In this document: positions 1 to 64,000 of the stretch, in pieces
How positions within the stretch are numbered: position 1 is the first letter of the stretch
Layout of the letters: the number at the start of each line of letters is the position of its first letter
From: a bacterium
GTDB lineage: Bacteria > UBA8248
DNA length: 64,000 bases
Reading direction: 5' to 3'
Assembly: GCA_965221165.1 (NCBI GenBank)
Contig: CBDCRP010000003.1
Location: 1,856,001 to 1,920,000, forward strand
Notes under the pieces: generated by a model
The model's database searches: none
What the model was told of the DNA's origin: nothing
What the model saw: the letters and a program-made list of their open reading frames with translations, nothing else
Position numbers and translations under genes: made by a program

Positions 1-1
1 T

Positions 2-1561
2 TCCACCACGATACGCGAATCGAGAAATTTCGCCGTCATCATTTTGAACCCCAACGGACAGTCCATCGCCCAGGCCAGGTCCACCATGCCCAGCTTCGTG
101 GGTGCGCTGCCGATTACGGCCAAAAAACTTTTGCAGATTTTCCCGCAGGAAACGCTCGTGCCCGATGACCTCATCCTCACGAACGACCCCTGGATGGGAA
201 CCGGCCATCTTCAAGACCTTACTTCTCTCACACCCGTGTTCTACAAATCGAAGCTGGTCGCCCTCATCGGCATCACCACCCAGGTGACGGACATGGGAGG
301 GAAACTCAGATCCCCGGAAGTGCGTGAAATTTACGAAGAAGGCCTCCAGCTTCCGCCTTGCAAGTACATGGCGGCGGGTAAAATCAACGAAGATATCCTG
401 CGCATCGTCAGAAACAACGTGCGCGTGCCGAACCAGGTGGAGGGAGATTTGATCTCCCACATGTCTGCCGGAAGACTCGCCGCCAAGCGCATCAGCGAGA
501 TGCTCGAAGAATACAAACTCGCCGACCTCGATGCACCGTCCAACACGATCTTCCAGCGTTCTGAAAACGCCATGCGCGAGGCCATCAAGAAAGTGGAAGA
601 CGGGGAATACCGCTTTCAGGTATCCACCGACGGGTATGATGAACCGCTCGTCATCCGCGTAGAAGTCAAGGTTCGCGGCAGCAGCATTCTGGTGGATTAT
701 ACGGGCTCATCCCCACAGGTGGACCGCGGACTGAATTCCGTTTTGAACTACGTATATTCCTATTCCGCCTATTCGCTCAAATGCCTGTTCTGTCCGCAGA
801 TTCCCAACAACGAGGGCAACTTCCGGCCCGTGACGGTATCGGCCCCTGAGGGCAGCATACTGAATCCGCGCTATCCAGCGCCCGTGAACGGCCGCTCCAT
901 GGTGGGGCATTTCATCCCTTCGGCAATTTTCGGCGCGCTGTGCAAAGCGGTTCCCAATCTCGTGCAAGCGGCCAGCGGCAGCCCCACGTGGGCCATTAAC
1001 GCGGCGGGCATCACGAAGGAAAACAGGCGCTTCGCCGGCAACTTCTTCCTGCATGGCGGACAAGGCGCTACGGATAGGCACGATGGGCGGGTATGTCTCG
1101 ATTTCCCATCGAACACCTCGAATACGCCTATCGAAATTCTCGAGCATCTCGTGCCCTTGCTCGTGGAGAGAAAAGCATCCATCAGAGACAGCGGCGGCGC
1201 GGGCAAATACGCCGGTGGAAACGGCCAGCAGGTGATCGTGAAATCGCTCTCCGAAGGGCCGATTCTCCTCACCTTCATGAGCGAGCGAACCCGACACCCC
1301 GCATATGGTTTGTTCGGCGGGAAAAACGGACGCGTCGGCAAAGTGACCCTGAACGGACGACCCATCAACCCCAAGCGCCAATGGATGATGAACCAAAGCG
1401 ACAGACTCGTGTTGGAAGTACCGAGCGGTGGCGGCTACGGCGATCCGAAAGACCGCTCCTTCTACTCCATCGAGCACGACTTGCTAGAGGGGCTGCTTTC
1501 GATTCAAAAAGCCAGAAGCGAATACAACTATGATGGTGATTTCACCGCCGTGGACATGTAG
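2..1561 (+). CDS. Hydantoinase B/oxoprolinase family protein (5' truncated by the window edge)
   Basis: Frame is open from position 2 (STTIRESRNFAV); motifs TNDPWMGTGHLQD, EIYEEGLQLPP, DSGGAGKYAGG, PSGGGYGDP. Confidence 0.9.
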   Translation, partial: STTIRESRNFAVIILNPNGQSIAQARSTMPSFVGALPITAKKLLQIFPQETLVPDDLILTNDPWMGTGHLQDLTSLTPVFYKSKLVALIGITTQVTDMGGKLRSPEVREIYEEGLQLPPCKYMAAGKINEDILRIVRNNVRVPNQVEGDLISHMSAGRLAAKRISEMLEEYKLADLDAPSNTIFQRSENAMREAIKKVEDGEYRFQVSTDGYDEPLVIRVEVKVRGSSILVDYTGSSPQVDRGLNSVLNYVYSYSAYSLKCLFCPQIPNNEGNFRPVTVSAPEGSILNPRYPAPVNGRSMVGHFIPSAIFGALCKAVPNLVQAASGSPTWAINAAGITKENRRFAGNFFLHGGQGATDRHDGRVCLDFPSNTSNTPIEILEHLVPLLVERKASIRDSGGAGKYAGGNGQQVIVKSLSEGPILLTFMSERTRHPAYGLFGGKNGRVGKVTLNGRPINPKRQWMMNQSDRLVLEVPSGGGYGDPKDRSFYSIEHDLLEGLLSIQKARSEYNYDGDFTAVDM

Positions 1562-1569
1562 TTTGCCTG

Positions 1570-2574
1570 ATGCCTTCCAGAAAACGATGGGCCGCCGTCA
1601 CCTCCACATCTGATTTTCCAGTCGCCATGGCGTCCGTGAAAAAGGCGATGGCCGGCGTCGCGCCCGTCCGCACCGTGGCGCTGCCCTTCAAGCCTTTGGA
1701 CAAAGAAGAAGAGGCTGTCTTCGCCGAGAAACTGAAAGGGGCGCAAGGGGTTCTGCTGCGCCCGGGCTACATCACCGCGTCCTTGCTCACGCTGTTGCCG
1801 GACTTGCGCGTGGTGGCCGTACATGGCGCAGGCGTGGATCAGGTCGACGTGGACGCCTGCACGGAACACGGCGTACTCGTCACCAACACGCCGGGTGCGA
1901 ACGCGAACGCCGTGGCCGAACTGACCCTCGGTTTAATGCTCTCCGTGGCCAGACGCATTCCCCAGGCGGCTTCCCGCGTGGGCGGGGAGCGGGTATGGGG
2001 AGAGGCGCGCCACACAGGTGTCGAACTTCAGGGTAAAACGCTGGGCTTAATCGGCATCGGGCAGGTGGGGGGCAAGCTTACGAAAATGGCGGGCGCGATG
2101 GGCATGAAGGTCCTCGCCCACGACCCGGGCCTCACGAGCGAAGAAATCAAGGCCCGCGGAGCGAGACCCTCACGGATTGACACCCTGCTGGGCCGGGCCG
2201 ACTTCGTCTCCCTTCATGCGCCGCTCACGCCCAAGACCCATCACCTGATCGATAAGCAGGCGATCTCGAAAATGAAAAAGGGAGCCTTTCTCGTCAACGC
2301 CGCCAGAGGCCCGCTGGTGGATGAGGCGGCGCTGGCGCATGCGCTCAAGAGCGGCAAAATCGGCGGGGCGGCCCTCGACGTGCTCGAAGGGGAGCCGCCG
2401 CATCCCGAAAGCGCCATCTTCGGTGCGCCCAACCTCATTCTCACCCCGCACATGGCGGGTTCCACCAAGGAGTGTCTCGAAGCCATCGCCACCCGGGCGG
2501 GGGAGGATATCGCCCGCGTCCTGAGCGGCAAGAAGCCGAAGTATCCGGTGAACAAGCCCGGGAAAACCGCTTGA
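1570..2574 (+). CDS. D-isomer-specific 2-hydroxyacid dehydrogenase (SerA catalytic-domain-like)
   Basis: GAGVDQVD, TNTPGANA, GLIGIGQVG Rossmann motif, VNAARGPLVDE, LTPHMAG; no ACT domain. Confidence 0.9.
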   Translation: MPSRKRWAAVTSTSDFPVAMASVKKAMAGVAPVRTVALPFKPLDKEEEAVFAEKLKGAQGVLLRPGYITASLLTLLPDLRVVAVHGAGVDQVDVDACTEHGVLVTNTPGANANAVAELTLGLMLSVARRIPQAASRVGGERVWGEARHTGVELQGKTLGLIGIGQVGGKLTKMAGAMGMKVLAHDPGLTSEEIKARGARPSRIDTLLGRADFVSLHAPLTPKTHHLIDKQAISKMKKGAFLVNAARGPLVDEAALAHALKSGKIGGAALDVLEGEPPHPESAIFGAPNLILTPHMAGSTKECLEAIATRAGEDIARVLSGKKPKYPVNKPGKTA

Positions 2575-2629
2575 GCCGCCTCGCGAAAACCGCCTGAGCC
2601 CACCTCGCGCCATTTCGGCTGAAAAACAA

Positions 2630-2717
2630 CGTAACTCATTATATTTCAACAATATAAATTTTCAGATATTTTCAGGTATTTTCCCCTTTTTTCACCTTTT
2701 TTTACTTATTTTCACCA
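2630..2717. repeat. AT-rich phased T-tract element, copy 1
   Basis: Shares TAAATTTTCAGATATTTT and TATTTTCACCA with 56690-56762; T-runs recur about every 10 nt. Confidence 0.6.
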
Positions 2718-3003
2718 TGCTGGAGAAGGCGGACGCACCCCCCGGACACCCCCGGCCCGGCGGAACGCCCCGAACGGCGGGTACGGAAAATGCGGGGAAA
2801 TGCGCGCTTCGCCGATACCGGGCATTGCGGAGAACGCGGCGGGGCACCGAACTTCGCGAAAACACCAAACGACGAGTTTATCCCGTCTGTCTAGCCCCGG
2901 ACGTTTTATGGTGGATGGCATTCGCCCTCCGCGCATGAAGACCCGCGCGGCGGAGCATCCGAAACCGAACTCCGCGAAAGCGCCCGAGCGGACTCAGGCC
3001 CCT

Positions 3004-5529
3004 TCAAGGCCCGAAGGTGTATTTGGCGTTTAAGAACAGCGTGCGCCCCTGGGCGGAGGCGAACGTGAGGTCCGGGACGTCATCGGCGATGGACGGCCCG
3101 CGATCGGCGATGTTCAAGACGCCGCCGATGAGCTCCAGCTCGCGAAAGCCGAACGCCTCGCGCCAGCGCAGCGTGACGTCGTGCCCTGCCCACTGTCCGT
3201 AGCGGGCGGTTCTATCCGTATTCCAATACCCCGAAACCCCGTAAACGCTCCAGTTCGCCGTCACGCTGCCCCTGCGGGCGCGCATGGAGACGTGGACGCG
3301 GTCGCGCGGGTAGTCCCCCGGAACCTTCTGGCCGGCCGCCCGAGTTTCGTCTTCGGTCACGCGCGACCAGCGCATGTCGAAGGCCACGTCTCCGAAATCG
3401 GTCTTCCAGTCGAGGCGCGCCCGCAAGTCGACCCCTTCGACGTCGGTTTCCCCGATGTTGGCCCAGGAACCCTCGATCCGCCGGAGGAGGTTTCCATCGC
3501 GCACCACCCGCTCGCCGGCGGGCAACTGCCCTTTCGTCTCCAAATCAATGATGTGCTGCGCCAGCCATCGCGTCGGCACTTCGGAGAGATTGATCCGGAA
3601 CCAGTCCAGACTTAACGAAAAAGGCCCCAGGCTCGCCGCCGCGCCGATGCCCAGGCTCTTCGCCTCGTCCGGCTCGAGTTCGGGGTTTCCGCTGCTCAAA
3701 CGCTCCACCTGCGTTCTGTCGCAATCGACGATATCGCCGGTGTGCGTCGTCACGTCGCACACGTATGGGTAGTCGATCGATTGACCACGCAAGCCCAGAA
3801 CACTCAGATCTGGCGGTTTGCCGCCCGTCCCCCAGGATGCGCGGAGCGCGAGGTTTTTGTTCGGCCGGTAGCGGCTCGCGACTTGACCGGAAAACGTCGC
3901 GCCGACGTCGTCGTGGTCGTCATGCCGCCCGGCGAGAGTAACGTCCCAACCCTTGATCAGAGGCAGAGAGACTTCCGCGAAGGCCGAGAAGGTCTGCCGG
4001 TCGCCGACCGACGAACTCCCTCCGGAGCCGAGCACGTCGGTCGGGTCGTAGGAGCGGCGGTTCATATCCCGATAATCATGGATGCTTTTCCAGTCTTGGG
4101 AGGCGACTTCGGCGCCCACCGCCCACAGAACGTTGCCGCCCGGGAGCGGGAAGGCCTTGCCGTTGAACGAGACCCGCGCCGCCGTGTATTCGGCAACCTG
4201 CTCATGCTCGAGCACGAGGCTGGTCTCCCGAACCGCCGCCAGATGGTCGGAGTCGGTCGAAAACGGGTTTTCGACGTCGTAGCGTCCATCGCCAATCACT
4301 CCGGCGATTGCGCTCTCGCTCACGAACGTATTCCCGTTCACGACCGCGTCGTGCAAGTAGTAGCGAACGTGCGCGTCGTAGCCGACCTCGCCCAATTTGC
4401 CCCGTAAGCCGAGTGTAACGTCGCGCTCCTCGACGTCCGTCACCCATTCGCGGTTGCCGTGGCCGACGAACCGATGGGCCACGATTATCTCATCGGGAAG
4501 AGCGTCGATCTCTGGGTCCTGAAGCAGCTTCTCTCTGAGCGACTGCGGGGGGGCGAAGGCGAAGGTGCCGACCGAGGGAGCATACCGGCTCCTGCTTTCA
4601 CTTCGCGCGGCGCGGGCGTCGAGATAGACATCGGCGCTCTCGCCGAGTGGGTGCTCGGCGCTCAGGAACAGGCCCTCACGGGCGAGACGCTCCCAACCAT
4701 CATGCCATTTGACGGCGGTGTAATCGAAACCACACCCTACGCCCGGATGGTTGCGAGGGTTGGTGAGCCCGGCCACGTAGCCGCTTCCCTCGCAGGCGCC
4801 GAGAGGACGTGCGATGGTGCTTCCACCCGGAGGAGTGATGAAGGCGGTATTACCGCCCACCGAAATCTCCCGCGAGTCGGCGAACGAGCCGCCCGGCGTC
4901 CACGAACCGCGTGAATACTCCCTGTCGGCGTCGCGTATCTCCTCTCGCCGGACGACGTCGAGACCGACCACTACGCGCCCGCGCCCGAGCGCGCCTCCCC
5001 ACACGAAGCTGCCCTGTTCGGAATCACCTCCCGCCTGCCCCGGCCGCGCCGCGCCGGCCCCGACTTCGATGCCCTTGAAGTCGCGCCTGAGCACGATGTT
5101 GATCGCCCCGCCCACGGCGTGGCCGCCGTGTATGGAGGCGGCGTTGTCGCTCAGTATCTCGATCCGCTCCACCGCCGATAAGGGAAACGCTTCGGCGTCG
5201 AAGCCCGCATAGGATGCGCGGCGTCCGTTGATGAGAAACACGAGGCGGCCGGCTCCCGCGACGAAAGGCCGGTAGAGGCCGAAGCTGTTGAACACCACGC
5301 GGCTCAGCAGCAGGTCCCGCACGTTCTGGGCGCCCGAGAGTTCGATGTCGCGCCGCGTAATGACGGCGACGGGGCGCGGGGTCTCCGGCGCGGGGCGGGG
5401 AATGTGCCCGGCCACCGACGCGCCTGCGCCCTTCTCCTGGGCGGCGGCGTCTCTCGCCCCTGCAAGGAAAATCGCCAGAAAAAGCGCCGGAAGGATTGCG
5501 TGAACGCTTTGTTTGCGGGTCGTGCGCAT
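3004..5529 (-). CDS. TonB-dependent receptor
   Basis: Signal peptide; plug motifs VAVITRRDIELSG, LINGRR, PLSAVERIEIL, AVGGAINIVL; barrel motif GNPELEPDEA; C-terminal GRTLFLNAKYTF; start placed at ATG 5529 after GGAGG. Confidence 0.9.
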   Translation of the reverse strand: MRTTRKQSVHAILPALFLAIFLAGARDAAAQEKGAGASVAGHIPRPAPETPRPVAVITRRDIELSGAQNVRDLLLSRVVFNSFGLYRPFVAGAGRLVFLINGRRASYAGFDAEAFPLSAVERIEILSDNAASIHGGHAVGGAINIVLRRDFKGIEVGAGAARPGQAGGDSEQGSFVWGGALGRGRVVVGLDVVRREEIRDADREYSRGSWTPGGSFADSREISVGGNTAFITPPGGSTIARPLGACEGSGYVAGLTNPRNHPGVGCGFDYTAVKWHDGWERLAREGLFLSAEHPLGESADVYLDARAARSESRSRYAPSVGTFAFAPPQSLREKLLQDPEIDALPDEIIVAHRFVGHGNREWVTDVEERDVTLGLRGKLGEVGYDAHVRYYLHDAVVNGNTFVSESAIAGVIGDGRYDVENPFSTDSDHLAAVRETSLVLEHEQVAEYTAARVSFNGKAFPLPGGNVLWAVGAEVASQDWKSIHDYRDMNRRSYDPTDVLGSGGSSSVGDRQTFSAFAEVSLPLIKGWDVTLAGRHDDHDDVGATFSGQVASRYRPNKNLALRASWGTGGKPPDLSVLGLRGQSIDYPYVCDVTTHTGDIVDCDRTQVERLSSGNPELEPDEAKSLGIGAAASLGPFSLSLDWFRINLSEVPTRWLAQHIIDLETKGQLPAGERVVRDGNLLRRIEGSWANIGETDVEGVDLRARLDWKTDFGDVAFDMRWSRVTEDETRAAGQKVPGDYPRDRVHVSMRARRGSVTANWSVYGVSGYWNTDRTARYGQWAGHDVTLRWREAFGFRELELIGGVLNIADRGPSIADDVPDLTFASAQGRTLFLNAKYTFGP

Positions 5530-5701
5530 GGGGAACCTCCTCGTGTAGGTTTCCGGGCCATGTGGCAACTGGGCTATGGATCATTGGTAAGAGCGAATCG
5601 CAATATTGCCAATTTTTTTTCGGCAGATCAAAAGTGAACGCATTCCTCAAGGGGGCGAAGACGGGGGACATTCCCGATTCGATGAGGGTGGGAAAGACGT
5701 A

Positions 5702-5729
5702 GTAGGGGCGGTTCGCGAACCGCCCCTAC
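5702..5729. repeat. GTAG-type REP palindrome
   Basis: Perfect 28-nt palindrome GTAGGGGCGGTTCGCGAACCGCCCCTAC. Confidence 0.8.
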
Positions 5730-5825
5730 ATTATCGGTATGAAAGACAAACGGGGTTGATCTCCCCCTCCTCGGGGAAGATCAACCTCCTGGGGATTGTC
5801 ATGCGGCGAGACGAATGATTCAAAC

Positions 5826-6383
5826 TCACTCCGAAAAATAGCGCTCCATCCACTGCTCGACGTCGAAGCTCCACATCTGGACGCCTTCTTCGCGGAAAAT
5901 GCTCTGAAACACCGGCTTCGCCTCTCCGGGCTTGATGACCCGAAAGCCCCAGCGCACCTCATAATTCGCATCGCCTACGTCATCTCCCTCGTCCGGCTCA
6001 CCATCCCTGTCGCCGCCGCTCACGAGCACGAATCTGGTGAACCGCCTCGAGAGAAAAGAGTGCTCATCGATCAAGTCGTATTCTATATGGACGATGTAGT
6101 CGGGCTTTTTCAGAGGCTCGCCAGCCTTGTTCATCTCAACGCAGCGAAATCGGGAGGTGAACGACAAACCCTTGCAGGCGGCTTCGCGCACCTCGAAATC
6201 CTCGGGGGCGAGGGACGAAGGCACGTGATAATCGGTGGGAACCAGCCTGGCCTGAACGGCCACCAGATAACCTTTCTTCGGCTGGGCGCGGGTGATCCGC
6301 TGAAACGGGGAATCGCTGAGCTCGAAACTTCCGCATCCGCTCAGGAAAACCAACATGGACAGGCAAAAGGCAAGACGTTTCAT
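5826..6383 (-). CDS. Hypothetical lipoprotein
   Basis: MKRLAFCLSMLVFLSG-C lipobox; RBS AAGGA; abuts the upstream DUF309 gene. Confidence 0.65.
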   Translation of the reverse strand: MKRLAFCLSMLVFLSGCGSFELSDSPFQRITRAQPKKGYLVAVQARLVPTDYHVPSSLAPEDFEVREAACKGLSFTSRFRCVEMNKAGEPLKKPDYIVHIEYDLIDEHSFLSRRFTRFVLVSGGDRDGEPDEGDDVGDANYEVRWGFRVIKPGEAKPVFQSIFREEGVQMWSFDVEQWMERYFSE

Positions 6384-6384
6384 C

Positions 6385-6819
6385 TCACATCCTTTGGCCG
6401 GCGGCTAGGGAAACTTTTTTCTGCTGCGCGTCGTTCACATATTCAATCTTCGGCCATAAATCCCAAGCGCGGGCGAGCACGCGCGCCTCGCCCTGATCCA
6501 GCAGGCTCACCCGCACCCCGCGCGATTGGTTCACGAGTTTTTTATAAAGGATCGGCACGTCGAGATCGCCGACGGCCTCATCCACCTCCCGGAAGCGCTC
6601 GAGGCCCTTCTTCAGATTGGCGAGCGCGCCCTTGTAGTGGCGCTGCTGGAGCTTCACGTAGCCCGCGGCGATCTGAATCAGCCCCTGGTAGAATTTCTTG
6701 GGCGTAGGCTCGGCGTTCATCCAGATGCCCTCCCACGCCTCGTGCGCGCACCAGTATTCCCCCTGATTGAACAGGAAAACGCCCGCGTCGCTGCGCGCCT
6801 CCCAGGGGATGGGGAACAA
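6385..6819 (-). CDS. DUF309 domain protein
   Basis: LFNQGEYWCAHEAWEGIW...YQGLIQIAAG signature; TTG start after GGAGG. Confidence 0.85.
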   Translation of the reverse strand: MFPIPWEARSDAGVFLFNQGEYWCAHEAWEGIWMNAEPTPKKFYQGLIQIAAGYVKLQQRHYKGALANLKKGLERFREVDEAVGDLDVPILYKKLVNQSRGVRVSLLDQGEARVLARAWDLWPKIEYVNDAQQKKVSLAAGQRM

Positions 6820-7063
6820 TTTCTATCCTCCGCGAAAAGAGAGGTTTCTCCTGACTCGCCGAAAGCCTCGCGCCTCCGAACTCCATGAAAGCAACCCTTG
6901 ATGCGGACGATGCGCCCGGCCACCGGAGGCGACGCCCTTCTCTATAAGATAAACCCCTTTGCGCGAGGGCGCTACAAAAATCATCCATTATTCCCGAACT
7001 TCAAGAGCCGCCGCGTCATTACAGACCCGGGGGGCAAAGGCGGCAGGAGAGGGGTAGATTGCT

Positions 7064-7093
7064 GTAGGGGCGGACCTGTGTGTCCGCCCTTAC
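7064..7093. repeat. GTAG-type REP (left flank of mrr)
   Basis: GTAGGGGCGGACCTGTGTGTCCGCCC; 25/26 identical to the reverse complement of 8187-8212. Confidence 0.8.
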
Positions 7094-7125
7094 GGAAAAG
7101 GCGCTACCAAGAGCTTAGCGCTATC

Positions 7126-7986
7126 TTACAGAGAGGAGAAAAATTTCTCATCCGGCGTGATGACCTCGACGGACTCTGTCTTTACGCCGAGTTCTAATTT
7201 CTTCAGCAAATTACAGAGTTCAAGGCCATCGATAAGGTCGATGGCCGGGGCCCCGTCTCGAACCGCCTCCCGCTCCGCTTCTTTTGTGAATCTTCCCGTA
7301 GTGATAAACAACCCTTTGTCCGCGCGGCCAACCATCGCGCCCCTGAAATCGCGAATCGCACTCGCTCCAACCGACTCTGTGTATCTTTTGCATTGGAATC
7401 GAACATGAAACGAAATAAGATTGACGCGCAAGACGCCGGCGCCATCAATACCGCCATCACCAGACCTTCCCGTGACTTCCACTTTCGTGAAGCCCGCCTC
7501 GCGAAGCACACGCTGGCAAAGTCGTTCAAAAGCACCGGGATCAATAGCACGAACGATGTCGAGAAGCTCTTCTCGCCAATCCGATTCAGTCAAGCCTACA
7601 TCTTCGGCATCACCCACATCCGCCGATACGGCAAGAGCCGCCTTTCGAGCGTTGTACGCTTTAACCCACTCTCGGACAAGAGTACGCGCTTCATTGCCGT
7701 CCTGAATTTGACGACCCAGTTCCGTGATCGTCCAAACACCCCTGGATGTGTTCTCAACCGCGCCAATCAGTTTGAGGTCCGTACGCGCCCATGCAGAGCG
7801 ATATTCAACCTCGGATTGAGTGCCATTTTCTTTATGTGAAACGTCCAGAATTTCATCGGATAGTTCCATATCCGATACAATCTGCTCCGAGAGTTCCTGA
7901 ATAGAAGCGGAACCTCCTTTCGCTTCCAAGGCCTTGAGGGTAGGCCAAAGCAAGTCTTCGCGTTTCGGAATCTGTTGTTCTGCTAT
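7126..7986 (-). CDS. mrr: Mrr-family (type IV) restriction endonuclease
   Basis: Mrr N-terminal IPKREDLLWPTLKAL...RSAWARTDLK; catalytic GRSGDGGIDG...FQCKRY, KGLFITTGRFT, IDLIDG; SD AGAAAGGA precedes an ATA codon at 7986 (nearest TTG at 7953). Confidence 0.9.
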   Translation of the reverse strand: MAEQQIPKREDLLWPTLKALEAKGGSASIQELSEQIVSDMELSDEILDVSHKENGTQSEVEYRSAWARTDLKLIGAVENTSRGVWTITELGRQIQDGNEARTLVREWVKAYNARKAALAVSADVGDAEDVGLTESDWREELLDIVRAIDPGAFERLCQRVLREAGFTKVEVTGRSGDGGIDGAGVLRVNLISFHVRFQCKRYTESVGASAIRDFRGAMVGRADKGLFITTGRFTKEAEREAVRDGAPAIDLIDGLELCNLLKKLELGVKTESVEVITPDEKFFSSL

Positions 7987-8060
7987 ACGTTATCCTTTCT
8001 ATTCGTGCTTCACTCCGTACATGGTCATCTTGAGACGTAGGTTAATAAACGCTGTCAGGT

Positions 8061-8088
8061 TTGGATTCCGGCATTCGCCGGATTGACG
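8061..8088 (-). repeat. CGTC-type REP palindrome
   Basis: Reverse complement CGTCAATCCGGCGAATGCCGGAATCCAA resembles 56994-57021. Confidence 0.65.
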
Positions 8089-8143
8089 GACGGAATCATT
8101 CCAGACCTATAAGAGGAGGTCAATCTCGACCGAGGAAGGATGC

Positions 8144-8212
8144 GTAGCGGGCGGTTCGAGAACCACTCGCCGGGTCGAGAGAAACCGGGCGGACACACGG
8201 GTCCGCCCCTAC
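8144..8212. repeat. GTAG-type REP doublet
   Basis: GTAGCGGGCGGTTCGAGAACCACTCGC (8144-8170) and GGGCGGACACACGGGTCCGCCCCTAC (8187-8212). Confidence 0.75.
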
Positions 8213-8254
8213 GGAACCATCACGCCCCGAGGCGGCGCCTGCGATTCGAGACGC

Positions 8255-8290
8255 AAAAAACCCCGCCGGCGCGTACACCGGCGGGGTTTT
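8255..8290 (-). terminator. rrn operon intrinsic terminator
   Basis: AAAAAA-CCCCGCCGG...CCGGCGGGG-TTTT immediately downstream of 5S. Confidence 0.8.
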
Positions 8291-8298
8291 GATTCATA

Positions 8299-8414
8299 TT
8301 CCGGCAACGACCCACTCTCCCACGGAAAGGACCGCAGTACCATAGGCGCTGGTGGGCTTAACTGCCGTGTTCGGGATGGGAACGGGTGTGGCCCCGCCGC
8401 TATAGCCACCGGAA
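8299..8414 (-). rRNA. rrf: 5S rRNA
   Basis: Reverse complement of conserved 5S sequence (CTTAACTGCCGTGTTCGGGATGGGAACGGGTG); ends approximate. Confidence 0.95.
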
Positions 8415-8514
8415 ATTCTCTGAAAATTCCGACAATCAAATCGCGTGGTTGGCGTCATTAAGTTCTTGCTGCTACCCGGCTGAAAACCGATGAAAGATTC
8501 GACGATAATTTCAA

Positions 8515-11511
<2,997 letters not shown>

Positions 11512-11666
11512 GAATCTTGAGATTTCGGATTCTCAGCCAATACTGAGAGCCTTAATGATTATGCCAATTCACGCGATTCGATTGTCAAAGAGCAAAAGGC
11601 GGAAGAAACTCCCGCCCAAATTGCTGAAGAATTGAAATTCGCCGCTACGGGCGCCGCCGGATCGGA

Positions 11667-11742
11667 TGGTGGAGATGAGCGGGCTCGAACCGCCGACCTC
11701 CTGGTTGCAAACCAGGCGCTCTCCCGACTGAGCTACATCCCC
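11667..11742 (-). tRNA. tRNA-Ala(TGC)
   Basis: 76 nt, GGGGATGTAGCTCAG...TTGCAA anticodon loop...CCACCA. Confidence 0.95.
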
Positions 11743-11867
11743 ATACTGAAATCCGTTTCAGGGACCGGCCCGCGACGATGAGCCTGCGCGGTTCCACTCA
11801 ACGGTTCATCCACGCCGTCACTTCCCGGCGCCTCATGCTATGCGTTTCATCCCCATCCATTCTGGTA

Positions 11868-11944
11868 TGGTGGGCCTACCTGGATTTGAACCAGGGACCT
11901 CGCGCTTATCAGGCGCGCGCTCTGACCAACTGAGCTATAGGCCC
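11868..11944 (-). tRNA. tRNA-Ile(GAT)
   Basis: 77 nt, GGGCCTATAGCTCAG...CTGATAA anticodon loop...CCCACCA. Confidence 0.95.
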
Positions 11945-12265
11945 GCGACCTCGCCCGCGCGGCCTGAAAATCAGGTGCTCGCGCCGAGCTTCACCCAGGC
12001 ATTCAGCCGAAATTCACAAATCCTTGAATTCGGAATAATCCGCATACCCGCTGTGGCGTTATTCTTAAGAACAGGATATGGACGGCCCGAGACGGGCCAT
12101 CGACCTTGAAGCGCCGATTCGTCTTGCAATCATCCTGCGATACGCCAAAGGCGTAAGGCGGCGTCGCACGATCCTCAGGCAAGAAAGCGACCCGCGTCAT
12201 CGGATGACGACAACGGCCTCTCGCTATCTCCCCTCCCGTGCTTTTTGAAAACGAATCATTCAGCA

Positions 12266-13822
<1,557 letters not shown>

Positions 13823-13946
13823 TGATATTTCTGATCCAAAGAGAAAAACACCAAACCGGTTTCCCGGCAGGCTTCCCATCCCTTTGGGTTCAATCGGGAA
13901 TTGTACTACTAGAGCCCGTTCAGGTCCGTCACATATCCTATTCTTT

Positions 13947-13958
13947 TTTCAAAGAGCA
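13947..13958 (-). promoter_or_regulatory. rrn leader boxA antitermination site
   Basis: TGCTCTTTGAAA on the minus strand; second copy TGCTCTTTGACA in the spacer at about 11583-11594. Confidence 0.7.
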
Positions 13959-13986
13959 GTTCTTCTCGAAACAAGAAGGAAAACTT

Positions 13987-14016
13987 AGAATATCAATGGT
14001 TGGCAACTCGTGTCAA
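13987..14016 (-). promoter_or_regulatory. rrn P2-like sigma70 promoter
   Basis: TTGACA-18 nt-TATTCT with TGn extended -10. Confidence 0.6.
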
Positions 14017-14170
14017 CCAAAAACTCTTGAATACATGCCAAGAAAAAAGCCGTTCAGCGAGCCCTTTCCCACCCGGGAGAAGCTCCTGAACCGCTTGCCG
14101 CCGTGGGCCATGAAGCCCGCCGGGGCCTGCGCATATCGCTTGAAGTTTTCTTGTCTTTCCAGGCTGGCGA

Positions 14171-14199
14171 ACTATAGTGTTTTCAAATGGCTTTGTCAA
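14171..14199 (-). promoter_or_regulatory. rrn P1-like sigma70 promoter
   Basis: TTGACA-17 nt-TATAGT with A/T-tract UP-like region upstream (14200-14280). Confidence 0.8.
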
Positions 14200-14329
14200 A
14201 GAAAAAATTTATCTTTTTGCGCTTTTTTTCAAGTACCCGAAAAACCTTGCATGTATTTGTTTTTATTGAATTTTTTCTTTCTACTCAAACCGTAGGCCCG
14301 GGAAGAGAGAAAATCACCCCGAATTTTTT

Positions 14330-16084
14330 CTAGCCGACACCGCCCTGTTCCGCGAAGGCCGTGGTCGTGGGCGTTTTGTCGGGTACGGGCGCAGCGGCGT
14401 CTTCGCCGACCACCTCCTCACGCCTCGGCGTCACCTCTCCATTCTCGAGCGAGAGCACGATGTTGCAACGCCACTCCTCATCGATCTCGGGGTAGTCCAT
14501 CCGGAAATGTCCGCCCCGGCTCTCCGTGCGCACAAGGGCCGCCACGGCGAGCATGCGCGCCACGCCGATCAGGTTGTGGGTTTCCTGAATTCTCCTCATG
14601 CAATCGAAACGCTTGCGGGGACTCTCGCCGGCCACCGCGGCCCCCTCGTTCTCGGCTTCTAATTCATCGAGCCGCGCGAGGGCTCCCTCGAGCCTCGCCG
14701 CCTCGCGAATCTGCCCGATCCCCTCCACCCCTACGCACTGCACGTCCAGACGAAGGCGCTTGTCGTCGGGGCCGCTCGCCCTCGCCTCGCGCGCGCGCAG
14801 TTTCTCCAGCCCCTCCTGCCAGCCGCCGCTTTCGGGGTCTGGTTTTTCGAGCCGCGCTCCCTCGCAGGCGGCCCCTATCCCCGAGCGAAGCCCGAAGACG
14901 TAGCTGTCCGCCAGGGCCGCGCCGCCCGTCCGGTTCGCCCCGTGGATGCCGCCGGCGGCCTCTCCTCCCGCGTAGAGACCCGCCAGGTTCGTGCGGCCCC
15001 ACTCATCTATCCGGATGCCGCCCAGGTACGTGTGCGGACCGCTCGCCACCTCGATGGGAGAATCCGCCATGTCTACGCCCTGCGTCTTGAAAACGCGGAT
15101 GATGTCCGCCGTGGCGCCTTCGTTCACCTCCTCGATGACATGGCGCGCGTCGAGGTAGATGCCGTGGTTCTCCGTGCCGCGTCCCTCGAAAATCTCCATG
15201 CCCACGCCCCGGTTCACCACGGCGCGCGTGGCGCGCTCGCCGCGCTCGGGGTCGTAATTCCACATGAAGCGCTCGCCGTCCTTGTTGTACAGATAGGCGC
15301 CCTCATTGATGAAGCCGCTCGTGTGGGGCGGATAGCCCCTGATCTTCAAGGGTGCGGCCGTGAGGAGTTGATAGTCGATGAACTCCATGTCGATGAGTTC
15401 GGCCCCCGCGCGAAGCGCCATGGTGTAGCCGTCTCCCGAGATATAGGGCGGCGAGTCGTTCACCTCGTGCAGCTGGGGAGCGCCGCCCGTGGCCATGATG
15501 GTCGAGCGCGCGTGTACCACGATGGGCACGCCCTCGCGGTACAAATACCCCCACGCGCCGACGACGCGCTCGCCCTCTTTCAGGAGGTCGACGAAAATGG
15601 CGTGCTGGATCGTCTCGACGTCCCATTCCCTCATCTTTTTGGCCAAAGACTGCATGAGCGGCTTGCCCATCAGCTTTCCGCAGTGAAGAAGGCGCGGGAA
15701 ACGATGCGAGGCGCTATTTTTCTGGTCGTATTTGCCGTCTTCCAACTTCACGAGCCCCAGACCCCAACTGTCGAGCTCGATCGTCCTGTCGATGGCCTCC
15801 TCGCTCATGAGCCGCATCAGCCGGTGATTGCAGATTCCGTAGCTCGCCTCGATGGAATCCTCATACAAGAACTCGGGCTTATCGGTGGGATCGGAGTGGG
15901 CCATCGCCGCGGTGTAGCCGCCGCGCGCCATGGATGAGCTGCCGGAGGGAAACGTGGCTTTCGTGATGAGAATGGGCTTGACGCCGGAGCGAATGCAACC
16001 CACCGCCGCCATCATGCCGGCGACGCCGCCGCCGATGATGAGCACGTCCGTCTCGATCTTTCTGACTTCTGGAAATGGACTCAA
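14330..16084 (-). CDS. FAD-dependent oxidoreductase, SdhA/FrdA/NadB family (atypical)
   Basis: LIIGGGVAG, IMATGG, GDGYTMALRAGAELIDMEF, HTYLGGI, GIHGANR, RTESRGGHFRMDYP; TTG start after GGAGG. Confidence 0.85.
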   Translation of the reverse strand: MSPFPEVRKIETDVLIIGGGVAGMMAAVGCIRSGVKPILITKATFPSGSSSMARGGYTAAMAHSDPTDKPEFLYEDSIEASYGICNHRLMRLMSEEAIDRTIELDSWGLGLVKLEDGKYDQKNSASHRFPRLLHCGKLMGKPLMQSLAKKMREWDVETIQHAIFVDLLKEGERVVGAWGYLYREGVPIVVHARSTIMATGGAPQLHEVNDSPPYISGDGYTMALRAGAELIDMEFIDYQLLTAAPLKIRGYPPHTSGFINEGAYLYNKDGERFMWNYDPERGERATRAVVNRGVGMEIFEGRGTENHGIYLDARHVIEEVNEGATADIIRVFKTQGVDMADSPIEVASGPHTYLGGIRIDEWGRTNLAGLYAGGEAAGGIHGANRTGGAALADSYVFGLRSGIGAACEGARLEKPDPESGGWQEGLEKLRAREARASGPDDKRLRLDVQCVGVEGIGQIREAARLEGALARLDELEAENEGAAVAGESPRKRFDCMRRIQETHNLIGVARMLAVAALVRTESRGGHFRMDYPEIDEEWRCNIVLSLENGEVTPRREEVVGEDAAAPVPDKTPTTTAFAEQGGVG

Positions 16085-16180
16085 ATCCCGACCTCCGCCG
16101 CGCCCTGTACGCGGAAAATTACCCGCGACCCCTACAGTGAAGCCAAAGGACAACGAATTCGCGCGATTCGGAATCTTCGA

Positions 16181-17008
16181 TTATTGCCTCGCCAAAAACG
16201 CGGAGATACCCTCCGTCACCGCATCGGTGTCTTCAATCGCCATCAGGTGCCCCACGCCCAGAACCACCATCTTTTCGGCGTTTTCAATCTTCGCGGCCAA
16301 TTCGTCCGCACAGGCGTGGAAGCCGGACAAATCCTTCTCACCCACCATGATGAGCGTGGGCGCCGTGATTTTGCCGGCGATGTTCGCGAGCGACGTGTCC
16401 TGCGGGGGGTTCTGGTCGAGCCAATGCGCACCCGTGTAGGTGAGAAGCATGTCCTCCGCCCAATCGGCGGCGTCCTCGTTTTCTCCCAGGGAGGCGAATA
16501 TGGGGAGGTCCGCCCAGTAATCTTTGGCCGCTCGCAGCCCCTCCGCTCTCAGGGTGGCCATGGTCTGGAGCCTCTGGTCGGCGAACTCGGGCATGAAACG
16601 GGGAAAATCATAACCCGGCCCCATCGCGATGACCGAGGCCGTCTTGTCCGGATGCGCCGCGGCGAAGCCGAGCGCGACCCCGGCTCCGCGGCTCAAGCCC
16701 ACGAGGTGGGCCTTGGGAATACGGGCGTATTCAAGCAAATCGGCCAAGTCCGCCACTTCGACGTCACGGCCGTAGCCCGTGGGTGGTTTTTCCGATCGTC
16801 CATGTCCTCTCAAGTCGTACGTCACGACCCGGTGCCCGCCCCGGAGCGTGAGTTTCTGACGCTCCCACAACGAGCGATTCAACCCATGCCCGTGCAGGAA
16901 GACGATGGGGGGACCCGGGGTGTTCAAGCCGTTGTCGTCGTAGGAAATCTGAACTCCGTTGCATACCGCTTGCGCCACAGGAATCGCCTCCGGCGGGATG
17001 TTGATCAT
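16181..17008 (-). CDS. Alpha/beta fold hydrolase
   Basis: VFLHG, YDLRGHGRS, GLSRG nucleophile elbow, GEKD, GH. Confidence 0.85.
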   Translation of the reverse strand: MINIPPEAIPVAQAVCNGVQISYDDNGLNTPGPPIVFLHGHGLNRSLWERQKLTLRGGHRVVTYDLRGHGRSEKPPTGYGRDVEVADLADLLEYARIPKAHLVGLSRGAGVALGFAAAHPDKTASVIAMGPGYDFPRFMPEFADQRLQTMATLRAEGLRAAKDYWADLPIFASLGENEDAADWAEDMLLTYTGAHWLDQNPPQDTSLANIAGKITAPTLIMVGEKDLSGFHACADELAAKIENAEKMVVLGVGHLMAIEDTDAVTEGISAFLARQ

Positions 17009-17325
17009 CCAAACCCCTCCGCCCGGCTCCTCCTCGAGCCGTCCCGCGTTGGCGGCCGGGTTGGGTTGGAAAAATTGTGTATACAATGATTTGCGGTGAT
17101 CCGCAAAGCGCCGGGCGGACTTCGGCGCGCATCTCCGGGGTCCGACCAAGGACTCCGCCTCCTCGTCAGGGACGGAAATTTCGCGGCGCCCTTCAAAAAG
17201 GGGGTCTTTTGCGCCAGAATGCGGACCGTTCTCTTTCCCCGGTGGAAAAGAAAAGGATTTTCATCGAACGCGCACGCATCCGGCGCGAATCATCAAGACA
17301 CGGCGCGCTTTCGAGAAGGGCTCTC

Positions 17326-17703
17326 ATGAAACTCACCTACGAGCACGCGCACATCCTCCATACGGACCACGACGAGGCGGTGCGCTTCTACCGCGAAATC
17401 CTGGGCGCGCGCATCGTCGACTCGCGCGAGCGCAAAGGAGCGCCCCAGACCAAACTCATGGCCGGAGGCGGCATGCTCATCGTGCGGGGCGTCGACCACA
17501 TCGGCTTTTACGTGGGAGAAGGCGAACTCGAGGCCGCTCGCGCGATGCTCATCGAGCGCGGCGTCCCCATCGTGGAAGAAGACGACATGCCGCACCTCAA
17601 ATATCTCTACTTTCAAGGGCCGGACGGCGTGGTGATCGAACTCATGGAAACGAAGGCTCCGCTTCCCGCCTCAACCGGCCCGGAGCATAGCGAGGAGTTA
17701 TAA
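17326..17703 (+). CDS. VOC/glyoxalase family protein
   Basis: EHAHI...AVRFYREILG...DHIGF...YFQGPDGVVIELME. Confidence 0.8.
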   Translation: MKLTYEHAHILHTDHDEAVRFYREILGARIVDSRERKGAPQTKLMAGGGMLIVRGVDHIGFYVGEGELEAARAMLIERGVPIVEEDDMPHLKYLYFQGPDGVVIELMETKAPLPASTGPEHSEEL

Positions 17704-17707
17704 GCTC

Positions 17708-18460
17708 ATGGAAAAAGCGCGCACGTTGATGGAGATGACGAACCCCGAGGCCGAGAAGATTCTGGAGGAAACCGGCCTCGCCATCCTGCCCCTGGGCAGC
17801 GTCGAGCAGCACGGCTCCCACCTGCCGATGGGGACCGACTACTACGCGGCGGAGTCTTTCGCGCGGCGGGTCGCGGCCATCACCGGCGGATTACTGGTGG
17901 ATTTTTGTCCCTTCGGCGTCACGCCCCTGCACATGGGCTTCGGCGGCAAGGTGTCGCTGCGCTCCGAGACCATGATCCGCCTGATGCGCGACGTCGTGAG
18001 CAGCCTCCACCGCCACGGGGCGAGGAAGGTGGTGTTCCTGAACTGGCACGAGCGCAACCTGCCGGCGATGGAGATTGCGGCGGAAGACGCCCAGAACGCG
18101 CACGAGGGCTTGAGAATCCTCATCGTTCACGCGCATTTCATCGCAAAGAACCTCTATGGCCGGAAGGTGGGCCTGACCCACGGCGGTGAACTCGAAGTCC
18201 TGCCCGTGCTCGCCGACAGGCCCGAACTCGCGCATCTGGAACTCGCCACGGACCCATCCCCCATGGATCACGGAGAAAAAAACGACGCGGCCCGGCGCGA
18301 CCCGGCGGTCTACTATATCCCCAAGGACGTGCGCGATATGTACGAATCGGGCTGGTACGGCGTGATAGAGGATACTTCGCCTGCGCGCGTCGCCGAGGTC
18401 ATGAACGGGGTATCGCAGGAAGCGGCCCGGCGCATCAAGGCGTACTTCGGGTTGGCGTGA
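17708..18460 (+). CDS. Creatininase/creatinine amidohydrolase family protein
   Basis: LPLGSVEQHGSHLPMGTD, FLNWH, THGGELE. Confidence 0.9.
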   Translation: MEKARTLMEMTNPEAEKILEETGLAILPLGSVEQHGSHLPMGTDYYAAESFARRVAAITGGLLVDFCPFGVTPLHMGFGGKVSLRSETMIRLMRDVVSSLHRHGARKVVFLNWHERNLPAMEIAAEDAQNAHEGLRILIVHAHFIAKNLYGRKVGLTHGGELEVLPVLADRPELAHLELATDPSPMDHGEKNDAARRDPAVYYIPKDVRDMYESGWYGVIEDTSPARVAEVMNGVSQEAARRIKAYFGLA

Positions 18461-18519
18461 TACGAGGGGGCACTCTCTTCATTCGCACAATAACAATTTC
18501 ACCTGTATTCCCACGGATC

Positions 18520-18547
18520 AAAAAACGCCCGCCGAGTGGCGGGCGCT
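18520..18547 (-). terminator. Intrinsic terminator downstream of amt
   Basis: CGCCCGCC-GAGT-GGCGGGCG hairpin with A-run (U-tract on the minus strand). Confidence 0.7.
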
Positions 18548-18622
18548 CTCATGTTTCCCCCAAACCCCGCAGGAGATATGTGTTTTCCGGATCAGTAGCC
18601 TCGTATGCGACACCCCCCCGGC

Positions 18623-20029
<1,407 letters not shown>

Positions 20030-20399
20030 GCGTCCGCTCCCATTTTGTTGAAATCCGGTTGAAATTCGCTTTGTTCTCGAAATGTTCGCTTTGGTGATGA
20101 GGTGAACCGCCTTCAAGAACATCAAGGGGGCATGACGCGCCAGACCGTCATCAGGTCGAGACGGAATTTGAGTCGGCATACGCCCCTCTAGGCTGGGCCG
20201 TGACTAGCGTACAGATGTGGCATTAGAGCATGGGGAGGGCGGCGATTCAAGAAAAAACTTTACCCGCTTCTTCCATCGCCGAGGCCTACTCACGCCATGC
20301 AGTTCTTCGGGATTCGAGTTTCACGGGTCATTTTCAGAAGTGGCGCAAGAGAAAGAAAAGGCCTGGCCCGCTCAGAGTTCTCGCAAGGCTCCTTGAAAC

Positions 20400-20999
20400 C
20401 TATGCAGACGGATTCGGCAGCGGCAAGAGGGCTTCGGCCTGGGAAACAATGGATTGCGGCTGACTCTGATCGGAGGACACGCGCGCCAGCACCCTGAGGC
20501 CGAGGAACAGGCCGAGCAGGGATTTCGCCGTCTGGTCCGGAACAACTTCCGGGCAGATTTCCCCACAGGCTTGGCCCCGCTCGATCGAAGCGCGAAGGAA
20601 GTCCTCCATGCCGGCGAATGCGTTGCCCACGAACGAGACCACCTCCGCATCGTGCAGCCCCAGTTCCAGGGCCGTGTTAACTTCGAGGCAGCCGTCGTGC
20701 GCACCGTTCTCTCCCGCGTCTGAGGCGGCGGCCTCAAACATGGACAGCACCGCTTCGCGCGGTGAGGGATGCTTTTCAAGCTCCGCAATCGGGTCTTCCC
20801 GGTAGATGCGGTCGTAATGACGCAGCACCTGAGCGAACATCTGACGCTTGTCACCGAACGCGTGGTAGAGGCTCCCGCGCAACAGGCCCGTGGCCTCCTC
20901 AAGATCACGGATCGAAGTCGCCGAGTATCCATGGCGCCAGAACCGGAACATCGCCTTCGTCAGTACTTCGTTCAATGCGACCTTTCGCAATTTTCCCAT
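20400..20999 (-). CDS. TetR/AcrR family transcriptional regulator
   Basis: FWRHGYSATSIRDLEEATGLLRGSLYHAFGDK HTH; GCLEVNTALE. Confidence 0.9.
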   Translation of the reverse strand: MGKLRKVALNEVLTKAMFRFWRHGYSATSIRDLEEATGLLRGSLYHAFGDKRQMFAQVLRHYDRIYREDPIAELEKHPSPREAVLSMFEAAASDAGENGAHDGCLEVNTALELGLHDAEVVSFVGNAFAGMEDFLRASIERGQACGEICPEVVPDQTAKSLLGLFLGLRVLARVSSDQSQPQSIVSQAEALLPLPNPSA

Positions 21000-21486
21000 A
21001 CTGTTCTCTCCTCGTGTTTTCTGCCGAGCCGCAAATTCCATGCTATGCCATTCCACAGATGCAGATCAAATCCTCGGAGCGCAGGGAGAATCCTGCACGG
21101 CCCGGGAGAGGGCAAGTTCCAGATGGGCGCAGCCTGCGAGTCGGGTTGCGGGGGTGAACTCGAAAGTTTCTTGATGGGCGCAGTCGCTTCAACGAGCGTC
21201 TCCCGGCCTGAGGCGTGCCGGACCACCAACGAGGCGAGTTGACGCTCATCACGGAGGAAAAAGCTCCACTGATGCAAAATGGAAACGGGTATAACGCCCT
21301 TCGGCGCACGCGGAGATGAGATCGTCCACGGTCTCACGCTGCGCGGCATCATGCGCCGGCAGGCTTCTCCCCCGCTACTCAGAACGAATACTTCATCACC
21401 AGGCCCAATCCCAAGGAACGGACGTTATCCATCTCGACGTCGTATAGAACCGGAGTGCCGCCGGGCGCGGTGAACGAGGAAAGAAT

Positions 21487-21517
21487 AAAAAAGCGCCCGC
21501 CGGACGGCGGGCGCTTT
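21487..21517 (-). terminator. Intrinsic terminator after the AhpD-like pair
   Basis: AAAGCGCCCGCC-GGAC-GGCGGGCGCTTT with A-run. Confidence 0.75.
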
Positions 21518-21534
21518 CACGTCAATGGCGAAAC

Positions 21535-22140
21535 TCAGGCGGGCAGGGGCACGTCTTTCCCGTAAATTTTCTCGGACTGCGCCTGCGTCACGACGTTTCC
21601 CTCCGGATCGTGTATGGGATAGGCCTTGAGCGTGCGCATGAAGACCTGGAGACCATAGTGAAGCGCCACCATCGCGCCGAGTTCCATGATCTGGGCTTCC
21701 GAGAAGTGTTTTTTGCCCTCGTCGTAGAATTCCTTGTCCAGCTTTTTGGCGTCTCGGTACATCCAGTAGGAATAGCGAAGCGCCCATTTCTCGGCGTCTG
21801 AGAACTGCGGGTCGTTCTCGAAATCCCCGCAGGCGGCCTCGATGCGCTTCTCCGTCAGGCCCTCTTTTTTCGCCTGCTCGGAGCGCAGGTTCGCGAAGTA
21901 GGTGTCCTGTGCGGTTCGGGCGAGCTGGATGCGGACCATCTCCTTGAGCTTGTGGTCCACCCCGCCCATGGCGTGGGAGCGGTGCATGGCGTCGTGCATG
22001 GCGGCGGCGTAGCCGGGCGCATGCGCCATGATGCGCGAGAACAACGCATCGGGCGCCTGGGTTTCGGCGGTGCGCTCCATGACGCGCATCCAGTTCTTAT
22101 CGTCAATCGCTTCGGGTTCGAGCGGCTCGATAATCGGCAT
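21535..22140 (-). CDS. AhpD/carboxymuconolactone decarboxylase-like protein lacking the redox motif (DTYF)
   Basis: VDHKLKEMVRIQLAR, FSDAEKWAL, HFSEAQIMELG; paralogue of the upstream gene. Confidence 0.8.
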   Translation of the reverse strand: MPIIEPLEPEAIDDKNWMRVMERTAETQAPDALFSRIMAHAPGYAAAMHDAMHRSHAMGGVDHKLKEMVRIQLARTAQDTYFANLRSEQAKKEGLTEKRIEAACGDFENDPQFSDAEKWALRYSYWMYRDAKKLDKEFYDEGKKHFSEAQIMELGAMVALHYGLQVFMRTLKAYPIHDPEGNVVTQAQSEKIYGKDVPLPA

Positions 22141-22149
22141 GTCTTCCTC

Positions 22150-22812
22150 CTAGCTTCCGTTGGCTTGCTGCGCTTCACCCTCTTCGAGAGCGCGGGCGAG
22201 CGGGCCGCTCAGGTGCGAGACGGGGCAATCCCCATAGATGCGGCGCGATTCCTCCTGGCTCACCAGCCGGCCGTCGGGGGAGAACATGGGGTAGAAATCG
22301 AGCGTTCTGAAAAAAGTGTGGTAGCCCACGTTGAAGCCGATGAAAGAGCCTAATTCCACGATTTCCTCATCCGAATAGTGGTCTCTGAGCCTCGCGTAGA
22401 AGGCCTCGTCAATCTTCTCGGGTTCTGAATCCATGAGCTCGCTGTATTCGAGAGCGAGTTTTTCGGCTTCGGTGAAATTATCGCTGTCGCTCCAGTTGTC
22501 GATGCCGTCGTCTATCAGCTCCTCGGTAAGGCCCGCCTGCTTCGCCGAAGCAGAACGCACGTTCCCTCAGTAGTTGCAAAAAGCGCGGCGCGAGAGTTGA
22601 ACGCGGATGATCTCCTTGAGCTTGTGGTCGATGACGCCGGTGTTGAACACCGTGCCCCAGGCGAGGTACATCGATTTCGCCAAGTCCTCGTTGTGGCCCT
22701 GCATGGCGTGAAAGGCCGGGTCGGGCGCGCGGTGCTTGAGCGCCTTGTTGACGAAAGGAGCCAGCTTCGTCTTCTTCAGGTCCCCGATGTCGAGCATGGT
22801 GATATTGGACAT
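22150..22812 (-). CDS. AhpD/CMD-like selenoprotein (CxxU; UGA at 22567-22569)
   Basis: ORFs 22567-22812 and 22150-22560 are in frame: RRAF-C-N-Y-TGA-GNVRSAS; both halves align to the neighbouring paralogue; hairpin follows the UGA. Confidence 0.85.
22534..22557 (-). promoter_or_regulatory. Putative bacterial SECIS hairpin
   Basis: mRNA CGUU-CUGCUUC-GGC-GAAGCAG-GCG; loop G about 21 nt after UGA. Confidence 0.65.
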
Positions 22813-22861
22813 ATAAGAATCTCCCTAAAATGAAGTGCGAGATAAATTTTCGTTTATCGAC

Positions 22862-24229
22862 TCAAGCGCCGCTCTCCGCCTGAACGCGGCGCAAGGCGGA
22901 GTCGAGGGCGGACGCTGCGCGCTCGGCCTCTTCTTCGGTAAAGACCAGCGGCGGGCTGATGGTGACGGTGTTCGAGGGACCCGCCGCGATGCCGGAGTTC
23001 TTGCCGAAAATAACGCCCGCCTCCTTGGCGTAGGCCAATACCCTGGAGGTGGCCGCCGTGGACAAGGGCGCGCCGCTCTCTTCTATCAACTCCACACCCC
23101 AGATGAGGCCCACGCCTCTAATGTCGCCCACGCAGGGGATGTCGGCGAGTTTCCCCAAAAGTCCGCCCAGGTAGGCGCCCACCTTCGCGCCGCGCGCGGG
23201 CAACTCCTCGTCCATCATGATTTCGAGATTCTTGAGCGAGGCCGCGCAAGCGGCGGGGTGCCCGCCGTAGGTGTTTATCTGCAGGAATCCCGAATCGCCC
23301 TCCGCGTTTAAAGCCTCGAATATTTCGTTCGTGGTCGCAGTCGCCCCGATGGGCAGGTAGGCGCTGCTCAGCCCCTTGGCCATCGTCATGATGTCCGGCT
23401 CGACCTCATAGAGATCGGAAGCAAATAGCTCCCCCGTGCGCCCGAATCCGGTGATGACCTCATCTGCGATGAACAACACGCCGTGGTTCCGGCACACCTC
23501 GCGCATGCGTTTCAGGTAATCCGCGGGCGGGGGAATCACCCCGCCGCCGCCGATGACGGGCTCCGCGATAAACGCCGCCACGGTCTCGGGGTCTTCGTAG
23601 CGGATGACCTCGTCGAGTTCGTCCACGCACCGCTGCGCCAATTCTTCTTCGGAGCCTGCGTTGCTGCGGTAGAAATAGGGGGCGCTCACGTGAATCACGC
23701 CCGGAAGGAGCGGTTCGAACATCGCGCGCCTGAGCGTCTGGCCGGTGAGGCTCGCGCCGCCGATGGTCGCCCCGTGATAACCCTGGTGGCGGGCGATGAT
23801 TTTATACCGCCTCCCGCCGTTCAGACGTCCATAGACGCGGGCCAGCTTGATGGCGGTGTCCACGGCTTCCGAGCCCGAGTTCACGAACCAGACGCGCTCG
23901 ACCCCCTCTGGCAGCAGGGAAGCGAGCCGCTTGGCGAGCCTGGCTGCCGGCGGGTTCACCTGCGTCAGCGGATAGTAGGCCAGTTCGAGCATCTGCTCGT
24001 ACGCCGCCCGGGCGACCTCGTCGCGCCCGTAGCCGATGTTCACGCACCAAAGCCCCGCCATGGCGTCGATGTATTCCTTACCGGAGGCGTCCTGGATGGT
24101 CGAGCCTTTGGCTTTGACCACGACGTCGAGGGGATTTTCCTCGATTCCGGAATGGTTCATGAGCGGATGCCAGACGTGCTCCTTGTCCATCGTCCGCAGG
24201 GATTCGGCTTCGGCTATGGCTGGGTTCAT
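22862..24229 (-). CDS. Class III PLP aminotransferase (omega-amino acid/amine type)
   Basis: AGLWCVNIGYG, NSGSEA, GYHG, FIAEP, IADEVITGFGRTG, MAKGLSSAY, TYGGHP. Confidence 0.92.
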   Translation of the reverse strand: MNPAIAEAESLRTMDKEHVWHPLMNHSGIEENPLDVVVKAKGSTIQDASGKEYIDAMAGLWCVNIGYGRDEVARAAYEQMLELAYYPLTQVNPPAARLAKRLASLLPEGVERVWFVNSGSEAVDTAIKLARVYGRLNGGRRYKIIARHQGYHGATIGGASLTGQTLRRAMFEPLLPGVIHVSAPYFYRSNAGSEEELAQRCVDELDEVIRYEDPETVAAFIAEPVIGGGGVIPPPADYLKRMREVCRNHGVLFIADEVITGFGRTGELFASDLYEVEPDIMTMAKGLSSAYLPIGATATTNEIFEALNAEGDSGFLQINTYGGHPAACAASLKNLEIMMDEELPARGAKVGAYLGGLLGKLADIPCVGDIRGVGLIWGVELIEESGAPLSTAATSRVLAYAKEAGVIFGKNSGIAAGPSNTVTISPPLVFTEEEAERAASALDSALRRVQAESGA

Positions 24230-24323
24230 TGGGGTCCCCTCTCGGGTTTCAACGGTTCGGTATTCTATCGATCGATGCGAAAATCTTAATGCGCAAACGG
24301 GTGCGGATCAACCGCCAGGAGAG

Positions 24324-25316
24324 CTAGCCCGGCGTATACTCGGGGCTTTCACTTTTGATTCGAAAGGCCTGGCGCCCGATACGCTGGATTTCGCCCTCTA
24401 TCAGGTCGCCCGGCTCCAGGTATTTCCCCCAAGAAGCGGCGTTGCCCGCAGGCGAGCCGGTGCCGATGATATCGCCCGTCCGCAGCGTGGCGATCCCGGA
24501 TAGATAGGATACCTGCTCGGCGACCCGCCAGACCATATCGCCCGTGGTGGCGTCTTGCCTGAGTTCTCCGTTCACCCAGAGCCTGAGCCTCAAATCGTGG
24601 GGATCCAGCCCTTCTTCGGGGAGCAGGATATAGGGGCCGATGGGAGCGAAGCCGTCCGGGGCCTTCATGGCGTACCAGTCGATGAACTTGCCCATGTTCA
24701 GGCTCGTGCGATCGCTCATGTCGTTGAACAGGGTGTAGCCGCCCACATGGTCCATGGCCCGTTCCACGGGAATGTTCTTGCCTCCCTGGCCGATGAGCAC
24801 GCCGAGTTCGAGTTCGTAGTCGAGCTTTTCCATCGAGGGATAGACGGGCACGTCCTCATTCGGGCCGCTCACGCATGTTGCGGGCTTCAAGAAACAATAG
24901 AGCGGGAGTTCCTCCTTGAAGTCATTCACCTCGATTCGCGCCATCTCGGCGGCATGGGCCACATAGTTCCTCGCCATACAAAACAGCGTGTCCGGAATGA
25001 CGGGAGGAAGAATCTCGACTTCTTCTGGTTCATAGACCACCTGCATCCCGTCGAAGCGAATCGGGTTTTTCCTGCGCCGGTGCTTCTTGAGGGCTTCGGT
25101 AGCTTCTTCCGCCAGGGGGCGGTTCATCTCCAGATCCTCGATGAATTCCTCACAATCCGCGGGCACTTCGGCTTCCGCCTGATCCATGGCCTCGGCCGCC
25201 GACTCATCATTCAGTGACAAGGCGTAGGCCATCTTGAGGTCGGCGATTTTCTCCCCGAACAAGACTCCTGTGCGCGCCTCGCCCCCCAGACTGAAAGTAC
25301 AGATTCTCATGACCAT
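24324..25316 (-). CDS. Fumarylacetoacetate hydrolase family protein
   Basis: NYVAHAAE, FLKP, LDYELELGV, GYTLFNDMSDR, GDIIGTGSPAG; start after GGAGG. Confidence 0.9.
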   Translation of the reverse strand: MVMRICTFSLGGEARTGVLFGEKIADLKMAYALSLNDESAAEAMDQAEAEVPADCEEFIEDLEMNRPLAEEATEALKKHRRRKNPIRFDGMQVVYEPEEVEILPPVIPDTLFCMARNYVAHAAEMARIEVNDFKEELPLYCFLKPATCVSGPNEDVPVYPSMEKLDYELELGVLIGQGGKNIPVERAMDHVGGYTLFNDMSDRTSLNMGKFIDWYAMKAPDGFAPIGPYILLPEEGLDPHDLRLRLWVNGELRQDATTGDMVWRVAEQVSYLSGIATLRTGDIIGTGSPAGNAASWGKYLEPGDLIEGEIQRIGRQAFRIKSESPEYTPG

Positions 25317-25453
25317 GAGCCTCCGTATCTTAAATGCGCGATAAAGGGGAATCCTAGCACAGGGACGCAGGCGATGGCGCATTGCTCCTGAAAGCGGGAG
25401 CCTGTCGGGAGAACAAATAGCATGAAATTTCAAGACTCCCGCTTCAAATGCTT

Positions 25454-26269
25454 TTATTCCGCTCTTCGGTGTTTGGAGAGAAAATCAAGAATCAGGCGAC
25501 GCGCGGTATCGTCCCGCGAGAGGTTGTGCTTCCGGCCCTCGAACAGATGGAATTCCATCTTCACGCCCCGCTTTCGGGTCTTGCGCAGACATTGATCGGC
25601 GGGCCTGTTCCGCCGCCAGGGGTCGTCCTCCGAGTACAGCGCGAGCACGGGCGTCCCGCGTGGCGAGCGAACGCCGCGCCAGCATACGGAGCCTGCGATG
25701 ACGTGGGCGGCAAACTCATCCCCCTCATAGGCGGCGACCGCGGTGCCGCCCTGGCTATGTCCCACCAGGAACAGGTTTTTCCGGTCCACCCAAGGGATGC
25801 GCCGAACCCGATAAGCCGCGTGATGAATTTCCTCTTGCCGCATCCGGTTCACCCGCCTGTGAGGCGCTCCTTTTATGCCCCGGTGCCGGGAGGGATTGCA
25901 GGTCTCGGGCCGATAGCGGCGGGCGAAGCTGTCGGGAGCGATTACGGCGTATCCCGCCCGCGCGAGCACTCGCATGTAGCGCAAATTCCCGCGACCAAGC
26001 CCCGCGCAGCCGTGCGCGAAAACGACGGTGGCGCGTTTTTTCTTGAGTCCCGCAAGTTTTCCCTGAACGAATTTATCGCTCATCCTGCCTTCGATGAACG
26101 CATCGCCTATCCGAATCATGAAATAGGCGGAATCGAAGGTGCGTCTTGCTTCATCGTACAAATCGAGGGTTTTGGGGTTCAGTCTTTCGAGCGCTTCAGC
26201 GCCGAAGTGTCCATTTCCCCCAAAAAGAAGAAAACAAACCATCGCCAGGATGAAACCAGAATGCCGCAT
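25454..26269 (-). CDS. Exported dienelactone-hydrolase-like alpha/beta hydrolase
   Basis: Signal peptide, HGCAG, GYAVIAPDSF, GHSQGG. Confidence 0.75.
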   Translation of the reverse strand: MRHSGFILAMVCFLLFGGNGHFGAEALERLNPKTLDLYDEARRTFDSAYFMIRIGDAFIEGRMSDKFVQGKLAGLKKKRATVVFAHGCAGLGRGNLRYMRVLARAGYAVIAPDSFARRYRPETCNPSRHRGIKGAPHRRVNRMRQEEIHHAAYRVRRIPWVDRKNLFLVGHSQGGTAVAAYEGDEFAAHVIAGSVCWRGVRSPRGTPVLALYSEDDPWRRNRPADQCLRKTRKRGVKMEFHLFEGRKHNLSRDDTARRLILDFLSKHRRAE

Positions 26270-26306
26270 TGCTGAAAAACCGCAGACTTCGCTCACTATG
26301 AACCCC

Positions 26307-27539
26307 CTAGACGACGCCCTCATCTTCGAGTTCCTTTAGCTCCGCATCCGACACTCCGAGCAGACCGCCGAGGATTTCCCCGTTGTGCTGGCCCACGAGC
26401 GGTGCGGGGGAGGCGTAGCCGCCTTTGATTTCACTGAACTTGAGAGGAAAACCCGGCGCCTTCGCGCTGGTGAGCGCTCCGAGCGTGGGGTGTTCGATAT
26501 CGACTATCATCCCGCGCTCTTGCATGTGGGGCCAGGAGAGGATGTCGTCGATATTGTTCACCGGCCCGCAGATGACGTCGTGCGCGCGCAGGGAGGAGAC
26601 CGCCTCTTTCGTCTCACGCCGCTTCGTCCAGTCGGTGATGAGGCCGTCGACCTCCTGGTGTTTGCTCACGCGCCGGCTCATGTCCTCGTATCGCTCATCG
26701 TTGATGAGTTCGGCACGCTCGATGCCGCGCAATATGTTGTGCCAGTGCGCGTTGGTTCCCGAGGCGATGATGACCCAGCCGTCTTTCGTCTCATAGGCGT
26801 TGAAGGGAGCGAGCCGCATGATGCGGTTGCCGATACGGGGTGGAAGCCCGAGCCGTTCGTAGCAATCCATCGGCTCATCGAAGATTAAGGAAAAGATGCA
26901 GTCGATCATCGAAATGTCGACCTGCTGGCCCTTGCCCGTCCGCTCGCGGTGAAAGAGCGCCGTCATGATGGCGCCGAAGGCGAACGTGCCGCCCACGCTG
27001 TCACCCAGGGCGGAACCCGCCTTGGTGGGCGGGCCGTCGGGAAATCCCGTCAGGTTCATCAGACCAGACGCAGCCTGGGAAACGGCGTCGTAGCCCTTGA
27101 GCCCCGCATCCGGCCCCGTCTGCCCGTAGCCCGTGATGGAGCAGTAGACCAGGGAAGGCTTGCGTGTATGAAGCGTCTCGTAGTCGATCTTGAGCCTTTT
27201 GGTGACGCCGACGGAGAAATTCTCCACTAGGATATCGGAGCGATCGACGAGTCCATAGAACATCTCGAGACCCCGGGGGTCCTTGATGTTGAGGGTAATC
27301 GCTTTTTTCGCGCGCGTGCGCTTCAGGTAGGCCATCCCTATGTCCTCATCCGTCTGGGGATGATAGGAGACGCCTTTTGCGCCGATATAGGGAGGGGAGT
27401 AGGCCACCGGATCGCCCGTGGCCGGATTATCGATGCGGATGACCTCGGCCCCCAGACCCGCCAGGAAAAGCGTGGCTTGGGGACCCGAGAGAAACTGTGT
27501 GAGATCCAGGACGCGAATGCCTTCGAGTGGCTTTGTCAT
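26307..27539 (-). CDS. CaiB/BaiF family III CoA-transferase
   Basis: PLEGIRVLDLTQFLSGP, DILVENF, CSITGYGQTGP, GYD, APLVGQHN. Confidence 0.93.
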   Translation of the reverse strand: MTKPLEGIRVLDLTQFLSGPQATLFLAGLGAEVIRIDNPATGDPVAYSPPYIGAKGVSYHPQTDEDIGMAYLKRTRAKKAITLNIKDPRGLEMFYGLVDRSDILVENFSVGVTKRLKIDYETLHTRKPSLVYCSITGYGQTGPDAGLKGYDAVSQAASGLMNLTGFPDGPPTKAGSALGDSVGGTFAFGAIMTALFHRERTGKGQQVDISMIDCIFSLIFDEPMDCYERLGLPPRIGNRIMRLAPFNAYETKDGWVIIASGTNAHWHNILRGIERAELINDERYEDMSRRVSKHQEVDGLITDWTKRRETKEAVSSLRAHDVICGPVNNIDDILSWPHMQERGMIVDIEHPTLGALTSAKAPGFPLKFSEIKGGYASPAPLVGQHNGEILGGLLGVSDAELKELEDEGVV

Positions 27540-27551
27540 GAATAAACGGAA

Positions 27552-28094
27552 CTACCCGCCGAGGAGAACCTTCACCGCCTGGAGAGCAGCATCGCTCGCG
27601 CGCGCGGAGATTTCATCATCCGAAAGCGTGCTCAGGGGGTGTTGAATGACCACGGGGTCCAAGCCGTCCATGCCCAAGGCCGCCCTTTGCACGTGGGCCT
27701 CATGCAGAAAAACCTCCGTCACCACCACGGCGGTGGGCACGCCCTTTTGCTCCAGGGAGATCGCATCGTGCATACAGCACGAAGTGCAGGAGCCTCAGTC
27801 GCCAATCGCCGTCAGGACGACGTCGTTCTCCTCTGCGATTTGCGTGATCAGCTCGGGCGCCGCGTTCTTGGAAAAACTCTCTTTCTTATAGTAGTGCACT
27901 TCGGAAAAGGGGCCTTCCGCCTCCATCAGCGCCGTGGTCTTCTCGAGCAGCCTGCGCCCGTTCCACTTGGTGTTGTCCAGTATCCCGAGCTTTAAGCCCT
28001 TCAAATTCGGGACGCGCTGCGCGGTGGGTTGCGCCTCGGCCTCGACCACCCCACGGGGGTCGTAGACGATCTGGCCGGTGATGACGTCGCTCAT
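27552..28094 (-). CDS. UGSC-family selenoprotein (UGA at 27795-27797)
   Basis: In-frame readthrough gives LTAIGD-U-GSCTSCCMHDAISLEQKGVPT; hairpin follows the UGA. Confidence 0.88.
27763..27787 (-). promoter_or_regulatory. Putative bacterial SECIS hairpin
   Basis: mRNA GCA-(CU)-UCGUGC-UGUAU-GCACGA-UGC; loop G 20 nt after UGA. Confidence 0.65.
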
Positions 28095-28120
28095 GGTTTC
28101 CTCCTATTCTCTCTCAAACT

Positions 28121-29215
28121 CTAAAGCAGACAGGTGCCGTCCACGCAGACGGGGCCGCCCTCGAGCGCCTTGCCGTCAATCGCCCGCAGCACCGGGTTCG
28201 TCATGTGGCCCCAGCCGGGAATGAAGGCGGAAAAACGGCCCGCATCCCCCCCCGCCACGAACAGGTGGATGTTCTCGGGACCCGGCACGATGGGGATTCT
28301 CTCGTCCGGCTCGCGCCTGTACCACCTGGGGATGTTGCGGTTATAGATTTTTCCGTAGCGGTGGTTGAACGAAATATCGGCGAACGTGTTTCTCGTGTGC
28401 ATCCACAAATAGCTCTTCACGTCGTTTCGCGTCCAGTTCTTGGCGCTTATGGTCGCCCCATGCTCGGGGCTGATGACGACGGCGCACGAACCGCTGCTCA
28501 CCGAATTGTTGTGCGCAATCGTGCTCATCGCCGAGCAAATGCTGTCGAGTATCCCCTCGGGATCGTCTGAGATATGGTTCGTCACGCTGTGGGGCGCCTC
28601 GGCCGCGATGGCGAAGACCGTGGAATCCTCGGGCGCGTAGCCTTGTTCCACGTGATAGGGCGCCCAGGGGCTCGCCTCTTCGTTCTCCGCGATGCAGTAG
28701 GTGTATTTCGTGGGACAGCCCAGCGTGCTCTTGTCGAGGTCGCCCGGCCACGCGCCGCCCACGTTCAGGAGCATCATCCGCACGGCGCGGCCTATCGTCG
28801 CGTTCGCGCGGTTGCCCGAGCCGAACACGTTGCAGCCCGCGTTCATGCCTATTTCGCCGCGAACCGGCCCGTTCACCACGATGAGCGGACACGCCATGTG
28901 GGTGGTGGCCTGCACGCCGTTCAGGTTGAAATGGGGGTCGCAAAGCGCGAGCATCGCCGCGCGGACGACGGGCGCGTATTCCGTCTTGCAACCCGCCATT
29001 ACCATGTTGATCGCCAGAACCTCTCTCGTGAGGTTGCCCCAGCGCGGGGGCACGCGGCACTCGATGAGGTCCTCCTCTCCCCCCAGGGCCGCGACGGCGG
29101 CGTCTATCTTCTCGGGCGTGGGCGGAACCACGGGAAGTCCGTCCGAGAAGCCCTGCTCGTAATAGTGCTCCACCAAATCGACTTCATGGTCTACTGTCCG
29201 GGTCGTCTGCGTCAT
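28121..29215 (-). CDS. Conserved UGSC-associated protein (DGLPVVPPT family)
   Basis: GFSDGLPVVPPT, LAINMVMAGC, QATTH, NRANATIGRA, AENEEASPW; C-terminal CVDGTC. Confidence 0.75.
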   Translation of the reverse strand: MTQTTRTVDHEVDLVEHYYEQGFSDGLPVVPPTPEKIDAAVAALGGEEDLIECRVPPRWGNLTREVLAINMVMAGCKTEYAPVVRAAMLALCDPHFNLNGVQATTHMACPLIVVNGPVRGEIGMNAGCNVFGSGNRANATIGRAVRMMLLNVGGAWPGDLDKSTLGCPTKYTYCIAENEEASPWAPYHVEQGYAPEDSTVFAIAAEAPHSVTNHISDDPEGILDSICSAMSTIAHNNSVSSGSCAVVISPEHGATISAKNWTRNDVKSYLWMHTRNTFADISFNHRYGKIYNRNIPRWYRREPDERIPIVPGPENIHLFVAGGDAGRFSAFIPGWGHMTNPVLRAIDGKALEGGPVCVDGTCLL

Positions 29216-29336
29216 GCTGTATCACTCCTGCTCGTTCATCCCGTAAGAAATCCATCATAAACCGAATCCCGCAAAAGAAAAAGACGTAAGCTGGGGTGGG
29301 AGATGGAGTCAAAACGTTTTTAAAATCGCGTTTTCC

Positions 29337-30035
29337 CTAAGAGTCCGGAAAGAGCGTTTCCGCGTCTTTGAGCGCGCCTTCGGCCTGCTCGGGCGTCAGC
29401 CCCTTCACACCCGAAAGATCGACGCCCCGGATGTCGGCGAGTTCCATGTCGGCATCGTAGATGTGCGCACCCGTGAGCTTCGCTCCTGCGAGTTTCGCCC
29501 GCTGAAGCGAGGCTCCCCTTAGGTCGGCACCCGTAAGATCGGCATTCGTTAAATCCGCGAATTTCAAGGCCGCCGACATCATGTTCGCCCCGGCCATCCG
29601 GGCGCCGTTGAGATTCGCCCCCTCGAGGCTGGACTGGAACAGATCTGCCCCCTCGAGGCGGGCGTTCGATAGGTCCGCCTCGTCCAGGTTCGCCCACTGC
29701 GCGTTGGCGCGGGCGAGATGCGCTCCCTGCAAATTCGCCTTGGAGAGATTCACCATGAAAAAGCTGATGGCTTCAAGACGCGCGCCCGCGAAGTCGGCGC
29801 GTTCCCCGCGCGCGCCGGAACTCTGGAGCCATTTACTATGGGCTTCGATTTTTTCGGCGAAAAGGGCTTCCTGCTCCGCCTGGTCCGGCGCCATGGGCAG
29901 GCCGAAGCCGCCTCCCGACCGGGGCGCTCCACCTCCGGATGAAGGGTCGTTCTTTTTCGCGAACCAGCCGAAAATCTTCTTGAGGATGGCGCACCTCGCT
30001 TTCTGAGTCCCAGTGCCGTCCGGCTTCATGACCAA
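29337..30035 (-). CDS. Pentapeptide repeat protein
   Basis: Tandem A(D/N)LxG repeats (ANLQG AHLAR...ADLSN ARLEG ADLFQ); start uncertain. Confidence 0.85.
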   Translation of the reverse strand: MVMKPDGTGTQKARCAILKKIFGWFAKKNDPSSGGGAPRSGGGFGLPMAPDQAEQEALFAEKIEAHSKWLQSSGARGERADFAGARLEAISFFMVNLSKANLQGAHLARANAQWANLDEADLSNARLEGADLFQSSLEGANLNGARMAGANMMSAALKFADLTNADLTGADLRGASLQRAKLAGAKLTGAHIYDADMELADIRGVDLSGVKGLTPEQAEGALKDAETLFPDS

Positions 30036-30164
30036 AGGGGATGAAACCGATTTGTTCTTGCCTTAAGCCCAATCCTTTTGTCAAACCGGCGGCGAATTCG
30101 GTCGACCCTTGAAAGATCAGCCAGGCGGCTCATCCGCCCCAAATGCGGGGTGCGGTATGATTCC

Positions 30165-30968
30165 CTAACCCGGTGGCAGGGAGGCGAGGAACTCGTGGCA
30201 AATGCGGGCGAATAAATCTGCCCGCTCGATGAGAGCCACGTGGCCCGTGTCCTCCATGATGATGAGCTCGGAACCCTCGATGCGCTCATGGATCTCTTTT
30301 GCGTGATGGGGGTCGACGATCAAGTCGCGATCGGAACACGTGATGAGCGTGGGGACTTTTATCTGGTGAAGCCGCTCGAGGGTATCTCCCTCCAGACAGG
30401 CGCGCAGTTGTCCTTCCCAGCCGAGGTCGACTCCTGATTGTTCGGTGAGCCATCTCCTTTTCTGCTCCATCACGTCGGCGTTCGCATCGTAATATTCATG
30501 GGAATAAAGCCCCAGGAGGCTCAGTTCCACGAGCGCCTCGCGCTCGCCCCGTTCGGCGAGGCGCATGCGGGCGCGCTGAAAAGAACCCAGGCGCGCGCAG
30601 TTTCTCGCCCAGGTGTGGTGAAGACCCAGGCTCACGACGCGCCCGGGGTGACGCAGCGTGAGTTCGGTGGAAATGTGCCCACCCATGGAAAAACCCATCA
30701 CGTGGGCGCGCTCCACTCCCGCCGTATCGAGAACGCCCGCGGCGTCATCCGCCATGTCCGCGAGCGTATATCCCGGAGCGGGCGCCGTGCTTTTGCCCAC
30801 CCCCCGGTTGTCGAAGACGATGCAGCGGTAATCCCCGCTCAACAAGGGCAGTTGCGCCGACCAGAAAGTGTGGTCATGGCCCGTTCCGCTCACCAGCAGA
30901 AGGGGAGGGCCCTCTCCTTGGGTCTCGTAGAAAATCTCCAAGCCTGAGCGCAGCGTCACGAAGGGCAT
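30165..30968 (-). CDS. Alpha/beta hydrolase (enol-lactonase/PcaD-like fold)
   Basis: FDNRGVGKS, GFSMGG, D and GH catalytic positions. Confidence 0.85.
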   Translation of the reverse strand: MPFVTLRSGLEIFYETQGEGPPLLLVSGTGHDHTFWSAQLPLLSGDYRCIVFDNRGVGKSTAPAPGYTLADMADDAAGVLDTAGVERAHVMGFSMGGHISTELTLRHPGRVVSLGLHHTWARNCARLGSFQRARMRLAERGEREALVELSLLGLYSHEYYDANADVMEQKRRWLTEQSGVDLGWEGQLRACLEGDTLERLHQIKVPTLITCSDRDLIVDPHHAKEIHERIEGSELIIMEDTGHVALIERADLFARICHEFLASLPPG

Positions 30969-31010
30969 AGAAGCGTCCTCGAAAGAATACGGGGCAGTCG
31001 GCGCGCGCCC

Positions 31011-31697
31011 TCACATCTTCGGCTCATCCTCGGGTCCCCAGAAAAACGGATCGAGTAGCAAGCCTTCCCGGGGAATCTGCGCGACGGGCGTGAGCCCCTG
31101 TTTCAGCTTGAGCCGATGAATGGTCCGCAAGTGCACGAGCGCCTCCCAGTACATCTGCCGGATCATTCCCGCCAGAGTGTACGTGAATTTCGTCTCATCT
31201 TCCGCGTCTTGTGAGAGTCCCTCGTCGTGATAGGTGGAGACGTGCATCCAGAACCGATAGACGGGCAGATCCGTATCCCCCATCAGCAACTCCGGCTTGA
31301 ATGCGCGGGTGACGGCCAGCGCCTTCAGTTCATCCGCACTCTTTCCCTCGGCGGCGCGCTCGGCGAAGGCGAGCGCATCGTCGAATTTGGGGAGCAAATC
31401 CTCGAGCTTCCAGTATTTCTCCTCATCCAGCCTGCGGTCATATTGATTGGGAGCCGCTTTGGAGAAATCCACCGGGTCTTCGGGCGGGTTTTCCGGCCAG
31501 AGGGTTTTGCCCCACATCTTCACCCACCAGAAAAAATAGGCGAGCGCCACGTGGCTTATCTGCCGCCTGATGCTCCAGCGCGACCACTCCTCGGATGGGT
31601 CTTCCCAGTCGAGCTGGGCGTCGGTAAGCCCCTCCACTTCCTGGTGATACATCGCGCGCAACGCCTGAAAATCGGGAACTCCCTCGCTCACGCCCAT
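31011..31697 (-). CDS. DinB-like family protein
   Basis: GLTDAQLDW...WSIRRQISH...EALVH pattern. Confidence 0.6.
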   Translation of the reverse strand: MGVSEGVPDFQALRAMYHQEVEGLTDAQLDWEDPSEEWSRWSIRRQISHVALAYFFWWVKMWGKTLWPENPPEDPVDFSKAAPNQYDRRLDEEKYWKLEDLLPKFDDALAFAERAAEGKSADELKALAVTRAFKPELLMGDTDLPVYRFWMHVSTYHDEGLSQDAEDETKFTYTLAGMIRQMYWEALVHLRTIHRLKLKQGLTPVAQIPREGLLLDPFFWGPEDEPKM

Positions 31698-31758
31698 CTC
31701 CTCCCGAATAGATGCTCCATCATCATGAAGCCGCCAAGCCGGATCAAATACATCCCGG

Positions 31759-33306
31759 TCATGAAATCCTCAAATCCTCCCCCGTCATCTCCGGCGGAAG
31801 GGAAATCCCCATCAAACCCAGCAGGGTGGGCGCCACGTCGCAAAGCGCGCCGCCTGATCTGAGCGGGCCCTCGAACTCGGGCGCCACGACGACGCAGGGC
31901 GTCTCGTTTAGCGTGTGCGCGGTATGGGGGCAATCGTTTTCCGCATCCCACATCGTCTCGCAATTACCGTGATCCGCCGTAACCACCGCCGCCCCGCCGG
32001 CCCGTTCCAGGGCGTCGAGAACACGGCCGAGGCAAGCGTCCACGAAACCCACCGCCTGAACGGCGGCGCTCTCCACACCCGTGTGTCCCACCATGTCCGG
32101 GTTGGCGTAGTTTAAGACGATGGCGTCCTCATCGCCCCGCTCGATGGCCTCGAGAACCACCCGGGTCACCTCTGCGGCACTCATCTCGGGTTTGAGGTCA
32201 TACGTAGCCACCTTGGGCGAGGGAACCATCCGCCGCCTCTCGCCTTCGGGCGGCTCCTCCTCTCCGCCGTTAAAAAAATACGTGACGTGCGGATATTTCT
32301 CCGTCTCGGCGACTCGCAGGCACGTTCGTCCCGCATCCGCCAAAGCGTGGCAAAACAGGCCTTCCATTCTCAAGGGCGGAAACGCGACGGGTAATCGGAA
32401 ACGCTCGTCATATTCCGTCATGCAGGCGTAATGAACCGAGGGTCTGCCTGAAACGTCGAATCCCTCGAATTGCTCATCCGTGAGTACGCGGGTGAGTTGC
32501 CGCACCCTGTCCGCGCGGAAGTTCATGCATATTACGGCGTCACCATTGCGAATCAATCCTACCGGACGCCCGTTTTCGCCGAGCACCACCGGTTCGATGA
32601 ACTCATCCGTCACGCCACGCGCATAGGAGGCTTCCACGGCCTCGGCGGCGCTTCGGGCGAGCGCGCCTTCTCCCGCCACCATGGCCTGGTAGGCCCGCTC
32701 GTTTCTCCGCCACCTCTCATCGCGGTCCATCGCGTAGTAGCGGCCCATAAGGGTGGCGAGCCTGGCTCCGGCCTCGCGCCTCAAACCCTCCGCATACCGA
32801 CCCACGAAGCCCAGGCCCGAGCGGGGAGGCGTGTCCCTGCCATCCGTAAAGGCGTGCGCGAAGATTCTCTCGATCCCGATTTTTTTCCCTAACCGCGCCA
32901 GCGCCACCCCGTGGTCCTGGAGACTATGCACGCCGCCGTCCGAGACCAGTCCGAGGATGTGCAAGGCGCCGCCTCCCGACCTGGCTTTTTGAATGCACTC
33001 GACGAGCGGGGAAAGTTCAAAAAAATCACCCCTCTCGATGGAGCGGTCGATGCGAACGATGTCCTGATCCACCACCCGGCCCGCGCCGAGGTTCAGATGC
33101 CCCACCTCGGAATTTCCCATTTGCCCGTCGGGAAGTCCCACGGCGCGCCCCGAGGTTACGAGGCGGGTGTGGGGGCGGTGAGCGAGCAGGGCGTCCATGG
33201 TCGGGGCATCGGCCAATGCCACGGCGTTGTGGATGCGCTCGCCGGATATTCCCCATCCATCGAGAACGATGAGCATGACGGGGCGAGGAAGACTCAAGGG
33301 GTTCAC
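31759..33306 (-). CDS. gpmI: 2,3-bisphosphoglycerate-independent phosphoglycerate mutase
   Basis: VLDGWG, GQMGNSEVGH, SDGGVHS, TDGRDT, GRYYAMDRD, AETEKYPHVT, DMVGHTG, TADHGN. Confidence 0.97.
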   Translation of the reverse strand: MNPLSLPRPVMLIVLDGWGISGERIHNAVALADAPTMDALLAHRPHTRLVTSGRAVGLPDGQMGNSEVGHLNLGAGRVVDQDIVRIDRSIERGDFFELSPLVECIQKARSGGGALHILGLVSDGGVHSLQDHGVALARLGKKIGIERIFAHAFTDGRDTPPRSGLGFVGRYAEGLRREAGARLATLMGRYYAMDRDERWRRNERAYQAMVAGEGALARSAAEAVEASYARGVTDEFIEPVVLGENGRPVGLIRNGDAVICMNFRADRVRQLTRVLTDEQFEGFDVSGRPSVHYACMTEYDERFRLPVAFPPLRMEGLFCHALADAGRTCLRVAETEKYPHVTYFFNGGEEEPPEGERRRMVPSPKVATYDLKPEMSAAEVTRVVLEAIERGDEDAIVLNYANPDMVGHTGVESAAVQAVGFVDACLGRVLDALERAGGAAVVTADHGNCETMWDAENDCPHTAHTLNETPCVVVAPEFEGPLRSGGALCDVAPTLLGLMGISLPPEMTGEDLRIS

Positions 33307-33339
33307 ACGACCTTTCCGTAAAAGCGAAGATGCTTCGTC

Positions 33340-34230
33340 TTATCTCGAATCGAAAACGCGGACGAATTGCAGCTTGATTTTATCCCACCGCCAGAATTCT
33401 TCGAACGGAAAGCGATCGACCTGGAGCGCGTTCTTTTCTTCTCCGTCTTTCAGGTTGAAAACCCGCTCCTCGTATTTCCTCACCCCCTTGAGGATAAGGG
33501 TGGCCGGGTTGCCCGGCCCGTTAAAACGAAAACGAACCTTGGCCCGCAGGTCTTCGCTTCTTTGAACGGCTTGGCTTTCCGCATCGTCCAGGTACGCTTT
33601 CGGCCATTTCAACTCCTCTCGCAGGCGCGCGAACCACACGAGTTCGAAGCGGCGCTTCGGGGTGGGCTTGATTACCCGCACGGCGTCCGAGTAATGGCCG
33701 TTCGAACCTTCGCGGACGTTGACGATCAATTCGGATGCTCCATCCGCCGTCAGATCGGCTATCTGGTAGGTGATCTCCCGGCCACGGCTCAAGTCGCTGT
33801 AGGAGGCGAGCGGCCTCCGGGCGCTCTTGTCATCATCCAGCAGGCAAAAGGTGATGTAGTGGTCCTTATCGTGATCCGACTGGATGACCATGAGTGTTTC
33901 GAGGCGCTTGTCCGCGTCCATGTTGAGCGGAATGAAATCCATCGAGAAGGCGTAGTTCTTGAGGTGATCGGAGGAGAGATACCAGGGCCATTCATTTTCC
34001 GGCAACGGGCAATTCGACAGGGCGTTGAGTTGCACGTTCGAATCGGAGGAGAAAAACTTGCGGACCAGCAGCCAGTCCTCGGGCTTCTCCAGTCGCTTGA
34101 GATGGGAGACAAGACGGGAAACGCGTCTTTGCTCGATCGCCTCGGGGGTCTCCGTGGCCGCAAACCCTTCCCCGCTCCAAGCCGAAGCAAGGAACCACAA
34201 AATCAAGGCCATCCCTATGAGGCCTCTCAT
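33340..34230 (-). CDS. Exported hypothetical protein with FG-GAP/VCBS-like Ca-binding motifs
   Basis: Signal peptide; NMDADKRLE and DLTADGASE motifs. Confidence 0.55.
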   Translation of the reverse strand: MRGLIGMALILWFLASAWSGEGFAATETPEAIEQRRVSRLVSHLKRLEKPEDWLLVRKFFSSDSNVQLNALSNCPLPENEWPWYLSSDHLKNYAFSMDFIPLNMDADKRLETLMVIQSDHDKDHYITFCLLDDDKSARRPLASYSDLSRGREITYQIADLTADGASELIVNVREGSNGHYSDAVRVIKPTPKRRFELVWFARLREELKWPKAYLDDAESQAVQRSEDLRAKVRFRFNGPGNPATLILKGVRKYEERVFNLKDGEEKNALQVDRFPFEEFWRWDKIKLQFVRVFDSR

Positions 34231-34305
34231 CGCATGCTCCTTCAAGGGCACCACCCTATGAAGCAATCGCATCGAACTATTTTACAACAAAAATACAAAT
34301 AATGC

Positions 34306-35267
34306 CTAGGGCCGGAGCAATACCTTGATTATGCCCTTTTCGCGGGCTTTTTCAAATGCCTCGGGCGCATCTCGCAAGGCGAAGCGGTCATGAATCATCG
34401 AGGGCAGGCGGAGATCGCCCGAATCGAGCGCCCGAATCGCAGGCGCGAAAGGACCGCAGCGCGAACCCATGAGGGTGATTTCATCCACCACTACCGCCGA
34501 GAGATCCACCGAACTTTTAGAAGCCACCGTGCTCTTGAGCACCAGCACGCCCCTTGGCTTGGTTTTCGAAACGGCGAGGGAGAGTCCATCCGCAGCCCCT
34601 GTGGCCTCGACCACCACGGGCCATCTCTCCCCCTCGGAGCAGAGGGCGTGGGCCGCCTCACTCCAGGTGGGAATCTTACACGGTGTGAGCAGCGCCATTT
34701 TTTCAGGGTGGCGGCCCAGCAAGCCCACCCTCGCTCCGGCGGCGCACAACGCCTGAGCCTGCAAAAGACCGAGCCGCCCGTCCCCGATCACCAAAACCTC
34801 GTGATCCACGATTTCGGGAAACTGCTCCATCACTTCGAAGCAGGCGGCAGGGGCTCGCAGAAAACAGCCGCCTCATCCTCCACGGCGTCGGGAATGAGGT
34901 GCAGGTTCCGATCCGGCAGACAGGTGTATTCCGCAAAGACTCCCGGCCGGTTGAGAATACCGAGAACGCTCCTATCGGGACAATGCCGCTCCATGCCGCA
35001 CGTGCACCAGGCGCAGCTTCCGCATCCGCAATTTATCTCGCCCACGACCCTTCGTCCCAAGAGCGGATGCTTCTCCGGCCCCGCCACCTCGCCCACGAAT
35101 TCGTGGCCCAGCACGCCCCGGAAATTCATATAGCCACGAATGAGTTCCAGGTCGGTGGCGCAAATCCCTGCCAACTGCACCCGGATGAGGGCTTCGCCCT
35201 CAGGAGGCTCGGGAAGCGCCACATCTATCAAAGAGGGACCGTTCTCCTCCAGCACGTACGCAAGCAA
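34306..35267 (-). pseudogene. Zn-dependent alcohol dehydrogenase (MDR), frameshifted near 34848
   Basis: 5' part GICATD, GHEFVG, CGSCAWC; 3' part GDGRLG, GSRCGPF; adding 1 nt restores EPLAACFEVMEQ; could be a sequencing error. Confidence 0.75.
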
Positions 35268-35338
35268 TGGATGCTCTCTTTTTCAGGATTCAGGCCGGTT
35301 GGAGCGGTTCGGTTTTTCTCGCGGCGCAGCGCAGCGAC

Positions 35339-36070
35339 TCATTCGCGCGATTTCAAGGCCTCTTTCACGCGGCCGACTCCCAGATGTTCGGCGATCACGT
35401 CTTCTCGCGCAAGGAGTTCGGCGCTCGTTCCCTCGAAGGCGACGAAGCCGCGGCTCAGCACATAGAAGTAATCGCCCACATCCAGCGCCAGGGAGAGATT
35501 CTGCTCCACCAGCAAAATGGAGAGTCCGTGAGTGCGGGTCTTCATGATTCCGTCCCTGATGGAGCGGACGAGGCTGGGCGCAAGACCTTCTGTCGGCTCA
35601 TCGAGCAGGATAAGCCTCGGCCGCGCCACGAGGGCGCGCGCGATCACGAGCATCTGCTGCTCGCCCCCGCTCAAGCTTCCCGCCAGTTGAGCGGCCCGCT
35701 CCTCGAGGACGGGGAAAAACGCCAGCGCCTCGCGAACGCCGTCAGCGTCCGAGCGCGGGCTGGCCTGTGCGGCGACCCGAATGTTCTCCTCCACGCTTAA
35801 GGATCCAAAAGGCCGCCTGTCCTCGGGCACGTAGGCGACCCCCATGCGGGCCACCCGGTGGGCCGCCATGGCGTCTATGCGCTGCTCCTCGAAGACGACT
35901 TCGCCTGAAGTGGCGGGCGCGAGACCCATAATGGCCTTGAGCGTCGTGCTCTTGCCCGCGCCGTTGCGCCCGATGAGACAGACGATCCGGCCTGTGTTCA
36001 CCTCGAGATTCACGCCGTGGAGAACGTGGGCGCTCCCGTAATGGACGTGCAGCGCGGAGACCCGGAGCAT
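35339..36070 (-). CDS. livF: LIV-family ABC transporter ATP-binding subunit
   Basis: GRNGAGKST, YVPEDR, LSGGEQQML, LLDEPTEGL, LLVEQN. Confidence 0.9.
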   Translation of the reverse strand: MLRVSALHVHYGSAHVLHGVNLEVNTGRIVCLIGRNGAGKSTTLKAIMGLAPATSGEVVFEEQRIDAMAAHRVARMGVAYVPEDRRPFGSLSVEENIRVAAQASPRSDADGVREALAFFPVLEERAAQLAGSLSGGEQQMLVIARALVARPRLILLDEPTEGLAPSLVRSIRDGIMKTRTHGLSILLVEQNLSLALDVGDYFYVLSRGFVAFEGTSAELLAREDVIAEHLGVGRVKEALKSRE

Positions 36071-36828
36071 CAATCCTCTCCCACTTCGACGGCCCCGAGG
36101 TAGGCGTCCTGCACCTGCGGGTCCTTGCTGATCTGCTCGGGCGGGCCCTGGGCGATCACCCGGCCCTGCGTCATCACGGTGATTGTATCCGAAATCGAGA
36201 GAACCACCTCCGTGTCGTGTTCGACCAGGAGTACGCTCGTCCGGTCCGCGATGCGCCGCACCAGGCGGGCGATGCGCTCGGTCTCCGTTCGGGACATGCC
36301 CGCCGTCGGCTCATCGAGCAGCAAGACCTCGGGGTTGAGTGCAAGCCCGATCGCCACCTCGAGCACGCGCTTGTCCCCGTGCCCCAACTCCTCGGGTCGC
36401 AAATGCGCTTTTTCGATCAGCCCGACCATCTGCAGCGATTCCTCCGCGTCCTCGCGGGCCTCCCGGCAGGCGCTCGCCTTGCGGAAGAAGTCGAAGTTCC
36501 GCCCCTCTCGGGAGCGCGCCGCGAGTTCGACGTTTTCTTGGGCGCTCAACTCGCCGAACACCTGGGTGATCTGGAACGTGCGGACGATTCCCGCCTTCAC
36601 CAGCTTGTGGGACGGCAGATGGGTGACGTCGTTCCCGTTCAAAAGCACCCTGCCGGCGTCGGGGCGGAGAAACCCGGTGATGCAGTTGAACAAGGTCGTC
36701 TTGCCGGCGCCGTTTGGGCCGATGAGCGAGTGCACCTGCCCCCCCTCGATGTCCAAGGACACGTCGTTCACGGCGTGCAGGGCGCCGAAGGACTTGTGGA
36801 GACCCTCTACTACGAACGCGCCGGCCAA
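36070..36828 (-). CDS. livG: LIV-family ABC transporter ATP-binding subunit
   Basis: GPNGAGKTT, RTFQ, LLDEPTAGM, VEHD, VQDAYLG. Confidence 0.9.
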   Translation of the reverse strand: MAGAFVVEGLHKSFGALHAVNDVSLDIEGGQVHSLIGPNGAGKTTLFNCITGFLRPDAGRVLLNGNDVTHLPSHKLVKAGIVRTFQITQVFGELSAQENVELAARSREGRNFDFFRKASACREAREDAEESLQMVGLIEKAHLRPEELGHGDKRVLEVAIGLALNPEVLLLDEPTAGMSRTETERIARLVRRIADRTSVLLVEHDTEVVLSISDTITVMTQGRVIAQGPPEQISKDPQVQDAYLGAVEVGED

Positions 36829-37814
36829 AGTCGTCTCCAGAACCTCTCGGCGATGCCCGCGATTCCCGACGGCATGAACAAAACGGCGAGCACGAAGGCA
36901 AGACCGAAGGAAAACTGCCACGCCCGGTACATCGTCGTGACCTGATCGCGAATGAATATAAAGCCTATCGCCCCGATGATCGGGCCGAACAGCGTTCCGA
37001 TGCCGCCGAAAATCGTGATGGCCAGTATGTTGCCCGACTCGAACCAGTAGAGCGACATCGGGTTCGCGCCCGCCTTCAAGAAGACGAAGAGCGTTCCCGC
37101 CACGCCGCCCGTCATCCAGGAGAGGATGAGAATCATCAGTTTGTGCCGCCTCACGTCGATGCCGATGGCGGCCGCCCTGTCCTCGTTCGCGCGAATCGCC
37201 AGCAGGGTTTTGCCGAAGGGGGACTCCACCAGCCTTCTGAGGAGAAGATAGGTGACGACGAGCGTGGCGACCGTCAGGAAGTAGAGTTCATCTCCGGGTT
37301 CCACTTCCCGGCCAAAGAGCGTGGGCAGCGGAACGCCGATGAGACCGTCCAGCCCGCCGGTAAACGAACGCCACACGACGGATATCTGGAACAGGACCTG
37401 GCAGATGCAGAGGGTGAGTATGGCGAATGCGATTCCCGAGAGGCGCGTTACGACGAGGCCGGTGAGAAACGCCACCCCCGCCGCGGCGAGTATGGCCACG
37501 ACGGTCGAGAGGAGAAAATCCGCAGATACGTTCTGAGCGAAAAGCCCCGCGGCGTAGGTCGCTAAGCCGAAACTAGCAGCGTGGCCGAACGAGACGAGGC
37601 CCGTGTAGCCCACCAGCAAATCCAGGCTCATCGCCCAGATGCCGAAGATTAAAGCCTCGGTTAACAGGGTGATGAAAAACGGGTTGAAGTCCATGAACGG
37701 AACCGCCAGGGCCAAGAGCGTGAACCCGGTGAGCAGCACCCGCATCGCGACTTCGCGCGAATCCCTCCTCGGAACATCGTCCGCCCGGCTTTGCCCATCA
37801 GGCGATGCGGCCAC
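36810..37814 (-). CDS. livM: LIV-family ABC transporter permease
   Basis: LLVGYTGLVSFGHA, FTGGLDG, SPFGKTLLAIRANE, FGGIGTLFGP; start approximate. Confidence 0.88.
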   Translation of the reverse strand: MAASPDGQSRADDVPRRDSREVAMRVLLTGFTLLALAVPFMDFNPFFITLLTEALIFGIWAMSLDLLVGYTGLVSFGHAASFGLATYAAGLFAQNVSADFLLSTVVAILAAAGVAFLTGLVVTRLSGIAFAILTLCICQVLFQISVVWRSFTGGLDGLIGVPLPTLFGREVEPGDELYFLTVATLVVTYLLLRRLVESPFGKTLLAIRANEDRAAAIGIDVRRHKLMILILSWMTGGVAGTLFVFLKAGANPMSLYWFESGNILAITIFGGIGTLFGPIIGAIGFIFIRDQVTTMYRAWQFSFGLAFVLAVLFMPSGIAGIAERFWRRLWPARS

Positions 37815-38670
37815 GACCGAACACTCCTCTGGGCCGCAGAACCATGATGGCGGCCACAACCAGGAACAGGACGGCGATGGCCCACTCCGCGATGTAGCCC
37901 CCGCCGATGGATTTCGCCAACGCCACGATGAACGCCCCCACGGCAGTCCCGGGCAGATGGCCGAGACCGCCCAGTATCACCGCCAGGAACGAGTCGATGA
38001 TGACACCCGTGCCCATCTCCGGATCGACGGAGAAAATGGGAGCGCCGAGCGCGCCGGCGAACGCCGCGAACCCCGCCGCTCCTCCAAAGATGACCGTGAG
38101 CAGCCAGCGCGTGTTGATGCCGAGCGCCTCGGCCATCTCGTTGTCATCCGTGATGGCGCGAATTTGCAGCCCGATCGGCGTGAACTGGATGAAGGCGAAG
38201 ACCAGCCCCGTCACCAGGAGCGAGAGCCCCGCCGCGAAGAGCCTGTACACGGGAAACTGATTGCCGAGGATGTCCACCGTCCCCTGAAAGATGACGGGTG
38301 GTTTGATCAGGGTGGTCTCGGTGCCCCAGAGATACTCAATCGCGCCCGTGATCATGAAGGAGAGACCGAACGTCACGAGCAGGGTGTAGATTTCGTTGCG
38401 GTGGCGGATGGGGGCAATGGTCAGCCATTCCATCGCGATGGCGAGGGGTACTACGATCAACGGGGCGAACAGCATCGCCCACCACCCCAGCGAGGGCAGG
38501 AAGATGATGAAGAAATACCCCCCCAGGGCGTACAATACCCCGTGCGCGAAGTTGACGACTCGGCCCAAGCCGAACACCAGGCTCAGGCCGAGACTCGTCA
38601 GCGCGAGGAATGAGCCGTAGATGACTCCGTTCAGCGTATTGACGAACAAGAAATTCCAATCCATCGCCAA
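37798..38670 (-). CDS. livH: LIV-family ABC transporter permease
   Basis: GLSLVFG..VVNFAHG, GLQIRA, VILGGLG, LRPRGVFG. Confidence 0.9.
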   Translation of the reverse strand: MAMDWNFLFVNTLNGVIYGSFLALTSLGLSLVFGLGRVVNFAHGVLYALGGYFFIIFLPSLGWWAMLFAPLIVVPLAIAMEWLTIAPIRHRNEIYTLLVTFGLSFMITGAIEYLWGTETTLIKPPVIFQGTVDILGNQFPVYRLFAAGLSLLVTGLVFAFIQFTPIGLQIRAITDDNEMAEALGINTRWLLTVIFGGAAGFAAFAGALGAPIFSVDPEMGTGVIIDSFLAVILGGLGHLPGTAVGAFIVALAKSIGGGYIAEWAIAVLFLVVAAIMVLRPRGVFGRGRIA

Positions 38671-38673
38671 TGA

Positions 38674-39930
38674 CTATTTCTTCAAATTACAGCCGAGCTT
38701 CTTCGCCGGCTCAAGCGTCTTGGACGCCGGAAGCGCCGTGACCGACTGCGCATACATGGCGCCGTACTTCGGTTTCTTGAGCTTCTCGATTTTCCCGAGA
38801 ATAAGCGGCACCTCCGCCATGCGTCCATCCTTCTGGAAGCGCATTCTTCCCGCAGGAGCCTCTACGTCGAGCTTCTCGAGCGCCGCGACGATGGCCTTCC
38901 CGTCCGTCGAGCCCGCCTTCTCGATGGCGTTGAACAGAAGCTGAGCCGCCGTGCCCGCCTGGATGGCCTGCATTCCGGCTACGCGGCCGTGCATCTTGTA
39001 GTAGAGTTCGTTGAACTTTTTGGTCGTGGGCAGCGTGTCCTCGAGACGCCACGCGCTCCACGCGCCCGCCGAGACGATGTGGGTGGACAATTCTCCCAGC
39101 TTGGCGATGAGCCAGTCCGGCAGGCCGATGGGCGCCACCAGAGTCGCCTGTTTGGTGAGGCCGAACTCGTTGGCCTGCTGGAGGAACTGCACGAGCGGCG
39201 TGCCCAGGGTGACGGGGATGACCACCGCCGTCGCGCCCGCCGAGCGGACCTTGGCGATGAACGGCGCCCAGTCCGTGGTGTCGAGCGGAGCGAATGTCTC
39301 GCCGACGTACTTCACGCCCTTGACGATTTTCACCGAGCGCGCGACCCGGCGGCTCCAGGGGTAGTCGTGGCCCAGGGTGAACCACTTCGCGGTCTTGAAC
39401 TTCGGGTTATCCTTGATGAGCGAGTCCATCGCCACGACGGCCATCTGGGGAGTCGGGTTCGTCTGGAACACCCAGTAGTTGCACTTGCTTCCCGTGATGA
39501 CGGCCGAGCCGCTGTTCGAGGTGATAATCGGCACGCGCAGGCGATTCGCCACGGGAAGCAGGGCCAGCGCCTCGAGCGTGCTGGTTCCCAGAATCGCCGT
39601 GACGCGGTTCTTCTGGACGAGTTTGGTCGCCTTGGTGACCGCCACCTGCGCGTTGACCAGGCTGTCCTCGAGAATCAACTCGATAGGCCGGCCCATGACG
39701 GGTCCTTGCATCTTCACGGCCGTCTGAATGCCCGTGGTGATCTCGTCACCAATGGGTTTGAGCTTTCCGCTCAGAAACGACAGCACCCCGATTTTAATGG
39801 GGTCTTTCTTCGCGGCGAAAACGGGGGAACCAAAGACGGCGATGAGCGCGAAAACCGCCACCGTCAACATCGCCGCCGAACGTGAAACGCTGATCCATCT
39901 CTTTCGGGTATACGTCGATCTCGTTGCCAT
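38674..39930 (-). CDS. LIV-family ABC transporter substrate-binding protein
   Basis: Signal peptide, IKIGVL, GRPIELILED, APLDTTDWAP, AIEKAGSTD. Confidence 0.88.
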   Translation of the reverse strand: MATRSTYTRKRWISVSRSAAMLTVAVFALIAVFGSPVFAAKKDPIKIGVLSFLSGKLKPIGDEITTGIQTAVKMQGPVMGRPIELILEDSLVNAQVAVTKATKLVQKNRVTAILGTSTLEALALLPVANRLRVPIITSNSGSAVITGSKCNYWVFQTNPTPQMAVVAMDSLIKDNPKFKTAKWFTLGHDYPWSRRVARSVKIVKGVKYVGETFAPLDTTDWAPFIAKVRSAGATAVVIPVTLGTPLVQFLQQANEFGLTKQATLVAPIGLPDWLIAKLGELSTHIVSAGAWSAWRLEDTLPTTKKFNELYYKMHGRVAGMQAIQAGTAAQLLFNAIEKAGSTDGKAIVAALEKLDVEAPAGRMRFQKDGRMAEVPLILGKIEKLKKPKYGAMYAQSVTALPASKTLEPAKKLGCNLKK

Positions 39931-40084
39931 TACATTATCCTCCCTAACTTCCGATTCCGTGGATTCAGAGTGCGGACGCTGGGACCTGCCCGTTTCCGCA
40001 CAAACAGAGAAGAAAGATTGAACCCTTCCCCCGGATTGATTCCGGTGCGGTTCACGCAAGCAACATGGCGAGATATATATCCGC

Positions 40085-40112
40085 AATATACAGCAAGGCC
40101 CCTGCCTGTCAA
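40085..40112 (-). promoter_or_regulatory. Candidate sigma70 promoter for the ABC operon
   Basis: TTGACA-16 nt-TATATT on the minus strand. Confidence 0.45.
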
Positions 40113-40328
40113 GAAACAAAATCCTGCCCGGGGTCGCTCGATCGCGCCGCGTCCCCGGTCGGCCGGCGCAGGCAAAGGATGCGCGCCAAGCGAAACGAGC
40201 AGGAGGGAGGTATGAATCAAAGGTGTATTCTGGCATACCCTTTATGCCGACGAAACGCGTCCGCCGAAAACGGGTATGATGCCTGAAACGGGGTCGGGCT
40301 GCGGCGCTTTTCTCAGGAGAGATTCGGT

Positions 40329-41177
40329 TTGCTTCCAAGGTTCATCATACTCGCTCTTTTCGCATCGTTTCTGATCGGCGTGGCGGACTACGTATATGGA
40401 CGCGCGGTCAGGAACCGCATATTGCCGGGCACGATAACGGCCTCGCAGTCGAGCATCGTCGTTCCCGTCACGTGGATCTGGGCGCAATACGAGGGCAGCT
40501 ATGCCTGGACGCCCCCCGCCTTCCTGGGAATCGGCGCCGCATTTTTCACATTCATCGGCTTTTGGAGCTTCATGAGAAGCGTGGAACTCGGAGAGGCGAG
40601 CGCCAGCACGCCCATCTACCGGATGAGTTTCGTCGTCACCGCCATGCTCGCCGTCTGGTTTCTGGGCGAATCAATCACGCTCCCAAAAATCGTGGGCCTC
40701 ATTCTCACCGGCTGCGCCATTTTCCTGTTCTCGGATTTTCACCGGGGGAGTTTCTCCGCCGACAAGATCGCCACCGTCCTGTGGGCCGTCGTGGCGATGG
40801 TGGCCGTCGGCCTCGTAAACTTCATCTACAAGCTCGGCGTCTCCGGCGGGGTGGCGCCGATCATGTTTTTGCACAGCCAGGCGGTTTTCTTCATTACGAT
40901 CGCTTACATCTACTCGTTCGTGGTGCAGGGGGGGCCGAAATTCTCAAAAAAAGGCTGGGCGCACGGACTCGTGACCGCCACCTGCTTCATATTCGGGAAC
41001 ACCTCGCTGCTGGCCGCGTTCAGGGACGGTGAGGCCACCATCGTCTCGCCGATCATACAGTTGAGCTTCATCGTGACCACAATACTGGCCACCTGGCGGC
41101 TGTCCGAGAAGATGACGATGCGAAAGCTTGTTGGGCTGGTCGCCGCGGTGGGAACCATCATCGCCTTCACGTCGTGA
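40329..41177 (+). CDS. EamA/DMT family transporter
   Basis: About 10 hydrophobic segments, repeated GEAS..PI / GEATIVSPI and LGE motifs. Confidence 0.85.
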   Translation: MLPRFIILALFASFLIGVADYVYGRAVRNRILPGTITASQSSIVVPVTWIWAQYEGSYAWTPPAFLGIGAAFFTFIGFWSFMRSVELGEASASTPIYRMSFVVTAMLAVWFLGESITLPKIVGLILTGCAIFLFSDFHRGSFSADKIATVLWAVVAMVAVGLVNFIYKLGVSGGVAPIMFLHSQAVFFITIAYIYSFVVQGGPKFSKKGWAHGLVTATCFIFGNTSLLAAFRDGEATIVSPIIQLSFIVTTILATWRLSEKMTMRKLVGLVAAVGTIIAFTS

Positions 41178-41244
41178 TCAGGGAATCACAGGTCCCCTCA
41201 TCCGGGCAACCCCCGAAACAAGAGGCTTAAGGGCGCACTCCGTA

Positions 41245-42837
41245 CTAGGGGGAGAATGTGGACAATGCCGCTTCGGTGGCTTGCTTGGCGCCCTGCCTGA
41301 GAACCGCCGCCTGGCGAAGCGCTTCCACGTCCGCGCTCTCGGCGTCCTTCAAGACGGCCACGGCCAGTTCGAGGGCTGTGTCTTTTTTCTTGCCTTCCTT
41401 GCCTTCGGCCTTTTTCTCCTTCTTGTAGAGCGAAGTCTTCATCTCCTTCCTTCGCTCTCTGATCTCTTTCTGGGTGAGCGGCTGAGGCCCCGCCTCGATG
41501 TCGGGCTGAATGCCTTTCTCGTGGATCAGGCGCCCCAGCGGGGTGTAGTACTTCGCCGTCGTCAGCCTGAGCGCCGCCGCGCCCCTGGTGGGGATGATGG
41601 CCTGCACCGAGCCTTTGCCGAAACTGGTCCTGCCGATAATCAGGGCCCGATCCAAATCCTGCAAGGCTCCGGCCACGATCTCCGACGCGCTCGCGCTGCC
41701 CTTGTTGATCAGCACCACCAAGGGCCTGTCCAGCCATACGCCGTTCCCCCGAGCACGGAAATACACCGTCTCGCTGCGTCTGCGCCCCCGGGTGAAGACG
41801 ACCATACTCCCATTCGGCAGAAACCGCTCCGAAACCTCGACGGATTTGCTCAGAAAACCACCCGGATTATCGCGCAAGTCCAGCACGATTCCCCGCACTT
41901 TCTTGCGGATCAACTCGTTCAGGCCCTTATCGAACTCCCGCGTCGTCCGGCCATGAAAAGCCGTGATCCGCAAATAGCCGATCCCGCCTTCTTTCACCTC
42001 CGTCTTCACGCTGCGGATGCGAATGATGGCGCGGCGCAGCGACATATTGCGGGGCTTGGGCCAACTGGCGCGCGAAATCAGCAAATCCACCGTCTTGCCC
42101 GCGGGTCCTCTCATGCGGCGCACGACGTCGGCCAGCGGCATATCCGTCGTGGAGACGCCGTCGATTCCCAGGATCACGTCCTCCGGCTTGAGACCCGCGC
42201 GATGCGCGGGCGTGTCCTCGATGGGCGATATGACGGTGAGTTTCTTCTCCCGCACCGTGATGATGACCCCCACTCCGCCGTAGCGGCCCGTATGTTGCAC
42301 CCGCATCTGCTTATAGGCTTCGGGCGAGACGAACGCGCTGAAAGGATCCAGAGAACGCAACATGGACGAGAGAGCGGCGTACATGACGCGCAGACCGCCT
42401 TTTTTCTTCTTCTCCGACTTTTTCTCCGAATCCCCGGCATTCTCCATCACGAATCGATAGGCCCGCTCGAAAGAGCCCAGCCCGCCCTCGGTGTCGCCCC
42501 CGAGACGAATGCGCAACTCCTTCTCCTGCGCCTTGAGGAGAACCTCGCCTCCCGCCTTCTCCTCGAAGTCGAAGCGCCCATCGCCTGTCCTTTTCTTCAT
42601 GCCCTCGAGACCCGCGACGTACATTTTCCTGAAATCCGGGATGCGGGCATAATTATTGTCCACGAGCTGCACGGTCTCGTACAAAAGGGCAATGGCCTCT
42701 TCCTGATCGGAGGATAGTGAAAACACGAGGCTCGTGGAGAGCATCGCCCCTGAAAAGATGAGGCATACCGTGAGATGCTTCACGCGCCGGGCGGGAAAGC
42801 GGAGAAAATGGAAAAAGCGAATGCGCCTTATCGACAT
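41245..42837 (-). CDS. ctpA: S41 C-terminal processing protease
   Basis: LDPFS, PDZ GVG..I, LDLRDNPGG, SASASEIVAGALQD, SFGKGSVQ, LTTAKYYTP. Confidence 0.93.
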   Translation of the reverse strand: MSIRRIRFFHFLRFPARRVKHLTVCLIFSGAMLSTSLVFSLSSDQEEAIALLYETVQLVDNNYARIPDFRKMYVAGLEGMKKRTGDGRFDFEEKAGGEVLLKAQEKELRIRLGGDTEGGLGSFERAYRFVMENAGDSEKKSEKKKKGGLRVMYAALSSMLRSLDPFSAFVSPEAYKQMRVQHTGRYGGVGVIITVREKKLTVISPIEDTPAHRAGLKPEDVILGIDGVSTTDMPLADVVRRMRGPAGKTVDLLISRASWPKPRNMSLRRAIIRIRSVKTEVKEGGIGYLRITAFHGRTTREFDKGLNELIRKKVRGIVLDLRDNPGGFLSKSVEVSERFLPNGSMVVFTRGRRRSETVYFRARGNGVWLDRPLVVLINKGSASASEIVAGALQDLDRALIIGRTSFGKGSVQAIIPTRGAAALRLTTAKYYTPLGRLIHEKGIQPDIEAGPQPLTQKEIRERRKEMKTSLYKKEKKAEGKEGKKKDTALELAVAVLKDAESADVEALRQAAVLRQGAKQATEAALSTFSP

Positions 42838-42963
42838 GGGCGTTTCCAATCGTTAGGGTCAATCGGGTGGCCTTGCGGCGGGATTATCATATCATAGCCT
42901 TAGAAAATGTATCGCCCCCGCGCCCTGGCAGAGAAAAATGAATACCGCAAAAGGACCTACGCG

Positions 42964-43644
42964 ATGATCTCCATCGTCGTACCTATACTGAACGAAGCGC
43001 CGCGCCTGCCCGCCCTGTTCGATATGCTCGACGCCCAGCCGGGTGATAAGCAGACCATCCTCGCCGACGGGGGCAGCACGGATGAGGCGCGCGCCGTGGC
43101 GGGCGAGCGCGCCCTCATCGTCAAGTCGGAACCGGGCCGCGCGCGCCAGATGAATGCGGGCGCAGCCCTGGCGGAAGGCGAGACGATCCTGTTTCTTCAC
43201 TGCGACACGAGGCTGCCCGCCGGGGCGCTGCGGGAGATCGAGGACGTCATGCGCGCGGGCGATGTTTCGGGCGGGGGCTTTCTCCACAGCTTCGATCGCG
43301 AGGATCGCTTCACCCGCTTCATCAGCTTCAGCGCCAACACGCGCACGAGAATGGCGAAACTCTTTTTGGGCGATCAGTGTATCTTCATCCGGCGGGAGGT
43401 GTTCGAACGCATGGGCGGCTACGCCGAGATGCCGGTGTTCGAGGATTGGGACTTGAGCAGGAGGATGCGCGACTTCGGGCGCATGACCATCATCGAGACA
43501 CCCGTCGTCACGAGCGGGAGGCGCATCGACACATGGGGGAAGCCCAAATGCTTCATCATCTGGTGGGGCTTGAGCATCCTCTTCGCGCTGGGGGTCTCGT
43601 CCGAGCGTCTCGGCCGATACTACGCCCACGTGCGCGATTCGTGA
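42964..43644 (+). CDS. GT2 glycosyltransferase (TIGR04283-like)
   Basis: ISIVVPILNE, DGGSTD, GRARQMNAGA, LFLHCD, GDQ, FED, TSGRR. Confidence 0.88.
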   Translation: MISIVVPILNEAPRLPALFDMLDAQPGDKQTILADGGSTDEARAVAGERALIVKSEPGRARQMNAGAALAEGETILFLHCDTRLPAGALREIEDVMRAGDVSGGGFLHSFDREDRFTRFISFSANTRTRMAKLFLGDQCIFIRREVFERMGGYAEMPVFEDWDLSRRMRDFGRMTIIETPVVTSGRRIDTWGKPKCFIIWWGLSILFALGVSSERLGRYYAHVRDS

Positions 43645-43798
43645 TGCGCTCATTTTCACGGATGACTCCTTGCATCCTACCGCCCAAGAAATGATATATT
43701 GCTCCCCGATTTCATCATCCATTCGCATATAGCGATTCAAAAACCTCATCCGCGCGGGCACATGCTAGCCGGGCGCGGGTGAGCGGGGGAGGCCAGGG

Positions 43799-45865
43799 AT
43801 GCGATTCGCGGTCGATACGGGCGGAACCTTCACCGACCTCGTGCTGGAGGACAATCGGGGCCGCCTCCACATGTTCAAGGCCCCCACGACGCCACACGAT
43901 CCGGTGGAGGGTATCCTCGCGGCGATCGAGGCCGCCGCAGAAGCGCTCTCGACGAGCACCCGCGAACTCCTCGCCCAGGGCGAGCTCTTCATCCACGGCA
44001 CCACCCACGCCACCAACGCCATCGTGACGGGCAACACCGCCAGGACCGCCTTTCTCACCACGGAGGGACATCCCGACATTCTCGTGCTGCGCGAGGGCGG
44101 GCGCATGGAGCCGTTCAACTTCCTGGTGCCGTTTCCGAAACCCTACGTCCCGCGCGCGCTCACCTACGAGGTGCACGAGCGCATCGGCGCGGACGGAAGC
44201 GTGTACGAACCGCTGGATGAGGCGGGCGTTCTCACCATCATCGAGGAGTTGAAAGAAAAAGAGGTGGAGGCCGTGGCCGTTTCTCTATTGTGGTCCACCG
44301 TGAACCCGGCGCACGAAATCGGCGTGGGCGAATTGCTGAATAAACATTTGAAGGACGTTCCCTTCACCCTCTCCCACGTCTTAAACCCCATTCTCCGCGA
44401 ATACCGCCGCGCGTCTTCGACCTGCATCGACGCCTCCTTGAAACCCTTGATGTCCCGCTACATCGGCGGCTTGCAGGAGAGGCTAAAGACAGCGGGCTTC
44501 GGCGGGAGGCTTTTGATGCTCACCTCGAAGGGCGGGGTGATGGACGCGGGCGAACTCGCGGAAGCGCCCATCCACTCGGTGGGTTCGGGACCGTCGATGG
44601 CGCCCATCGCGGGCAGGCATTTTTCGCGCGCCGACGCCAGGGCCGCCACGGCGATAGTGGCCGACACCGGCGGCACCACGTATGACGTGAGCCTCGTGCG
44701 CCGGGGCGAGATACCCATGTCGCCAGAAACCTGGCTCGGCCAGCGCTACAGGGGACACATTCTGGGCTTTCCCTCCGTGGACGTGAAGAGCATCGGCGCA
44801 GGAGGAGGGAGCATCGCCTGGGTCGATGAGGGCGGACTCTTACACGTGGGGCCGCAGAGCGCAGGCGCGGAACCGGGGCCCGCCTGCTACGGACGGGGCG
44901 GCACGCGCCCCACCCTCACGGACGCCTCTTTGGTGCTGGGCCACATCGACCCGGACTACTTCCTGGGCGGCGCGATGACGCTCGACCCCTCCCAAGCCGA
45001 GAAAGCCATATCGAAAGACGTGGCCGAACCTCTGGGGCTATCCCTTCAAGAGGCGGCCTCGGCCATCCTGCGTCTCGCGACGGAGAACATGGTGGGCGCC
45101 ATCGAGGAGATCACCATCCACCAGGGCATCGACCCCAGGGGCGCGGTCTTGATCGGCGGCGGAGGGGCTGCGGGACTCAACTCCGTGGCCATCGCCAAGC
45201 GCCTGGGCTGCCAGGGACTCGTCATCCCCGAGGTGGGCGCTGCCCTCTCCGCAGCGGGCGCGATGATGAGCGATTTGCACGCCGATTACCGCTCGATGTT
45301 CTTCACCATCACGGACAGGTTCGACTTCAAGGGTGCGAACGCAGTTTTAAGAAAACTGGACGAGCGATGCCGCGCCTTCATCCGGGGTCCGGGCAAGGGG
45401 GCGGTGGAGAGCGCAACCGAGTTCTACGTCGAGGCGCGCTACAAGCACCAGATATGGGAGATCGATTTGGGGCTGCCCATCAACCGGTTCCGCTCGAAAA
45501 AAGACGTGGAGAGCGCGCGCGCGGCGTTCGACGAAGTGCACGAGGAGGTGTTCGCCTTCCGCGATCCGTCCTCGGAGGTGGAATTCGTCGGCTGGCGCGC
45601 CGTGGCGCGGTGTAAACTGAGAAAAGGCCGTCTCGGCAGGCTCGTGCGCGAGGCGATCCATGAGACGACGCTGCCCAAGAGGCGCAAGGCCTATTTCGCG
45701 GGCAAAGGACTCGTGAACGCCCGCGTGGCGGCGTTTGATTCCATGAAGCCGGGTGAGGCGATGCGCGGCCCGGCCATCATCGAATCGCCGTTCACGACGG
45801 TGGTCATCGACCCCGGCGCCAAGGCCGAACGCACGAGAAGCGGCAGCCTCTTCATCACGCTCTAG
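43799..45865 (+). CDS. Hydantoinase A/oxoprolinase family subunit
   Basis: VDTGGTFTD, HGTTHATNA, SGP, DTGGTT, IGAGGGSIA, SAGAEPGPACY. Confidence 0.93.
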   Translation: MRFAVDTGGTFTDLVLEDNRGRLHMFKAPTTPHDPVEGILAAIEAAAEALSTSTRELLAQGELFIHGTTHATNAIVTGNTARTAFLTTEGHPDILVLREGGRMEPFNFLVPFPKPYVPRALTYEVHERIGADGSVYEPLDEAGVLTIIEELKEKEVEAVAVSLLWSTVNPAHEIGVGELLNKHLKDVPFTLSHVLNPILREYRRASSTCIDASLKPLMSRYIGGLQERLKTAGFGGRLLMLTSKGGVMDAGELAEAPIHSVGSGPSMAPIAGRHFSRADARAATAIVADTGGTTYDVSLVRRGEIPMSPETWLGQRYRGHILGFPSVDVKSIGAGGGSIAWVDEGGLLHVGPQSAGAEPGPACYGRGGTRPTLTDASLVLGHIDPDYFLGGAMTLDPSQAEKAISKDVAEPLGLSLQEAASAILRLATENMVGAIEEITIHQGIDPRGAVLIGGGGAAGLNSVAIAKRLGCQGLVIPEVGAALSAAGAMMSDLHADYRSMFFTITDRFDFKGANAVLRKLDERCRAFIRGPGKGAVESATEFYVEARYKHQIWEIDLGLPINRFRSKKDVESARAAFDEVHEEVFAFRDPSSEVEFVGWRAVARCKLRKGRLGRLVREAIHETTLPKRRKAYFAGKGLVNARVAAFDSMKPGEAMRGPAIIESPFTTVVIDPGAKAERTRSGSLFITL

Positions 45866-45874
45866 GAGCAGGAT

Positions 45875-47677
45875 ATGGCGAGAGCAAAAACCGGACGCGC
45901 GAAGCAAAAGACCAAACTAGACCCCATCACCCTGGCCGTGCTGCACAAGCGTTTCGACGCCGTGACGACCAAAATGGCGAACACTCTCTTGCGCACGGGC
46001 CGCTCGGGCGTGTTGAATCTGGCGCGCGATTTTTCCACCTCCGTCGTGACGCGCGACTGCGAACTCCTGACGGGCGCGGAATCACTCCCCATCCACCATT
46101 TGAGCGGGGCGGACCTGATGGCCCGCTCGATGATGGATTTACACCCGGACCTCAAGCGAGGCGACGCCTATCTGCACAACTCGCCCTACCACGGCTGCTC
46201 GCATCCTGCGGATCACACCATCCTCGTGCCCGTCATCGACAAGAAGGGCGTCCATCAGTTCACCGTGTGGGTGAAGGCCCACCAGGCGGATTGCGGGTGC
46301 AGCCAGCCCACCACCTACATGGGCCACGCGCGCGACGTATATGAGGAGGGCGCGCTCATCTTCCCGCCCACCAAGGTGCAGACGAACTACGAGGACAACG
46401 AGGATTTCATCAACTTCTGCCGGATGCGCATCCGCGTGCCGGAGCAGTGGTACGGCGATTACCTCGCCATGATAGGCGCAGCGCGAATCGGCGAGCGCGA
46501 GGTGCTCGCCATGAGCGATGAATACGGCTGGGAGACGCTCCACGATTTCTCCAAAGAGTGGTTCGACTACAGCGAGAAACTCATGATCTCCGCCATCCGC
46601 AAGCTGCCCACAGGGGAGGCCACCGCCCACAGCACGCACGACCCCGTGCCCGGAACGCCGGATGAGGGAATCCCCATCACCGCGCACGTCCGGATCGACA
46701 ACAAGAAGGCCACCATCGAGGTGGATTTGCGCGACAACCCCGACGCCATGCCCTGCGGCCTCAACCTGAGCGAGGCCTGCGCGCGCACGGGCGCGATGAT
46801 AGGCGTGTTCAACAGCATCGACGACATCGTGCCCACGAACGCGGGCAGCTTCCGCCGCGTGAACGTGCTGATTCGCGATGGCTCCGTCGCGGGCGGGGGC
46901 AAGCACCCCACTTCCATGTCCGTTGCCACCACCAACCTGGCCGACCGCGTGACGAACCCCGTGCAGCGCGCGTTCTCGAAGATTCAGGACGGCATCGGCC
47001 TGGCGGAGTGCGGGCCGATTTTCCCGGCCTCGATGGGCGTCATCTCGGGCTTCGACCCCAGGAATGACAACGAGCCGTTCGTGAACCATCTTTTCCTAAT
47101 GGTCACCGGGGGAGCCGGGGCGGGCAAGACGGACGCCTGGCTCACGATTCTGCACGCGGGCAACGCAGGCATGTGCTTCGTGGACAGCATCGAACTGGAC
47201 GAACTCCACTTTCCCATCTACATCAAAACCAGAAGGCTCATGCCCGATACCGAGGGCGCGGGCAGGACGATAGGCGCGCCTTCTGGCTATTGCGAATACG
47301 GCCCCGTGGGCGGGGGGGACCTGGAAGTCGTCTACGTGTCGGACGGCGCGGTAAATGCTTCCAAGGGTACGCTCGGCGGGCTGAACGGGGCGGTTTGCCA
47401 GAACTTCCTCATGCGCGAGGACGGGTCTCTGGAGGATCTGCCCGGCTGTGCGGACATCATCCTGAAACCCGGCGAGAACGTGGCTTCTTACTGCACGGGC
47501 GGGGGCGGCTACGGCCCGCCGCACGAGCGGCCCGTCGAAAAGGTGCAAAACGACGTGGAGGAGAAGTGGATCACCAAAGAGCGCGCCTGGAAGGTCTACG
47601 GCGTCGCCATCGACGAGGCGGGCGAGGTGGATGAGGCCAGGACCAAGCGGAGAAGGAAGAGGCTGAGCTCAGCATAA
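45875..47677 (+). CDS. Hydantoinase B/oxoprolinase family subunit
   Basis: HNSPYHGCSHPAD, HQAD, VYEEG, GGGGYGPP; 9 nt downstream of the A subunit. Confidence 0.92.
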   Translation: MARAKTGRAKQKTKLDPITLAVLHKRFDAVTTKMANTLLRTGRSGVLNLARDFSTSVVTRDCELLTGAESLPIHHLSGADLMARSMMDLHPDLKRGDAYLHNSPYHGCSHPADHTILVPVIDKKGVHQFTVWVKAHQADCGCSQPTTYMGHARDVYEEGALIFPPTKVQTNYEDNEDFINFCRMRIRVPEQWYGDYLAMIGAARIGEREVLAMSDEYGWETLHDFSKEWFDYSEKLMISAIRKLPTGEATAHSTHDPVPGTPDEGIPITAHVRIDNKKATIEVDLRDNPDAMPCGLNLSEACARTGAMIGVFNSIDDIVPTNAGSFRRVNVLIRDGSVAGGGKHPTSMSVATTNLADRVTNPVQRAFSKIQDGIGLAECGPIFPASMGVISGFDPRNDNEPFVNHLFLMVTGGAGAGKTDAWLTILHAGNAGMCFVDSIELDELHFPIYIKTRRLMPDTEGAGRTIGAPSGYCEYGPVGGGDLEVVYVSDGAVNASKGTLGGLNGAVCQNFLMREDGSLEDLPGCADIILKPGENVASYCTGGGGYGPPHERPVEKVQNDVEEKWITKERAWKVYGVAIDEAGEVDEARTKRRRKRLSSA

Positions 47678-47732
47678 AACTTTTCCGGGATTACATAGAA
47701 AACACGGGAAACCGCAGGGGGAGGAGATACCC

Positions 47733-48476
47733 ATGAAGCTAAAGGACAAGGTCGCCATCGTCACCGGCGGCTCGCAGGGAATCGGCGAGGCCGTCTGCCG
47801 ACGCTTCGCGGAAGAGGGCGCCAAGGTCGCCATCGTGAACCGAACGGCGGAAAAAGGAGAGGCGCTTGCGGCGGAGATCGGCGAGGCGGCCAAGGCGTTT
47901 CCGTGCGACGTATCGAACAAGGCGGCCGTGGACGCCATGGTGGCGGCCGTGGTGGATGCGTTCGGCACGGTGGACATCCTCGTCGGCAACGCCGGCATCA
48001 TGATCAACAAGGAACTCGAAGACTACAGCGAGCAGGAGTGGGACGACACCATCGACATCAATCTCAAGGGCAACTTCCTGCTCTCACAGGCCATCGTCCC
48101 CATCATGAAGGAGAAGAAGTACGGGAAGATCATCTTCGTCGCCTCCATCGCCGCCACGCACGCCTTTCCCAACGCGGTGCCCTATTGCGCGAGCAAGGGC
48201 GGGGTCTACATGGTCACGCGCGCGCTTGCGGCGGAGATTTCGAAATGCGGCATCAACGTGAACTGCATCTCGCCGGGCAACACGGCCACGCCGCTGAACC
48301 AGCACCTACAGGACGACCCCGAGTTCGTGAAGCTCATGGCGAGCTACACGCCCACGGGCCGGGCGTACATATCGACGGCGGAGATGGCGGGCGCGGCGGT
48401 GTTCCTGGCGTCAGACGACGCGAGCGCGGTGCACGGCCTCGACCTGATCGTGGACGACGGCTGGTGCGCGATTTAA
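47733..48476 (+). CDS. SDR family oxidoreductase
   Basis: TGGSQGIG, NAG, YCASK. Confidence 0.93.
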   Translation: MKLKDKVAIVTGGSQGIGEAVCRRFAEEGAKVAIVNRTAEKGEALAAEIGEAAKAFPCDVSNKAAVDAMVAAVVDAFGTVDILVGNAGIMINKELEDYSEQEWDDTIDINLKGNFLLSQAIVPIMKEKKYGKIIFVASIAATHAFPNAVPYCASKGGVYMVTRALAAEISKCGINVNCISPGNTATPLNQHLQDDPEFVKLMASYTPTGRAYISTAEMAGAAVFLASDDASAVHGLDLIVDDGWCAI

Positions 48477-48496
48477 GCCGGGGTTGAAAAACCGCG

Positions 48497-49402
48497 ATGC
48501 CAGGCGCGCTCAAATCGCTCAGAACCCCCGCGCTCGAAATCGGCTATCAAGAGGCGGGCGATGAAACAGCGCCGTCCGTCATCCTCGTGCACGGCTTTCC
48601 CGACGATGCGAAAACGTGGGACCGCGTCGTCCCCATCCTGAACGATGCGGGCCTGAGGACGCTTTGCCCCTACGTGCGCGGCTACGGACCGACGCGGTTC
48701 TTAGACCCAGCGACGCCCAGAAGCGCCCAGTACACCGCCATCGCCTCCGACATCACGGCTTTTGCCGACGCACTGGGGCTCGAACGCTTCACGCTCGTGG
48801 GGCACGACTGGGGCGCGCGCGCTTCTTATTGCGTAGCGGCCATGCATCCCAAGCGGCTGAACGCCCTCATCGTGAGTCCTGCGGGCTACGGCACGGGACG
48901 CCCCCAGCAGCGGATGTCGGTCGATCAGGTGCGCGCGTACTGGTATCAATGGTTTTTCTGCACCGAACGCGGACGCGATGCGCTCGGAGCGGACGCCGCC
49001 GGTTTTTGCCGCGAACTCTGGCGCACATGGTCGCCGGGCTGGAACTTTTCGGACGCTGAATTCGAGGCGACGGCGCAATCCTTCGATAATCCCGATTTCT
49101 TGGGAATAGTCATGCATTCGTATCGCTACCGGTGGGGATACGAAAAACCAGACCCCAGGTATGAGGACGCGGAAAGTTTCATGCGCGGTCTGCCCGCCAT
49201 ATCGACGCCGACCGTTCTCATACAAGGCGCCGAAGACGGGGCGTCGCGGCCCGAGAGCTCGGAGGGTAAGGAAGGACATTTCACAGGCGGGTACCGGAGG
49301 ATTCTGGTGGAGGGCGCGGGGCACTTCGCCCAGCGCGAGAAGCCGGAGGTCTTCGCCGCCGCCATTCTGGAAATTGCGAAAAGAGCCCTGAATAATGGAT
49401 GA
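48497..49402 (+). CDS. Alpha/beta hydrolase (epoxide hydrolase/dehalogenase-like)
   Basis: HGFPD, RGYG, GHDWGA (Asp nucleophile), GHF. Confidence 0.88.
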   Translation: MPGALKSLRTPALEIGYQEAGDETAPSVILVHGFPDDAKTWDRVVPILNDAGLRTLCPYVRGYGPTRFLDPATPRSAQYTAIASDITAFADALGLERFTLVGHDWGARASYCVAAMHPKRLNALIVSPAGYGTGRPQQRMSVDQVRAYWYQWFFCTERGRDALGADAAGFCRELWRTWSPGWNFSDAEFEATAQSFDNPDFLGIVMHSYRYRWGYEKPDPRYEDAESFMRGLPAISTPTVLIQGAEDGASRPESSEGKEGHFTGGYRRILVEGAGHFAQREKPEVFAAAILEIAKRALNNG

Positions 49403-50291
49403 AAAGAGCGCGTTTTATATCTGCTACGTGAACGGCGAATACGTTACAGCCTCTGAGGCCAAGGTCTCCGCCTTCGACCACGGGTTTCTCTACGGGGACG
49501 GTCTTTTCGAGTCCATGACGGTGACGAACCGGCGCATTTTCAAATTCGACGAGCATCTTGACCGCATGGAACGCTCCGCGCGCGTGCTCAAGCTCGAACC
49601 CCCCGAGACGCGCAAGCGAATCGCCGAGATCGTGAAGGAATGCGTCCGAAGGTCCGGGGTGGACGACGTCTACCTGCGCGTCGTCATCTCGCGTGGGGCG
49701 GGCTACCCCCTGCTCGACCCGAGGGTAGTGGATAAGGCGACGCTCGCCGTGCTCCTGCACGACCCCGCCCCGCCGCCCGAGACGGGTTCGAGCTACAAGG
49801 CGAAGGGTGCGGGCCTGAGACTCAAGACGGCGGGTGTTCGCAAAGCGCCTTCCGAGTCCTTCGAGGCGCGCGTGAAATCGCTGAATTACCTCAACAACGT
49901 GATGGCGAGAATAGAAGCCGTCGAATCGGGATTCGATGAGGCGATTCTCCTCGACGTGCGCGGCTTCGTTGCGGAGGCCCCGGGGGAGAACGTCTTCGTC
50001 GTGAAGGACGGCGTCTTAAGAACGCCCAAGGCGCACAACGTGCTGGACGGCATCACCAGAAAAACCGTGCTCGAAATCGCCGCCGAGGCGGGGATTCCGG
50101 CGGAGGAGGCGGACCTCACGCTCTATGATCTCTACACGGCGGATGAGTGTTTTCTCACCTCATCCTTCAGCCGGGTGCACGCGGTGGCCGAGGTGGACGG
50201 GCGGCCCATTCCGGCGCCCGGCCCCATCACGCAAAAGCTGCGCGCCGATATTCTCGAGATGGAAAGAACACAAGGCGAGCCGATAGACTAA
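49395..50291 (+). CDS. ilvE: Class IV PLP aminotransferase (IlvE/Dat-like)
   Basis: DHGFLYGDGLFE, KSLNY, EAPGENVF, LDGITR, ADECFLT. Confidence 0.8.
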   Translation: MDEKSAFYICYVNGEYVTASEAKVSAFDHGFLYGDGLFESMTVTNRRIFKFDEHLDRMERSARVLKLEPPETRKRIAEIVKECVRRSGVDDVYLRVVISRGAGYPLLDPRVVDKATLAVLLHDPAPPPETGSSYKAKGAGLRLKTAGVRKAPSESFEARVKSLNYLNNVMARIEAVESGFDEAILLDVRGFVAEAPGENVFVVKDGVLRTPKAHNVLDGITRKTVLEIAAEAGIPAEEADLTLYDLYTADECFLTSSFSRVHAVAEVDGRPIPAPGPITQKLRADILEMERTQGEPID

Positions 50292-50344
50292 AGGCCTGTA
50301 TGCCGGTGCGAGCCGGGTCATGACAATCAAGGAGAAAGAGGAAA

Positions 50345-50680
50345 GTGGCGACGATGGTTGATTTCGACAAGCTGGACATCCGCCTGGGGCGCATCGTCGA
50401 GGCGGCGGATTTCCCCGAGGCGCGAAAACCGGCTTATAAACTCAGGATTGATTTCGGGGATGAGATAGGCGTCAAGAAATCATCCGCCCAACTCGTCGCG
50501 CTTTATTCCAAAGAAGAACTCGAGGGAAAACTCGTGCTCGGCGTGGTGAATTTTCCGCTGAGGCAGATTGGCCCTTTCATCTCGGAAGTCCTCACGCTCG
50601 GCGTGCCGGACGAGAGGGGCGAGGTAGTGCTCATCGCGCCGGATGATAAAGGCGCGCGTATCGGCGGGCGGTTGTTTTAG
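50345..50680 (+). CDS. csaA: tRNA-binding/export chaperone CsaA
   Basis: LDIRLGRI, FPEARKPAYKL, IDFG, SSAQL, VVNF..RQIG, SEVLTLG. Confidence 0.92.
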   Translation: MATMVDFDKLDIRLGRIVEAADFPEARKPAYKLRIDFGDEIGVKKSSAQLVALYSKEELEGKLVLGVVNFPLRQIGPFISEVLTLGVPDERGEVVLIAPDDKGARIGGRLF

Positions 50681-50732
50681 GTCGAATCCGACCGAGGAGG
50701 AAGGATTCGCCGACCGGGGAGAGTCACTTCTC

Positions 50733-50857
50733 GTAGGGGCGGACCTATGCGTCCGTCCGCATGTCGTTTTAGTTGTCAAACCGGTTGTAGGGGACGCATA
50801 TATGCGTCCCGTGGTTTGACGGCCAAAGACAAAGGGACGCATGTATGCGTCCCCTAC
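50733..50857. repeat. Cluster of three GTAG-type REPs
   Basis: 50733-50758 GTAGGGGCGGACC..., 50787-50810 GTAGGGGACGCATATATGCGTCCC, 50834-50857 GGGACGCATGTATGCGTCCCCTAC (inverted doublet). Confidence 0.8.
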
Positions 50858-50998
50858 ACTCCAAATGACCTGTTCGGGATGTTCGACCGATAGAGCAACA
50901 GATATGTGTACCCTCCCGTCTCAGACGGCGAACCCTCCTTCCTCAGTCGGGTTCGACCCTCAAGGGGGGAGTGAATCGAGAAGCCGCGGGCGGTTGTT

Positions 50999-51892
50999 CT
51001 AGTCCAGATCGGGCCGTTCCTCATCCTGATAGTGCCCCAAACCCTTGGGCGCGGCGCCGTTGTTGCGAAGCACGTGCATGGGCGCAGGAACGAGCGGCTT
51101 CCACTGGGTTTCCTCAGGGGGCTCGGGCCACTCGTGAGAGAGATGCTGGTAGGCGTTCGGGCCATCTGCGGCTTCTAAATGCGCGCACATATCGTCGCAC
51201 ACCGAGCGCTGGCCTTCTCTGTCGCCCACGTCTCCCAACATGCGTCCGAAGGGATACTGGATGAACACCGCCCTCGGCACGCAGACCTTCTCCGAGACTT
51301 CAGGCTGATTGCATATCGAGACGGTGGCGATTCCCAAATCTTCCAATCTTCTTTGCAGCAGGCTCACGGACCGCATGCAAAGCGGTCAGACGGGGATGAG
51401 CAAGGCCGCGTCCACGCCCTCTGCGTGCATCTTCTCGGCCATCAGGGGGGCCGTTTTCTTCATTAGGGGATGGAAGTTGGGCGTATAGCCCATGGTGGAG
51501 TAGAGGGTGTCGGCCAGTGCGCCGATTTTTCCCTCGCGCTCGTAATCCAGGAAGATATCCACCGGAAACGAGACGTTCCTGTCGCGTTTCAGATATTCGG
51601 TGTTGATGTGTAAGTGCGAGTATTCGCAATCATCCTGAGCGGCCGTTTTGGGAATCTCCCGGTGCGTGGGGTCTCCCCAGTGCGGCTCGCGCCACTCGCG
51701 CTCATAATCGAAGGAAACGTCTCCCTTCATGAATATGCCCGCCGTGGAGACGAGGGTTACCTTGCACTCCGAGAGCGGTTTTCCCAGCGGCGTCCAAGGC
51801 GTCTTGGCCGGATCGGCAGGCCGCATCGCGCCGATGCGCGTTTTGCTGCCGGGATAATAGACGTATCCATCGACTGTCGTGATTGGTGACAT
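50999..51892 (-). CDS. PrdB/GrdB-like (Stickland reductase component B family) selenoprotein (UGA at 51386-51388)
   Basis: PWTPLGKPLSECKVTLVSTAG; in-frame readthrough AALLIPV-U-PLC-MRSVSLLQRRLEDLGIATV; VPRA...YPFG. Confidence 0.85.
51351..51382 (-). promoter_or_regulatory. Putative bacterial SECIS hairpin
   Basis: mRNA CUUUGCA-U-GCGG-UCCGUGAGC-CUGC-UGCAAAG; bulged U, loop G 19 nt after UGA. Confidence 0.65.
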
Positions 51893-51978
51893 GGGAGTTT
51901 TACTCCTCCTCTCGCACTATTCTTATCGTCTCGCCCGCAGAAAACCGGGCCTTGCGTTCTTTGTCCTCATACCATGAA

Positions 51979-52809
51979 TCAATACATCGTATACAAAACG
52001 CACAGGAGTTGATTCGCCAACTCCGCGTTTCCTTCGATTTCAAAGCGGCCGGAAATCTCCATGGCCCCGCGCTTCGCGCGGCCGTATATCATCAGCAGGT
52101 GCGCCTCGCCGTCCGCGGTGATTGTGGCGTCGTGCGCGCCCGACGTGTCGGCGGATTCTTCCGCCTTCTCGCCGGCGACGGTGAGCGTCCACGCGCGATC
52201 GGGCATCTTTGAGCGGAACAGGAAGCGACCATCGAAGGGCGGGTTCTCGCGGACGCCGAAAAGACGGCTCTGGGTCGAGGGCAGGAAGCTCATGATTCCC
52301 TCCACGCTCTGAGATGCAACGCAAGCCTCCGGATCCTCTCCGTAGCGGATGTCCCAGTCGTGCATCGCCAGTTCGACGAGCCTGAGCCCGATCCAGGCGT
52401 CGAGCCGCGTCAGCCCCCGGGGGTGAAAACCGTGCTTGCCCAAGTCGTTAGCAGTAATGTCCCCGAGCGCGCCGTTCACCTCGGCGGCGGAGACGTCGAA
52501 CGCATCCATCATCTCCTCCCTGGGCAGGGCCATGAGTTCCTCGCCCCTGGCGCCGCGGATGGCGAAAAACTCCTTCACGTTGCTACCGTAGGGCGGCTCG
52601 GGCGGCAGGCCCTCCAAGGCCCTGCGAATCGAGTTCGCATAAAAATCGCCCCCCGTCGCCAGGTGGGAGACGGCGTGACGCGCCCGCCAGCCGGGGCAGA
52701 ACGTGTCCACCTCCCAGCGCGCGTCCGAAAAACCGCGCCAGCACGCCGAGAGGCGCTCGGTTTCCGATTTCACCAAAGCGACTCGAGAAAGTTGTTCTTC
52801 AGGGCTCAC
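51979..52809 (-). CDS. Maleylpyruvate isomerase (MDMPI/DinB superfamily) protein with SCP2-like C-terminus
   Basis: CPGW.ARHAVSHL, ELAMHDWDI; GTG start after GGAGG. Confidence 0.8.
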   Translation of the reverse strand: MSPEEQLSRVALVKSETERLSACWRGFSDARWEVDTFCPGWRARHAVSHLATGGDFYANSIRRALEGLPPEPPYGSNVKEFFAIRGARGEELMALPREEMMDAFDVSAAEVNGALGDITANDLGKHGFHPRGLTRLDAWIGLRLVELAMHDWDIRYGEDPEACVASQSVEGIMSFLPSTQSRLFGVRENPPFDGRFLFRSKMPDRAWTLTVAGEKAEESADTSGAHDATITADGEAHLLMIYGRAKRGAMEISGRFEIEGNAELANQLLCVLYTMY

Positions 52810-53036
52810 GTGGGCGCACCTCCGTCTCGCGCAATCGCGATTCGTCTTTGAAAGAGAAATCCCCATCTCATGAATGGGGAGAGGATTCAAGTATTGCGAA
52901 ACCCGGGGCCGCCGGCAAGGGCCGCAAGCTGGCGGGGGGAGGGGGAGTTCTGCTAGGTTATGGCCTCGTATCGAGGAGAAGCGAGAGGAGGCGGAATCTC
53001 TCGGGAACGCTCCTCTTTTCAGGAGACGAAAAACCC

Positions 53037-54362
53037 ATGTCCCCATTGATGGTGGTCGCCGACGGCGAGGGCAACCTGTTCGAACACCCCGAACTCGAAA
53101 TGGTGGGCGCGCAGGGGGCCGAACCCGTGGCGCCGGAACCCGAGGAACTCTCTCCCCTGCCTGGTGGGAGCAAGTTCTTCACCATCCCGGACAGCATTCC
53201 CGTGGGCGGCGACGCGCAAGAGGACGCGCTCGTGAGCGTGGAGGAAGCGGACTGGGGCGATGGCCCCGCCGCCTTACAGGCCGCCTGCACGTTTCCCTCG
53301 CCCGGGTGGATGCGCACCCTGCTCCCCTTCGCCGAGAGAGACCCCGGCGCGCAGACGCTTCCGCTTTGGGCCTACACCGCGCTGGGTTTCGATGAGGAGA
53401 GCGGCGAATTCGTATGCGCCGCCGTTCGGGTGGATGACTGCCCGCGCTGGGAACCCGAGGAATACGACGACACCGGCCTCACCGGGCGAATCGAGCAGAT
53501 GCGCGTAGCCCACCCCAAAAACCGGATGATCCCCCACCTTGCGCGCTGCGCGCGTGAGTTCCACTGTTTCGCGGCGAAAAACTTCTTCGCCGGCCGCTGG
53601 GAGATGGGACTGCCCATCGCTCCGCTTTGCAACGCGGATTGCAGGGGGTGCATATCCCTCCAGACGGACGACCTCTTCCCGGCAAGCCACCAGCGCATCG
53701 AGATAGTCCCCACACCAGAAGAACTTTGCGAAATCGCCGCTCCCCATCTCGATGGCGCGGAGATGGCCGTCGCCAGCTTCGGCCAGGGATGCGAGGGGGA
53801 GCCGCTGCTTCAGGCAGGCGTCATCGAGCGCGCCTGCCGCCTCATCCGCGAGCGAACATCGCGCGGCACCCTGCACCTGAACACGAACGGCAGCCGGCCC
53901 GAGTGGATGGAGCGTCTTAGCCTGGCGGGCCTGGAGAGCATACGCATCAGCACGAACAGCGTGACGCCCGAGTGGCACCACGCCTATTACCGGCCCGAGA
54001 CGTATGATTTCACCCACGTGGAAGACTGCGTGAAGGCCGCCGTGGACGCAGGGCTCTACACGCAGATCAATTATCTGGTCTTCCCCGGCGTCACGGATCT
54101 GGAAGCCGAGGTCGAGGCGACCCTCGACTTCGCGCTGAGATGCGGCCTGCACGTGATCCAGATGAAAAACCTCTGCATCGACCCCGCGCTCTATCTCGAC
54201 ACCCTGCCCGATATCGGGGACATGGGGGAGGCGATGGGCATGGTGCGGGCCCTGGAGGTCTACCGAAAAGAACTGCCCGACGTGGCTATCCGCTACTTCA
54301 ACCGTCCCAGGGAGGAATGGCACATCGACCCCAAAGCCTCCCCGGTGAGGGCTGTGCGATGA
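53037..54362 (+). CDS. Uncharacterised radical SAM protein
   Basis: CNADCRGC (CX3CX2C), SFGQGCEGEP, LNTNGS, NYLVFPG. Confidence 0.9.
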   Translation: MSPLMVVADGEGNLFEHPELEMVGAQGAEPVAPEPEELSPLPGGSKFFTIPDSIPVGGDAQEDALVSVEEADWGDGPAALQAACTFPSPGWMRTLLPFAERDPGAQTLPLWAYTALGFDEESGEFVCAAVRVDDCPRWEPEEYDDTGLTGRIEQMRVAHPKNRMIPHLARCAREFHCFAAKNFFAGRWEMGLPIAPLCNADCRGCISLQTDDLFPASHQRIEIVPTPEELCEIAAPHLDGAEMAVASFGQGCEGEPLLQAGVIERACRLIRERTSRGTLHLNTNGSRPEWMERLSLAGLESIRISTNSVTPEWHHAYYRPETYDFTHVEDCVKAAVDAGLYTQINYLVFPGVTDLEAEVEATLDFALRCGLHVIQMKNLCIDPALYLDTLPDIGDMGEAMGMVRALEVYRKELPDVAIRYFNRPREEWHIDPKASPVRAVR

Positions 54363-55762
54363 GTGGAGAACTTCTGCAAATCAAGCCCATATCCGAGATG
54401 CCCCTCGTGCGGCGCGACGCGCCCATACCCTTAGGATCAGAAGCGCCCAGCGCCGCGCTCATATCGCTCGGCTGCGCCAAGAACACGGTGGATTCAGAGA
54501 TCATGCTCGCCGCCCTCGCGGGCGCGGGCTACCGGCTCGTGAGCGAGGCGGAGGACGCGCAGGTCGCCATCGTCAACACATGCGGCTTCATCGAGGATGC
54601 GAAGCGCGAATCGATAGATGTGATTCTGGAGGTCGCCCAGCTTAAAGAAGAAGGCGATCTGGAAACCCTGGTGGTGGCGGGCTGTCTGGCCGAGCGCTAC
54701 CGGGGAGAACTCGCCCAGGGCTTGCCCGAGGTGGATCTGTTCATCGGCACGCGCGAATACGATCAGCTTCCTGCTCTTCTGGGCGGAGGGCGCGGCGGAG
54801 CGCGCGAGGCGTTCTCGGACACCTTGATGGATTACGGCAGGAGGCTGCCGCGCATCCTCGCGGAACCGGGCCCCAGCGCCTATTTGAAGGTTGCCGAAGG
54901 CTGCTCGCGGCCCTGCACGTTCTGCGTGATTCCCAGGTTTCGCGGCAGGTTCCGTTCGCGTCCGCTCGATCTGGTGGTCGAAGAAGCGAGCGCCTTGGCC
55001 TGCGCGGGCGTGCGGGAGGTGAACCTTCTCGCACAGGAGATCACGAGCTACGGGGTCGATCTGGGCCTTGGCTTCTCGCTCGCGCGTCTGCTGGAAGAAT
55101 TGAACCGCACGGAAGGCCTCGACTGGATCCGCGTGCTCTACAACTACCCGCGCGGGGTGACGGACGAGTTGCTCGACGCCTACCGTGACCTCCCAAAGGT
55201 GTGCGAGTACATCGACATGCCGCTCCAGCACGTCGCCACGCCCGTGCTCGCCGCCATGCGGCGCGGCATCGACGAGGCGGGCACGCGCGAACTCGTAGCG
55301 CGTATCAAGGAGAAAATACCCGGCTGCGCGCTCAGGACCACCATGCTCGTCGGCTTTCCGGGGGAGACGGACGAAGATTTCGAACTCCTGCTCGACTTCG
55401 TGAAAGAGACGCGCTTCGCCCGGCTGGGCGGTTTCGTCTTCTCGCCCGAGGATCGCTCCATCGCGGCGCGGCTGCCCGATCAGGTTCCCGTGGAACTCGC
55501 GCGCGAGCGCATGGCGCGGCTCCTGGCGCTTCAGGAGCGCATCATGGCCGAGGACAACGAAGCCCTCATTGGCCAACGGGCGCAGGTGCTCGTCGAGGGC
55601 CTGACGGGAGAGGGACTCCTGCGCGGGCGCACGCGGCTGCAGGCCCCGGAAGTGGACGGCGAGGTATTCCTTCATGAAACTGAAAGCCAGCCGGGAGAGA
55701 TCATCGATTGTGAGATCATCGGCTCAGACGGCGTGGACTTGGTGGCGCGGGGCGTCGACTGA
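54359..55762 (+). CDS. rimO: Ribosomal protein S12 methylthiotransferase
   Basis: SLGCAKNTVDSE, VNTCGFI.DAKRES, AGCL, YLKVAEGCSRPCTFC, YIDMPLQH, TRAM domain with QAPEVDG. Confidence 0.92.
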   Translation: MSGELLQIKPISEMPLVRRDAPIPLGSEAPSAALISLGCAKNTVDSEIMLAALAGAGYRLVSEAEDAQVAIVNTCGFIEDAKRESIDVILEVAQLKEEGDLETLVVAGCLAERYRGELAQGLPEVDLFIGTREYDQLPALLGGGRGGAREAFSDTLMDYGRRLPRILAEPGPSAYLKVAEGCSRPCTFCVIPRFRGRFRSRPLDLVVEEASALACAGVREVNLLAQEITSYGVDLGLGFSLARLLEELNRTEGLDWIRVLYNYPRGVTDELLDAYRDLPKVCEYIDMPLQHVATPVLAAMRRGIDEAGTRELVARIKEKIPGCALRTTMLVGFPGETDEDFELLLDFVKETRFARLGGFVFSPEDRSIAARLPDQVPVELARERMARLLALQERIMAEDNEALIGQRAQVLVEGLTGEGLLRGRTRLQAPEVDGEVFLHETESQPGEIIDCEIIGSDGVDLVARGVD

Positions 55763-55785
55763 AGCGAGACTTTAGGAGACATCGA

Positions 55786-56610
55786 ATGAACGAAACATCC
55801 ACATACGACCCGGAAGCCTTTCGGGAATTCGAGCGTACGGGCTGGAACGGCGCTGCGGGAGAATACAACGATCTGTTCGGCGTCATCACCGCGCAGGCGG
55901 TTCCTTCCCTGCTCGACGCCGTGGACGCGCGCTTCGGAACGCGCCTGCTCGACTTGGCCTGCGGGACGGGGGTCGTCTCTGCGGGAGCGCTCATGCGCGG
56001 ATGTACGGTAATGGGGGCGGATTTCGCCCCCGACATGGTAGGCGAGGCCGCCCGCCGCTGGCCGGGGGCCGAGTTCAGGCACTGCGACGCGGAGGAGATG
56101 CCCTTCGAGGATGCGCGCTTCGACGCCGTGGCGAGCAACTTCGGCTTCCTGCACTTCCCGTATCCGGAAGTCGCGCTGGCCGAGACCGCCCGCGTGCTCG
56201 AGTCCGGCGGAAAACTCGCCTTCACCGCCTGGACGCACGACGCGGGCCACCGGGCATTGATGGCGAGGGCCATTCAGGAGCACGGCGATACGAGCGTCCC
56301 CCTCGTGGCCGGCCCGCCCGCCCCGTTCCCCGACGATGATGAAAAATGCGCGCGCGCCTTTGAAGAGGCAGGCTTCACCGCGCCCGAGATCACAGGATTT
56401 ACCCTCTACATGCAGGCGGAAGAGCCCGGCCGGATCATCGAGGTGTTCGAGAAGTCCACCGTGCGCACGGCGTCGCGCTTAAACTCCCAGACGCCCGAGG
56501 CGAGAGAGAGGATACGGGAAGCGTTGGTCGGGATGCTGCGCGAATACGAGCACGACGGAACCATCCAGGTGCCCATGCAGGCCCGGCTCATCTCGGCGCA
56601 GAAGAAATAG
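55786..56610 (+). CDS. Class I SAM-dependent methyltransferase
   Basis: LLDLACGTG, DAEEMPF, FDAV, RVL..GG. Confidence 0.9.
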   Translation: MNETSTYDPEAFREFERTGWNGAAGEYNDLFGVITAQAVPSLLDAVDARFGTRLLDLACGTGVVSAGALMRGCTVMGADFAPDMVGEAARRWPGAEFRHCDAEEMPFEDARFDAVASNFGFLHFPYPEVALAETARVLESGGKLAFTAWTHDAGHRALMARAIQEHGDTSVPLVAGPPAPFPDDDEKCARAFEEAGFTAPEITGFTLYMQAEEPGRIIEVFEKSTVRTASRLNSQTPEARERIREALVGMLREYEHDGTIQVPMQARLISAQKK

Positions 56611-56689
56611 GGGGCGAGGAGCGCGCCATGCGGCGGCTTGCGAGCCTGCACCCCCCCTACCCGGTCCAAAACCCTCTTTATTCATGAAA

Positions 56690-56762
56690 CGCCTTTATTT
56701 TCAAATAGTTAAATTTTCAGATATTTTTCCTATTTTTCGCCTTTTTTCGGATATTTTCACCA
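56690..56762. repeat. AT-rich phased T-tract element, copy 2
   Basis: TAAATTTTCAGATATTTT (56710-56727) and TATTTTCACCA (56752-56762) shared with 2630-2717. Confidence 0.6.
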
Positions 56763-56860
56763 ATTCCCGAGGGAGCTTCGGCGCGAAAGATTTATCCTCA
56801 ATCCCCGAATGAACCAACGAGCGCGCTGCCGTCCCAAGACCGCGCATGAAATTTTCAGGT

Positions 56861-57021
56861 CGTCATTCCGGCGCATGCTGGTGGCAACCGGGAGGTTGAC
56901 CAGAACCACGGGAATGCCAACACCGCAAACCGACCATCAAAACAGATAAAATCAAAAGCAAGGGCAAAGTGAAGTGTCCCGCGTGGGACATTTCTGGATT
57001 CCGGCATGCGCCGGAATGACG
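56861..57021. repeat. Inverted CGTC-type REP pair (REPIN/MITE-like)
   Basis: CGTCATTCCGGCGCATGC at the left end and its reverse complement at the right end. Confidence 0.7.
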
Positions 57022-57072
57022 GCGTAGAAGAAATAGGGCAGTCGCTCTCAACTACCCAAGACCGCGTTTTTC

Positions 57073-57100
57073 GTAGGGGCCGCATACATGCGGCCCCTAC
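57073..57100. repeat. GTAG-type REP palindrome
   Basis: GTAGGGGCCGCAT-AC-ATGCGGCCCCTAC. Confidence 0.8.
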
Positions 57101-57157
57101 GGCAAAGCCATGCGCGGCGATTGCGGGCGGCTCCCGTGATGCAACAAAAGCATCCAC

Positions 57158-58012
57158 CTACGGACTTACGCGGGCGGGCGGCGTCTCGCCGTTCATCCAC
57201 GCGGCGATGGCCGCCACCGTTTCGCGCTCGGCCCCTATGAACCCGTGCGCGCTCATCGCCTGGCAAGGATGGCTCAGCGGCGTGTCTCCCCCGCTCACGG
57301 TAACGAAACCCTTGCGCGGGCTTTTCGTAATCGTGCGGTATGAGGCCACCGCGTCGGGGTAGGTCGTGACCCGGCATTCATCATCCTCATGATGGGCCAT
57401 CAGGACGGGGCTTTCGATGTCCTCCGTATAGAAAACGACGTCCTCCATGCTCGCCGTGAGAACGTAGCCCTTGACGTTCGGGTGCGTCATCACGGACGCC
57501 AGATATGCGACGGACATCGTGCCCCTGCTCGTGCCGATCAGGAACACCTCGCGCGCTCCCTCGCTCACCAGAAAATCCACCGAGGCGCGTATGTCCACAC
57601 GATGCGCCGGGGAAGTCCTGAAAGCATCGTCCAAACCGGAGCTTCTGTCCGAGGGCGCATCGGCGATAGCCGTGACGAACCCCGCCTCGGCGAAGAGCGC
57701 AGAGCTCCTCACCAGAAAATTGGTGTTGAGCCTGAGCCTCTTCCCTTCTTTCCTCGTAATCGGCGTTCCCGAACCGCCCTTGAAGAGAATCACGGCCTTA
57801 TCGCCCGCGTTCGCCGCCCTGGCGATCACAAGTCGCTGCCGTACGCCAAGGCGCGTGGGGAGACGCACGTCCTCCCAGGCGAGCGATGCACCCACCCCGA
57901 AATCGCCGTAGGGCAGGACGTCCACTTTTTCCCGTTCGACTTGCGCAGCTTGCGGCGCACCGACGCCCATAAGAACAAAAGAGAATATCGCCGCCGGAAT
58001 CCATCGCGTCAT
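57158..58012 (-). CDS. Exported alpha/beta hydrolase
   Basis: Signal peptide, LFKGG, NFLVRS, GTSRG, HH.DDEC, C.AMSAHGF. Confidence 0.8.
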   Translation of the reverse strand: MTRWIPAAIFSFVLMGVGAPQAAQVEREKVDVLPYGDFGVGASLAWEDVRLPTRLGVRQRLVIARAANAGDKAVILFKGGSGTPITRKEGKRLRLNTNFLVRSSALFAEAGFVTAIADAPSDRSSGLDDAFRTSPAHRVDIRASVDFLVSEGAREVFLIGTSRGTMSVAYLASVMTHPNVKGYVLTASMEDVVFYTEDIESPVLMAHHEDDECRVTTYPDAVASYRTITKSPRKGFVTVSGGDTPLSHPCQAMSAHGFIGAERETVAAIAAWMNGETPPARVSP

Positions 58013-58105
58013 CTGTGTGCTCTTTCGTAATCCCTCGGCCCGGGGCGCATCAAAGTCGGGGCGATGCCGTGCCCCATGAACCCGGCGCCGACCATGCTTG
58101 TCGTC

Positions 58106-58891
58106 CTATCCCGCGGTATAGCCGCCGTCGGCGTAGAGAATGTGGCCGGTGTAGAAATCAGACGCCCGCGATGCGAGGAACAGGAGCGGCCCTGCCAGAT
58201 CCTCAGGCTCGCTCAGCCGCCCCTTCGGGACCCGGGTCACGATTCCCTCGCGCATCCTGACCGCTTCGGGCGCCTCAGTGAACATCCAGTCCGTCAGGGG
58301 CGAGCGAAAGACGGTCGGCCCAATCGCGTTGACGGTGATTCCCGTCGGGCCCAGTTCGCAGCCCAGCGCTTTCGTGATTCCGTCGACCGCCGCCTTCGAT
58401 GCGCAATAGGCGGTATAGCCTGCGGGGTGGCCGAGCAGCCCGCGCGTCGAGGAGACGAGGACGATCTTGCCGCCTTCGCCCTGCGCCTTCATTTGCCGCG
58501 TTGCGGCGCGCGCCAGCAACCAGGACTGCGTTACGTTGGCGTCCATGACTTCGGCGAATGTGCCGGGCGCCATCTCCTCGATCATCCCTACCTTGTTGAT
58601 GCCCGAGGCGACGACCAGAATGTCGAGTCGGCCGTGGGCCTGGACGGCTTTTCCCACCATGGCGTCCACCGCCGCCTCCGAGTCCGGACGCGCGTTCACC
58701 GCGGCGACCGCTGCCCCGAGCGCCCGGCATTCGCCCGTGACGGCCTCCAGTGCGCCCGCATTACCGGCGACCAGCGTAAGACGGCATCCCGCCTCGGCCA
58801 GGGTGCGCGCGGCGACCGCCCCGAAAGCGCCGGACGCGCCGGTGATCAGCGCAGAGCGTCCGCTGACGTCGAAAAGTTCCGAGGGTTTCAT
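58106..58891 (-). CDS. SDR family oxidoreductase
   Basis: TGASGAFG, SSTRG, YCASK, VNAIGP, DGGYTA. Confidence 0.92.
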   Translation of the reverse strand: MKPSELFDVSGRSALITGASGAFGAVAARTLAEAGCRLTLVAGNAGALEAVTGECRALGAAVAAVNARPDSEAAVDAMVGKAVQAHGRLDILVVASGINKVGMIEEMAPGTFAEVMDANVTQSWLLARAATRQMKAQGEGGKIVLVSSTRGLLGHPAGYTAYCASKAAVDGITKALGCELGPTGITVNAIGPTVFRSPLTDWMFTEAPEAVRMREGIVTRVPKGRLSEPEDLAGPLLFLASRASDFYTGHILYADGGYTAG

Positions 58892-58988
58892 GTCGCGCCG
58901 TCCGGTCCGCCGCCAGGCAGGGCGCGAGAAAACATCGCCCCGGGAATCCATCGCGTCATTCGCGTTTTCTTTCTGCTCATTGTGATTC

Positions 58989-59588
58989 TCACTTGAAGGG
59001 CATGATGGAGCCTGTGCGCTCCATGGGTTTTTCCATGCGCCAGAGCTGTCTTTCGAGTGCCTCTTCCGAACAGGTGGCGAGCATGAGGGAGCGCGCCATG
59101 TGGCGGCTCGGGAGCCTGCGCCCGCCCCGCGTGAGCCGGGAGGGTTCCGCGCCGATGGTGAGGCACTTATCGGGATGCGCCTTGAGGCTCAGGCGGTAGT
59201 TCTCAAAGCGCCAGTTCTGAAGGGCCGTGCCGTCGCACTTTCCGAGCACGAGCTTCGCCCCGTCTGCTGCGGAAGCGGCGGCGACGCACAACCCGTATTC
59301 GGGCATCCTGAGCCGGCCCCTCATGACGGCGGCGGGGTCGAAATGCTCATCGAGGTTCCAGATGCCCTCCTTGCAGGTGTGCGCGACGAGGGCGGCCTCG
59401 GTATTGACGCGGGAGCGGTGCCCCGGAATGTCGACGCAGTGAAACCTCGGCTCATCCAGCGGATAAAACGCTTTAATAAAAACGACGTCCTTCCCGGCGG
59501 CCTGAGCCTGATTCAGGGCGAACGCGCAGAGCACAAAAACCGCCGCCATATACGTCATCACCGCGCACCGAGCGATACGCCGAATCAT
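58989..59588 (-). CDS. Exported ricin-B/beta-trefoil-like protein
   Basis: Signal peptide; repeated C..(L)..C...QxW pattern (CVDI, LCV..C...QNW, KCL..C...QLW). Confidence 0.6.
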   Translation of the reverse strand: MIRRIARCAVMTYMAAVFVLCAFALNQAQAAGKDVVFIKAFYPLDEPRFHCVDIPGHRSRVNTEAALVAHTCKEGIWNLDEHFDPAAVMRGRLRMPEYGLCVAAASAADGAKLVLGKCDGTALQNWRFENYRLSLKAHPDKCLTIGAEPSRLTRGGRRLPSRHMARSLMLATCSEEALERQLWRMEKPMERTGSIMPFK

Positions 59589-59827
59589 CTCCGTCTCCTT
59601 ATCGAGAATGAAGCGGGAGGCAAAGAAATCGTACGCGAAAAGGCTTCCCGGAAAGGATTCTTGAATCTCCACACGGATCATCCCCAGCCATATCGCGGAA
59701 ACTCCTTCCGTTCAAAACGCACCATACTCGAAGGTATAACCCATGCGCCGAGCGGTTCACAATCGCCGCATACCTCGGTCGGCAAACCCTTCTTCCCCGG
59801 TCGAGTTTGACCCTTGCCGGAATAAGC

Positions 59828-59851
59828 GGGCGCTTCACGAAGCGCCCCTAC
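59828..59851 (-). repeat. GTAG-type REP
   Basis: GGGCGCTTC-AC-GAAGCGCCC-CTAC. Confidence 0.75.
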
Positions 59852-59911
59852 GGGCGAGAATCGTAGGAATTGACCCCGCGCGCATTTCCCCGCATTTGCT
59901 CTTCCCGCGCC

Positions 59912-60781
59912 TCAGCGGCCCAGAGCCACGGCCGCCATTCCGGCCACCGTAACGCACACGCCCAGGACGAGCCGGGGCCGCACGCGGGTCATGTCGCGTA
60001 GCATGAGGACCGTGAAAATAACCGAAAAGATCGGCATCGAGGCGATGATCGGCCCGACGACGCTGACCTCGGAGTTGATGATGGCGAGGTTATAAAGCAC
60101 CTGGTTGCCCGAGTTCAGGATGCCGACCAGGATGATGGTCGCCACCGCCCAGCGCGGCCCCCAGTCGAACAACCGGGGCGGGGAGAAGTATCTCAAGCTG
60201 TAGATGATGGGGATGCTCACCATGTTCGACCACGCGACCGTGAGGGCGATGTTCGGCATGGCGTCCAGACCCTTTTTCCGGATGAAAACGCTCACGCCGA
60301 GGGAGAGCGCGCTGGCGAAACCCCAGAGAATCCCCGGCTGAAACCAGCGCCCCCGGCCGGGTTCGTAGCTCACCAGGATGACGCCGGCCATCACGAGGCC
60401 CGTGCCTCCCAGTACGGCCGGGCCGGGCTCCTCGCCGAGGAAAAGCACGGCCAAGGATAAGCTGAGCAAAGGAGAGGTGCTCATGAGCGTCATGAGCCTG
60501 GGCGGTCCGATGGAGTCGATCGCCTTGTAATACACCAGACGCCCGTAGCTGTAGGCGCTGACGCCCAAAAGGGCGAACCAGAGCATTCCCTCGAGCGTCA
60601 CGTCTTCCGGGTCGTATTCCCACCAGCCGAAAAGCGCCAGAACGAGCATGTTGAAGACGTTGGTGAGCAGGGTGGCGGACATCAAACCCATGTGCCGCAA
60701 GGGCCGCGCGGCGAGAACGCCCGTGAACGCCGCCATGATCGCAGCGGCCAGCGCCCAGATGATTCCCAGCGTGTTGTCCAT
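59912..60781 (-). CDS. EamA/DMT family transporter
   Basis: Hydrophobic; IGPPR, LAVLFLGEEPG; paralogue of the next gene. Confidence 0.85.
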   Translation of the reverse strand: MDNTLGIIWALAAAIMAAFTGVLAARPLRHMGLMSATLLTNVFNMLVLALFGWWEYDPEDVTLEGMLWFALLGVSAYSYGRLVYYKAIDSIGPPRLMTLMSTSPLLSLSLAVLFLGEEPGPAVLGGTGLVMAGVILVSYEPGRGRWFQPGILWGFASALSLGVSVFIRKKGLDAMPNIALTVAWSNMVSIPIIYSLRYFSPPRLFDWGPRWAVATIILVGILNSGNQVLYNLAIINSEVSVVGPIIASMPIFSVIFTVLMLRDMTRVRPRLVLGVCVTVAGMAAVALGR

Positions 60782-60788
60782 CGCCGGA

Positions 60789-61664
60789 TCAGCCGTGGCG
60801 GCCGATGCTCACCGCCACGATGCCCACCACCGCGATGAGTATGCCTATCACCACGCGCGCGTTCAGGCGTTCGATGTTCCGCAAGAACAAGGCGGAAAGG
60901 CACAGGGCGAAAATCGGCGTGCTGCTCAGGATGGGAACCGCCAGCGAGAGCTTGCCCTTGAGAGCGAGGTTGATGAGGATTTGCATCAACCCGTTGATGG
61001 TCGTTCCGAAAACCAGCAAGGGAATATAGCGTTTCGACCCCCACTCGAAATAACGCCTGGGGAGGAAATGGCGCAAACCCTCCGAAGTTGGAATGGCGAC
61101 AAATGCCGACCACGCGGTAAGCAAGGCGGGCGCCGCCATGTACGACATGCCCTGTTTTCGCATGAATGCGCTGGCGACCAGCATGAGCATGCTCATGAGC
61201 GACCAGCTTATCCCCGTGCGGAACCACCTTCCTCCCGAGGGCTCATAACTCACGGCGGCTACGCCCAGAACGACGAGAACCGTTCCGGCCAATACCCATC
61301 GTCCGGGTTCTTCTCCCAGAAAAATGACCGCCAGAAACAGGCTGGGAAGCGGAACCATGCTCGTGATGGTGATGTGGCGAGACGGGCCGACGGCGTTCAT
61401 GCCGGTGTAGAACACCCAGCGGTTGATGCTGTAGTTCACCACGCCCAGAACGCTGAACCAGGCGAACGCCTCCCAGCGATAACTCCCCGGCTCATACATC
61501 CAGAATCCGATCCCCCCCAACATCAAGGTGTTGCCGATATTATTGAACTGGGCGAGGGCGAATGAGCCCATCTGCCGCAAGGCGGGCGCGAAGGCGATGT
61601 TCGTCGCCGCGCTGACGAAGGCAGCCGAAATGGCGAGTAGAATGGTTTGGGATTCGAGGGTCAT
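60789..61664 (-). CDS. EamA/DMT family transporter
   Basis: Hydrophobic; VGPSR, LAVIFLGEEPG. Confidence 0.85.
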   Translation of the reverse strand: MTLESQTILLAISAAFVSAATNIAFAPALRQMGSFALAQFNNIGNTLMLGGIGFWMYEPGSYRWEAFAWFSVLGVVNYSINRWVFYTGMNAVGPSRHITITSMVPLPSLFLAVIFLGEEPGRWVLAGTVLVVLGVAAVSYEPSGGRWFRTGISWSLMSMLMLVASAFMRKQGMSYMAAPALLTAWSAFVAIPTSEGLRHFLPRRYFEWGSKRYIPLLVFGTTINGLMQILINLALKGKLSLAVPILSSTPIFALCLSALFLRNIERLNARVVIGILIAVVGIVAVSIGRHG

Positions 61665-61931
61665 GCGCTCATCATTTCAAAAAACTCTCGCTGGTGAGGC
61701 CACGATAGGCTTTTTCATCCGGTGGAGAGCATATCCCTCCGTTTCGCCTGCGTCGACGCGAATAGCCCGAGAATTGTGTGTTTTCAACCGCACGAACCCG
61801 CATCGAGGCGATAATCAAGCTTTTTTCAGCGATTTCGCGATTTTCACGCAGATGGAACTTTGGTATATCTAAAACCAGTGATGTGGTGTTTTTCGCCGCC
61901 AGGATATTTGATGCATAGAGAAGGGAAAAAA

Positions 61932-63413
61932 ATGCGGAATTCTCTCTATCTTCCAAAATTCAAATTGGTGCGCTCCACTTCCTCCCTCATCACGATACTG
62001 TTCGGCCTGGCCTTGCTTTTCGCCCCGCTGGACGCGCAATCCGCCCTCAGCGCAGGAGGGCTGCCGTCCCTGGCCGGATTGGCCGAAAAGCTAAGCCCCT
62101 CCGTGGTGAACATCAGTACGGAAGTAAAGGCTGAAAAGAATCCAAGGAGTAGGTTCCAGGGAAGACCCGGTGATTTATGGAATGAATTTTTCAGGCGCTT
62201 TCATGAAGGGCCCCTGAACCCCGGGCCCAGAGGGGAATGGTTCCCAAACCCCAGGCGCCGCCGGCCAACCCCGAGTCTCGGCTCGGGATTCATCGTTACC
62301 GACACCGGGCTCATCCTGACGAATAATCACGTAGTCGAAAATGCATCGAAAATAACCGTTCGCTTCAGGGACAAAAGAAAGCGAAAAGCGAAGGTCGTGG
62401 GCCGCGACCCCCAAACCGACATCGCGCTGCTTCAAGTGGAAACGAAGCCTGGAGATAGATTCACCACGGTGAAACTCGGGGACAGCCAGAAACTTCGCGT
62501 GGGTGACTGGGTGATGGCCATAGGGAATCCCTTCGGGTTGTCCCACACCGTGACGGCCGGAATCGTCAGCGCCAAAGGACGCGTCATCGGTTCGGGTCGA
62601 TTCGACAACTATATTCAAACCGACGCCTCCATCAATCCGGGGAACAGCGGCGGCCCCCTGTTTGATTTGAACGGCAACGTAGTGGGCATCAACACCGCCA
62701 TCTACAGCAGGGGCGGTGGAAATATCGGCATCGGTTTCGCCATACCGATCGACATGGCGAAAAAACTGATTCCCCAGCTCCGCAAAGGGGTGGTGACCCG
62801 TGGATTCCTGGGCGTGACCATTCAACCCGTCAATGAAACCCTGGCAAAGGAATTGGGTTTGAAGGAAACGCGGGGCGCCCTGGTCTCCAACCTGGTCAAG
62901 GACGGGCCCGCGAAAAAAGCCGGCATCAAAAGAGGCGACGTGATCGTAAGCGTTGATGAGAAGAAGATAGAAACCCCCCGTCAACTCTCCCTGAAGGCAG
63001 CCGATTTAGAGCCGGGCTCCGTGGCCAAAGTCGGCGTCATCCGGGACGGCGAAAAACGCGACATCGAGATTAAAGTCGGCAAGTTGCCCGGGCCGAAGCA
63101 ATTGGCGAAAGCATCCAAACCGGCGTTCCAGAAAAAACTGGGAATCGAAGGGCAAAACCTGACGCCTGAGATCAGAAAACAAATTGGAGCGAAAACGAAA
63201 AAAGGCGTTGTTATCTCCAACGTATTGCCGGATACTCCTGCTTCGGCAGCCGGATTACGTCGGGGCGACGTCATCATCGAAGCCAATCGTAAAATGGTTG
63301 CGGATAAGGATCAGTTGCAAGCAGCGCTCAAAAAGGGAGAAAACAAGGTAAATCTGCTTGTAATCGAGAGGAAAGGCAATACATTCTACGTGGCATTGGA
63401 AGGAAAGGGGTAG
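61932..63413 (+). CDS. degP: DegP/DegQ (Do family) serine protease with two PDZ domains
   Basis: LGSGFI, LTNNHVV, DIAL, QTDASINPGNSGGPL. Confidence 0.93.
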   Translation: MRNSLYLPKFKLVRSTSSLITILFGLALLFAPLDAQSALSAGGLPSLAGLAEKLSPSVVNISTEVKAEKNPRSRFQGRPGDLWNEFFRRFHEGPLNPGPRGEWFPNPRRRRPTPSLGSGFIVTDTGLILTNNHVVENASKITVRFRDKRKRKAKVVGRDPQTDIALLQVETKPGDRFTTVKLGDSQKLRVGDWVMAIGNPFGLSHTVTAGIVSAKGRVIGSGRFDNYIQTDASINPGNSGGPLFDLNGNVVGINTAIYSRGGGNIGIGFAIPIDMAKKLIPQLRKGVVTRGFLGVTIQPVNETLAKELGLKETRGALVSNLVKDGPAKKAGIKRGDVIVSVDEKKIETPRQLSLKAADLEPGSVAKVGVIRDGEKRDIEIKVGKLPGPKQLAKASKPAFQKKLGIEGQNLTPEIRKQIGAKTKKGVVISNVLPDTPASAAGLRRGDVIIEANRKMVADKDQLQAALKKGENKVNLLVIERKGNTFYVALEGKG

Positions 63414-63415
63414 AG

Positions 63416-64000
63416 GTGGCGGAAACGGCCGAGAAACAAGCCGGACTGAGTGAATGCATTATTGCTGCGGCTTCACACATTTGCAGTGAACTGGACGCCA
63501 AGGCAATTTTCATTCACGCCGATGCGATGAAGGAGCTCGACGCCTTATCGGAACTCCCCGTGGGCGTGGAGCATTTCGCCACCACCTGTTCTCCCGACAT
63601 CTATAAAGAACTGGAAAAGCGCGGTTGCCGAGTGATGCAACTACCCGCTTTATCCTTGAACCGAATCGACATCATCAAGATGGGCGTCGTCATTGCTTTG
63701 AGCGAAGGCTCCATCACACAGGACGATACGGTGATTTGTCTTTCGGGTCTTCCTGAAAACGAAGAGATTGACACCCTGATGGTCTTTCATTTAGACCGCG
63801 AAAAGGAAATGATCCAGACATCGGAAACGCAAAGCGCCATTGAAGACGTAGACCCGAAAGTGTTTGAAACGGTCTTGTCGCTCGCTCTGGAACTCGGCGC
63901 CGAGGGGCGGGAAGGAAAACCTCGCGGGGCGCTTTTTGTTTTGGGTGACCATGATCTGGTGCTTCAGTATTCACGCCAACTCGTCATCAATCCCTTTCAT
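63416..64000 (+). CDS. dacZ: DacZ-type diadenylate cyclase (DisA_N/DAC domain), 3' truncated
   Basis: Absent from the ORF track because it has no stop in the window; GTG 63416 frame is open to the end: ...VFETVLSLALELGAEGREGKPRGALFVLGDHDLVLQYSRQLVINPFH. Confidence 0.75.
   Translation, partial: MAETAEKQAGLSECIIAAASHICSELDAKAIFIHADAMKELDALSELPVGVEHFATTCSPDIYKELEKRGCRVMQLPALSLNRIDIIKMGVVIALSEGSITQDDTVICLSGLPENEEIDTLMVFHLDREKEMIQTSETQSAIEDVDPKVFETVLSLALELGAEGREGKPRGALFVLGDHDLVLQYSRQLVINPFH

Follow-up and report, generated by a model that had tools for sequence, protein, structure and literature searches.

A predicted selenoprotein of the AhpD/CMD fold and its cysteine-less paralogue as candidate subunits of one bacterial enzyme

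We suggest that the products of two adjacent genes, A and B, of the window (the whole analysed stretch of 64,000 nucleotides) form a two-subunit selenoenzyme with the AhpD/CMD fold, a reading that we consider fairly probable. Codon UGA-82 of gene A is shown by comparative evidence to be translated as selenocysteine (Sec), which completes a CxxU motif; gene B, directly downstream, is a paralogue without the redox cysteine and Sec. Since this cysteine-less sister follows A in nearly all cases and is in some of them fused to it, the two are probably parts of one enzyme, and we infer an A-B hetero-oligomer as the best reading of the pair.

Gene A occupies 22150..22812 of the minus strand and has 220 codons, with the stop codon TAG at 22152..22150. 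Under translation table 11 it appears as two open reading frames, 22567..22812 (81 aa, ending in RRAFCNY) and 22150..22560. As the earlier note proposed, they make up a single frame, and the only TGA that interrupts it is at 22569..22567. Around this codon the frame reads C79-N-Y-U82-G-N-V-R-S-A-S-A-K-Q-A-G-L-T-E, with the redox motif C79-N-Y-U82 at 22567..22578 (minus strand). Gene B (21535..22140, minus strand, start ATG at 22140) encodes 201 aa and carries D79-T-Y-F82 in place of CxxU (21895..21906, minus strand; context A-Q-D79-T-Y-F82-A-N-L-R-S). The two proteins are 39% identical (67/172 residues, E 4e-44), and the layout and this identity bear out the description of B as a paralogue with D-T-Y-F at the CxxU positions, 9 nt downstream of A. 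The Pfam CMD score of A (27.6 bits against a cut-off of 23) and its identity to B assign A to the AhpD/CMD fold.

The predicted structure of B is confident (pLDDT 91.4, pTM 0.88). In a Foldseek search its best match is the debrominase Bmp8 (PDB 6ohi, 6ohj; TM 0.72/0.77), a protein of similar length (~190 aa), followed by PA0269 and AhpD-core proteins; TM values against Bmp8, PA0269 and the AhpD-core structures span 0.53-0.79. In the ESM Atlas only CMD clusters annotated as ‘hypothetical protein’ were matched. Through the A/B alignment, C-N-Y-U of A falls on the CxxC motif of these proteins (C-A-Y-C of PA0269, C-M-Y-C of Bmp8), and the latter aligns as well with D-T-Y-F of B. On this alignment the Sec of A corresponds to the second position of the CxxC motif.

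The stop codon of A (TAG 22152..22150) and the ATG of B at 22140 are separated by 9 nt, and the ribosome-binding site GGAGG of B (22146..22150, minus strand) overlaps the last base of that stop codon. In other loci the stop of A and the start of B overlap, with gaps of -1, -4 or -10 nt, and the gap is at most 49 nt in 71 of 78 separate pairs. Just past the stop codon of B lies an intrinsic terminator (21489..21518, minus strand) with a 13-bp stem, nine G-C pairs and a T-run, which the pair shares, in agreement with the earlier note. Two Rfam sRNA matches on the terminator (24.9 and 23.3 bits against gathering thresholds of 41 and 40) were taken as chance. B is shown to be co-transcribed with A and is probably translationally coupled to it. 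RNA-library contigs of relatives 92-96% identical span the A-B junction (X2 record 7, X1 record 3, X7 record 10) and the TGA (X2 record 7, X7 record 11). These relatives account for small fractions (0.04-0.10) of the sampled words, and the bridging is weak evidence because it consists of contigs only and such libraries may contain DNA; stretches of the window without cover are uninformative.

The pair is conserved far beyond this locus. Among the best 80 of 230 genome relatives of B, a set unable to show A without B, A is the gene directly upstream in 79/79 loci, which come from at least six lineages; the 80th locus is cut at a contig end. Among the best 80 of 403 metagenome relatives of A, 67 are evaluable for a downstream B, which is found in 63 of them. 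In the other four (L150, L162, L167, L194) no B follows within at least 1300 nt after A, and the next gene is MetE-like in three and PTPS-like in one. A DxxF gene that occurs independently of the CxxU gene was looked for: none exists among the 79 B-anchored loci, and in-frame fusions of the two occur. These comparisons support the DxxF gene as a dedicated companion of the CxxU gene. In-frame A-linker-B fusions are present at two loci, L080 (SAR324, 426 aa) and L196, and 13 of the 120 best database matches (of 253) are proteins of 281-371 aa taken as fusions; in all 11 of these that were inspected, the part of A after the TGA is joined through a linker to B. Fused forms occur in SAR324 and Betaproteobacteria.

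The cassette is found in Nitrospinota, Tectomicrobia, Alpha- and Betaproteobacteria, Acidimicrobiia and SAR324; it forms a self-contained unit that has been passed between phyla as a whole. Of the 23 well-supported splits of the A tree, 20 are found again in the B tree, and 35 of 76 splits of any support are shared, against a mean of 0.25 under permuted labels. Such agreement is expected for linked genes and shows only their joint inheritance.

We suggest that A and B assemble as a hetero-oligomer, at least an A-B dimer, as CMD-fold proteins do as homo-oligomers. A carries its C79-x-x-U82 centre where AhpD has the CxxC motif; U82 would be the attacking nucleophile, and C79 would resolve the intermediate as a selenenyl-sulfide. 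B would be the non-redox half of the dimer and provide a substrate-binding or scaffolding pocket. The chemistry may be the reduction of a small electrophile, e.g., a hydroperoxide or a disulfide-type substrate. The evidence for physical association is indirect, namely the adjacency of the genes, the fusions and the model of a natural database fusion (pTM 0.72; 60/342 residues disordered), which is a hint that the A and B parts pack together; a Foldseek search with it returned no two-domain template except weak Sestrin2 matches (TMq 0.48).

Two enzymes of a shared pathway would likewise account for adjacency, coupling and fusion. A could be a self-sufficient homo-oligomeric selenoenzyme and B a distinct enzyme or binding protein of the CMD family, non-redox and active in the same pathway, with adjacency and occasional fusion serving co-regulation and not one complex; we regard this as possible and rather unlikely. 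The CMD family includes non-thiol decarboxylases, and the invariant polar and aromatic set of B (D79, Y81, F82, R86) might form an active site. Enzymes of consecutive pathway steps are commonly fused, the solved relatives (PA0269, Bmp8 and AhpD-core proteins) are deposited as several copies of one chain type, and B is absent directly downstream of A in the 4/67 loci mentioned above. However, B is never found without A (79/79 loci), the pair stays constant while the surrounding genes vary, and the fold to which both paralogues belong functions as a dimer or higher oligomer. Moreover, B retains the residues that frame the redox site of A, sharing with it H63, E67, R70, R75, Y81, R86 and S87.

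The proposal of one two-part enzyme can be extended further, to an obligate heterodimer in which the pocket of B is rebuilt with the invariant Asp/Tyr/Phe/Arg for substrate binding, the chemistry is of a non-peroxide type, e.g., Bmp8- or deiodinase-like reductive carbon-heteroatom cleavage, and the two-gene cassette has spread horizontally through at least six bacterial lineages. We hold this extended version to be doubtful. Within it, the lack of a Cys-form orthologue of A at 60% identity or more suggests chemistry that needs selenium. For Bmp8 itself, the available text of PMC5577590 proposes a mechanism with oxidation of the cysteines to a disulfide. Bmp8 differs from A and B in that the identity is only 18-23% and it has neither Sec nor a partner paralogue. 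A Bmp8-like dehalogenase function was considered and not adopted, as the match is no better than that of generic AhpD-core proteins and the gene context is unsupportive, with no halogenase or bmp-type neighbours among 145 ORFs around 20 loci.

B appears to be maintained in its own right. In 16 diverse B sequences residues D79, Y81, F82, L85, R86 and S87 are invariant. D-x-[YH]-F is present in 61 of 63 metagenome B genes; in the other two (L119, L182) the tblastn match ends before the motif. Since the replacement motif is invariant, B is under its own selection. That B is merely a decaying duplicate of A without its own function is most improbable: both redox residues are gone from it and at 22 bits it narrowly misses the Pfam CMD cut-off of 23, yet it is intact at every locus examined, has 43 invariant columns, the replacement motif included, in these 16 sequences from several phyla, has 609 relatives in the protein collection, and gives the confident fold prediction described above.

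The earlier assignment of the TGA to selenocysteine is upheld by three lines of evidence: conservation of the codon, covariation in a SECIS-type hairpin and a complete Sec machinery. Full-length orthologues of A, 60-96% identical to it, were found at 159 loci, and the codon at the Sec site is TGA in all of them (79/79 genome and 80/80 metagenome loci), a pattern far beyond chance. The Cys three positions before it is likewise invariant in the gene A loci. Downstream of the UGA lies a hairpin with the core CUGCUUC-GGC-GAAGCAG (22537..22553, minus strand; 7-bp stem, loop GGC), the apical loop of which begins 21 nt after the UGA; a weaker lower stem extends it to about 22521..22570. Bacterial SECIS elements obey rules of spacing and loop, with a G in the apical loop. 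Across 72 distinct sequences the hairpin pair of columns 24 and 38 is U-A in 37 and C-G in 35 and is unpaired in none; 53 cells of the hairpin are changed on both sides of a pair, a number reached by 0/500 shuffles. The four-fold wobble sites of codons +6, +7 and +8 (GCU, UCG, GCG), located in the upper stem and apical loop, are invariant (79/79), and the mean entropy at 27 other four-fold sites is 1.36 bits. The fold energy of the single sequence is not unusual for the hairpin region (z -0.52; 51/200 shuffles fold as well), so the case for the hairpin rests on the comparative data; an Rfam search gave no match for it. On these data a SelB-type hairpin embedded in the S-A-S-A-K-Q codons directs Sec insertion at UGA-82.

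The same genome was checked for selA, selB, selD and tRNA-Sec (selC), the lack of which would have spoken against Sec; all four are present with scores above their curated cut-offs, and the reading frame of selD contains a TGA of its own. The alternative that the TGA really terminates translation, encodes Trp or is the lesion of a pseudogene, with products of 81 aa and 136 aa or a Trp protein, is hardly credible: gene callers do break gene A into two ORFs, and W is printed at the Sec position in seven near-full-length database homologues, but all 80 loci 79-91% identical to one such W protein have TGA and none has TGG, TGA also stands in 79/79 genome loci of lineages that use table 11, the frame flanking the TGA is better conserved (74% mean pairwise identity) than B (61%), and both the covariation of the hairpin and the Sec machinery of the genome oppose it. 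The W proteins are on contigs of at most 1.4 kb, which makes table-4 gene calling the likely cause. Hence, ‘Trp’ in the database homologues is probably an artefact of such gene calling, and the W homologues, mentioned earlier as a possible refutation, would correspond to TGA and not TGG.

Homologues with Cys at the U position were also sought and exist only among distant relatives, the C-x-[YF]-C-G-x-x-R-S proteins about 30-40% identical to A. No full-length Cys form of A is present among the 120 best matches (of 253) or in the 159 loci, and none of the orthologues found at 60% identity or more has the Cys form. Both A and B have Arg86 at the position of the AhpD His, as is seen where C-A-Y-C-V-N-M-H of PA0269 (the AhpD-like protein of P. 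aeruginosa) aligns with D-T-Y-F-A-N-L-R of B. The motif is readable in 102 of 150 representatives retrieved, the others being too gapped there; 33 of the 102 pair the first Cys with Arg and two with His, and these relatives read C-x-[YF]-C in their raw sequences. Thus, the Arg for His described in the earlier note is indeed present in A and B, but it is clade-wide, extends to CxxC relatives and is not special to the pair.

The genes around the cassette vary. Upstream of A lies a gene of a class III (omega-) aminotransferase (22862..24229, minus strand; Pfam Aminotran_3 8e-96), outside the core cassette. The link to it drawn earlier does not hold as a general feature: the aminotransferase is upstream of A in only 28 of 80 loci, all from Nitrospinota, Tectomicrobia or relatives, and is absent from all proteobacterial, Acidimicrobiia and SAR324 loci among the 80. 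An FAA-hydrolase-family gene (24324..25433, minus strand; Pfam FAA_hydrolase 8.3e-62) also belongs to the lineage-specific context, with an orthologue of 65-90% identity in 21/80 loci. A survey of 145 ORFs around 20 loci revealed no conserved third gene. Hydantoinase/oxoprolinase genes occur in 5/20 loci, an alpha/beta hydrolase just upstream in 3/20, and RidA, SDR, FAH, DUF1989, cupin and MarR genes are further variable neighbours; at these 20 loci they give no consistent clue to the substrate. A scan of the same 145 ORFs and of a set of window genes gave no AhpC-TSA (peroxiredoxin) match.

We compared the pair with known systems of this fold. The structures 1gu9 and 1knc represent the AhpD type of Mycobacterium tuberculosis, an alkylhydroperoxidase that reduces AhpC. 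In this enzyme the nucleophile is at the second position of CxxC, and each chain has two CMD-like halves, only one of them with CxxC. It belongs to the same fold family as A and B, and 1gu9 is weakly similar to the A-B fusion model (TM 0.25/0.45). However, it has CxxCxxxH with a catalytic His where A and B have Arg86, A and B are without an AhpC-type neighbour (145 ORFs, 20 loci), and their active and inactive units are separate genes, while AhpD has both halves in one chain. The available text of PMC11429811 describes fused AhpD-like dimers of bacteria in which one ‘pseudo-domain’ lacks the cysteines, and the eukaryotic Sestrins. As far as that text goes, A/B likewise combines an active unit with a Cys-less paralogous unit, but here Sec is part of the active unit, most pairs are encoded by two separate genes with translational coupling, each for about 200 aa, and B has an invariant Asp/Phe replacement and not a simple loss.

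AhpD-like CxxU selenoproteins as such have been known since 2005, when the Sargasso Sea study, in its available text, listed an ‘AhpD-like protein’ (COG2128) and a ‘CMD domain-containing protein’ (PF02627) (PMC1088965); the GOS study of 2008 lists ‘AhpD-like 1/2’, again in the available text (PMC2398784). A has in common with them the AhpD/CMD fold, CxxU at the place of CxxC, the UGA with a downstream hairpin and a presumed thiol/selenol redox function. It differs in passing no curated subfamily model, in having no Cys-form orthologue at 60% identity or more and Arg for His, and in its tie to a Cys-less paralogue. Such a partner is not mentioned with these selenoproteins in the available parts of PMC1088965, PMC2398784 and the review PMC13188914 (2026), and among the matches inspected in the full-text literature, with subscription journals and supplementary files outside its scope, no account of the pairing turned up. 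The best-scoring curated families (NCBIfam) are NF053654, ‘YciW-related (seleno)protein’ (A 68.1 and B 43.4 bits against a cut-off of 310), and TIGR01926, ‘peroxidase-related enzyme’ (A 35.5 bits against 81.8; no match for B), and with scores so far under the cut-offs A and B are not members of either. As gene callers split A or read its TGA as Trp, current databases do not show the pair.

Few bacterial selenoprotein families are as abundant in ocean metagenomes as the AhpD-like proteins, and we know of no AhpD-like selenoprotein with a known substrate or quaternary structure. The A/B subfamily offers a concrete, testable handle on these proteins: a Sec subunit with a conserved, sometimes fused Cys-less partner. 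If A and B are one enzyme, it would be a bacterial selenoenzyme made of a catalytic subunit and a pseudo-catalytic paralogue, parallel to the active and inactive halves of AhpD and Sestrin, and the selenoprotein would have to be expressed together with its partner.

Gene A occupies positions 22812..22150 of the minus strand. The two table-11 ORFs found there (22567..22812 and 22150..22560) form one 220-codon frame with the in-frame TGA at 22569..22567 as its sole interruption; around it the translation reads RRAF-C79-N-Y-U82-GNVRSASAKQAGLTE, and the frame ends with the TAG stop at 22152..22150. Gene B, which lacks the cysteine, follows after 9 nt at 22140 to 21535 of the same strand, and a GGAGG in this gap overlaps the stop codon of A. 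B carries RTAQ-D79-T-Y-F82-ANLRS at the motif and is 39% identical to A across 172 residues (E 4e-44). A terminator with a 13-bp stem (21518..21489, minus strand) lies 3' of B. The earlier note had described the locus accurately, from the broken frame and the 9-nt gap to the DTYF paralogue and the terminator. Two sub-threshold Rfam sRNA matches on the terminator hairpin (window 21478-21551), mmgR/suhB with 24.9 bits and Atu_C9 with 23.3 bits, are most likely chance. Beyond the terminator, on the strand of A and B, are located a TetR-family regulator (20400..21056) and an ammonium transporter (18623..20179); a dienelactone-hydrolase-family gene (25454..26323) is found upstream of the FAH gene.

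The selenoprotein call for gene A is sound. The genome of the window (G000; 3.69 Mb in 3 contigs) encodes the full Sec machinery, and selA, selB, selC and selD, on which the earlier note made its reading depend, all score over their cut-offs: selA 564.2 bits against 268, selB 383.8 against 242, selD 329.8 against 125 and tRNA-Sec 75.9 against 47. The selD gene (G000:C2:975065-976027) has an in-frame TGA of its own and thus encodes a Sec-containing selenophosphate synthetase. TGA stands at U82 in all 79 loci with complete A among those fetched with B (one genome per species, best 80 of 230 relatives; the 80th ends at a contig edge), and in 80/80 metagenome loci fetched with an A-type query (best 80 of 403 relatives). 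When 40 relatives of G000 were searched, exactly one TGA was present in 29/29 genomes with an A-type match, G000 counted, among them every one of the 22 relatives searched from the same genus. For the earlier note, Trp or Arg at this position in homologues would have counted against its reading, and seven near-full-length database proteins (P0003-P0007, P0010, P0026) do have W there, in C-x-Y-W-GNVRS. Their contigs are all <=1.4 kb. The 80 metagenome loci fetched using one of these proteins, 79-91% identical to it, carry TGA and never TGG; therefore the W probably reflects a Sec codon that was called under table 4. The Sec identity of A is in itself ordinary.

The hairpin CUGCUUC-GGC-GAAGCAG (22553..22537, minus strand) lies 21 nt 3' of the UGA, within the codons of S-A-S-A-K-Q. 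Folded alone, the region has an unremarkable energy (z -0.52), and no Rfam family matches it. The second pair of the stem is U-A in 37 of 72 distinct sequences and C-G in the other 35, none being unpaired; the C-G form requires a Gln-to-Arg change in the protein. Four of the remaining six pairs are constant, one becomes U-G in one sequence, and the G-C pair of columns 25/37 is unpaired in 6/72, a Rhodospirillales subgroup reading G-G. None of 500 shuffles and no slid register matches the observed covariation, with the structure taken from one sequence of the set itself. The wobble positions of the four-fold codons GCU, UCG and GCG are constant in 79/79 loci; the 27 other conserved four-fold sites of gene A have a mean entropy of 1.36 bits with a minimum of 0.73. 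Such a pattern means that the RNA itself is selected, which fits a SelB-binding element.

A belongs to the AhpD fold and has Sec in its C-x-x-U centre. The Pfam CMD model scores 27.6 bits for A and 22 for B (cut-off 23), and both are far under every cut-off of the NCBIfam curated models, the best being NF053654 'YciW-related (seleno)protein' with 68 and 43 bits, respectively, against 310. The predicted structure of B is confident and all-helical (pLDDT 91.4, pTM 0.88) and resembles the debrominase Bmp8 at TM 0.72/0.77; further structural matches are P. aeruginosa PA0269/AhpD and several 'AhpD core' peroxidase-related proteins. C-A-Y-C-V-N-M-H of PA0269 and C-M-Y-C of Bmp8 align onto D-T-Y-F-A-N-L-R of B, hence C79 and U82 of A occupy the CxxC positions and Arg86 that of the His. 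Arg in this place is not peculiar to the pair: in the 102 of 150 B-profile representatives readable at the motif, the others being too gapped there, the first Cys is accompanied by Arg in 33 and by His in 2. The alignment is gapped at the second Cys of these Arg relatives, and the raw sequences read C-x-[YF]-C, e.g. C-E-Y-C-G-N-Q-R-S. The Cys homologues that the earlier note proposed to look for at the U position were found only as such CxxC relatives, ~30-40% identical to A and about as distant from it as B; in the A orthologue group (60-96% identity; 159 loci and the best 120 of 253 protein hits) no Cys form was found. Two distant relatives, P0302 (376 aa) and P0386, have W in a C-x-x-W motif. 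P0302 contains it in each of two CMD-like halves, as C-E-Y-W and as C-P-E-W, and may be a double-Sec two-domain protein misread like the W homologues.

B, a conserved paralogue in which other residues stand for the redox pair, is co-transcribed with A, and the two are sometimes a single polypeptide. The question of conserved synteny is answered for the pair: A is directly upstream of B in 79/79 complete loci fetched with B, from records titled Nitrospinota, Tectomicrobia, Rhodospirillales/Rhodospirillaceae, Defluviicoccus, Acidimicrobiia, SAR324, and Burkholderiales and other Betaproteobacteria. At most 49 nt lie between the genes in 71/78 separate pairs, and in several the stop of A and the start of B overlap. 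Of the 80 metagenome loci, 13 end too early to judge and 63 have B downstream (62 separate, one fused). Four betaproteobacteria-like contigs (L150, L162, L167, L194), with TGA in A, lack B despite at least 1300 nt after A; the next gene is cobalamin-independent methionine-synthase-like in three and PTPS-like (6-pyruvoyl-tetrahydropterin-synthase-family) in one. In-frame fusions are present in the DNA of L080 (SAR324, 426 aa, both motifs) and L196. Thirteen of the best 120 protein hits are 281-371 aa long, and in the 11 inspected the region of A after its TGA is joined through a low-complexity linker to B with D-x-[YC]-F. At locus L097, 471 nt separate the stop of A (TGA) from the start of B in the same frame, which may represent a decayed or misread fusion, or B with a long N-terminal extension. 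D79, Y81, F82, L85, R86 and S87 are constant in 16 diverse B sequences, and A is the more conserved (mean pairwise identity 74% vs 61%). The trees of A and B have 35/76 splits in common (mean 0.25 under permuted labels), and 20/23 well-supported A splits recur in the B tree; such agreement of sequence trees indicates joint inheritance or transfer, expected of linked genes, and says nothing on binding.

The earlier note had linked the pair to an upstream class III aminotransferase. This does not hold in general, as the gene is upstream in only 28/80 loci and an FAA-hydrolase-family gene in 21/80, all Nitrospinota, Tectomicrobia or relatives of no stated name. The neighbours in 20 other loci are variable (hydantoinase/oxoprolinase, alpha/beta hydrolase, RidA, SDR, DUF1989, cupin, MarR and others), with no peroxiredoxin among them. 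Hence, the A-B cassette stands on its own, and its link to the aminotransferase is confined to one lineage.

We suggest that A and B join into a hetero-oligomer, in which U82 would attack the substrate, C79 would resolve the selenenyl intermediate and B would provide the non-redox half. We consider the heteromer itself rather likely. The predicted structure of a natural A-B fusion reaches pTM 0.72 although 60/342 residues are disordered, which hints at, and does not prove, a defined arrangement of both parts; no template with two domains came up for it in Foldseek. RNA-library contigs of 92-96% identical relatives span the A-B junction and the TGA, weakly supporting expression. The M. tuberculosis AhpD chain has two CMD-like halves and one CxxC, and the proposed A-B arrangement would mirror it. 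As far as the available text of the source goes, bacterial fused AhpD-like dimers and Sestrins, where one unit is without cysteines, are similar too (PMC11429811).

G000 is selenoprotein-rich, with a large AhpD/CMD expansion: 10 of its 23 CMD-domain matches, gene A included, have one in-frame TGA. This fits the 48-54 selenoproteins that BSepDB gives for 'Nitrospinota' MAGs of the UBA8248 group (PMC13326102). A 434-aa frame at C2:1134575-1135684 has three CMD domains. A single 278-codon frame (L197:819-1655, minus strand of that contig; G000:C3 ~954619-955455) offers a same-genome example of the active plus inactive arrangement proposed for A and B. Its first CMD domain has the canonical CxxUxxxH (A-C-E-Y-U-I-D-S-H); its C-terminal part, searched as DNA, scores weakly for CMD (17.9 bits, under the cut-off of 23), has no CxxC/CxxU at the matching place (N-G-S-K-Y-F), and on the translated frame Pfam scores the first domain only. 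If the second domain is real, both units would be fused in one selenoprotein.

Knowledge of AhpD-like CxxU selenoproteins goes back to the Sargasso Sea work (27 sequences; PMC1088965). They are abundant in GOS data (AhpD-like 1, 299 sequences; PMC2398784), and both a 2026 review and BSepDB include them (PMC13188914, PMC13326102). Neither full-text literature searches nor the accessible passages of these sources gave a description of an AhpD-like Sec protein that is linked to a paralogue without cysteines. Against this background, the new element would be the conserved, occasionally fused pair of a Sec protein and its Cys-less paralogue.
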